From: Candidatus Methanoperedens sp.
Lineage (GTDB): Archaea; Halobacteriota; Methanosarcinia; Methanosarcinales; Methanoperedenaceae
DNA: 32,000 nucleotides
Reading direction: 5' to 3'
NCBI GenBank assembly: GCA_041494705.1
Contig: JBGQBI010000005.1
Span: 210,001 to 242,000, forward strand
Position 1 is the stretch's first letter; each line of letters opens with the position of its first letter. The notes under the pieces were generated by a model that did no database searches, was not told the DNA's origin, and saw nothing but the letters and a program-made list of their open reading frames with translations. Below, in pieces: positions 1 through 32,000 of the stretch. Made by a program: the position numbers and the translations under genes.

Positions 1-79
1 AGCGAATCCGGGCTTTCCATATTATTAATTGATGATATGCATGGATATAATATAAACGCAAGCTCTGTGAAAGTAATTC

Positions 80-216
80 GAGAATTTTTATTGTGTCTGG
101 TTTAAAAAACCACAGAGAGCACAGAGGACACTGAGAAAAGGGGCTACTCTCTGTGCTCTCCGTGTGCTCTGTGGTCGATTATCTCTATCTGGATTCATTT
201 ACCCAGAAAAAATTAA
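80..216 (+). repeat. Hairpin-repeat element, copy A (about 130 nt; central imperfect hairpin 109-175)
   Basis: Aligns nearly base for base with 12654-12786 and more loosely with 17938-18047. The 5' arm ACCACAGAGAGCACAGAGGACAC is made of 9-nt CACAGAG-type units and pairs with the 3' arm GTGCTCTCCGTGTGCTCTGTGGT. The flanks GAGAATTTTTATT...TCTGGTTTAAAAA and GATTATC..TATCTGGATTCATTTACC are conserved. Confidence 0.85.
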
Positions 217-270
217 AAAATCTCGTAATTCTGACAAAAGGATTATACCTTACAGAGTAATTAAGCCGAT

Positions 271-753
271 GTGATGTTCATCGAAATAGACGGCTGGATG
301 GCAAAACTGCGATTTTCTGCATGCCATTTCATTCCGAATCATCCCAAATGCGGCTGCCTGCACGGTCACACGTACGCGGTCAGCGTGCGGCTCGAAGGCG
401 AACAGATCGGGGAATTTATAATTGATTTTGAGCTGGTTAAAAATATAGTAAACGGGATTTGCGACAGGCTGGACCATAAAGTCCTTATCGCTGAAAAAGA
501 CCCGCGCCTTCGGATAGTGAAAAAGGATGGCGTCTCAATTGAAATCATAGAAAGTAAAAAGCGATACGTATTGCCTCTGGAAGATATTGTGTTCCTCCCC
601 ACGAAATCAGTGAGTGCTGAAGACCTGTGCAAGTATTTCTCAACCGAAATGGCAAACGGGTTAAAATCAAATGGCGCGGATAATATCAAGAAGCTCCATG
701 TCAGGGTGGATGAGGGCATAGGGCAGGGCGCTGGCTGTGAATTATCGCTTTAA
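271..753 (+). CDS. 6-pyruvoyl-tetrahydropterin synthase / QueD family protein
   Basis: The N-terminus reads FIEIDGWMAKLRFSACHFIP..HPKCGCLHGHTY, which carries the Cys and His-x-His zinc/catalytic signature of the PTPS/QueD fold. The 160-aa size fits. GTG at 271 or ATG at 274 could be the start. Confidence 0.8.
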   Translation: MMFIEIDGWMAKLRFSACHFIPNHPKCGCLHGHTYAVSVRLEGEQIGEFIIDFELVKNIVNGICDRLDHKVLIAEKDPRLRIVKKDGVSIEIIESKKRYVLPLEDIVFLPTKSVSAEDLCKYFSTEMANGLKSNGADNIKKLHVRVDEGIGQGAGCELSL

Positions 754-820
754 TAACGCCAAAGTCGATTACATATTATTTTTATATCATCTGCATCCTA
801 ATATGAAAGAGTGACAAATA

Positions 821-3751
821 ATGACCAGCAGGATTGAAGTAGGTTTTAAAAAGGGAATGAAAGACGCATTGGGCGAAGGTGTCAAGAAAAGGATAGTTGA
901 AGACCTGCATATTAACGTGGACTCTGTCAGGACTATCGAGGTTTACACCTTTGACGCAGACTTTTCAGAAAATGAACTGAATCTGCTGGGTGAAAAATTA
1001 TTTGCCGACCCCGTAATCCAGGTCTTCTCATCCAAACCGCTGGCAGAGGATTTTTCATGGCTGATAGAAGTGGGATTCAAGCCTGGCGTGACCGACAATG
1101 TCGGAGCGACTTCGAAAAAGGCATCTGAAGACGTGCTTAAAACCGAATTGCGGGGAGTTTATTTTTCAAGACAGTATCTTATCAGGGGAAATATCACAAA
1201 AGAAGATGCCGATAAAATTGCAGGCGGGCTTCTTGCGAACAGCCTGATTGAAAGGTGGGAAATAATAAACATTGACGACTGGAACCGTGAAAAGGGCGTG
1301 CGCCTTCCACTGCCGGTAGTGAAAGGAAAACACACACCTTCGGTTTCGGCACTAAATCTGGATGTCAGCGACAACCAGTTAAAGGAAATAAGCGTTCAAA
1401 GACTTCTTGCCCTCAACCTTGCTGAAATGAAAACAATTCAGAAATATTTTTCTGATGCCGGTGTCAGAAAAGAAAGAAAAGAAATCGGTCTTTCCCTTCC
1501 CACGGACGTAGAAATCGAGGCGCTTGCACAGACATGGTCTGAACACTGTAAACACAAGATTTTCAACAGCCAGATAACCTATACTGATGAAAAAGGAACC
1601 AAGACAATAAATTCTCTTTTTGATACTTTCATAAAGCGCTCAACCAGGGAAATCAACAAACCCTGGCTTGTCTCTGTTTTTACCGATAACGCCGGAGTTA
1701 TCAAATTCAATGACGATTATAACCTTGTGATGAAGGTGGAGACGCACAATACACCCTCTGCACTTGACCCTTACGGCGGCGCAATCACGGGTATCGTAGG
1801 CGTGAACCGCGACCCGCTTGGCACTGGCATGGGGGCGCGGTTGATTTTCAATACCGATGTATTCTGTTTTGCATCGCCCTTCTATGACAAGGAATTACCG
1901 CCGCGGCTTCTGCACCCGAAAAGGATTTTCGAAGGGGTGAGGCGCGGCGTGGAGCACGGTGGGAACAAGAGCGGTATCCCGACGGTGAACGGCTGCATCG
2001 TTTTTGATGAGAGATATCTCGGAAAACCCCTTGTTTACTGCGGGACGGGCGGGATAATGCCCTCCATGATTAACGGCAAGCCTTCCCACATTAAAGAGAT
2101 TAATCCCGGCGACCTGATAGTGATGACAGGGGGTCGCATCGGGAAAGACGGCATACACGGCGCCACGTTTTCCTCGCTTGAACTTGATGAGAATTCGCCT
2201 GTAACAGCAGTCCAGATAGGCGACCCCATAACCCAGAAAAAGATGCTGGATTTCCTGCTTGAGGCGCGGGATTTGGGGCTGTATAATGCCATCACGGATG
2301 ACGGCGCAGGAGGATTGTCCTCATCCGTGGGTGAGATGGCACAGCTTAGCGGAGGATGCCTTATCGAGCTTGAGAAATGCCCCCTGAAATATCCGGGACT
2401 TGACCCGTGGGAAATACTGCTTTCGGAATCGCAGGAAAGAATGACGCTTGCCGTATCTCCGGATAAGATTAATGATTTCCTGGCTCTTGCAAAAACAAGG
2501 GATGTTGAGGCAACGACCATAGGTACTTTCACGGACACAGGAAAATTCCATGCAAAGTACGGCGATAAAAACGTGGCTTACCTTGATATGGATTTCCTGC
2601 ACAAAGGCCTTCCCACGATGAAGCTGAATGCACGGTGGGAACGTAGGAAGTTCGAAGAACCCGTGCTTGGGATTGTGGATTTAACAGCCGCGCTCAAAAA
2701 CCTCCTCTCGCGTCTTAATATCTGTTCAAAAGAATATGTCATCAGGCAATACGACCATGAAGTGCAGGGTGGCTCGGTTGTAAAGCCGCTTACGGGCGAC
2801 GGACCGAGTGACGCTGCGGTTATCCGGCCTCTGCTTGACAGCATGGAAGGGGTCGTGGTTGCAAATGGCATCTGCCCGAGGTACGGTGATATTGATACAT
2901 ACCACATGACGGCATGCGCCATCGATGAGGCAGTGCGGAACCACATTTGCGTGGGAGGCTCGTTTGACCACCTCGCGGGTCTTGATAATTTCTGCTGGTG
3001 CGACCCTGTGAAATCCGAGAAAAACCCTGATGGCGAGTTCAAGCTGGCGCAGCTTGTGAGAGCGAACAAGGCATTATATGATTATACGAAAGCCTACGGC
3101 GTGCCCTGCATTTCTGGAAAGGACAGCATGAAGAACGATTATATAATCGGAAGCAGGAAAATATCCATACCGCCAACAGTGCTTTTCTCAACGATTGGCA
3201 AGATAGAGGATGTGAGGAAAGCAGTGACTATGGACGTTAAAAAACTGGACGACAGGGTTTATGTCCTCGGCATAACGAAGGATGAACTCGGAGCTTCCGA
3301 GTATTTTGCTTCACTTGGTTTTATAGGCAACGACGTGCCGAGAGTTGATGCGGCGTCTGCAAAGCGATTGTATATTGCTCTTGAAAGAGCCATCAACGAA
3401 GGCACAGTAGCTTCGTGCCATGACTGCTCTGACGGCGGTCTTGGCGTTGCGCTGGCTGAGAGCGCATTTTCAGGCGAACTTGGCATGACCATTGAATTGA
3501 CAAAAGTGCCCGTGGAGAACATCAAGCGCGCCGATACGATACTGTTCTCGGAGTCACAGAGCCGCTTTGTGGTGACGGTGGCGCCGGAAAAAGTTGCGAG
3601 GTTTGAGGAGAGTATGAGAGGAAACGTGTTTGCAGATGTGGGCGCGGTTACGGCGCCGCAGGATTTCATGGTGATGGACGGGGAGAAAGTGGTGCTGAGC
3701 GCGGGGAACGATGAGTTGAAAGAAGCGTGGCAGAGGACGTTGCGGTGGTGA
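821..3751 (+). CDS. purL: Phosphoribosylformylglycinamidine synthase PurL with two fused N-terminal PurS-like repeats
   Basis: The 976-aa product carries PurL/AIR-synthase-type motifs (ETHNTPSALDPYGGA, GDPxxxK, two PurM-like halves). The N-terminal 160 aa or so contains two PurS-like repeats: IEVGFKKGMKDALGEGV...LFADPVIQ and IEVGFKPGVTDNVGAT...LLANSLIERWEI. Confidence 0.93.
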   Translation: MTSRIEVGFKKGMKDALGEGVKKRIVEDLHINVDSVRTIEVYTFDADFSENELNLLGEKLFADPVIQVFSSKPLAEDFSWLIEVGFKPGVTDNVGATSKKASEDVLKTELRGVYFSRQYLIRGNITKEDADKIAGGLLANSLIERWEIINIDDWNREKGVRLPLPVVKGKHTPSVSALNLDVSDNQLKEISVQRLLALNLAEMKTIQKYFSDAGVRKERKEIGLSLPTDVEIEALAQTWSEHCKHKIFNSQITYTDEKGTKTINSLFDTFIKRSTREINKPWLVSVFTDNAGVIKFNDDYNLVMKVETHNTPSALDPYGGAITGIVGVNRDPLGTGMGARLIFNTDVFCFASPFYDKELPPRLLHPKRIFEGVRRGVEHGGNKSGIPTVNGCIVFDERYLGKPLVYCGTGGIMPSMINGKPSHIKEINPGDLIVMTGGRIGKDGIHGATFSSLELDENSPVTAVQIGDPITQKKMLDFLLEARDLGLYNAITDDGAGGLSSSVGEMAQLSGGCLIELEKCPLKYPGLDPWEILLSESQERMTLAVSPDKINDFLALAKTRDVEATTIGTFTDTGKFHAKYGDKNVAYLDMDFLHKGLPTMKLNARWERRKFEEPVLGIVDLTAALKNLLSRLNICSKEYVIRQYDHEVQGGSVVKPLTGDGPSDAAVIRPLLDSMEGVVVANGICPRYGDIDTYHMTACAIDEAVRNHICVGGSFDHLAGLDNFCWCDPVKSEKNPDGEFKLAQLVRANKALYDYTKAYGVPCISGKDSMKNDYIIGSRKISIPPTVLFSTIGKIEDVRKAVTMDVKKLDDRVYVLGITKDELGASEYFASLGFIGNDVPRVDAASAKRLYIALERAINEGTVASCHDCSDGGLGVALAESAFSGELGMTIELTKVPVENIKRADTILFSESQSRFVVTVAPEKVARFEESMRGNVFADVGAVTAPQDFMVMDGEKVVLSAGNDELKEAWQRTLRW

Positions 3752-3897
3752 TCAATATTGTAGTAAGTGAATATGGAAAATCTCTTCTTGAACCTGAGCT
3801 TAGACCGGAATTTATCAAAAAAATCAAAGCAAGGAAAAAAGAGAAGACCATTAAGATCACGGATTTTAGCTGTCATTACGGCTTAGATTAATATGTA

Positions 3898-3993
3898 ATG
3901 TCCCTTTGCGATGAGCTTGAAGCCGGAATTGCGCGCTCGGAGGCGGATAGCGGGAGGTTGATGGAGGCGTGGCAGAGGACGCTGCGGTGGTAG
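3898..3993 (+). pseudogene. Relic duplicate of the purL 3' end (31 codons ending MEAWQRTLRW-stop)
   Basis: GCGTGGCAGAGGACGCTGCGGTGGTA at 3967-3992 repeats GCGTGGCAGAGGACGTTGCGGTGGTG at 3725-3750. Weaker similarity extends about 30 nt on both sides. The relic's reading frame ends with the same EAWQRTLRW as purL. Confidence 0.7.
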
Positions 3994-4109
3994 TGAATTA
4001 TTGCAGGTGAATTACAGTAACCATTTCAACTTGGTTCTCATCATCCCCATCAAAGCTATAGTCTATTATCGGCGATAGTTTTATTTATGAATCTTGAGAG
4101 GTTACTATC

Positions 4110-4655
4110 ATGCCACCAAAAGCTGTTAGAACAGTAAGAGATTTAATCTACTGGCAATATGCAAAACTTATAGCTGAGTCGGTAGGTTATGGAAAAACCA
4201 AGAACTATGGTTTTATCATGGACAGATTCAAACAGCTTAAAAAAGGGGATATTCAATGGTCAGGGTCTATAAGGGAATATGTAAAAGAGCGAGAAAAGCG
4301 GAACGAATGCATATATTGCGGGAGTAAGGAGCCTTTAAGTACTGATCATCTGATACCCAAAAGCAGGGGAGGGCCTGATACGGGGGACAACGCCATTACT
4401 GCATGTAAGAGGTGCAATTCATCTAAAGGAGATAGGGGTGTTTATGAGTGGTACGGACTTGAAAGAAGGAATGAACTTCCCAGGATAGTTGAAGGAAAAT
4501 ATTTGAAGCTGCTTTACTCACTTCATGAAAAAGAAGGAACATTAGACGTAGATATCAAGGATCTGGATAAATTATGCAAGATATGCGATTTAGGGGATTT
4601 GTGCGAAGAAACATCGTTGACCGTCTATTGCCTTGAGAGCATTTTGAAGAAATAG
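4110..4655 (+). CDS. HNH endonuclease family protein
   Basis: The HNH core reads CIYCGSKEPLSTDHLIPKSRGGPDTGDNAITACKRCNSSKGDR (Cys pair, D-H, N, Cys pair). A GAGAGGT ribosome-binding site lies upstream. The gene is visibly more AT-rich than purL. Confidence 0.85.
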   Translation: MPPKAVRTVRDLIYWQYAKLIAESVGYGKTKNYGFIMDRFKQLKKGDIQWSGSIREYVKEREKRNECIYCGSKEPLSTDHLIPKSRGGPDTGDNAITACKRCNSSKGDRGVYEWYGLERRNELPRIVEGKYLKLLYSLHEKEGTLDVDIKDLDKLCKICDLGDLCEETSLTVYCLESILKK

Positions 4656-4741
4656 GCCTGGCAACGCAAGGAGATTCGTAGTTTCATTTCACTTACATGC
4701 ATGTATTCCGGCTAAAAGACTTTATATATCCACAATGACAA

Positions 4742-6175
4742 TTGCAAATGAGGGTTGGTATGAGACAAGATGAAATACTTAAAAAAGCACAGTTTAAAGA
4801 ACAAAATGGCGTAAAGATTCTGCGCATTAAAGGCAAACCATATGAGATGGGATATCAGCATGGCTATTTTTTAGCTGGTAGAATAGCCCTTATGATAAAC
4901 AGGACGCTTCTGGCTACTGCCGCTTATGTTGCCAAACAGACGGGTTCGGACCTTAAAAAAGCGCAGGAGATGTTGTGGACAGGACAGAAAAAAGCGGAAC
5001 CGTTTCTTCCGGGGGAGTTTAAAGAAGAAATGAAGGGAATCGCCGACGGTGCAAAAGCTGCGGGAGTGAACGTAACCCTGGAGCAGATATTGCTCTGGAA
5101 TACCAACTATGACCAATGGTGTATCTACTGCCATCCCCATTACTGGCAGTGCGATGGCAAGGAAAATCCGGAGCCTTCGGGCTTAACCCGACCTGCTGGC
5201 GGCGGGTGCAGCAGCTTTTGCGCCTGGGATGAATGGGCGGGCGGCGATGGTAAATTGATTTTCGGCAAGAATGAAGATAATTTCAACATGCCGGAGCAAC
5301 TGGATAACCGGATGATGGTCATAGCCGACCCGGATAACGGATTCGGTCACGCCTTCCTGACTTATCCGGGGATGATCGGGCTGGACGGGGGCGTAAATGA
5401 GAAGGGTTTTGAGATGATGACGCAACTGAACTCCATGCAATTTGAAAGTATGGAAGGCTGCGGTATTGCCATATTCACACGCCTGCTGCTGACCCATGCA
5501 AGTACCGTGGATGATGCCATAAAAATATTCCGGGAGCACCCCCGCTGCGCCGGCATTGCATACCATGTGGCGGATGCCAAAGCCAAAAAGGCGGCGGTTG
5601 TTGAGACATCTTCCAGAATGGTTTGTGTCCGTTATCCCATGCCCGATGTCAAAGCGATGTGGCAGTCAAACCATTCGAACTGCTATCCGGGCTGGGCGGG
5701 TTATTCGGGATACAATATGGTTGCTGACCAGGTGCTTGTGAACGAACTCAAGGATATCTCCACTATTGAAAACTGGCAGGACAGCCTTAAAGACCCATAT
5801 AATTTCTTCGTCCAGGCGCCCAGCCGTTTTGAACGGTACGGACAGTTGATCCACGAATATTATGGCAAAATCACTCCGGAAAATGCCATAAAAATATTAA
5901 GCGACCGCTACGACCCTTATACGCGGATGACCCGTCCGGCGGATTTTCCCTCATGGACTAATAATATCCTCTGCACCATATGCGCCATGTATCCCGATTT
6001 TACTTATCAGGCGCAAGAGCCTGTGGGAACGTTTAAAGCCCATGTAGCCAACATGTGGAGCCTTGTGGCTTATCCCGAAACCGGAGATCTCTGGCTTGCA
6101 ATAAATAACTTCCCGGCGCAGTATGGCGGGTATGAACATTTCAATCTGAAGGAATTGCTGGGTCGCGCGCGTTAA
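4742..6175 (+). CDS. Peptidase C45 / acyl-CoA:6-APA acyltransferase-like Ntn hydrolase
   Basis: The N-terminal GKPYEMGYQHGYFLAGRI is typical of the C45 family. The putative nucleophile context is GGGCSSFCAW, followed by GKLIFGKNEDN (Ntn-hydrolase Cys plus the N-x-D motif). No signal peptide is present. The start is ambiguous: TTG 4742, ATG 4748, or ATG 4760 preceded by GAGGG. Confidence 0.75.
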   Translation: MQMRVGMRQDEILKKAQFKEQNGVKILRIKGKPYEMGYQHGYFLAGRIALMINRTLLATAAYVAKQTGSDLKKAQEMLWTGQKKAEPFLPGEFKEEMKGIADGAKAAGVNVTLEQILLWNTNYDQWCIYCHPHYWQCDGKENPEPSGLTRPAGGGCSSFCAWDEWAGGDGKLIFGKNEDNFNMPEQLDNRMMVIADPDNGFGHAFLTYPGMIGLDGGVNEKGFEMMTQLNSMQFESMEGCGIAIFTRLLLTHASTVDDAIKIFREHPRCAGIAYHVADAKAKKAAVVETSSRMVCVRYPMPDVKAMWQSNHSNCYPGWAGYSGYNMVADQVLVNELKDISTIENWQDSLKDPYNFFVQAPSRFERYGQLIHEYYGKITPENAIKILSDRYDPYTRMTRPADFPSWTNNILCTICAMYPDFTYQAQEPVGTFKAHVANMWSLVAYPETGDLWLAINNFPAQYGGYEHFNLKELLGRAR

Positions 6176-6253
6176 ATCGTGAACTGCATTATCTGATTTA
6201 TAAATGAGTATCATTAAATAGTATGAATGTTACCTTATAAATGGTGGTAAAAG

Positions 6254-6667
6254 GTGGATATCAACGGTATCTGGTACAACGAACTCGGATCGATAATGGA
6301 TTTAAGAGTTTCAGGGAATGTGATGACGGGCAAATATCAAACAAAAGTTGGAGGCGCGCCGGGAATTTATCCTCTGGCGGGATATTTGAATGCACCCAAC
6401 CCCAATGGTATTGCTGTTGGCTGGACGGTTCTCTGGAATAATCAGCTTGGAAATAAGCAGAGTCTTACATCGTGGGCCGGTCAATACCAGCTCAGCGACG
6501 GGATTGAGGAAATATACACATTCTGGCTGCTTGTGAGGGAATTAGAGCATGCTGAAGACTGGGAAGCTACAAACATAGGTCAGGACATATTTACCCGCAA
6601 TAAACCCAGCGAGAAGATGATTCTAAAGGCAAAGAAAAGAGGAAAATTTTCCCATCCGATCCAATGA
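6254..6667 (+). CDS. Avidin/streptavidin-family biotin-binding protein, leaderless
   Basis: GIWYNELGS..MTGKYQTKVGG..GIAVGWTVLWNN..KQSLTSWAGQY..TFWLLV..EDWEATNIGQDIFT aligns along its length with core streptavidin (GTWYNQLGS..LTGTYESAVGN..ALGWTVAWKN..AHSATTWSGQY..TQWLLT..NAWKSTLVGHDTFT). The start is GTG at 6254, with an in-frame TAA at 6248-6250 directly upstream. Confidence 0.85.
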   Translation: MDINGIWYNELGSIMDLRVSGNVMTGKYQTKVGGAPGIYPLAGYLNAPNPNGIAVGWTVLWNNQLGNKQSLTSWAGQYQLSDGIEEIYTFWLLVRELEHAEDWEATNIGQDIFTRNKPSEKMILKAKKRGKFSHPIQ

Positions 6668-6696
6668 GCACCATGCTATTTTAATTTGCACGTTAG

Positions 6697-6722
6697 TTTA
6701 GTTCTTGGTACCAAGAACTAAA
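6697..6722. terminator. Perfect 26-nt palindrome between convergent genes (putative bidirectional terminator hairpin)
   Basis: TTTAGTTCTTGGTACCAAGAACTAAA is its own reverse complement. It lies between the avidin-like gene (+) and the 159-aa gene (-) and overlaps the stop codon of the latter. Confidence 0.55.
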
Positions 6723-7197
6723 TATACGCCCTTCTCAGCCTGTCCTTATGCTCATTATATTTTTTCCTGAAAGACAGGTCATCCATCATCCTATTAACCT
6801 GGCTCTTAAGTTTTTGTTCAAGCGCCGCCTGTTTGCCTGAAAGAAGCTCCTTGCACAAAAGATTTGATGAATCCGAAGAATACGTCTGTATCCCTCCCAT
6901 AACAATCGAAATCCCCCGGTTCTGCGGCGTCATGGTCCCAAAGGGCACCGGTGAACCGTCTTTCATTATTTTTTCAAGGTCATTGTCATAACGCGATACT
7001 TCCGCGCCCACTGCGACAAATTCACCGGGCTTGACTTCCTCGGATTTAATCTGCCATAACTTATTCTCTCCGCCTATAAAAGTATCATGATATTCGCGGT
7101 TCATGCCTGCAAGCACCCGCCATCTTGATTTATCCTTGCTTTTATCATATGATTCTTTCATTGTCCCCATGAGGGAGCTGATATTCTTGATTGCCAT
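6718..7197 (-). CDS. Hypothetical protein (159 aa), translationally coupled to the upstream AAA ATPase
   Basis: The ORF is long and has no competing frame. Its ATG overlaps the AAA gene stop by 1 nt (TAATG). I recognise no motif in it. Confidence 0.65.
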   Translation of the reverse strand: MAIKNISSLMGTMKESYDKSKDKSRWRVLAGMNREYHDTFIGGENKLWQIKSEEVKPGEFVAVGAEVSRYDNDLEKIMKDGSPVPFGTMTPQNRGISIVMGGIQTYSSDSSNLLCKELLSGKQAALEQKLKSQVNRMMDDLSFRKKYNEHKDRLRRAYI

Positions 7198-8306
7198 TAT
7201 GCAAACATTCCCCTCGGAGGTTCGGATTTTTTCCCCGTTGCCTCTGCAAGTGCAGCCTCAAAATGTGCTTTTGTTACCCTGCCGCCTGAAAGTATGGCTT
7301 TATGGAATGCGTTCTTGAGGAGTTTTTCAACAAGGTCCCTTCCCGAGAAACCCGATGTCGCCTTCGCCATGGCTTCAAGATTCACATCTTTTCCAAGTTT
7401 CTTTGGGAATGTGGCTGAATAAAGTTTAAGGATTTCATACCGTTCGCTCAGGGTCGGGATGGTGAATTCAATCTCTTCCTCAAAGCGGCTGCGTATGGCA
7501 GGATCAAGCGTGTTGAGCATATTTGTAGCTGCGATGGTGCATATCCCTTCACGCTCATCTATCCCGTCCATCTCGGTGAGCAGCGCATTTACAATCTCGG
7601 CTACATCGCCACGTATTTCCTGGTAGTTCCGGTTAAGCGCGATTGCATCAAATTCATCTATGAAAATTATGCAGGGCATAAGTTCCTCAGCTTTCTCATA
7701 TAGCTGGTGTATCTGGCGCGAACCGTCGCCCACGAACTCGCCTATGAGCCTGGTTGCCCGGATGGGCAAAAACGGGACTTCAGTTGCATTGGAAAGCGCC
7801 TTTGCCATCATGGTTTTTCCTGTGCCCGCAGGCCCATGGAATAAAATATTCTTTGGCAGCCATTTCCCGAATTTCTCAGGGTTTTTAAGAAAACTTTCGA
7901 TAAGCTTGCATTTTTGCTTTGCTTTTTCCTGCCCTATGACTTTGCTGAATGTGACTTCACTTCTGGTTTCAGGAACAAAAAAATCAGAATCATAATCCTC
8001 GACCACGAATTTTGTATTTTTGCCAATCTCGGAATTTTCAGGTTCAACATTTACGACCTTGAAAGCAAAATCCGGGAACATCCTCTTGTCAAAAAGAAAG
8101 TCTCCTTTTTTCACTACAAATCCATTCCACTGCTCCCTTGCATAGAATTCAAAAACATCAAGTTCGCAGGGTTCAGGGTATTCGTGGAACATACCTTTTA
8201 ACGGGTAACCTGCCGGCTTCACAACTACCGTTTTCGCTCCAAACCCTTCCAGGTTTGATTTGAATTTATTGCTTTTTTTATTGCTTACCCGTTGTTTTGC
8301 TCGCAT
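7197..8306 (-). CDS. AAA+ ATPase with a single AAA domain and an N-terminal substrate-type domain (AMA-like, the Archaeoglobus/methanogen AAA family)
   Basis: Walker A is GPAGTGKT and Walker B is IIFIDEFD. The second region of homology (ATNMLNTLDPAIRSRF) is present. The 369-aa size and architecture (about 130-aa N-domain plus one AAA module) match the AMA family described for Archaeoglobus and methanogens. Confidence 0.85.
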   Translation of the reverse strand: MRAKQRVSNKKSNKFKSNLEGFGAKTVVVKPAGYPLKGMFHEYPEPCELDVFEFYAREQWNGFVVKKGDFLFDKRMFPDFAFKVVNVEPENSEIGKNTKFVVEDYDSDFFVPETRSEVTFSKVIGQEKAKQKCKLIESFLKNPEKFGKWLPKNILFHGPAGTGKTMMAKALSNATEVPFLPIRATRLIGEFVGDGSRQIHQLYEKAEELMPCIIFIDEFDAIALNRNYQEIRGDVAEIVNALLTEMDGIDEREGICTIAATNMLNTLDPAIRSRFEEEIEFTIPTLSERYEILKLYSATFPKKLGKDVNLEAMAKATSGFSGRDLVEKLLKNAFHKAILSGGRVTKAHFEAALAEATGKKSEPPRGMFA

Positions 8307-8331
8307 AAAACCAAGTAATGTCGGTTACCTA

Positions 8332-9372
8332 TTAAATGGTTGCCCCAGATTTTGCACTCTTTAGAAATTCCTTTATTCCAAGACCTGTATTTTGCAAAAG
8401 TTTGAACGCCAGTTCCTGCGATGGCCATGAACCAAGCCCGCAGTCAGGACCGGCATATTTTATCCTGTCGCCGAATATGCCATACGCTTTTTCAAGCCGC
8501 TTCTTTATGATATCCGGTGTTTCCATCTGTGTCGTTATCTCGTTGAGCTTTGCGGGTTCTTTCCAGACATTCGTCCCGTATTTCTCGTTGAGCGCCGCAG
8601 CCATGCCGAAAATATCTGTACGCGCTGCCCCGATTCTCAGGAATTTATCATAATCTGCAAGGTCTTTCTTATCGACGAGGTCAAGATACGATGGGTTAGC
8701 GGCTGATTCAACACCAATGATGCCAATGGATGGTACGTTGCACACAAGTTTGTAATGAAGCGGGGAATGGAGATGGATTTCCGTATCTATCTTATGCGAA
8801 GCGGATGTCCTTGCGGCTTTTTCAAGGGCTCCTGCCAGGTCGCTTTCACTGAACATTATCTGGGGATTTATCCCTATGCTGGGTTCATCTATGGAAACTG
8901 TGGCTATGCGTATCTGTTTTGCATTATCGATGGAATTGGCGATGAACCTGTCGATGCTGGTTGCAAATGCGTCCAGTACATCCTTGTATGCAGTCCCGCC
9001 GAACTGTTTCAAATACAGTTCAACTGGACCTGTCACGCATATCCTCACGTCCAGTTTTTTTCCATTTTTTTTGTAATATTCCGCGCCTGTTTCTTCAATG
9101 GCAGAAAGCTCCATTATCCTTGCTTTTTCCTTGCGGACGATGAGAGGCTCCTCCTGGGCTGATTCGTCATTGATTATCCCGAGGAACTGCTGGTTCATAT
9201 CCTGGAACTGGGGATATGTGGGCACATCCACGCCAGCGTCTATTTTCTGGCGCATCGCATCGCGTATAATAGCGATTAATTTCGGGTCGTTGTTTTTTAC
9301 AGCAGAGGCTATCCATTCTTTGCTTATCCCTTCAGGCAGCGGATAGCTTCCGATATCATCAAAAAGTATCAT
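8332..9372 (-). CDS. MetE-like protein (cobalamin-independent methionine synthase C-terminal domain / URO-D-CIMS superfamily)
   Basis: The 346-aa product has a C-terminal GPDCGLGSW matching the MetE zinc-ligand DCGL motif, and an IHLHSP segment where MetE has the H-x-C site. The exact substrate is not inferable. Confidence 0.6.
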   Translation of the reverse strand: MILFDDIGSYPLPEGISKEWIASAVKNNDPKLIAIIRDAMRQKIDAGVDVPTYPQFQDMNQQFLGIINDESAQEEPLIVRKEKARIMELSAIEETGAEYYKKNGKKLDVRICVTGPVELYLKQFGGTAYKDVLDAFATSIDRFIANSIDNAKQIRIATVSIDEPSIGINPQIMFSESDLAGALEKAARTSASHKIDTEIHLHSPLHYKLVCNVPSIGIIGVESAANPSYLDLVDKKDLADYDKFLRIGAARTDIFGMAAALNEKYGTNVWKEPAKLNEITTQMETPDIIKKRLEKAYGIFGDRIKYAGPDCGLGSWPSQELAFKLLQNTGLGIKEFLKSAKSGATI

Positions 9373-9440
9373 GGGGTATTAATTGTATTTTGCGGGTTTA
9401 TAGTTATTGAACGACCCGTTTATAATCAAAAACCAGACAA

Positions 9441-9494
9441 CGCTTCTTCTCCCGATAGCTGCGCCGAAGCAACATGCAATTCAGGCTTTTGCCT
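9441..9494 (-). repeat. Intergenic repeat module, copy 1 (short form: hairpin box plus AGGC-TTTT-GCCT hairpin)
   Basis: CGCTTCTTCTCCCGATAGCTGCGCCGAAG matches 9981-10009 and 10857-10882. AATTCAGGCTTTTGCCT matches 10053-10069. It lies about 70 nt upstream (minus sense) of the MetE-like gene start. Confidence 0.75.
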
Positions 9495-9625
9495 TTTTCG
9501 CGGGCGGCAACGAATATGGACAGGATTAACAGGATGGACTGGATTTTATCCTGTAAATCCTGTTATCCCGTCAGAAAAATCTGTAGAATATTAAAATGAC
9601 CTGTTAACGTTTGAAGTTCAATAAT

Positions 9626-9940
9626 TCACGCTTTTGCTTTCTCACATGCGGCGATATGTTCCTTCAAAACTGATTCTAAAGCATCAATTCTTTCCTCGGT
9701 TTTAAGCTGGATTAAAATTGCCTTGACATCTCCTTTCAGTTCAGAATTGCTCAAACGGGATTCTTCACGGAATGCTCTGAATTCGTCCTTGAGACCGTGC
9801 ATTTCTTCGGTCATATTCTTGAATCCGGTATCAACTTTTTCTTCAGGTTTAGAGATGCGTTCGGTATTCTCTCTAACCTTATCCATGATAGTAACAAGTT
9901 CTTTAAGTTTCTCGTAAATGTCTCCGAGTCCTATTGCCAT
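9626..9940 (-). CDS. Hypothetical coiled-coil protein (104 aa)
   Basis: The sequence is charged and heptad-like (EKLKELVTIMDKVRENTERI...ELKGDVKAILIQLKTEERIDALESVLKEHI). It sits directly downstream of the repeated promoter-like module. No domain was recognised. Confidence 0.55.
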   Translation of the reverse strand: MAIGLGDIYEKLKELVTIMDKVRENTERISKPEEKVDTGFKNMTEEMHGLKDEFRAFREESRLSNSELKGDVKAILIQLKTEERIDALESVLKEHIAACEKAKA

Positions 9941-9950
9941 ATATTCACTG

Positions 9951-10070
9951 GAATTCGGTTAAAACTACTTAAAACTTTGCCGCTTCTTCTCCCGATAGCG
10001 GCGTCGAAGTGATATGTAGTGAAAGCTGAAGGATTAAAGTTTGAAGTTCAATAATTCAGGCTTTTGCCTG
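9951..10070 (-). repeat. Intergenic repeat module, copy 2 (full form)
   Basis: GAATTCGGTTAAAACTACTTAAAACTTTGCCGCTTCTTCTCCCGATAGCGGCGTCGAAG...GAAGGATTAAAG matches 10820-10917. Its tail GTTTGAAGTTCAATAATTCAGGCTTTTGCC matches 9609-9638, which is the 3' end and UTR of the 104-aa gene. Confidence 0.8.
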
Positions 10071-10198
10071 ATTTATGCATTATTTCCATATTGTCATTAT
10101 GCAGAAGTGGTATACAAAAGTGAGAAAGAGAGATACGGCAAAGAATGGAGAAAAGATTTGCAAAAATCTTTATATTCAAACTCGAATAACCTACCTAA

Positions 10199-10555
10199 AT
10201 GACAGAACAAAAATTTGAAGTGATAATTGTCCCGTCTTTTCAAAAAGAGATTGAAAGCATAAGAGACAAAAAGCAATTGGAACTGATATGCAAATCAATA
10301 GAAAAGATTGAAAACATGGGCAAAAACGCAGTCAAATTGCTTCATGTAAGAGACAAATACATTTTAGGGGAACTAAAATTCATGAGCCCGCCTTACAGGC
10401 TTTATGTGATTATCAATCAGGAGAATGAAAAATTTTACGTTGTCAGATGGGAGCACAAGGAAAAGCAGCAGAAGGTGATAAATCAACTCATGTACAAATT
10501 AGAATATGCGTTTGAAAGCGGAATAAAAAACATAATGGAATTATTCAGCCATTGA
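10199..10555 (+). CDS. RelE/ParE-fold toxin-like protein (118 aa)
   Basis: The pattern FEVIIVPSFQKEIESI...ELKFMSPPYRLYVIINQENEKFYVVRWEHKEK resembles the RelE/ParE consensus (F.i....f.k.l..l / R.g.YRliy.i......v.vl.i.hR). A TATA-like CTTTATATT lies about 25 nt upstream of the ATG. Confidence 0.5.
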   Translation: MTEQKFEVIIVPSFQKEIESIRDKKQLELICKSIEKIENMGKNAVKLLHVRDKYILGELKFMSPPYRLYVIINQENEKFYVVRWEHKEKQQKVINQLMYKLEYAFESGIKNIMELFSH

Positions 10556-10774
10556 TTTGATTCTCCGCTGCAACTGGTTTTTGAAAGCTTCGGATTTTAA
10601 AGGTGTTATGCTGCCCTTTTCTATTGCTGTTATTTCCGGCATATACCTTGCAATCAAGAATTCATAATAAATCCTATCCGCCACTTCATTGGCGATGCTC
10701 TTTGAAATATCCTTTACGCTTTTCTCGTCAATCTTAAAACGGAATTCTTGCTGCTGCATATTCATATTGTCCAT
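10541..10774 (-). CDS. Hypothetical small protein (77 aa)
   Basis: The ORF lies downstream of repeat module copy 3. Its 3' end overlaps the RelE-like gene by 15 nt in convergent orientation. No domain was recognised. Confidence 0.45.
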   Translation of the reverse strand: MDNMNMQQQEFRFKIDEKSVKDISKSIANEVADRIYYEFLIARYMPEITAIEKGSITPLKSEAFKNQLQRRIKSMAE

Positions 10775-10819
10775 TTTGAAGTTTAAATAGTTTGCTGCCT
10801 CCGCATGCCCCGGTTGATT

Positions 10820-10917
10820 GAATTCTGTTAAAACTACTTAAAACTTTGCTGCGCCCGCTTCTTCTCCCGATAGCGGCGCCGGCATAGCGCGCGCTGGGAA
10901 GGCTGGAGGATTAAAAA
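10820..10917 (-). repeat. Intergenic repeat module, copy 3
   Basis: GAATTCTGTTAAAACTACTTAAAACTTTGC..CGCTTCTTCTCCCGATAGCGGCGCCGG...GGAGGATTAAAAAC is colinear with copy 2. Confidence 0.8.
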
Positions 10918-10950
10918 CAAAAAAAAGGAAAAATGCCCCCGGAAAGGGGG
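10913..10950 (-). terminator. Hairpin plus oligo-T terminator of the pilin gene
   Basis: In minus sense, CCCCC-TTTCC-GGGGG is followed by CATTTTTCCTTTTTTTTGTTTTT, about 10 nt after the pilin stop codon. Confidence 0.65.
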
Positions 10951-10959
10951 AATTTGGGT

Positions 10960-11424
10960 TTATGTTACTGTTATCTTCGTGCTTGCGATAACCTGCCCTG
11001 ACGGAATATCAAGGACGGTTATCTTTATGATAGAATTCTTTGGTAAAGAAGACATCGTGTTATTGGTAATGCTTCCGCCGGCAGATAATGTATCATTTCC
11101 AGCTCCCATAAATCCACCTGATGTAGCGGTCAAAAACATGCTGTTAATACCTGAGACAATATTGTCTGTGACAGCATCTTTGATGGTTATTTTCTCATCC
11201 TTCAGTACTAACGGATCGCCGCCATCATGGCTTATCTTGAGAATATCATTACCTGATGATGAATTTGTCGCTGTAAACTTCAACTGCACCTGTGGAGCCT
11301 TTACTGGTGTACCCATACCGAACACGAACGCAGCAATAACAGCTGCCAGAATCACAGTAATCGCCACCATCAGTATAACACCGATAACAGGCGATACTGC
11401 CTCATCGTTTTTCCCAAATTTCAT
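10960..11424 (-). CDS. Archaeal type IV pilin-like protein (class III signal peptide, DUF1628-type N-terminus)
   Basis: The N-terminus MKFGKNDEAVSPVIGVILMVAITVILAAVIAAFVF has a short charged leader followed by the conserved VSPVIGVILMVAITV hydrophobic helix. The C-terminal domain is Ser/Thr/Asn-rich. Confidence 0.85.
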   Translation of the reverse strand: MKFGKNDEAVSPVIGVILMVAITVILAAVIAAFVFGMGTPVKAPQVQLKFTATNSSSGNDILKISHDGGDPLVLKDEKITIKDAVTDNIVSGINSMFLTATSGGFMGAGNDTLSAGGSITNNTMSSLPKNSIIKITVLDIPSGQVIASTKITVT

Positions 11425-11639
11425 ATGTTTTCCTCCTCGGATTGTTCTTTAGACCTTTTTTTAACTACCTTTTCAAGCTTTTTGGTCCACATATTCTCTT
11501 CATGCGTATATTCGCAATCAAGAAAATGCTGGACAGCTTTGGCGAGAGCGTCCTTGGTGCTGGATTCGCCAGTCTTGGCTTTCAAGGCTTCAATATCCTC
11601 CACCATAAGAACGGTCTGTACATGCATTATTTTCGCCAT
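11421..11639 (-). CDS. Small protein (72 aa), possible ribbon-helix-helix-type DNA binder
   Basis: Its stop overlaps the pilin start by 4 nt, which suggests an operon. The segment VQTVLMVEDIEALKAKTGESSTKDALAKAVQHFL has a strand-helix-helix-like pattern. The call is weak. Confidence 0.45.
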   Translation of the reverse strand: MAKIMHVQTVLMVEDIEALKAKTGESSTKDALAKAVQHFLDCEYTHEENMWTKKLEKVVKKRSKEQSEEENI

Positions 11640-12020
11640 TTATGTCTCCTTGTGGATAAGCGGCAACGCATCAATTGGTGTGCAGCCGTCTTCCAGTATA
11701 CATCTCATTATAATTATAAGGTATTTAAACGTTTGGATGATAATGATGAGAAAAACAGGAACTTTTCAGGCAAATACAATTTTTTATAACAAGCAAGAGC
11801 GTGTTTTCAGTCAGGATATGCCAATATAACTATGTTATGTCTTTTGGGTTCTTTCAAGTCTTCGTTAGATAGGATGAAGTGTCGCACCTTGGCTACTAAA
11901 GTTTATATATTGATAAATTCAACTTTGTATTATGCCCATTGGGGCAAATGGGGGCTCGTGGGCTCCCCGGACTCATGTCCAAAAAAGTGTATAGTTGAAA
12001 TAGAGGAGGAGGTAATTGAT

Positions 12021-12551
12021 ATGGAGAGTAAAACCATCGCTCCGATTGTAATCTCAATCGTAGCCATAATAATAGCTGGCGCGGCTTTAAGTGCAAGCTA
12101 CAAGACTGCACCCGCCCCGCAAGTACCGCCAACCCCAGGGGGTTTTGATAATAAGACGCCGATAAAGACCACTCACAACAGTCTTACGCTGGACCAGATT
12201 GCTGAAATCCAGCCTGGTCTGGGCACTGTAATGATGGAATACGGCAACAGGTTCTATATGATGTACTATGCTGCAAAGAGCGGCAATTGGGACCTTGCCC
12301 AATATCAACTGAAAGAGGCACTGGAGATACAGGAAGTTGGAGAGACGACGAGGACGGGTAGAGCAGCATCGCTTAAGAACTTCGAAGCGTCTTACCTTGC
12401 GCCGCTGAATACAACCATGAACACAAAGAACTGGAATGCATTCCAGACAGCATACAATAATACTATAGACGGCTGCAATGGCTGCCACGTTGCTAACGGG
12501 TTTCCCTACATAAAATATACGCTGCCTTCAAGCCCGCCAAACATACCATAA
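12021..12551 (+). CDS. Membrane-anchored monoheme c-type cytochrome (class II / cytochrome c'-like layout with C-terminal CxxCH)
   Basis: ATG at 12021 is preceded by GGAGGAGG. There is an N-terminal TM helix (IAPIVISIVAIIIAGAALSA), a Pro-rich linker, a helical domain, and a single CNGCH heme motif near the C-terminus. I discard the 63-codon upstream extension in the ORF track. Confidence 0.65.
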   Translation: MESKTIAPIVISIVAIIIAGAALSASYKTAPAPQVPPTPGGFDNKTPIKTTHNSLTLDQIAEIQPGLGTVMMEYGNRFYMMYYAAKSGNWDLAQYQLKEALEIQEVGETTRTGRAASLKNFEASYLAPLNTTMNTKNWNAFQTAYNNTIDGCNGCHVANGFPYIKYTLPSSPPNIP

Positions 12552-12653
12552 CTTTTATTTTTTTATCCGTCTACCGAAATTTTACAGCTATTCATATCAA
12601 CCTAAGACTTGACAGAACCTGTATTTTGCGCTCCATGGCACAATTGATTCATT

Positions 12654-12786
12654 AGAGAATTTTTATTATTTCTGGTTTAAAAACCACAGAGTGCACAGAG
12701 GACACAGAGAACTATTTCAACTCTGTGCTCTCTGTGTGCTCTGTGGTCGATTATCCTTATCTGGATTCATTTACCAGAAAAAATTA
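12654..12786 (+). repeat. Hairpin-repeat element, copy B (hairpin 12683-12747)
   Basis: The arms ACCACAGAGTGCACAGAGGACACAGAG and CTCTGTGCTCTCTGTGTGCTCTGTGGT pair at 27 positions: 23 Watson-Crick pairs, 3 G-T pairs and 1 mismatch, with an 11-nt loop. The flanks are near-identical to copy A. Confidence 0.9.
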
Positions 12787-12808
12787 GTCTCATTCATTAT
12801 ACGCAAAT

Positions 12809-12817
12809 CTTATTATG
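12809..12817 (+). promoter_or_regulatory. TATA-like box for tRNA-Val
   Basis: CTTATTATG lies about 30 nt upstream of the tRNA 5' end, the usual archaeal spacing. Confidence 0.4.
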
Positions 12818-12844
12818 AATCCCTGCCTTCAAGCAGGCGTAACA

Positions 12845-12918
12845 GGGCTCGTGGTCTAGTCGGTTATGACGTCGCTCTCACACAGCGGAGGTCCTGAGTT
12901 CGAATCTCAGCGGGCCCA
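12845..12918 (+). tRNA. tRNA-Val (anticodon CAC)
   Basis: A manual cloverleaf fits: acceptor GGGCTCG/CGGGCCC, anticodon stem TCGCT/AGCGG with loop CTCACAC, and T-arm CTGAGTTCGAATCTCAG. It is 74 nt with no encoded CCA. Confidence 0.9.
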
Positions 12919-12940
12919 TTATTGTAAAAAGTGATAAAAT

Positions 12941-13105
12941 ATGAAGGTTGGATTTATTGGAATTTCAATAATAGCGATAAATTTTTTAACAATAAGTTCA
13001 TTCGGTATCAGGACTCAGGTTTTAATGTTAATAGTTGGAACCACACTCATATTATATGACATTTTTAAAAACAATATAAAAATTCTACCAGCTAAACTTC
13101 ATTAA
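12941..13105 (+). CDS. Possible small two-TM membrane protein (54 aa)
   Basis: The ORF is below the track threshold and was read by eye: MKVGFIGISIIAINFLTISSFGIRTQVLMLIVGTTLILYDIFKNNIKILPAKLH. The stretch right after the tRNA is very AT-rich. No clear ribosome-binding site is present. Confidence 0.3.
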   Translation: MKVGFIGISIIAINFLTISSFGIRTQVLMLIVGTTLILYDIFKNNIKILPAKLH

Positions 13106-13161
13106 TGTACCTGAATATGCTGGTAGTATTTAAGACATAAAGAGATATTCTTCAACCCTCT

Positions 13162-13818
13162 ATGCCCGGCTTAAAATGTTCCCTCTGCAACAGCGAATTG
13201 GCTCCACCGCTTGAATTCTTAATCTCGCACAAAGCGCAGAAAAACCGCTGTTTCATAAAATGCCCGGAATGCGACCTGATTTTCGTACCTGAAAAGTTCC
13301 ATCTCTTACCACAGGATGAAGCCGCGCGTTACAGGCTTCATGATAATACGCTTCTGAATAAAGGATATGTCGGGATGTTTTTAGAAAAGATACAAGTTAT
13401 ACACCAATATTGCCCCGGCGTCCGTTCAGTCCTGGATTACGGCTGCGGTCCCGAACCTGTGCTGGCGCAGTTGATGAAAAGGGAGGGATATGATTGCCAT
13501 GTCTTTGACCCCTATTTCTTTCCGGGAATTCCGCAATGTCGGTATGACCTTGTAATTTCCACAGAGGTTTTTGAACATTTCAGGGATATACAAACAGAAT
13601 TGCAAAAAATCCGCCCACTTATTGCGCCGGGGGGCTTTCTTGCAGTCATGACCTCATTCCATGATGCGATTTCGGATTTCAGCGAGTGGTGGTATCCGGG
13701 CGACCCCACTCACATTTCTTTTTTCAGTATGCGCACATTTGACTGGATATCAAAACAATTCGGATTCAAAGTAATATATACTAATAATAAAAATTTTATT
13801 ATCATGCAATCAGAATAA
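13162..13818 (+). CDS. Class I SAM-dependent methyltransferase with N-terminal zinc-ribbon
   Basis: CSLCNS...CPECD forms a Cys4 ribbon. The motif I segment is VLDYGCGPEPVL, followed by acidic and post-I motifs (VFDPY, DLVISTEVFEH). Confidence 0.7.
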   Translation: MPGLKCSLCNSELAPPLEFLISHKAQKNRCFIKCPECDLIFVPEKFHLLPQDEAARYRLHDNTLLNKGYVGMFLEKIQVIHQYCPGVRSVLDYGCGPEPVLAQLMKREGYDCHVFDPYFFPGIPQCRYDLVISTEVFEHFRDIQTELQKIRPLIAPGGFLAVMTSFHDAISDFSEWWYPGDPTHISFFSMRTFDWISKQFGFKVIYTNNKNFIIMQSE

Positions 13819-13880
13819 CACTTCACATTCAATCTGGAAAGTTATATAAGCCCCTATGCTAACTTTCCAATGAGGAGTTT

Positions 13881-14189
13881 ATGCCTGAAGAAAAGAAATC
13901 GTTTATGCAACAATTTATGGACTTTTTGAACAAGTACGGGGTAATCGGGCTTGCCGTGGCATTCGTCATGGGCGCTGCGGTTACAAAACTTGTAACAGCG
14001 CTTGTAACCGACCTGATTATGCCCATTATCGGAGCACTGATTCCGGGCGGTGATTGGAGGTCAGCTACCTTAAACGCAGGAAATATCAAGTTCATGATAG
14101 GAGATTTTGTGGGGGTACTAATCGATTTCATCATAATTGCTGTTGTGATATTCATGATTGTAAAGACAATCGTTAAAGAAAAAAAGTAA
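13881..14189 (+). CDS. mscL: Large-conductance mechanosensitive channel MscL
   Basis: GVIGLAVAFVMGAAVTKLVTALVTDLIMPIIG aligns with E. coli MscL [31 protein letters not shown]. A second TM helix and a C-terminal basic tail follow. The ribosome-binding site is GAGGAG. Confidence 0.9.
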   Translation: MPEEKKSFMQQFMDFLNKYGVIGLAVAFVMGAAVTKLVTALVTDLIMPIIGALIPGGDWRSATLNAGNIKFMIGDFVGVLIDFIIIAVVIFMIVKTIVKEKK

Positions 14190-14197
14190 TTTAACGT

Positions 14198-14221
14198 AGG
14201 ATTTTTAAGAATCCTTTTTTA
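14198..14221. terminator. Hairpin plus T-run between convergent mscL and the DUF1015 gene
   Basis: AGGATT-TTTAAG-AATCCT is followed by TTTTTT. Confidence 0.6.
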
Positions 14222-14223
14222 GA

Positions 14224-15519
14224 TTATTCAATCTTCCTCATCACAATCCCTTCCGCAACCTTCGGCAGGAAAAGCGTGGACTTCTGGGGAAAATTCCTGT
14301 GCTCAACAAATGCTTTTCTCTCGACATCTCCAATCGACAGGGGATTTAAGATAAAAGCCACATCGAATTCACCGCTATCCACTTTAGCTACAGCCTCGGA
14401 CGGACTTGCGCTAAACGACACATCCTCTTCGGTTTTTCCCCTTATCACAGGATTGATTAGCCAGTCATGAAGAACAATCAGGTCAAGCCCCACAACCTCA
14501 TTGCGCTTTTTCGAAAGCTCACGCACCGTTTTTTCATCTGCTCTCAGGATGCTGAATTTTTTCCCGTCATACATGCCAAGCTTTACATCGTACTCGCCGG
14601 CGCGCTGCCTGAGAATCGAGTAGAATTCCTCGCTGTTCCTGTCGCCCTGCCATTCTATCGAAAAACTCGCCTGTATCCTGCGTTCAAGCTCCAATGCATT
14701 AAAATTGCGCGCCGCCCTGTGCCATGGCAACAACAAAAGAGCCCTGTCCCCGCCTTCCATAAGCATCATCATCGTATATCCGATGCCATCCTTTTCCCTC
14801 ATAAGGCTGGACGCAGCGTACCTGTGGTGCCCGTCAAGAATGAGAAGCCTGCGCCCTGCCATCATGTTTTTGATTCTCTGGATGAGGCTTTCATCGGTAA
14901 CCTCCCACAGAAGATGCCGACTTCCGTTAAGAACCACATCGACAACCGGCGGCTTTTCGGGATTGGGCGAAAATTCCGGGCGCTTAAATCCCAGATATTC
15001 TTCAAAAAGGTTATTCAATTCATGGTTGGGCATACTGTATTCCGCTGCAATCGGCGAGAAGTTCATCATGCTGGCTTTCATGAGCCTGTAGCGCTCTTTT
15101 GAATTAATTTCAAAAATATTCTCATGCCCGACAATGTTTCCTTTTCCGGGCTCTTCCACCCTGACAAGACTTACAAGCCCGAAAACAAAATATTTCTGCC
15201 TCCTGTCCTTTTCAGGAAGCAGCGCAAGAATCTCGGATGAAAGGGTGAACATTATACCGTAGATATAAAAAGCAGGTTTTTCCCTCTCAACAAGTATCCC
15301 TGAACTTCTGAAACGTCCGAGTTCCCTCGCGGCATAATCTATAAAATCATCCCTGTCCATGTTTTTTTTTCTTGTAGTAACATGGATAATGTTGTTTCTC
15401 TCCTGTGCAAATCTCTCGTAATTTGCAGTATCTATAGTGTCATAGACAGGGCAGACAAGCTTATCCACTGCCAGTTCAGGATTAAGTACCGTGGCTTTGA
15501 AGGGTTTTATATCTACCAT
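14224..15519 (-). CDS. DUF1015 family protein
   Basis: The layout matches the family: an N-terminal IKPFKA...VCPVYDTI segment, a mid-protein GHENI...KERYRLMKA...NFSPI segment, and LLILDGHHRY. Confidence 0.8.
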   Translation of the reverse strand: MVDIKPFKATVLNPELAVDKLVCPVYDTIDTANYERFAQERNNIIHVTTRKKNMDRDDFIDYAARELGRFRSSGILVEREKPAFYIYGIMFTLSSEILALLPEKDRRQKYFVFGLVSLVRVEEPGKGNIVGHENIFEINSKERYRLMKASMMNFSPIAAEYSMPNHELNNLFEEYLGFKRPEFSPNPEKPPVVDVVLNGSRHLLWEVTDESLIQRIKNMMAGRRLLILDGHHRYAASSLMREKDGIGYTMMMLMEGGDRALLLLPWHRAARNFNALELERRIQASFSIEWQGDRNSEEFYSILRQRAGEYDVKLGMYDGKKFSILRADEKTVRELSKKRNEVVGLDLIVLHDWLINPVIRGKTEEDVSFSASPSEAVAKVDSGEFDVAFILNPLSIGDVERKAFVEHRNFPQKSTLFLPKVAEGIVMRKIE

Positions 15520-15585
15520 ATTTGAGCCTGAATTTTGGTTCTCAAAGGATAATATCGCACATGAATGTTTCGAATGCAGGCTATG

Positions 15586-16350
15586 TTATGGTTTTAATGT
15601 TGCGGCTATCTTCCCGTCCCTGAATATCCTGATAACCCCGCCGCTCTGTGAAACCACAATCCCTATCGATTTGGTGGCTGAAGTTATGGCAGCTACCGAA
15701 GAGTGGCGCGTACCGAGTCCTCTTGGGATTTTCACAAGTCCCGTATCCATTGTGATATACCGTCCTGCGGCTTCAACCGCACCATCGCCTGAAACCACAA
15801 AAACACCATCCAACTGCGCGAACTCTTTAATATTATCGCGTATTTCGGGGTCGGTTATGTTCCGTTCCTCTCTTTTGTATCCCTGGAACGGATTCAGTAT
15901 GAGCTGTCTTGATTTAGCCATGACATTAGCGGCATCGCCGAGGGTGAATGCCGTCCCGATTGCCCGTCCCTCCCTCCCTTCGCTTCTGATTTCCATGGCT
16001 ATTTTTATTACAGCCTCTAAGACCTGCTCGCTTACCCCTGTTCCATTCAGCAATCCAGATATATCGAATTCAGGCGTTTCCTTTTTCTTTGGCTGGATTT
16101 GGCTGTCCCTGCCGCCTGCGCCATATTCGTTTTCAAGCTGCAGGGCCTTGAGCTTATAATCATTCGCAAGGTACCTGAGACGATTGGTTTCATACGAGTC
16201 GGTGCTTATCTCCGAAGCCTCCCTGAATTTTTTTTCAGCTTTTTTATAAAGCTCTATCGCCAGGCTATAATCTCCTGCTTCCAGCGCTCCTTCTGCTCGC
16301 TTGGTTAGATTTTTTCCTTCATTGGAGAGCATGTTTGTCCACAAATTCAA
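15586..16350 (-). CDS. dacZ: Diadenylate cyclase, archaeal DacZ type (c-di-AMP synthase)
   Basis: The C-terminal DAC domain reads REGRAIGTAFTLGD...DGVFVVSGDGAVEAAGRY...GLGTRHSSVAAIT...IVVSQSGGVIRIF (DGA motif and GTRH motif). The helical N-terminal domain is as in DacZ. The start is TTG at 16350 or ATG at 16332. Confidence 0.8.
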   Translation of the reverse strand: MNLWTNMLSNEGKNLTKRAEGALEAGDYSLAIELYKKAEKKFREASEISTDSYETNRLRYLANDYKLKALQLENEYGAGGRDSQIQPKKKETPEFDISGLLNGTGVSEQVLEAVIKIAMEIRSEGREGRAIGTAFTLGDAANVMAKSRQLILNPFQGYKREERNITDPEIRDNIKEFAQLDGVFVVSGDGAVEAAGRYITMDTGLVKIPRGLGTRHSSVAAITSATKSIGIVVSQSGGVIRIFRDGKIAATLKP

Positions 16351-16424
16351 TCACCTGGAGATTCTAATTCCTGATGTTAAGCTGTCTAATAATATAAGGC
16401 TAAAGGTGTTATAAAGAATTAAGA

Positions 16425-16496
16425 TGGACCGGTCGGGAATTGAACCCGAGGCCTCTCCCATGCCAAGGGAGCGATCTACCCCTGATCTACCGGCCC
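16425..16496 (-). tRNA. tRNA-Ala (anticodon GGC)
   Basis: The reverse complement is GGGCCGGTAGATCAGGGGTAGATCGCTCCCTTGGCATGGGAGAGGCCTCGGGTTCAATTCCCGACCGGTCCA. It has the G3:U70 alanine identity pair and the anticodon loop TTGGCAT. Confidence 0.9.
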
Positions 16497-16527
16497 TGAA
16501 AGGGTGAGTTGCATAGTGCATGGAGTT

Positions 16528-16536
16528 AGATAAAGG
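16528..16536 (-). promoter_or_regulatory. TATA-like box for tRNA-Ala
   Basis: In minus sense, CCTTTATCT lies about 32-36 nt upstream of the tRNA 5' end. Confidence 0.4.
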
Positions 16537-16591
16537 TATCGATTAACAACTCGTTAGGGGATTTCCAGTCTTGTATTTCTCAAAGACAAGA

Positions 16592-16598
16592 TTTAAAT
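16592..16598 (+). promoter_or_regulatory. TATA-like box for tRNA-Ile
   Basis: TTTAAAT lies about 30 nt upstream of position 16627. Confidence 0.45.
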
Positions 16599-16626
16599 CA
16601 AATGGCGTAATATGGGCGCTAGTTTC

Positions 16627-16700
16627 GGGCCCGTAGCTTAGGCAGGTGGAGCGCTCGGCTGATAACCGAGAGGTCTTGCGTTCAAATCGCAACGGGCCCA
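16627..16700 (+). tRNA. tRNA-Ile (anticodon GAT)
   Basis: The sequence is GGGCCCGTAGCTTAGGCAGGTGGAGCGCTCGGCTGATAACCGAGAGGTCTTGCGTTCAAATCGCAACGGGCCCA, with anticodon loop CTGATAA. It is followed by TTTTTT. Confidence 0.9.
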
Positions 16701-16705
16701 TTTTT

Positions 16706-17881
16706 TCAACACAACTTCCTGAACAACCTTGCCTGGAACCCGTGGTACTTACAGACCCCTTCGGCATCCTTCTGGTCGATGGTCTTGCTGTCAAACGATG
16801 AGAGGTCGGCAGAATACAGCGCGAACTGCGAATTCCTTGCAATCACTTTTGCGCTGCCTTTATAGAGCTTGACCTTCACATTTCCTGTCACTCTTTCCTG
16901 TGTCCTGTCAATAAAAGCATTCAAATCCGAATACAGGGGCTCATCCAAAAGACCCTTATACACAAGTTCGCTCCACGTTTCATCAACAACCGACTTGAAA
17001 CGCAATTCATCCCTCGTGAGAACGAGTTTTTCAAGGTCCTTGTGCGCTGTCAACAGTATCGTGGCTGCGGGATGCTCATAATTCTCCCTTGCCTTAAGAC
17101 CCAGCACCCTGTCCTCCATCATATCAGTGCGCCCAACGCCGTGAGCGCCGCCGATTTTGTTTAAGTTCTGTATCAACTCAACGCCATCCAGATTCTCGCC
17201 ATTCAACGAAACCGGCACGCCGCCTTCAAACCCGATATCGATAATCTCAGCATCATCCGGCGCCTTTTCAGGCGACACGGTCCATTCGAATATCTCTTCT
17301 GGTGGGATGAAATCCGGCTCTTCAAGCCGTCCGCCCTCGATGCTTCGGCTCCAGATATTCTCATCAACGCTCCACGGTTTTGATTTCGTGGCTGCCACGG
17401 GTATCCCGTGTTCCTTTGCGTATTCCATCTCCCATTCTCTCGTGAGATTCATGTCCCTCATCGGCGCTATGACCTCAAGGTCGGTGCTTCGAAAAACTGC
17501 CTCGAATCTTAACTGGTCGTTGCCTTTGCCCGTGCAGCCGTGCGCAAGAGCGTGAGCCTTCTCCTTCTTTGCTATTTCCACGACTTTCTTTGCGATGAGA
17601 GGACGGGCTATCGAAGTGCCCAGGACATAACCCTCATAGCTGCCATTTGCCTTTATAAGAGGAAATATATAATCTTTGACGAACTCTTCTTTCGCGTCTA
17701 TAGTATAATGTTTCTGGCTTATTTTCCTGGCTTTTTTCTCTGCCTGCTCGATTTCCTTCGCCGTCTGACCGACATCGACTGTAATCGTTATTGCATAATC
17801 GCAACCGTAATGCTCTTTTAACAGGGGTATGCACACGGAAGTGTCAAGCCCGCCTGAATACGCAAGTGCTACTTTTTTCAT
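16706..17881 (-). CDS. argG: Argininosuccinate synthase
   Basis: The N-terminal [13 protein letters not shown] is the ATP-PPase motif. Full-length colinearity is supported by [14 protein letters not shown] and the 391-aa size. Confidence 0.95.
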
Positions 17882-17937
17882 CGTCTCGCTTTATAGTGGG
17901 GAAAGATTAATAGTTTTTGTCATGTTTGTGACTTATC

Positions 17938-18047
17938 TTCCGGTTTGAAAAACCACAGAGAGCGCAGAGGACACAGAGAAAAGCATCAACTCTCTGTGCT
18001 TCTCTGTGTCCTCCGTGGTTGATTATCCTTGCCGGACTCATTTATCA
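17938..18047 (+). repeat. Hairpin-repeat element, copy C (divergent; hairpin 17952-18019)
   Basis: ACCACAGAGAGCGCAGAGGACACAGAGA...TCTCTGTGCTTCTCTGTGTCCTCCGTGGT, followed by GATTATCCTTGCCGGACTCATTTATC. It lies in the argG/mtaD divergent intergenic region. Confidence 0.8.
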
Positions 18048-18094
18048 TGTCATTTTAGAAAACTTATTCTATACCGCCAACCAACATATATTCC

Positions 18095-19360
18095 ATGGCA
18101 GACCTGATAATCAGAGGCGGTCGCGTGCTCACCATGGACGGCGCGATTATCGATAATGGAGTGGTGGTCGTAGATAACGGTTTAATATCTTTTGTTGGCA
18201 AGAATACTGATGAAAAATCCGATAAAGTGCTTGACGCAAAAGGCTGCGCTGTCATGCCGGGTCTTATCAATGCCCATACGCATCTCCCCATGACCCTTTT
18301 CCGCGGATTTGCAGACGACCTTCCCTACGATGAATGGACAAAAAAAATCCAGTCGGCTGAAATGAAACTCACTCCTGGCGACGTAAAGGCTGGCGCTTAT
18401 CTTGGCGTGCTTGAGATGATAAAAACAGGAACCACCGCTTTTGCTGATATGTATATCCACATGGATGAAGTGGCAAAAATTGTAGAAAAAACCGGCATGA
18501 GAGCTTCGCTTGGTTACGGGATGATAGAAGGTCTTAACGAGGATTCGGAAACAAAGCTGAAAAACAGGGCGGAATTTGCACGGAAATGGAACGGCAAAGC
18601 CGGCGGCAGGATTACAACCATGTATGCGCCGCATTCTGCGGCCTCATGTTCAAAGGAATTCCTGGTAAGAGTAAAGGAACTTGCGGTCCGGGATAATTTG
18701 AGAATCCATATCCATGTGCTTGAAACCGAATACGAACTCAAGCTAATGAAAAAACGGTACGGGATGTGTTCTATAAATCTCTTAAATAGTATCGGACTCC
18801 TGGGGCAGGGCGTTCTTGCCGCACACTGCGTCTGGCTATCCGATGACGATATTGATATCCTGAAAACCAAAAAGGTCAATGTTGCCCACTGCCCGGCAAG
18901 TAACATGGCTCTTGGCGTCGGAACGGCACCCGTTCCGAAAATGCTTGAGCGAGGGATTAACGTGGCGCTCGGGACAGACGGCGCAGCATCAAGCGGAAGT
19001 CTTGATATGTGGAAGGAGATGAGGACGGCTTCGTATCTCCATAAGCTCAAAGACCCGCAAGTGTTACCTGCATCAAAAGTGCTTGAGATGGCGACCGTGA
19101 ACGGCGCGCGGGCTCTGGGGATAAATGCGGGGGTGCTGAAGCCCGGATGTCTGGCTGACATTATTATTGTTGAGCTGAAAAATCTGAACTTTACATCTTC
19201 GAATCTGGCTTCGGCTCTTATTCACGGCACTTGCGGGTGTAATGTAAAAACCACGATAGTCGATGGACGAATACTGATGGAAAATTACCTGGTAACAATC
19301 CTTGATGAGGAAAGAATACTGAAAGCTTCAAGGAATGCGATGTTAAATTTCACAAAGTAA
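18095..19360 (+). CDS. mtaD: Amidohydrolase, 5-methylthioadenosine/S-adenosylhomocysteine deaminase (MtaD/DadD) family
   Basis: PGLINAHTHLPMTLFRGFADD carries the metal-binding HxH. Later HVLET, VAHCP and GTDGAAS motifs are typical of this deaminase subfamily. The product is 421 aa. Confidence 0.8.
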   Translation: MADLIIRGGRVLTMDGAIIDNGVVVVDNGLISFVGKNTDEKSDKVLDAKGCAVMPGLINAHTHLPMTLFRGFADDLPYDEWTKKIQSAEMKLTPGDVKAGAYLGVLEMIKTGTTAFADMYIHMDEVAKIVEKTGMRASLGYGMIEGLNEDSETKLKNRAEFARKWNGKAGGRITTMYAPHSAASCSKEFLVRVKELAVRDNLRIHIHVLETEYELKLMKKRYGMCSINLLNSIGLLGQGVLAAHCVWLSDDDIDILKTKKVNVAHCPASNMALGVGTAPVPKMLERGINVALGTDGAASSGSLDMWKEMRTASYLHKLKDPQVLPASKVLEMATVNGARALGINAGVLKPGCLADIIIVELKNLNFTSSNLASALIHGTCGCNVKTTIVDGRILMENYLVTILDEERILKASRNAMLNFTK

Positions 19361-19448
19361 TATAGCTTTGATTGGTGAGGTACAATTTCTGCCTATTACA
19401 CCAGTATCACAATAACATTTACATATCTATACACCGAGAATAGGGGCA

Positions 19449-20738
19449 ATGACAACTCTTGACCCATGGGGTGCAGTCAAAATCGATAATTATTCGAAAC
19501 TCTTTGATGAGTTCGGGATATCAAAATTTGACGACCTCCTCGCAAGAATTCCCAACCCGCACAGGTACATGCGCCGCCATGTCATTTTCGGGCACAGGAG
19601 TTATGACGCAGTTCTTGACGCCATGCTTTCTGGAAAACCTTTTGCAGCAATGAGCGGTTTTATGCCTTCCGGTCATGCCCATCTCGGTCATAAGATGGTG
19701 ATGGAGGAGATTATCTGGCACCAGCAGCAGGGCGGGGATGCGTTTCTGGCAATTGCCGATATGGAGGCGCATGCTGTCCGGGGAAAAAGCTGGAAGGAAT
19801 GCATGGAACTTGGTATAAACGAGTATATTCTTAGCGCTATTGCTCTCGGTTTTGAACCGGGAGAACGAGGCCATATCTATTTCCAGTCAAAATCCGCCAA
19901 CGTGAAAGACCTTTCTTTTGAGCTTGGCATTAAAGCTAATTTTTCGGAGTTAAGCGCTATCTACGGTTTCAACGGAGAGACAAACATCGCGCACATGGTA
20001 AGCGCCCTAACGCAGAGCGCGGACATACTCCAGCCGCAGCTTGCGGAGTTCGGAGGACCAAAACCCGTTGTCATTCCGGTAGGCGCTGACCAGGACCCGC
20101 ATATCAGGCTTACGCGGGGGCTTGCGTATAAAGTGAATATGTTCATAGTGGAGGAGAGAAAAGGTACAGACAAGGAATTTATAAGCGTACGCGGCAAAGC
20201 TGCTCCAGTAAATGCCCTTTCTGAAATCGCAAAGTTCACAGGCGGCAAGCTTTATGAAGAGCATGTGGATGTTTTCAAGCACACTCTGGAAGAGGTAGAA
20301 AACATTGTCAGGCAAGTGGAATTAAAATACGGAGGTTACGCCTTCATGCCTCCCGCCTCCACATATCACAAGTTCATGACAGGTCTTCAGGGCGGCAAGA
20401 TGTCAAGCAGCATCCCTGAGAGCTACATCGCCCTCACCGAAAAACCGGAAGAAGGGGCAAAGAAGGTTATGCGCGCAAAAACAGGCGGCAGGGTGACGCT
20501 TGAGGAGCAAAAGAAACTGGGAGGCGAACCCGACCAATGCACAGTATATGAGTTACTGCTCTACCACCTTGTCGAAGATGATAACGAACTTCTTGAAATC
20601 TATAAGGACTGCGTGGGAGGCACGCGCGTGTGCGGCAACTGCAAGAAACATGCTGCCGAGCTTATGCGTGATTTCCTGAAGGAGCACCAGGAGAAGAGGG
20701 AGCTTGCAAGAGAGAGGCTGGGCGAGTTCGGGCTTTAA
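19449..20738 (+). CDS. trpS: Tryptophan--tRNA ligase (archaeal/eukaryal type) with C-terminal Cys4 motif
   Basis: The N-terminal DPWG...[12 protein letters not shown] resembles the archaeal/eukaryal TrpRS N-terminus. The HIGH-like motif is SGHAHLGH and the KMSKS-like motif is GGKMSSS. A C-x23-C-x6-C-x2-C motif lies near the C-terminus. Confidence 0.88.
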
Positions 20739-20753
20739 AAATCCCTGATTATT

Positions 20754-21920
20754 TTAACTCCACAACTGCCCGCCCAGTATCGCTTCAGTCCTATCATTGG
20801 TACTCTGGTGCATTTTCCTGATTCTTACGAGGTATTCATTCCCCCTCAGTTGCGGTTCTTCAAAAACAGCATCCACACCCACTAATTTCAGGTAGTCCTC
20901 AAATTCCTTTACGGTATCAAGGCTCTTCACCCTTATCTGCACGTTCTCGGCAATACGTTCGCCATCTTTTTTCTTTTTAATGGTTTTTATCATGGGCAAA
21001 AGAAGACTTTCCCCGAGCTGCCTGCACCTTTTTTCCACGCTCTCCTCATCCTCGCCCCATTCAACAGACTGGAAGGCTTCCCTGCATACCCTTCCGAAGA
21101 AAAAATCCCGCCCGAAATCATTGTAGAATTCAAAAGCGTATCTCAAGTCTGCGCAGTTGCTCTCTGAACTTGTGTACTTTACCGAGGGAAGAATCATTTG
21201 CGGGTCTTTGACAACCACCCCTTCATGCATCGAACCGCCTAATTCCTTGATAATCCGCGAAATCCCGGTATGCGCTTCCCCGATTTCAAACTCCCCGAAA
21301 AGCCTGACTGATTTTATACCGTACTTATCCACAAGCGCCCGCCGTTTCATCACAGGCAGGGGTTTCCCTGTTATCTTCTCTCTTATGTCAAAAACAAAAA
21401 AATCAAGGGACTCTATATCATAAAATGTTTTTGGCACATACGGGCTGTCCGGGCCTACCATCTCCCCGCACAGCACAAGTTCAGGATGATCCTTGAAAAA
21501 ATCATATCCGATGAGGTCAATTGCTTTCTCGGTTGTATAAGGACAAATAAAACCGCCGCGCGTGAGAGCAACGAGCGCATCGCCGATTAACGCCACCCTG
21601 ACATTGTAGCCGTTCATCTTCTCCTCCACTGCCACTGTCCCGCATGAAGAGAAATGCCTTTGCAGGGCAGGAGATAGCATCAATGTCCGCGAAATCTTGG
21701 GAAACCCGCGCACTATATCAAACGGTTTGGTGAATACCGATGTGCCTCCTTCAATCAAGGAAACAGGTTTATCGAACCTGAATAATTCTTTCTTTCCCCA
21801 TACATACTGTATTGTCTTTCTTTTCAGCGCGCCTGTTATCCTGTGTTCGGGAATATCCAGTAGTTCGGATACTTTTCCTATATCCAGTTTATTGGCAAAT
21901 TGTGAGACATCCCGTCTCAT
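20754..21920 (-). CDS. ATP-dependent RNA ligase, Rnl3 / Pab1020 family
   Basis: Nucleotidyltransferase motif I is EEKMNGYNVRV, containing the catalytic Lys. The downstream motifs CGEMVG and EGVVVKD are present. The 388-aa size fits archaeal homodimeric RNA ligases. Confidence 0.8.
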   Translation of the reverse strand: MRRDVSQFANKLDIGKVSELLDIPEHRITGALKRKTIQYVWGKKELFRFDKPVSLIEGGTSVFTKPFDIVRGFPKISRTLMLSPALQRHFSSCGTVAVEEKMNGYNVRVALIGDALVALTRGGFICPYTTEKAIDLIGYDFFKDHPELVLCGEMVGPDSPYVPKTFYDIESLDFFVFDIREKITGKPLPVMKRRALVDKYGIKSVRLFGEFEIGEAHTGISRIIKELGGSMHEGVVVKDPQMILPSVKYTSSESNCADLRYAFEFYNDFGRDFFFGRVCREAFQSVEWGEDEESVEKRCRQLGESLLLPMIKTIKKKKDGERIAENVQIRVKSLDTVKEFEDYLKLVGVDAVFEEPQLRGNEYLVRIRKMHQSTNDRTEAILGGQLWS

Positions 21921-22699
21921 CCTTTCTCCGCCAGATGCTTGATAATCGCTCTCCTGCTGATTACGCCCACCAGCTCGTCCTTGAGATTAAGAACAGGCAC
22001 CCCGCCAATATTCTCATCCAGCATCAATGATACGACCTCGGAAATAGGTGTATTCGTTCTTACGGATTTCACACTCCTGGTCATGATATCACCCACAATA
22101 ATGTTGCGGATTCTCCCATCCTGCTGATTATCCGGTACGAGGTCCCTGAAATTCATCATCGCCTTTGCAACATCACGCTCGGTGATGATTCCTACGATAT
22201 CGCTATTTTCAACTACAGGCACCCTTCCGATATCGTTGTCCAGCATTATGCGCCTTGCGTGCGCGACCCTGTCTCCGGGGCTTACGGATATGGGTTCTTT
22301 CATTATCTCGGCTGCATATCCTTTCACGCCCTTTGCGCTTTTTAATATCTCATGCGGTGTCACCCATCCAAGAATATTGCCATTATCAGTCACGACGAGT
22401 ATTCCCCCTTTCCTGTCCATCAATGCAATCGCATCTTCAATACCCGTATCGGAAAGGACTTTCGCGAACAAATCCGTTGTGGCGGCAGCAACATGCAGCG
22501 ATGATGCGGGAAGATTCGATGTCTTCCATGTCCCGAGCTTCCGGGCTATGCTCCTCATCGTAATTACACCGGTGAGTTCGCTTCCGTTAGTCACCAGCAG
22601 CCTGCGTGTATCATGCTTATCCATCAAGTCCATTGCATGTGAAAGTTTGTCAGACTTATGCACCGAAACAGGTTCACTCATTATGTCTTTTACCTTCAT
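21917..22699 (-). CDS. CBS-domain-only protein (four CBS motifs, two Bateman modules), paralog 5
   Basis: Repeated units have the form V.DIM...V.....d.l..a..lM.....g..PV.d..g.lvGiit..Di. Its stop overlaps the RNA ligase start (ATGA). Confidence 0.88.
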   Translation of the reverse strand: MKVKDIMSEPVSVHKSDKLSHAMDLMDKHDTRRLLVTNGSELTGVITMRSIARKLGTWKTSNLPASSLHVAAATTDLFAKVLSDTGIEDAIALMDRKGGILVVTDNGNILGWVTPHEILKSAKGVKGYAAEIMKEPISVSPGDRVAHARRIMLDNDIGRVPVVENSDIVGIITERDVAKAMMNFRDLVPDNQQDGRIRNIIVGDIMTRSVKSVRTNTPISEVVSLMLDENIGGVPVLNLKDELVGVISRRAIIKHLAEKG

Positions 22700-22708
22700 G
22701 TTATCATC

Positions 22709-23557
22709 TCACATTGTCATTATTGATTTCACTATATTCTCACCGGTCAATATCCCCATAACCCCATTGCCCGCCACGGGCAGACCGTTTATTCTCTCTT
22801 TTACCATTATGCCTGCGGCATACGTTGCCAGGTCATCGCTCTTAATCGAAATAATCGGGCTTGACATGATGTCCTCGGCGACGAGGGGCACTTCCTCTAT
22901 ATACCTGTTCTGTTTCCTTCCGGCTGCGCTTTCCTTACGCGTCATCTTTATTTCTTTTTGAGGGAGACCGCCTCTTTTATTTTTCATCTCCGTGAACGTG
23001 AGATTGGAACTTGTAATAATCCCAACCGGCATATCATTTTCTTCAAGAACCACTGCCCTATCTATCATATTTGCATCAAGTTCGTGAAGTATGTGGCTTA
23101 TCGTGTGATGCCTGTGAACGGTTAATGCAGGTTCAATTTTCAAATCCTTGACTTTCAGGTCAAGATCCAGAGTTGAGAAATATCTGATTAAGTCCCATTT
23201 TGTGACTATGCCTATCACTTCATTCTTATTGTTGACAACCGGCAACCCGCCAATATTATTTTCATTCATCAATTCTGCAAGCTGCTTTGGTGTCGCCTCA
23301 GGGAATATCGTTATCAGGCTCTCTGTCATGACTTTTCTTACAGGTATATCATCAATCGGCCGCCTGCGCCACTGCGGCTCGGCCTGGTTAAGCCTCCTGC
23401 TTATGTCTTTCTTGGTCACAACCCCAATGGGCTTGTTATTCTCAACGATTACAAGCCTTCCGATTCTGTGGCGAAGCATCAGGTTCCTGGCTCTCGCGAC
23501 ATTCTCATCCGGCGATACTACATAGACTGGTGCGCTCATTATATCCTTGATTTTCAT
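22709..23557 (-). CDS. CBS-domain-only protein (four CBS motifs with a basic insert), paralog 4
   Basis: There are four CBS repeats. The basic linker KNKRGGLPQKEIKMTRKESAAGRKQNR lies between the Bateman modules. The downstream spacer is 9 nt. Confidence 0.88.
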   Translation of the reverse strand: MKIKDIMSAPVYVVSPDENVARARNLMLRHRIGRLVIVENNKPIGVVTKKDISRRLNQAEPQWRRRPIDDIPVRKVMTESLITIFPEATPKQLAELMNENNIGGLPVVNNKNEVIGIVTKWDLIRYFSTLDLDLKVKDLKIEPALTVHRHHTISHILHELDANMIDRAVVLEENDMPVGIITSSNLTFTEMKNKRGGLPQKEIKMTRKESAAGRKQNRYIEEVPLVAEDIMSSPIISIKSDDLATYAAGIMVKERINGLPVAGNGVMGILTGENIVKSIMTM

Positions 23558-23566
23558 AAAAACCTC

Positions 23567-24502
23567 TTAATCCGCCATTGCCCTGACAAAATCCCGTTCT
23601 GTTATGATGCCCTTAAGTTCGCCTTCTTCAAGCACTGGAAGCGAACCGACATTCTTATCAAGCATGACGCTTGCAGCCTCTCCTAAATCCACATCAGATT
23701 TCGTAAAAATTACATCTCTTCTTATAAGAGTGCTGATGGGTACTTCAAAAACCTCTCTGGCGTTTCCGGTAACAAGCCGGTTGAACATGTCGCCGCTTCC
23801 CAGGAAACGCATAATGTCAGAAGCCGTAATTATGCCTATCAGGACATTATCCCGGATTACGGGAAGTCTCCTGAAACCATTATTTATCATGGATTTTGCT
23901 GCAATCCCGATTGACATATCGGCCGGGGCGGTTACTATATTTTTGCTCATGTATTCATCTATTGTCTTGCCCGTGATAATTCCGGATATCAGAAAAACAA
24001 AGTCCCTTTCTGAGATGATGGATTTTACTCTCTCCTCTCCGTCAAGGATGGGAATCCCGCCGATATTTTCTTTTATCATCGTATCCATTGCATCCTTAAG
24101 CGAATCTTTTTCATTGAGCGTTACAACATTCTCTTCCATTATCTCGCTTATACTGCCGTTAACGGCTGCAAGCAGGTTTCCTTTGAACCTGTTCTTTACT
24201 ATAAGGTTTCTTTGACCGCCTCCAAGAAAATCCACAATATCCTGCGAGGTCACTATTCCTTTTAGGCGGCTGGTACCCGCATCAACCACCGGGAGTCTCC
24301 TGAAACCGTGCTTCAACATGGTCTTGACTGCCTCAATCACCGGCATCGTAGGGGGTATTGTCACAACTTCCCTTGATGCTACTGTCATTATATCGCCAGA
24401 TTTTTCAGAAATCCTTGATTTAAAATCAATTGGCGCCATATTCCGCATATACCCTCTGGGGTCCTGTTGTTTTTTTTTCATGGTTATGTTGCTAAAATTC
24501 AT
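23567..24502 (-). CDS. CBS-domain-only protein (four CBS motifs, N-terminal extension), paralog 3
   Basis: There are four CBS repeats, with GFRRLPV appearing twice, and a basic N-terminal extension of about 40 aa. The ribosome-binding site is AGGTG. The downstream spacer is 9 nt. Confidence 0.88.
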   Translation of the reverse strand: MNFSNITMKKKQQDPRGYMRNMAPIDFKSRISEKSGDIMTVASREVVTIPPTMPVIEAVKTMLKHGFRRLPVVDAGTSRLKGIVTSQDIVDFLGGGQRNLIVKNRFKGNLLAAVNGSISEIMEENVVTLNEKDSLKDAMDTMIKENIGGIPILDGEERVKSIISERDFVFLISGIITGKTIDEYMSKNIVTAPADMSIGIAAKSMINNGFRRLPVIRDNVLIGIITASDIMRFLGSGDMFNRLVTGNAREVFEVPISTLIRRDVIFTKSDVDLGEAASVMLDKNVGSLPVLEEGELKGIITERDFVRAMAD

Positions 24503-24511
24503 AAAGCACCT

Positions 24512-25285
24512 TTAGATGAACGCTTTGATTATATCACTTCTATCAACTATACCTGCAAGTTTCCCGCCATTGACTACAGAAAGCCTCCCTACATCAAGCT
24601 TCATAAAAGCCTGTACCGCTTCCTTCAAACTCGTTTCAGGAGTTAAAGAATATGCAGGAGTGCTCATAATCTTTTCTACAGGCGGCGACATGGAAGACCT
24701 CGTCCCCTGCTCATCCTCCCTCTCGATTCTCGCATAGCCTGCGTTGATAATATTACGCCGGGTGACCATTCCGATAAGTTTGTCATTTTTTACCACGGGC
24801 AAACCTGAAAAACCTGTTTCTTTCATGTTCAGCCAGACTTTGGCAACATTGTCCTTAGAAGAACATGTTTTTACATCGGTGGTCATTACCTCGCTTATCT
24901 TCTTTGAAGGAATTTTATCTAAGTCAAGGTTCCTGAAAATATCAACCATGCTCAAAATACCTGCAAGCGTCATATCCTGCCCGGATTTCAATACAGGAGT
25001 GCGACCCACGCCTGCCTCTATCATCAATCTGGCAGCCTGCATCATATCCATATCAGGATATACAAACGGGAACTCAGACATGAATCCTTCAACTGTTACA
25101 TTTGATTTTGTGGAATATATGTTCAACAATTCCTTCTCATTTAATATCCCGATGACCCTGTTCTTATTATCCACCACTGGCACCGTGCGAAAATGCCTGT
25201 CCCTCATCAACTGGCGCGCATGTGTCATAAATTCTGTACCGTGAATAAAAACAGGGTTTTTGGTCATTACATTTTTTACTTTCAT
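24512..25285 (-). CDS. CBS-domain-only protein (four CBS motifs), paralog 2
   Basis: There are four CBS repeats. The ribosome-binding site is AAGGAG. The downstream spacer is 9 nt. Confidence 0.88.
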   Translation of the reverse strand: MKVKNVMTKNPVFIHGTEFMTHARQLMRDRHFRTVPVVDNKNRVIGILNEKELLNIYSTKSNVTVEGFMSEFPFVYPDMDMMQAARLMIEAGVGRTPVLKSGQDMTLAGILSMVDIFRNLDLDKIPSKKISEVMTTDVKTCSSKDNVAKVWLNMKETGFSGLPVVKNDKLIGMVTRRNIINAGYARIEREDEQGTRSSMSPPVEKIMSTPAYSLTPETSLKEAVQAFMKLDVGRLSVVNGGKLAGIVDRSDIIKAFI

Positions 25286-25351
25286 AGTCTCATACTCCTT
25301 TTATTGCGCATATATTTGTTACTTAAATAAAATCCCAAATTTACTGCGTCT

Positions 25352-25900
25352 TTAAGTCTCTCTGCAACTCTCACAAAGAAGTTTTCCATCTACAAGTAAC
25401 AGGGTATCAACATTATCGCCGCATTCCTCGCATATCCCACGATTGATATTTTGAGGAACCTCCATTGAAAAAACCTTCTCCCGGTGCATCTTGATGAGGT
25501 CGGAGAAAATACTGCCCATCTCGGCTGAAATCGCGATGAGGTCGGTATCCGTGACGATGCCCACGAGTTTCCCATTTTCCACAACAGGTAATCGCCTTAT
25601 CTCCATTTTCACCATCTTATGCATGGTATCGGTAACATCCTCTTCGGTATTTATGGTTATCAGGGGAGTGGTCATCAATTCTCTCATGGAAATATCCTCC
25701 GGTTTAAGATTCCTGGATACGATTTTCCTGACAATATCACGCTCTGTGATTATTCCAACCGGTTGCTTTCTATCTGTGATAATGATGCTGCCAACATCAT
25801 AGTCTAACATTTTTTTTGCTAATTTCTGGACATCACTTTTTATGTCAATGGTAACTACATCCCTGGTCATTATTTCTTTTACCGGCATCTTAACTTCCAT
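25352..25900 (-). CDS. CBS pair protein with C-terminal zinc ribbon, paralog 1
   Basis: Two CBS repeats are followed by CEECGDNVDTLLLVDGKLLCESC (CxxC...CxxC). The ribosome-binding site is GGGAGGAT. Confidence 0.88.
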   Translation of the reverse strand: MEVKMPVKEIMTRDVVTIDIKSDVQKLAKKMLDYDVGSIIITDRKQPVGIITERDIVRKIVSRNLKPEDISMRELMTTPLITINTEEDVTDTMHKMVKMEIRRLPVVENGKLVGIVTDTDLIAISAEMGSIFSDLIKMHREKVFSMEVPQNINRGICEECGDNVDTLLLVDGKLLCESCRET

Positions 25901-26020
25901 AGTAATCCTCCCTATACGTAACTATGTATTTTGATGTGTTTAAATGTTATGTTAGCTGCTACTAATATGGCATCAAGTTAAAAATAAATACAATATTTCG
26001 ATTTTAACCGGCTTTCCGCC

Positions 26021-26431
26021 CTATTCTTTTAGCATCCTGACCATTTTTATTGCAGCCTCGACTGCCCGCTTTGCGTACTCCACGCGCTCATGAGCATCAA
26101 GCCTGCTCATTCCAGGGCCTGATATTCCAAGAGTTATGGGTTTCCCGTATTCAAGAGCAAGGTCGGCTATCTTCCTTGAGGCGTGCTGTATAACTATCTC
26201 ATCGTGTTTTGTCGCTCCCTGTATCACGCACCCTATTGTGACTACGGCATCAATTGTTTCATCCTCGGCAAGTTTTTTTACTGCAAGGGGCATGTCAAAA
26301 ACCCCAGGGACGTATAATATTTTCCCAACAGAAGCTCCAAGAAAAGCTGCATGTTCTTTTCCAAGGGTCTCCATCTGGATTGTTAAATCACGATTGAATT
26401 CTGAAACCACAAATCCTAATTTTATACTCAT
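26021..26431 (-). CDS. ribH: 6,7-dimethyl-8-ribityllumazine synthase
   Basis: The 136-aa product reads LGFVVSEFNRDLT...VPGVFDMPLAVKKL...DAVVTIGCVIQGATKHDEIV, typical of the short archaeal RibH. Confidence 0.88.
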   Translation of the reverse strand: MSIKLGFVVSEFNRDLTIQMETLGKEHAAFLGASVGKILYVPGVFDMPLAVKKLAEDETIDAVVTIGCVIQGATKHDEIVIQHASRKIADLALEYGKPITLGISGPGMSRLDAHERVEYAKRAVEAAIKMVRMLKE

Positions 26432-26561
26432 TTTAGCACCTGAATTTGTTATATTATTTGATTCATCTATATATTTTTCGATAGAGTTTTTTGGCTAAAA
26501 GCCCGGCGTTCGATACTACGGCATGAATCCATGAAACATTTATATCCCTTATTAATGTATG

Positions 26562-26610
26562 AAAAACTTTAGGAAAGTTTTATCAAAAGAAGGGGATATT
26601 TTATATCCCC
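26562..26610 (+). repeat. ilvC-flanking motif, copy 1 (promoter-like AT-rich flank plus 8-bp hairpin)
   Basis: AAAAACTTTAGGAAAGTTTTATCAAAAGAA-GGGGATAT-TTT-ATATCCCC, located 54 nt upstream of the ilvC ATG. Confidence 0.75.
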
Positions 26611-26663
26611 TATACGTCCTAAAGGGGCGTAACCATTTATGAAAGGAGAAGAAGGAACCAATT

Positions 26664-27659
26664 ATGGTGAAAATATTCTATGACAAGGATGCAGACTTAA
26701 ACGTATTGAAGAATAAGACCATTGCAGTAATCGGTTATGGCAGCCAGGGAGCAGGACAGGCGCAGAATCTTCATGATTCAGGACTCGATGTTATAGTGGG
26801 CGTCCGCAAGGGCGGCGAATCCTGGGCGCAGGCAAAGACTGACGGTCTCTCAGTGACGACAATGGCAGACGCGGCTAAAAAGGGAGATTTAATCCAGATT
26901 CTTGTGCCGGATGAGATACAGGGCGCTATCTACTCAAGCGAAATCGCCCCCAACATCAGCAAAGGCAAAACGCTGTGTTTCTCGCACGGCTTTAATATCC
27001 ATTTTAACCAGATTGTGCCACCAAAGGACGTGGATGTAATAATGGTCGCACCTAAAGGACCCGGCTTCCTTGTAAGGCGCACTTATACCGAGGGCAACGG
27101 CGTTCCTGGGCTTCTTGCCATATACCAGGACGCTTCCGGCTCGGCGTGGGATACGGGCATGGCTTATGCGAAAGGCATCGGAGCCACACGTGCCGGCGTG
27201 ATAGAGACTACTTTCAAGGAGGAGACCGAGACTGACCTTTTTGGCGAGCAGGTTGACCTGTGCGGCGGCTGCGCGAGCATGATAAAGGCATCCTTTGAGA
27301 CGCTTGTCGAGGCGGGATACCAGCCAGAGATTGCATATTTTGAGACATTGCATGAATTAAAACTCATAGTTGACCTGATTCATGAAGGCGGCTTGAGCAA
27401 GATGTGGTATTACGTATCCAACACAGCAGAGTACGGAGGCATGACCGTTGGTCCGAAGATAATAAATGAACAGTCGCGCCTGGCTATGAAAGAGGCGCTT
27501 CGCAGGATTCAGAGCGGGGAGTTCGCCCGCGAGTTCGTGCTTGAAGGCAGGACGAACAGGCCTGTACTGAATGCACTTGAGAGACAGGAGAAAGAGCACC
27601 AGATAGAGAAGGTGGGGAAAGAACTGCGAGCCATGATGCCGTGGCTTAAAAAAGATTAA
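26664..27659 (+). CDS. ilvC: Ketol-acid reductoisomerase (class I)
   Basis: The NADP-binding motif is [17 protein letters not shown]. The product is 331 aa, with a GAAAGGAG ribosome-binding site upstream. Confidence 0.95.
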
Positions 27660-27709
27660 AAACCTTTGGGAAAGATTTATCAAACGAAGGGGTATGCGAA
27701 GCATACCCC
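27658..27709 (+). repeat. ilvC-flanking motif, copy 2 (same flank, different 9-bp hairpin)
   Basis: AAAAACCTTTGGGAAAGATTTATCAAACGAA-GGGGTATGC-GAA-GCATACCCC begins inside the ilvC stop codon. Confidence 0.75.
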
Positions 27710-27799
27710 AACACTGCGCAAGCCGAAGTATCGGCTTATGATGGCAAATTGCCATCATTTTAGTGTTGAATTACGTCTCAACTTTCAACCGGATAATAT

Positions 27800-28138
27800 T
27801 CAGGTCACAATCACTTTTCCTTTCATGGTTGGATGGATGTGGCACTGATATTCAAATGTCCCGGTCTCGTTAAATGTAAAGCTATATGTCTGTCCCTGGC
27901 TCAATATCGGTGAATCGATATCGTTTCCTATTCCGGTTACAGTGTGCTGCACGCTATCCCGGTTGGTCCACGTCACCGTGGTCCCTTTTGCAATAGTTAT
28001 GGTATCCGGGTTAAATGCATAACCCTTAATCTCCACAGTATTGGCGGCCGCAGGTTGGGTCTGTGTTTTAGGTCCGTATGTGCAACCGCTTGCCAGTACG
28101 GCGATTATTAAAAAGCTTATTAGCCATATCTTTCCCAT
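27800..28138 (-). CDS. Cupredoxin (plastocyanin/amicyanin-like blue copper lipoprotein)
   Basis: ATG at 28138 is preceded by GGAGGT. The signal peptide has a lipobox (LASGC). The type-1 Cu ligand pattern is QHTV...YQCHIHPTMKG (His, Cys, His, Met). I discard the upstream 36 codons in the ORF track. Confidence 0.85.
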   Translation of the reverse strand: MGKIWLISFLIIAVLASGCTYGPKTQTQPAAANTVEIKGYAFNPDTITIAKGTTVTWTNRDSVQHTVTGIGNDIDSPILSQGQTYSFTFNETGTFEYQCHIHPTMKGKVIVT

Positions 28139-28310
28139 TTTAACCTCCTTAGAATATACATGCACATATACACTACTTATAATTTTTTGCTTTGGAATTA
28201 TGAGTTCGTTTGACCTGAAAAGTAAAAATGTGACATTATAAATCATGTTATTTTAAAAATGTTGTTAGAAAACTATAAATATTGATGTTATAACATATAT
28301 GCTGCAAATA

Positions 28311-28333
28311 AATGTGATATATTAATTCACATT
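28311..28333. promoter_or_regulatory. Inverted repeat AATGTGA-N9-TCACATT upstream of the HTH gene (candidate operator)
   Basis: A perfect 7-bp inverted repeat lies about 17 nt upstream of the TTG start. A second 12-nt palindrome, ATGTTATAACAT, is at 28285-28296. Confidence 0.4.
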
Positions 28334-28349
28334 AATTTAGGAGATTTAC

Positions 28350-28787
28350 TTGAAAATTGTATCAAAGCCTTTGCTGTATACACCCGAATGGCTGGTCTCA
28401 TTTGAAAAAGAAGCAGCTTCTGAAATTATCCTGTATCAGGATACTGGTAAAGTGATTCGTGAATACAGGACGAGATATGGAATGTCTCAGGAACAACTTG
28501 GAGCTTTGATGGACCTGCGGCGCGAATCCATATCGCGTATTGAAAATGGAAGTGTGACGCCAACATTGGGTTTTATCAAAAAATTCATTAATGCAGTATC
28601 TTTGATTGAGGCAATCCGTGTCGAGAGGGCGCAGCATAAGGAAATCGATGTTCATTTTCTTGAGAATCTGGCAAAGGAACTTGGTTTTTCGCGTGAAGAA
28701 CTTACGGGAATCATTAAAGTGGCAGTAGAAAGTTACGATAAAAAACTCATTAAAATTCAAAAATCGTTAAAGGAGAAAAAAATATGA
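28350..28787 (+). CDS. XRE-family helix-turn-helix transcriptional regulator
   Basis: The HTH_3 signature is YRTRYGMSQEQLGALMDLRRESISRIENGSVTPTL. The TTG start is preceded by AGGAG. Its stop overlaps the ppsA ATG (ATGA). Confidence 0.75.
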   Translation: MKIVSKPLLYTPEWLVSFEKEAASEIILYQDTGKVIREYRTRYGMSQEQLGALMDLRRESISRIENGSVTPTLGFIKKFINAVSLIEAIRVERAQHKEIDVHFLENLAKELGFSREELTGIIKVAVESYDKKLIKIQKSLKEKKI

Positions 28788-31069
28788 CAGAGGATTCAGT
28801 TATCTGGCTTGAAGAGGTAGGAAAGGAAGATATAGCGATCGTGGGCGGCAAAGGTGCAAGCCTCGGCGAGATGTTGCGCGCTGAACTCCCTGTTCCCTCT
28901 GGATTTGCCGTAACAGCGCAGGCTTTTCGCAGGTTTATAGACGAAAATGGAATAAACGATGAACTTTTCAGCTCCCTTGAAGTGGATGTCGATAATGCAG
29001 ATATTTTAAGGGATGCAGAAAAAAAGGCAAAAAAAATCATCATGGGAGCAAAAATCCCCGCTGATATGGAAAAGAGCATAAAGTCAAAGTACAGGGACCT
29101 GTGCAAACGAGAGAAAGATGAAGTTTTCGTGGCCGTGCGTTCAAGCGCCACAGCCGAAGATTTACCAGATGCCAGTTTCGCCGGACAGCAGGACACCTTC
29201 CTTAATATCAGAGGAGAGCAGAACGTACTTGATGCGGTCAAGAAATGCTGGGCATCACTTTATGGCGCGCGGGCTATCTATTACAGGGTAAAACAGGGAT
29301 TTGACCACCGTAAAGTCAACCTCTGCGCTGTCGTGCAGATGATGGTGGACGCAGAGAAGGCAGGCGTGATGTTCTCGTCCCATCCGTCCACAGGTGAGCC
29401 TGTCACGATTATCGAAGGCGCGTGGGGACTTGGTGAAACCGTGGTATCAGGGTCGGTTTCGCCTGATTATTATCTGGTGGATAAAAAGTCAAGGACCATA
29501 AAAGAGCGAAAAATCGCCACTAAAAACGTCATGCACACAAAAGACCCAAAAACCGGCAAAACCATCGATATTCCTGTACCTGCTGACAAGAAAAACGCAA
29601 AGGTGCTTGACGATGATGAGATATTGAAACTCGTTGAGTTCGGAGACGTTCTTGAAGAGCTTTACGGAATACCACAGGATATTGAGTGGGCGATAAAGAA
29701 TAAAGAGATATTCATCCTCCAGTCAAGACCTATTACAACAATAAAGAAGAAAAAAGAGACAAAAGAAAAAGTAGCAACTTCTGCTATTCTTGAAGGGCTT
29801 GGAGCTTCCCCGGGAATCGCATACGGCGAAGCAAAACTCATAAGCGATGCAAGCGAACTCGGAAAGGTCAAGCATGGCGATATTCTTGTGGCTGTGATGA
29901 CCACGCCGGACATGGTGCCGGCGATGAAACGCGCCGCTGCTATAGTGACTGACGAGGGCGGGCTTACATGCCATGCAGCCATTGTATCGCGCGAACTTGG
30001 CTGCCCTGCGGTCGTGGGAACACGGAAGGCAACAGAACTATTGTCCGATGGCATGAAAATCACTGTGGACGGTGAAAAGGGGCTTGTTTTCGAAGGCAAA
30101 AAAGAAGCTGCAATGCCTGCGGCAGCGCATTCCGAAAAGGCGCCTGTTTCTTTTGCCAGAACCAAACCCATTACGGCAACCGAGGTTAAGGTTAATGTAT
30201 CCATTCCCGAAGCCACGGCGCGGGCTGTTGAGACACAGGCCGACGGCGTTGGGCTTCTGCGTATCGAGCACATGATACTTGGTCTTCCCAAACACCCCAA
30301 GCAGTACATAAAGGAAGGAAAAGCGGATGAATATGTAAATGAACTTGTTTCGCGCATCCAGACGGTGGTGGATGCGTTCTATCCCAAGCCTGTGTGGGTG
30401 CGGACGCTTGATGCGCCCACTGACGAATTCAGGGCGATGGAAGGCGGCGAAGGAGAGCCGATTGAACCGAATCCCATGCTGGGATACCGCGGCATAAGGC
30501 GCGACCTTATAGATACTGAACATTTCGAGCTTGAGGTAAGGGCCTTCAAGGAATTAATCAAGCGCGGCTACAACAATATGGGCATCATGATTCCTCTTGT
30601 GCAGCATCCTTCGGAGCTTCGCCGCGCAAAAGAGTTCATGAAAAATGGCGGGCTTGATATCGAAAAGCTTGATATCGGGATAATGGTGGAAATCCCGGCT
30701 GCGGCGCTAATAATCGACCAGTTCATAGCCGAGGGGCTGGATTTTGTGAGCTTCGGCACAAACGACCTCACGCAGTACACGCTTGCTGTTGATAGGAATA
30801 ATGAGCATGTGGCGCATCTTTACAATGAGATGCATCCTGCTGTGATGAAGCTCATCGAGCATGTGATTATCGAATGCAATAAGGCGGGTGTGAAAACAAG
30901 CATCTGCGGGCAGGCTGGGAGCAACCCGAAGGTTGCAAAGAGGCTTGTGGAGCTTGGGATTACGAGTATTTCCGCGAATATTGATGCTGTGGAGGCTGTG
31001 AGAGATATGGTGGCGAGGACGGAGTTGCAGTTGCTGCTGAAGGCGGCTCGAGAAAAACAGAATAAATGA
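28784..31069 (+). CDS. ppsA: Phosphoenolpyruvate synthase (pyruvate, water dikinase)
   Basis: The product has an N-terminal ATP-grasp domain (VGGKGASLGEM), the phosphohistidine swivel domain GGLTCHAAIVSRELG, and a C-terminal PEP-utilising TIM barrel (FGTNDLTQY). It is 761 aa. Confidence 0.95.
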   Translation: MTEDSVIWLEEVGKEDIAIVGGKGASLGEMLRAELPVPSGFAVTAQAFRRFIDENGINDELFSSLEVDVDNADILRDAEKKAKKIIMGAKIPADMEKSIKSKYRDLCKREKDEVFVAVRSSATAEDLPDASFAGQQDTFLNIRGEQNVLDAVKKCWASLYGARAIYYRVKQGFDHRKVNLCAVVQMMVDAEKAGVMFSSHPSTGEPVTIIEGAWGLGETVVSGSVSPDYYLVDKKSRTIKERKIATKNVMHTKDPKTGKTIDIPVPADKKNAKVLDDDEILKLVEFGDVLEELYGIPQDIEWAIKNKEIFILQSRPITTIKKKKETKEKVATSAILEGLGASPGIAYGEAKLISDASELGKVKHGDILVAVMTTPDMVPAMKRAAAIVTDEGGLTCHAAIVSRELGCPAVVGTRKATELLSDGMKITVDGEKGLVFEGKKEAAMPAAAHSEKAPVSFARTKPITATEVKVNVSIPEATARAVETQADGVGLLRIEHMILGLPKHPKQYIKEGKADEYVNELVSRIQTVVDAFYPKPVWVRTLDAPTDEFRAMEGGEGEPIEPNPMLGYRGIRRDLIDTEHFELEVRAFKELIKRGYNNMGIMIPLVQHPSELRRAKEFMKNGGLDIEKLDIGIMVEIPAAALIIDQFIAEGLDFVSFGTNDLTQYTLAVDRNNEHVAHLYNEMHPAVMKLIEHVIIECNKAGVKTSICGQAGSNPKVAKRLVELGITSISANIDAVEAVRDMVARTELQLLLKAAREKQNK

Positions 31070-31086
31070 GACGGGAGTAATCGTAC

Positions 31087-31935
31087 TTGACCGCCCCCAC
31101 CCTCCCCATCCTCGACAACCACATGCACCTCAACCCCGCGGGCAGGTGCCTCGAAGCAGTCCGCGAATTCGCGCGCGCCGGGGGAACGCATATCGTGCTT
31201 GTGTCGCTCCCGCCCTGGTCGCTGGGCATCGAGATAAATGCGCCCGAGGATTACAGGCAGGTTTTTGATAAGGTTTTAAAAATAGCGCGGCGCGCCGAGG
31301 AAGTCGAAAAAGTAAAGGTATTCGTTGTGCTCGGCGTGCATCCAGCCGAACTGACAAAATATTACGGGCGCCTCGGACTTACGCACGCCGTGGAAATAAT
31401 GAAGGGCGGGCTTGAAATAGCGCGCGAATATGTTGAAAAAGGTCTTGCCGTGGGATTGAAGTCCGGGCGCCCCCATTATGAAGTCGAGCCGAAAATATGG
31501 GACGCTTCAAACGATATAATGCGCCACAGCTTCACGCTGGCAAAAGATGCAGGCTGCGCCGTGCAGCTTCATACCGAAAGCGCCACGGAGGAAGGGCTCT
31601 CTGAAATTGCAGGGATTGCCAGGGAAGCAGGTTTGCAGCCTGAGAAAGTGGTCAAGCATTTCTCGCCGCCGATGGTTAAAATATGCGAGAAATATGGCAT
31701 TTTCCCGAGCGTCCTTGCAAGCGAGGATGCCATAGAAAAAGCCCTTTCTGAAGGCACGCGTTTCATGATGGAAACGGATTACATTGACGACCTTAAAAGA
31801 CCGGGTTCGGTGCTCGGGCCAAAGACCGTCCCGAAGAGGACAAAACAACTGATACCGGAATGGGGCGAGGATGTGTTCTGGAAGATACACAAAGAGAATC
31901 CTGAGAAAGTGTACGGCGTGGAAATTAATATTTAA
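31087..31935 (+). CDS. TatD-related metal-dependent hydrolase
   Basis: The N-terminal ILDNHMHL (HxH) and later VQLHTE and METDY motifs fit the TatD/amidohydrolase fold. The TTG start is inferred. Confidence 0.7.
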   Translation: MTAPTLPILDNHMHLNPAGRCLEAVREFARAGGTHIVLVSLPPWSLGIEINAPEDYRQVFDKVLKIARRAEEVEKVKVFVVLGVHPAELTKYYGRLGLTHAVEIMKGGLEIAREYVEKGLAVGLKSGRPHYEVEPKIWDASNDIMRHSFTLAKDAGCAVQLHTESATEEGLSEIAGIAREAGLQPEKVVKHFSPPMVKICEKYGIFPSVLASEDAIEKALSEGTRFMMETDYIDDLKRPGSVLGPKTVPKRTKQLIPEWGEDVFWKIHKENPEKVYGVEINI

Positions 31936-32000
31936 ATTTTAACTTGCGGTTTCACCGGTATAATTATGGTATTACTGTTATTTTCTGGTTCTCCAGGTCC

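Follow-up and report, generated by a model that had tools for sequence, protein, structure and literature searches.

What kind of element are the three hairpin-forming repeats that lie within 18 kb of the Candidatus Methanoperedens DNA analysed here? A preliminary description had reported three same-orientation copies with a hairpin of about 27 bp and three 9-mers per arm. It regarded them as a dispersed, mobile family without a name and considered either mobilisation by a Y1 transposase or a structured small RNA. The analysis of the whole stretch of 32,000 nt (the window) and of related loci suggests instead, with a probability of roughly 0.7, that the repeats form a MITE family that is found in Candidatus Methanoperedens and in related Methanosarcinales, carries a nonamer-repeat foldback and is moved in trans. 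Of the identities considered, a new MITE family of this kind has the best support.

The arm coordinates were re-read directly from the window letters. All three copies are located on the plus strand and contain an imperfect hairpin of 26-27 bp with three 9-mers per arm and a loop of 11-13 nt. Copy A extends from position 80 to 224 (145 bp), with its central foldback at 110-174 (5' arm 110-135, loop 136-148, 3' arm 149-174). Copy B is found at 12655-12791 (137 bp; 5' arm 12684-12709, loop 12710-12720, 3' arm 12721-12746). Copy C, the ends of which are shortened or diverged, is found at 17924-18047 (124 bp; 5' arm 17953-17978, loop 17979-17991, 3' arm 17992-18018, the latter 27 nt long with one extra T). 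The purine-rich 5' arm has the form CCACAGAG-nnC-rCAGAG-GAC-ACnGAG and the 3' arm the complementary form CTCTGTG-c-TCTCyGTG-tn-CTCyGTGG. A recount by hand of the stem of copy B agreed with the earlier one: 23 pairs are Watson-Crick, 3 are G-T and 1 position is mismatched. The pattern CCACAGAGNGCNCAGAGGACAC, in which 20 bases are specified, matches exactly the three 5' arms and, with three mismatches, the complementary arm of B. No match to it was found in 100 shuffles of the window. None of the copies would be expected by chance, and the earlier observation is confirmed. R1, a covariance model based on 72 relatives, likewise retrieved exactly copies A, B and C from the window, with 84.6, 95.3 and 88.4 bits, and no further copy.

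The flanks that had been called conserved, GGTTTAAAAA and GATTATCC..CTGGATTCATTTACC, are indeed present in A and B, while C contains only diverged forms (CCGGTTTGAAAAA; GATTATCCTTGCCGGACTCATTTATC). The right inner spacer of copy A, TCGATTATCTCTATCTGGATTCATTTAC (175-202, plus strand), includes the GATTATC that was demanded by the scan pattern described below; CTT(A/G)C and CTGGATTCATTTAC beside it are kept in part of the family. None of the elements of 124-145 bp contains an ORF, and one variant of the family measures about 190 bp.

The window holds further repeats and some unusual genes. At 9441-10902, three modules (47, 34 and 33 nt; 64-94% identical) recur two to three times between small ORFs. 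They adjoin a Pilin_N gene and a DUF5371 gene and may be shared upstream regions. At 21917-25900, five consecutive minus-strand genes with CBS domains have a stretch of 32 nt in common, located at or close to their starts (66-100% identity over six copies); these genes look like tandem paralogues. A stand-alone HNH endonuclease ORF (4110-4655, 181 aa) and an avidin-family ORF (6254-6667, 137 aa) are located among housekeeping genes. To our knowledge, an avidin homologue is uncommon in an archaeon.

The limits of the elements became apparent from an alignment of 80 related copies, which revealed an inverted repeat outside the hairpin, with the outer ends GAGACTTTTTATTATCTTCTGG (left) and CCAGAAnAAATTAAnAAGTCTC (right). 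These terminal inverted repeats (TIRs) are about 21 bp long, with the consensus GAGA[C/A]TTTTTATTAT.TTCTGG ... CCAGAA.AAATTA..A.TCTC. In the window, the inverted ends read GAGAATTTTTATT... / ...TCTC in A and B and are weak in C. The left TIR of copy A, GAGAATTTTTATTGTGTCTGG (80-100, plus strand), holds a TATA-like TTTTTATT and is the inverted complement of the right TIR CCAGAAAAAATTAAAAAATCTC (203-224, plus strand), which is one substitution away from the right-end consensus; the GAGACTTTTTATTATCTTCTGG end is also found in metagenome copies. In copy B, the left and right TIRs are GAGAATTTTTATTATTTCTGG (12655-12675) and CCAGAAAAAATTAGTCTC (12774-12791), both given on the plus strand.

Target-site duplications are found immediately outside these ends. 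Copy A is directly abutted on both sides by the identical 7-bp sequence GTAATTC (73-79 and 225-231; boundaries GTAATTC/GAGAA...ATCTC/GTAATTC) and copy B by identical 8-mers, ATTCATTA (12647-12654 and 12792-12799; boundaries ATTCATTA/GAGAA...AGTCTC/ATTCATTA). Copy C is enclosed by a 6-bp direct repeat, TGTCAT (17918-17923 and 18048-18053; boundaries TGTCAT/.../TGTCAT), a probable target-site duplication. The limits of C are the points at which the homology to the flanks of two related genomic loci (L245 and L247) stops and then resumes. The extents given in the preliminary description thus had the right locations and were too short, as they omitted both the TIRs and the flanking duplications.

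Beyond the window, the informative duplication tests are those anchored at the element ends. Among 11 metagenome copies with both ends recognised, the abutting octamers are at least 7/8 identical in 6; the same test on mispaired flanks yielded a mean of 0.19 and a maximum of 2 in 2000 permutations. Examples of these duplications are AAAATATG, AGAAGTAG and AACGTTG, and the targets are AT-rich and variable in sequence. An unanchored search for direct repeats anywhere in the flanks had no discrimination in AT-rich DNA (51 of 80 copies versus 52 in the control). Recognisable GAGAC ends are found in only about one quarter of the 80 copies, the others being diverged or different, so some of the remaining three quarters may be immobile or of other origin.

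The 80 copies derive from a metagenome scan for the hairpin plus its right flank, which gave at least 120 loci. After removal of chance matches and bacterial-type hairpins, at least 80 distinct copies remained, including the three of the window and two from MAGs. Since the scan pattern demanded CCACAGAG and GTGGTNGATTATC, the conservation of the core looks inflated. The family is therefore not confined to the three loci at which it was noticed, and its description as dispersed holds. Except for a few orthologous sets, the flanks of the 80 copies are unrelated. One of the proteins of the window is encoded by contig JBGPSC010000002.1 of GCA_041489935.1, and its nearest named homologues belong to Candidatus Methanoperedens sp. 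(85-92% identity); both results identify the host as Methanoperedens. One Methanosarcinales MAG (L031:4760-4930) carries the same ends (GAGATTTTTTATTATTTTCTGG ... AAAAAGTCTC) around a hairpin of CGCAGAG units spaced 10 nt apart.

Clustering of the neighbouring proteins yielded no recurrent family beside the copies, and the four arrangements of neighbouring ORFs are about equally frequent (++ 18, -- 16, +- 13, -+ 12). Of the copies near gene starts, 22 have one orientation and 18 the other. In the window, all three copies precede plus-strand genes by 76-98 nt, counted from the hairpin end to the gene start, namely an ORF of the PTPS family (PTPS-like; A), tRNA-Val (B) and a deaminase (C). As the orientations elsewhere are uniform, this placement looks like chance. 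The 456 kb of metagenome flanks contained no second copy, which makes three copies in 18 kb locally dense; a whole genome may contain a modest number of copies.

The window was compared with syntenic loci of four further Methanoperedens genomes. Copy B is absent upstream of tRNA-Val in L246 and L247. When element B and one copy of its duplication are taken out of the window, the remaining sequence is collinear with L246 on both flanks. Judged by this collinearity, the region upstream of tRNA-Val in L246 is an empty site, with sequence divergence blocking a base-exact proof. The site of copy C, between argG and the deaminase gene, is occupied in every strain examined, by different elements. A CACAGAG element is present there in the window, L246 and L128; the orthologous copy in L128 (2745-2822, compared with window positions 17992-18018) lacks exactly one 9-mer of the 3' arm. 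L245 (9600-9900) contains a different insert of 1.1 kb with an ORF of 183 aa, which ends in a hairpin of CACGGAT nonamers. L247 (9700-9960) contains hairpins of CGCAAAG nonamers, the flank of which, GGTGAATTATTCTGGAGTGAATTC, resembles the right spacer of the window elements in the opposite orientation.

A MITE is defined by TIRs, by target-site duplications (here of about 8 bp), by its small size and by the absence of coding capacity, and the preferred reading is based on these features together with the dispersal over many unrelated intergenic sites in either orientation and the presence or absence at one site between strains. The earlier idea of a mobile repeat is right in kind. Copy C speaks against it with its weak inverted ends and a repeat of only 6 bp, and a plain MITE leaves unaccounted for the near-identical hairpin arm in many bacterial phyla and viruses (see below).

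The unit, in which TIRs enclose asymmetric spacers and a central foldback of three CACAGAG-type 9-mers per arm, is probably mobilised in trans by a cut-and-paste (DDE-type) transposase that makes staggered cuts of about 8 bp. The foldback would most simply represent two subterminal regions of an ancestral insertion sequence, joined by an internal deletion, and the 9-mers, spaced by about one helical turn, would then be putative subterminal protein-binding repeats. The autonomous partner is predicted to be 1-2 kb long, bounded by GAGACTTTTTATTATC.../...GTCTC and flanked by 8-bp duplications. In the ISfinder tables, IS256-like families have ends that start with GA or GG and duplications of 8-9 bp. 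The window and about 2 Mb of compared loci yielded neither an autonomous element with matching ends nor a transposase. A search for the end motifs across all loci returned only the MITE ends and one degenerate remnant in L132. Pairs of arms 0.4-5 kb apart enclose ordinary genes (transketolase, AHSA1, terminase) and no transposases. Effects on the host, for which the TATA-like left end and the minus-strand hairpin followed by T5-6 are candidates, would be a side effect; selection for an effect on neighbouring transcription is not apparent from the orientations, which are unbiased. V(D)J RSS heptamers and nonamers, DnaA boxes, archaeal ORB elements, C/D box RNAs, k-turns and the Type III restriction site CAGAG were considered as counterparts and rejected, the similarity being only partial.

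The alternative that survives best concerns the hairpin rather than the element around it. It can be proposed, tentatively, that the actual unit is the CACAGAG nonamer hairpin, which would have spread or been selected across prokaryotes and viruses by a mechanism of its own, either because a conserved protein binds it or because its two arms evolve in concert, with the Methanoperedens MITE as only one carrier. Such a unit and a MITE identity of the window copies are compatible and not mutually exclusive. The proposal is based on a genome scan with the pattern CCACAGAGNNNNCAGAGGACACNGAG, which specifies 21 bases and for which we calculate a chance expectation of about 0.3 matches in 596 Gb. The arm CCACAGAG..CAGAGGACAC.GAG was found at no fewer than 119 genome loci (L001-L119) from about 18 phyla. 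Among the matches listed are Bacteroidota, Cyanobacteriota, Acidobacteriota, Planctomycetota, Verrucomicrobiota, Chloroflexota, Pseudomonadota, Desulfobacterota, Gemmatimonadota, Chlamydiota and others, in addition to Methanosarcinales and Methanoperedens, and they include isolate genomes, such as those of Bacteroides finegoldii and Lacipirellula limnantheis. The same arm pattern is present in at least 120 viral contigs (L249-L368), many of which come from a single group of phages with terminase, portal and helicase genes in common; the left end motif of the MITE is absent from the viral contigs. A scrambled core and a CGCAAAG core gave one match each as controls, so the abundance is specific to the CACAGAG arm sequence. 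In 76 of 124 cases, the complementary arm follows within 400 nt (13-340 nt downstream). The plasmid collection gave one weak match, from Bacteroides and without annotation.

Comparisons of related loci point in the same direction. At the argG site the type of core is exchanged between constant flanks, and the same applies to an orthologous phage intergenic site (L259, L355, L350, L362, L292), which contains a full CACAGAG hairpin, the 5' arm only, GGCGGAA repeats or arms of TTAAG repeats. One MITE frame carries either CACAGAG or CGCAGAG units. In the viral contig L301 (3560-4010 and 6330-6776), two sets of three tandem units of 149-153 bp each show a CGCAAAG hairpin that encloses a CACAGAG hairpin. 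Single transitions connect the core types CACAGAG, CGCAGAG, CGCAAAG and CACGGAT, and a change affects every unit of the two arms at once. Two bacterial loci (L022 and L047) have one arm expanded to 7-8 units, which together with the unit lost in L128 indicates that the unit number changes by slippage. In Nostoc (L002, L004, L072, L115) and Microcoleus (L014, L040, L083, L049), the CACAGAG array is unpaired and lies inside other inverted-repeat elements, e.g. GGACTTACGCA...TGCGTAAGTCC.

Against an independent unit stands that the neighbourhoods in bacteria, viruses and archaea revealed no associated gene. The genome matches have no consistently neighbouring gene. The bacterial hairpins, with a stem base R-CC...GG-Y usually within TTnR/YnAA, have no flanking duplication, and the archaeal family shows no covariation.

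The recurrence of the arm across domains is real, and no explanation for it was found here or in the literature. Concerted evolution (slippage and palindrome correction), cassette-like replacement and a shared binding factor are possible causes. An undescribed module common to archaea, about 18 bacterial phyla and many viruses, which can be swapped at a fixed intergenic site and can nest, is a conclusion that we put forward as possible and by no means probable. No description of the CACAGAG motif was found in the literature, which was searched for the sequence itself, for repeats of Methanoperedens and for MITEs of archaea. As Rfam provided no matching family either, the repeats still belong to no named family, as initially stated. 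In a census of 1.4 million prokaryotic MITEs, 97.4% were genus-specific and no bacterial mixed-phylum cluster was present at 95% identity (PMC11602168). Measured against this census, so broad a sharing of the arm is unusual, yet a 26-nt arm is not a whole element.

A second alternative appears improbable, namely that transcription from the TATA-like left end produces structured small RNAs or cis-regulatory leaders, which would act via the hairpin. It draws on the TATA-like TTTTTATT about 24 nt upstream of the first hairpin base, on the position of the three window copies before plus-strand genes and on the single-strand fold of the three regions, which is far more stable than that of shuffled sequences (z -3.5 to -8.5). 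The TATA-like end, however, is missing from many copies, an oligo-T terminator is lacking on the plus strand (T5-6 follows the hairpin on the minus strand), and the 80 copies show no orientation bias. In the core alignment of 72 copies, 88% of the alignment cells are paired. Covariation, which had been suggested as a check on the stem, was at or below that of every one of 500 shuffles, and changes on both sides were found in only 2 of 28 pairs. Pair-breaking changes are common (25 copies at pair 20-65, 13 at pair 29-55); of the 72 copies, 63 have a mismatch at pair 17-68 and 66 at pair 27-57. Uncompensated stem mutations are expected of decaying repeat copies, and the stem pattern fits such DNA copies and not a selected RNA structure; in young repeats, missing covariation may be compatible with transcription. 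At the gathering threshold, Rfam returned only tRNAs for the window and only tRNAs and SRP RNA when five loci were included; at E<=10, only generic miRNA-like hairpins appeared, far below their own cut-offs.

The claim that the fold is better in the plus-sense strand applies to some copies only. As RNA, 49 of the 72 copies fold better on the minus strand and 23 on the plus strand; as DNA, the numbers are 36 and 33, and copy A folds better on the minus strand. A strand-specific fold was consequently discarded, since the preference varies by copy. Two further roles were also rejected: that of a promoter or leader, given the uniform orientation to neighbouring ORFs and the 22 versus 18 copies near gene starts, and that of a transcription terminator, with a minus-strand gene downstream of 34 copies and a plus-strand gene downstream of 37.

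The weakest alternative, a REP/REPIN or an IS200/IS605 PATE that a Y1 (HUH) transposase mobilises in the form of a single-stranded hairpin, would account for imperfect palindromes that are dispersed and intergenic, and for bacterial relatives that are bare palindromes without duplications and with a fixed head R-CCAC...GTGG-Y, loosely like tagged REP palindromes. It is nevertheless very unlikely and is contradicted by the TIRs and the duplications of 6-8 bp, which are not made by Y1 transposition. A GTAG-type head and paired inverted doublets are lacking, the fold prefers neither strand, and neither the window nor the compared loci, including L243, contain a Y1 transposase gene.

Methanoperedens is an uncultured methane oxidiser, and its mobile DNA is under active study. 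With the MITE reading, an unassigned repeat becomes an annotatable mobile element of this genus, with ends, a duplication size, a covariance model and a use as a strain marker. The arm repeats probably underlie many spurious small ORFs with repeat peptides. MITEs of prokaryotes are reported to be genus-specific, and a 26-nt arm that is nearly the same in archaea, phages and many bacterial phyla departs from this rule. If a common mechanism does stand behind the hairpin, it would be a widespread, undescribed feature of prokaryotic intergenic DNA, and the hairpin module would imply a dedicated mechanism of propagation or homogenisation, or a conserved binding factor, without a name.

Among known systems, REP/REPIN-RAYT elements are also imperfect palindromes, dispersed and intergenic, and the bacterial relatives of the hairpin resemble them as bare palindromes with a fixed head. 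REPs, in contrast, are 20-40 nt long, have a GT[AG]G head and no TIRs or target-site duplications, are lineage-specific and co-evolve with a RAYT gene, whereas the window elements have the head CCAC, a foldback of about 65 nt, TIRs and duplications. IS200/IS605 PATEs are non-autonomous and carry hairpins, too. They differ in having two different subterminal hairpins, no TIR, no duplication and insertion 3' of a fixed tetra- or pentanucleotide, where the window elements have a single central hairpin, TIRs and variable, AT-rich duplications.

Mu, Tn7, IS21 and plant CACTA/Mutator elements have several short direct repeats inside each end, inverted between the ends. By analogy with these subterminal repeat arrays, the 9-mers may be bound by a transposase. 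We know of no counterpart to the 9-bp period and the 9-mer sequence among transposons with subterminal repeats.

Correia elements, MITEs of Neisseria, are about 100-155 bp long and have inverted ends, a TA duplication, a long hairpin when transcribed and promoter-like sequence near genes. The window elements are similar to them in size, inverted ends, target duplication, hairpin and a possibly promoter-like end. Correia elements are restricted to Neisseria, duplicate TA, have no sequence similarity to the window elements and form their stem from the terminal repeat and not from a core of tandem nonamers. From prokaryotic MITEs in general, the window elements differ in their interior, a regular nonamer foldback, in an arm that is shared far beyond the genus and in that no partner IS was found. 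They agree with the MITEs of Sulfolobus, haloarchaea and Methanosarcina (PMC11602168) in being small, non-coding, intergenic and strain-variable, with TIRs, short target-site duplications and foldback potential.

What the first reader, a model, noticed from the sequence alone, without database searches (positions are those of the whole stretch)
4110..6722. Accessory trio of HNH nuclease, C45 Ntn amidohydrolase and avidin between a duplicated purL end and a perfect palindrome
Three same-strand genes with no obvious housekeeping logic sit between the purL 3'-end duplication (3725-3993) and a perfect 26-nt palindrome (6697-6722). All three proteins lack signal peptides. C45/Ntn hydrolases cleave amide bonds using an autoprocessed N-terminal Cys, here in the context GGGC-SSF. 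An amide-cleaving enzyme placed directly upstream of a biotin binder suggests a coupled module. One possibility is release or capture of biotin from biotinyl-amide conjugates such as biocytin or biotinyl-peptides. Another is a biotin-starvation effector with a nuclease partner. I do not know of this gene combination being described. The HNH gene looks more AT-rich than its neighbours, which fits acquisition as an island.
Basis: inference. Interest (0 to 1): 0.75.

Follow-up and report, generated by a model that had tools for sequence, protein, structure and literature searches.

The report
Three unrelated genes; avidin in an archaeon
The three genes are real (a small nuclease, an amide-cleaving enzyme and a biotin-binding avidin in a methane-oxidising archaeon), but they are separate single-gene insertions in a variable chromosome spot rather than one machine. 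Only the enzyme-avidin neighbourhood recurs elsewhere, once, in an unrelated bacterium.

Summary
The window, from a Candidatus Methanoperedens chromosome, carries an HNH gene (4110-4655), a C45 Ntn proenzyme (4760-6175) and a leaderless streptavidin/tamavidin-like avidin with an intact biotin pocket (6254-6667). It also carries the purL-end duplication and a unique 26-nt palindrome.

The trio and single-island readings fail:
- Sister genomes have C45 without avidin or HNH, avidin without C45, and avidin alone in other contexts.
- The slot upstream of C45 holds HNH, AbiE or a radical-SAM cluster, depending on the genome.
- The purL duplication brackets only a decayed toxin-antitoxin insertion.
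- Half of the palindrome predates the avidin.
- C45 has its own TTTATATA promoter.
- Both genes stay under purifying selection with or without the other.
- 40 of 42 other C45 contexts and about 70 bacterial avidin loci show no pairing and no recurrent partner.

An unrelated bacterium carries a divergent secreted avidin 0.7 kb from a C45 ortholog. Chance predicts 1e-4 to 1e-3 such cases. An Anaerolineae avidin also sits beside an S45 Ntn acylase.

Verdict: a mosaic of independent cargo genes. A facultative avidin-amidase link is possible but unproven. Interest is moderate.

The parts
821..3751 (+). purL (FGAM synthase II, 976 aa), present reading frame
   Evidence: ORF. Pfam AIRS/AIRS_C/FGAR-AT_linker on the identical gene in L001.
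3751..3897 (+). 5'-truncated remnant of a DUF2683 antitoxin-like gene (ORF 3727-3891), fused to the purL stop
   Evidence: PF10884 at 29.6 bits. 96.6% identical to the 3' two-thirds of the intact 77-aa gene in L087. In L087 that gene is followed by a RelE-like ORF and an RHH/PIN pair.
3905..3993 (+). displaced ancestral purL 3' end (reads ...EAWQRTLRW*)
   Evidence: Translation. In L086 the sequence directly after the purL stop matches window 3996-4088.
4089..4712 (+). variable segment carrying the solitary HNH endonuclease gene (4110-4655, 181 aa)
   Evidence: PF01844 and PF14279. PDB 4h9d at 8e-09. The segment is absent from L086, L011 and L012 and present in L087-L089.
4721..4728 (+). TTTATATA box with an A-rich upstream element; putative own promoter of C45
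   Evidence: Read from the sequence. Homology to all other Methanoperedens C45 loci begins at 4707-4713, so it includes this box. Function is inferred.
4760..6175 (+). C45 family Ntn acyltransferase/amidohydrolase proenzyme (471 aa); predicted autocleavage G149|C150 (Cys codon 5207-5209)
   Evidence: PF03417 at 160 bits and NF040521 at 152 bits. Invariant C150-S-S-F. AF2 pLDDT 88.4 with a disordered linker at 140-143. Foldseek top hits are the isopenicillin-N acyltransferase (IAT) structures 2x1c/2x1d, E = 5e-18.
6176..6711 (+). avidin cassette: the segment missing in L086, where C45 abuts the convergent gene
   Evidence: blastn breakpoints and junction sequences.
6254..6667 (+). leaderless streptavidin/tamavidin-like avidin (137 aa, GTG start), with a C-terminal extension ending in SHP (6650-6658)
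   Evidence: PF01382 at 92.7 bits. Streptavidin biotin-contact residues are conserved. dN/dS is 0.07-0.32. SHP motif statistics.
6697..6722 (.). perfect 26-nt palindrome (12-bp stem hairpin) between the convergent avidin and hyp159 genes; it overlaps the hyp159 stop codon (6718-6720)
   Evidence: The right arm pre-exists in L086. The left arm travels with the avidin cassette in L010 and L012.
6718..9372 (-). conserved convergent block: hyp159 (6718-7197), PRS2-type AAA ATPase (7197-8306), methionine-synthase-like gene (8332-9372); not part of the variable region
   Evidence: Syntenic in L009, L010 and L086.

Best explanation
The region is a variable spot in a Candidatus Methanoperedens chromosome. 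It lies between purL and a conserved convergent operon (hyp159, AAA ATPase, methionine-synthase-like gene). It has been filled piecemeal by independent single-gene units, which act separately.

1. A toxin-antitoxin (TA) cassette inserted into the purL 3' end and duplicated that end. In this genome it has decayed to a 5'-truncated DUF2683 remnant.
2. A solitary HNH endonuclease from a widespread, highly conserved family occupies a slot that holds AbiEi/AbiEii or a radical-SAM cluster in other genomes. It is most likely a selfish or defence-type nuclease (inferred).
3. A C45 Ntn proenzyme has its own TATA promoter. It self-cleaves at G149|C150 and hydrolyses or transfers an unknown small acyl-amide. 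It belongs to a family that moves between archaea and bacteria as a single gene.
4. A leaderless avidin, acquired from bacteria, inserted between the C45 stop and the 3' end of the convergent gene. The junction forms a 3'-end hairpin. The avidin binds biotin or a biotin analogue inside the cell or after lysis (binding inferred from the conserved pocket).

The C45-avidin adjacency in Methanoperedens is mainly inherited synteny.
For: Shown:
- Annotation and fold.
- Breakpoints. L086 has C45 followed directly by hyp159, without avidin or HNH. In L010 the homology starts at window 6198, giving avidin without C45. In L003, L004 and L005 only the avidin ORF (6243-6669) is shared, in other contexts. 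L011 ends at 6679.
- The slot upstream of C45 holds HNH in the window and L087-L089, AbiEi/AbiEii in L011 (1e-92 and 2e-65), and a radical-SAM/amine-oxidase/UbiA cluster in L086 and L012.
- HNH homologs (722 proteins, 62-98% identity) are solitary in unrelated contexts.
- The C45 ORF alone is shared between L144 and L174 (89% nucleotide identity) and with L139 and L140 (81%).
- 90 neighbour ORFs of 42 independent C45 contexts hit 89 different Pfam families, with no recurrent partner and no biotin-related family among those displayed.
- About 70 bacterial avidin loci contain no C45 by tblastn or by an ortholog HMM, and no recurrent partner.
- dN/dS for the avidin is 0.07-0.32 in every context. 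dN/dS for C45 is 0.17 both with (L011) and without (L086) the avidin.
- A TTTATATA box lies 32 nt upstream of the C45 ATG.
- The purL scar and TA array are laid out in L087.
- A published survey reports bacterial avidins to be often on mobile elements (PMC8033661).
Against: - A second, independent avidin-C45 neighbourhood exists (L141/L144). It involves a different avidin subtype and a different gene order, and the 2.8-kb block is conserved between two strains whose flanks differ. A random model expects only 7e-5 to 1e-3 such cases.
- The Anaerolineae avidin loci L073, L074 and L076 share a neighbouring 729-aa gene. The L073 and L076 copies, the two that were scanned, match the S45 penicillin-amidase family, another Ntn acylase.
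- Natural aspartic-peptidase-avidin fusions are published (PMC8033661).
- The 78-bp C45-avidin spacer has no oligo-T terminator, so read-through cannot be excluded.
- No expression or biochemical data exist.
Confidence: 0.62

Rival explanations
1. C45 and avidin form a facultative two-gene functional pair. An Ntn amidohydrolase cleaves an amide conjugate of biotin or a biotin analogue (biocytin, biotinyl-peptides, or an amide-linked antimetabolite). The avidin then captures or neutralises the released acid. Selection occasionally brings the two genes together, but each also works alone.
For: - The adjacency arose independently in an archaeon and in a bacterium, with avidins of different subtypes. 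The chance expectation is 7e-5 to 1e-3.
- The pair is retained in at least four Methanoperedens species with similar dS for the two genes.
- An avidin sits next to an S45 Ntn acylase in Anaerolineae.
- Avidin-peptidase fusions are published (PMC8033661).
- Streptavidin genes are functionally tied to neighbouring biotin-pathway enzymes in Streptomyces (PMC13336041).
- From knowledge of the family: C45 members such as Drosophila Tan hydrolyse small amides.
Against: - 40 of 42 independent C45 contexts and all of the roughly 70 bacterial streptavidin-type avidin loci lack the pairing.
- C45 relatives 86-92% identical to the L144 enzyme have no avidin nearby.
- Sister Methanoperedens genomes separate the two genes with no change in selective constraint.
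- In L144 the avidin is secreted while C45 has no signal peptide, and the Anaerolineae case is the reverse, so the partners sit in different compartments.
- C45 has its own promoter.
- The S45 case is not significant on its own once one counts how many hydrolase families could have been noticed.
Confidence: 0.22
2. The three genes form one acquired island or defence module (a biotin-starvation effector with a nuclease partner), bounded by the purL duplication and the palindrome.
For: - All three genes lie on the same strand with short spacers.
- The slot carries TA or abortive-infection genes in relatives.
- HNH matches candidate-defence HNH models weakly (PDC-M01B at 4e-09).
- HNH is somewhat AT-rich.
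Against: - HNH, C45 and avidin each have different presence/absence patterns and different breakpoints.
- The purL repeats flank only the TA remnant.
- The right arm of the palindrome pre-exists without the avidin.
- C45 and avidin have no PADLOC hits.
- Composition is not aberrant.
- No integrase or transposase is present in the region.
- No relatives were found in viral contigs.
Confidence: 0.04
3. The avidin is a leaderless 'pro-avidin' anti-grazing or anti-competitor factor that acts alone. Its pocket is kept plugged in the cytoplasm by its own C-terminal SHP tail. It is released and activated on lysis or digestion, as proposed for fungal tamavidins. C45 and HNH are irrelevant bystanders.
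For: - It belongs to a large leaderless clade.
- An [S/P/A]-H-P motif occurs in 66 of 104 tails, and in 55 of them it lies exactly 23-24 residues after the pocket Asp.
- Intrinsic C-terminal ligands are documented for bradavidin and streptavidin C1 (PMC3344845; PMC7924230).
- From knowledge: HPQ peptides bind the streptavidin pocket.
- The avidin is under purifying selection in every context.
Against: - Tail docking is untested, because the AF2 model was poor (pLDDT 59.9).
- There are no ecological or biochemical data.
- This reading is compatible with the best explanation rather than exclusive of it.
Confidence: 0.3

Closest known systems
Streptavidin / tamavidin (avidin family, PF01382; PDB 1stp, 2zsc)
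   Same: - The avidin domain is matched end to end.
- The streptavidin contact residues N23, S27, Y43, W79, S88, T90, W92, W108, W120 and D128 are all conserved.
- The C-terminal extension aligns with that of pre-streptavidin (KPSAASIDAAKKAG).
- It has no leader peptide, like tamavidin.
   Different: - The host is an archaeon. Archaea are not mentioned in the 2021 survey of prokaryotic avidins.
- S45 is replaced by T and N49 by G.
- The tail ends in a conserved SHP motif.
- Biotin binding has not been measured.
Acyl-CoA:isopenicillin-N acyltransferase (MEROPS C45; PDB 2x1c/2x1d/2x1e)
   Same: - αββα Ntn fold (Foldseek E = 5e-18, target-normalised TM 0.77-0.80).
- Gly-Cys self-cleavage motif preceded by a flexible linker.
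   Different: - Only about 16% identity, with no sequence-level PDB hit.
- A 149-residue pro-region.
- Unknown substrate.
- A prokaryotic, horizontally mobile single gene.
Streptomyces 'streptavidin BGC nexus' (PMC13336041)
   Same: An avidin gene is co-located with enzymes, and the precedent shows that such neighbours can be functionally tied to biotin chemistry.
   Different: - There, two streptavidin genes flank multi-gene biosynthetic clusters for biotin antimetabolites.
- Here there is one hydrolase and no biosynthetic genes, and the adjacency is dispensable in sister genomes.
Aspartic-peptidase-avidin fusion proteins of Pseudomonas, Oleiagrimonas and others (PMC8033661)
   Same: An avidin is physically linked to an amide-bond hydrolase.
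   Different: - That hydrolase is a pepsin-like A1 endopeptidase, not an Ntn acylase.
- It is a domain fusion rather than a neighbouring gene, and the proteins are secreted.
Small stand-alone HNH endonuclease Gmet_0936 (PDB 4h9d) and the HNH domains of IscB/Cas9
   Same: ββα-metal core with two CxxC pairs and a DH...N motif.
   Different: - It has an extra 60-aa N-terminal region and a 70-aa Cys-rich C-terminal region.
- It scores far below the IscB and Cas9 family cutoffs (52 against 175 bits).
- It has no guide-RNA partner or RuvC domain.

Membership tests
Avidin/streptavidin family (PF01382) | Profile match over the whole 8-stranded barrel domain, above the curated cutoff | tested here: met
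   92.7 bits against a cutoff of 24, covering residues 3-114 of 116 profile positions. Streptavidin and tamavidin PDB chains match at E = 1e-24.
Avidin/streptavidin family (PF01382) | Conserved biotin-contact residues, including the inter-subunit Trp (streptavidin W120) | tested here: met
   Alignment with core streptavidin shows N, S, Y, W79, S88, T90, W92, W108, W120 and D128 conserved. S45 is T and N49 is G.
Avidin/streptavidin family (PF01382) | High-affinity biotin binding | not testable with these tools
   Needs recombinant protein. The AF2 model was poor (pLDDT 59.9).
MEROPS C45 / C45_proenzyme (PF03417, NF040521) | Profile matches above the curated cutoffs | tested here: met
   160.4 bits against 23.2, and 152.3 bits against 85.
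MEROPS C45 / C45_proenzyme (PF03417, NF040521) | Gly-Cys autoprocessing site with an invariant nucleophile Cys | tested here: met
   C150, S151, S152 and F153 are invariant and G148 and G149 at least 90% conserved in 45 orthologs. The first core strand starts at residue 151, after a linker with pLDDT below 50. The cleavage itself was not tested.
MEROPS C45 / C45_proenzyme (PF03417, NF040521) | αββα Ntn-hydrolase fold closest to isopenicillin-N acyltransferase | tested here: met
   AF2 pLDDT 88.4 and pTM 0.91. Foldseek ranks 1-7 are 2x1c/2x1d/2x1e, followed by penicillin V acylase, bile salt hydrolase, acid ceramidase and N-acylethanolamine acid amidase (NAAA).
HNH endonuclease (PF01844) | ββα-Me motif with a catalytic His and two CxxC zinc ligand pairs | tested here: met
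   52.5 bits against 21.4. The sequence CIYC...DH...N...CKRC aligns with 4h9d.
RNA-guided IscB/Cas9 | Full-length match including the RuvC and bridge domains | tested here: not met
   Only the HNH domain aligns: 52 bits against a cutoff of 175 (IscB) and 48 against 375 (Cas9d).
Conserved three-gene module / operon | Co-localisation of all three genes in other genomes | tested here: not met
   HNH is absent next to C45 in L009(?), L011, L012, L086 and the 82 other C45 loci. The HNH-C45 pair occurs only in L087-L089, whose contigs end before any avidin gene could be seen.
Conserved C45-avidin gene pair | Adjacency recurring in independent lineages beyond chance | tested here: inconclusive
   Two independent lineages show it: Methanoperedens and L141/L144. 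Chance expects 7e-5 to 1e-3. However, 40 of 42 C45 contexts and about 70 avidin loci lack it, and the genes are separable in sister genomes.
Integrated island bounded by target-site duplication | Direct repeats flanking the whole accessory segment, with an integrase | tested here: not met
   The purL-end repeats flank only 3752-3993 (a TA remnant; 1.5 kb in L087). HNH, C45 and the avidin lie outside them. No integrase is present.
Streptavidin-linked biotin-antimetabolite BGC nexus | Biosynthetic clusters (stravidin, acidomycin, α-methyl-KAPA) next to the avidin genes | tested here: not met
   The neighbours are purL, HNH, C45, hyp159 and an AAA ATPase. There are no biosynthetic genes.

The most novel reading that the evidence does not exclude
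Avidins and Ntn-type acyl-amide hydrolases (C45 here and in a bacterium; S45 in Anaerolineae) form a recurrent, facultative two-component system for handling amide conjugates of biotin or biotin analogues. It would be a prokaryotic 'biotinidase plus binder' pair, built from an enzyme family with no characterised prokaryotic substrate. Separately, leaderless avidins, including this first archaeal example, may be auto-inhibited by a conserved C-terminal SHP plug that mimics the Strep-tag HPQ motif.
Probability: 0.2. Interest if true: 0.65.

Novelty: new member of a known kind. Interest (0 to 1): 0.4.

Why it matters
- It extends the avidin family to archaea (ANME-2d methane oxidisers). It also shows that the gene behaves as a mobile single-gene cargo under purifying selection.
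- It identifies a highly conserved C45 enzyme family of unknown substrate that is exchanged between domains.
- If the weak but statistically unexpected avidin-Ntn-acylase association is real, it would give that enzyme family a testable substrate class (biotinyl amides). It would also give avidins a metabolic partner.
- If the association is not real, the locus is an ordinary mosaic of accessory genes. It then serves as a warning against reading function from a single adjacency.

Tried and rejected
- **Single island.** Rejected by the breakpoints.
- **Compositional evidence for an island.** HNH has z = -1.2, and C45 and the avidin are typical.
- **Defence-system membership.** C45 and the avidin have no PADLOC hits. 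HNH gives only generic HNH-domain hits.
- **Sequence search of C45 against the PDB.** No hit. Resolved instead by AF2 and Foldseek.
- **Viral origin.** None of the three proteins has relatives in viral contigs.
- **Plasmids.** No C45 of this family was found. Avidins occur on 8 plasmids.
- **Conserved partner for C45 or for leaderless avidins.** Clustering and Pfam counts found none. Only the top 25 families per call are displayed, so rare biotin-related neighbours could have been missed.
- **Link between C45 and radical-SAM genes.** These occur in L086, L012 and L011 but are not homologous across arrangements and are absent from the window.
- **Avidin fusion proteins in the representative library.** The seven with a partner domain or a single avidin domain were engineered constructs or carried no second natural domain (protein A, TNF, Ig). 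Three others carried only two avidin domains and their origin was not established. Not informative.
- **AF2 of the avidin, to see whether the SHP tail docks.** The model was too poor.
- **Literature.** No paper was found on archaeal avidins or on avidin-C45.
Full report
**Source and observation**

The window matches contig JBGPSC010000002.1 of assembly GCA_041489935.1. Its closest relatives are MAGs titled Candidatus Methanoperedens sp., so I take it to be an ANME-2d archaeal chromosome. The rest of the window is housekeeping: argG, an aminoacyl-tRNA synthetase, ilvC, PEP synthase and an RNA ligase.

- HNH: PF01844 at 5e-14.
- C45/AAT: PF03417 at 7e-47, and NCBIfam C45_proenzyme at 152 bits against a cutoff of 85.
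- Avidin: PF01382 at 3e-26.

The avidin aligns end to end with streptavidin and tamavidin. It keeps the biotin-contact residues, including the W120 equivalent; only S45 (to T) and N49 (to G) differ. An in-frame stop two codons upstream of its GTG start excludes a leader peptide.

For C45, the residues G148, G149, C150, S151, S152 and F153 are invariant or nearly so in 45 orthologs. The AF2 model (pLDDT 88.4) has a disordered linker just before C150. Its best structural matches are the Penicillium isopenicillin-N acyltransferase structures (E = 5e-18, TM 0.8), followed by other Cys-Ntn acylases.

The palindrome is perfect and unique and forms a 12-bp stem. The purL-end duplication is real.

Two corrections apply. 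C45 almost certainly starts at ATG 4760. The lower GC of HNH (39.9%) is not an outlier among the window's ORFs (z = -1.2).

**Anatomy from comparative genomics**

blastn against six related Methanoperedens loci resolves the region into separate blocks.

(a) *purL end.* In L086 the sequence directly after the purL stop matches window 3996-4088. The fragment 3905-3993, which still reads ...EAWQRTLRW*, is therefore the displaced ancestral purL end. In L087 the interval between the functional purL end and that remnant holds an intact DUF2683 gene (77 aa), a RelE-like ORF and an RHH/PIN pair. In the window only the 3' two-thirds of DUF2683 survives (3751-3897, 96.6% identical), fused to the purL stop. 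The duplication is thus the scar of a toxin-antitoxin insertion and brackets nothing else.

(b) *HNH segment.* Window 4089-4712, carrying HNH, is present in L087-L089. In L086 and L012 it is replaced by a 5.9-kb FilR1/UbiA/amine-oxidase/DUF5838/radical-SAM cluster. In L011 it is replaced by AbiEi/AbiEii.

(c) *C45.* Window 4713-6175, including a TTTATATA box at 4721-4728, is shared by L009, L011, L012 and L086.

(d) *Avidin cassette.* Window 6176-6711 is missing in L086, where C45 abuts hyp159. In L010 the avidin is present without C45, and homology starts at 6198. In L003, L004 and L005 only the ORF itself (6243-6669) is shared, in unrelated contexts.

(e) *Palindrome.* The right arm contains the hyp159 stop codon and already exists in L086. 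The left arm travels with the avidin cassette. The hairpin is therefore a junction or 3'-end structure between convergent genes, not an island border.

**Are the genes functionally tied?**

*HNH.* It belongs to a family of at least 722 proteins, 62-98% identical, found across archaea and bacteria. In other phyla the gene sits alone among unrelated housekeeping genes. None of the 82 other C45 loci carries it. It is not part of a module.

*C45.* Orthologs that are 62-90% identical occur in Methanosarcina, Methanothrix, Altiarchaeota, Desulfobacterales, Rhodoferax and Flavobacteriales. In 42 independent contexts, 90 neighbouring ORFs hit 89 different Pfam families, and no family occurs more than twice. 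Between related bacteria only the ORF itself is homologous. It behaves as a single-gene unit of horizontal transfer.

*Avidin.* About 70 bacterial loci with streptavidin-type avidins contain no C45, either by tblastn or by an ortholog HMM, and show no recurrent partner.

*Selection.* dN/dS for the avidin is 0.07-0.32 whether or not C45 is adjacent. dN/dS for C45 is 0.17 both with and without the avidin.

These results reject an obligate couple and a trio.

**The result that cuts the other way**

Among 79 metagenomic C45 loci, two contigs (L141 and L144, 96.6% identical C45 proteins) carry a secreted, rhizavidin-like avidin (PF01382 at 1.4e-15). It lies 0.7 kb upstream of the C45 ortholog on the same strand. 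The 2.8-kb block of avidin, a 96-aa ORF and C45 is conserved at 93.6% between the two contigs although their flanks differ. The neighbouring genes (FixG/FixH, a LysR regulator, a rhomboid) indicate a bacterium.

This avidin is far diverged from the archaeal one (it matched the streptavidin-type profile only at E = 1e-5), and the gene order is reversed. The event is therefore independent.

Avidins are rare: 1,399 of 1.836 billion representative proteins, or 7.6e-7. With about 95 neighbour genes surveyed in 42 independent contexts, chance predicts 7e-5 to 1e-3 avidin neighbours. This estimate is rough. It uses cluster-level frequencies and assumes uniform gene placement, and accessory genes tend to cluster.

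The three Anaerolineae avidin loci (L073, L074, L076) share a neighbouring 729-aa gene on the opposite strand. The L073 and L076 copies, the two that were scanned, match the S45 penicillin-amidase family, another Ntn acylase. This case is not significant on its own. Natural aspartic-peptidase-avidin fusions are also published (PMC8033661).

Against a link:
- C45 relatives 86-92% identical to the L144 enzyme lack an avidin.
- In the bacterial cases one partner is secreted and the other is not.

I therefore keep a facultative avidin-amidase association as a live minority hypothesis (about 0.2).

**Mechanism, with status**

Shown: gene identities, fold, conserved catalytic and binding residues, breakpoints, selection and distribution.

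Inferred:
- C45 self-cleaves at G149|C150 and acts on a small acyl-amide.
- The avidin binds biotin.
- C45 and the avidin each have their own promoter (TTTATATA at 4721-4728; TTTATAAA at 6197-6204, with GGTGGT five bases before the GTG).
- The hairpin marks the 3' ends of the convergent transcripts.
- HNH is a selfish or defence-type nuclease.

Unknown: the C45 substrate, and why a cytoplasmic femtomolar biotin binder is tolerated.

**Comparison with known systems and novelty**

Each protein is a clear member of a known family. The 2021 survey of prokaryotic avidins does not mention archaea, and no paper in the library links Methanoperedens or C45 to avidin. Four Methanoperedens species and one Nitrososphaeraceae MAG carry avidins.

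Lacking a leader peptide is not special. Most of the nearest bacterial relatives, in Nitrospirota, Acidobacteriota, Bacteroidota, Chloroflexota and others, start the same way. About half of the surveyed bacterial avidins lack signal peptides.

The locus is a new member of known kinds. The pairing, if real, would be a new variant of the theme 'avidin plus biotin-related enzyme' known from Streptomyces (PMC13336041).

**Side observation**

In the leaderless clade the C-terminal extension carries an [S/P/A]-H-P motif. It occurs in 66 of 104 tails, and in 55 of them it lies exactly 23-24 residues after the pocket Asp. The window protein ends ...KFSHPIQ. This recalls the HPQ peptides that occupy the streptavidin pocket (my knowledge) and the intrinsic C-terminal ligands of bradavidin and streptavidin C1 (PMC3344845; PMC7924230). 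It suggests an auto-inhibitory plug that could explain cytoplasmic tolerance. This is untested, because the AF2 model was poor.

Noticed in passing
window 6650-6658 (SHP in ...KFSHPIQ*); proteins P0250-P0396: Leaderless avidins carry a conserved C-terminal [S/P/A]-H-P motif. It occurs in 66 of 104 representatives with a tail, and in 55 of them it lies exactly 23-24 residues after the biotin-contact Asp. It resembles the HPQ/Strep-tag pocket ligand and the intrinsic C-terminal ligands of bradavidin and streptavidin C1. It may be an auto-inhibitory plug. It is not mentioned in the avidin papers read.
   Followed up: partly
window 3727-3993; L087:3375-4897: The purL 3'-end duplication is the scar of a toxin-antitoxin cassette inserted into the purL end. 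L087 keeps DUF2683 (77 aa), a RelE-like 52-aa ORF and an RHH/PIN pair between purL and the purL remnant. The window keeps only a 5'-truncated DUF2683 fused to the purL stop.
   Followed up: yes
L144:2832-5407 and L141:2726-5433: A bacterial contig pair carries a secreted rhizavidin-like avidin, a 96-aa membrane ORF and a C45 ortholog as a conserved 2.8-kb block between differing flanks. The organism was not identified; its neighbours are FixG/FixH, a LysR regulator and a rhomboid.
   Followed up: partly
L076:3571-5754(-) with avidin 6001-6363(+); L073:175-2358(-); L074:3590-5779(-): In Anaerolineae a leaderless avidin lies about 250 bp from a divergently oriented, signal-peptide-bearing penicillin-amidase (S45 Ntn acylase) gene. 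The L073 and L076 copies were confirmed by Pfam (PF01804, best E = 1e-125); L074 is linked to them by blastp clustering only.
   Followed up: partly
L007 (3648 bp) and L008 (3534 bp): Two small contigs that look like circular permutations of one another encode a Rep_1 rolling-circle replication protein and a signal-peptide avidin (P0007, 44-47% identical to the window protein). This looks like an approximately 3.5-kb plasmid whose main cargo is an avidin.
   Followed up: no
L009:1095-1263; L009/L010 upstream of the hairpin: In L009 a roughly 170-bp AT-rich insertion with its own inverted repeat (ACAGGATTGACAGGAT / ATCCTGTTAATCCTGT) splits the left arm of the hairpin. L009 and L010 also carry a tandem duplication of GTTAGTTTAGTTC there.
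   Followed up: no
L012:4514-5915: The C45 gene next to an intact avidin is split by a frameshift near codon 268. It is either a pseudogene or an assembly error in an 11x MAG. If real, it is another sign that the avidin does not need C45.
   Followed up: no
L174:1381-2818 versus L144:3986-5422: C45 genes with 89% nucleotide identity share nothing outside the ORF (±15 bp). Orthologs are 62-80% identical between archaea and bacteria. This is a single-gene unit of cross-domain horizontal transfer with unknown function.
   Followed up: partly
window 6718-8306 (-): hyp159 and a PRS2-type AAA ATPase overlap by one base (7197) and are conserved in Methanoperedens. The ATPase matches IetA anti-phage models at 1e-41 but is far below the NCBIfam IteA cutoff (131 against 510 bits), so it was not filed as a defence gene.
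   Followed up: no
window 9626-9940 (-); L009:4057-5389; L010:5542-6573: The 104-aa protein starting MAIGLGDIYEKLKEL... has two to four diverged tandem paralogs in sister genomes. It is a small coiled-coil-like gene family of variable copy number just beyond the methionine-synthase-like gene.
   Followed up: no
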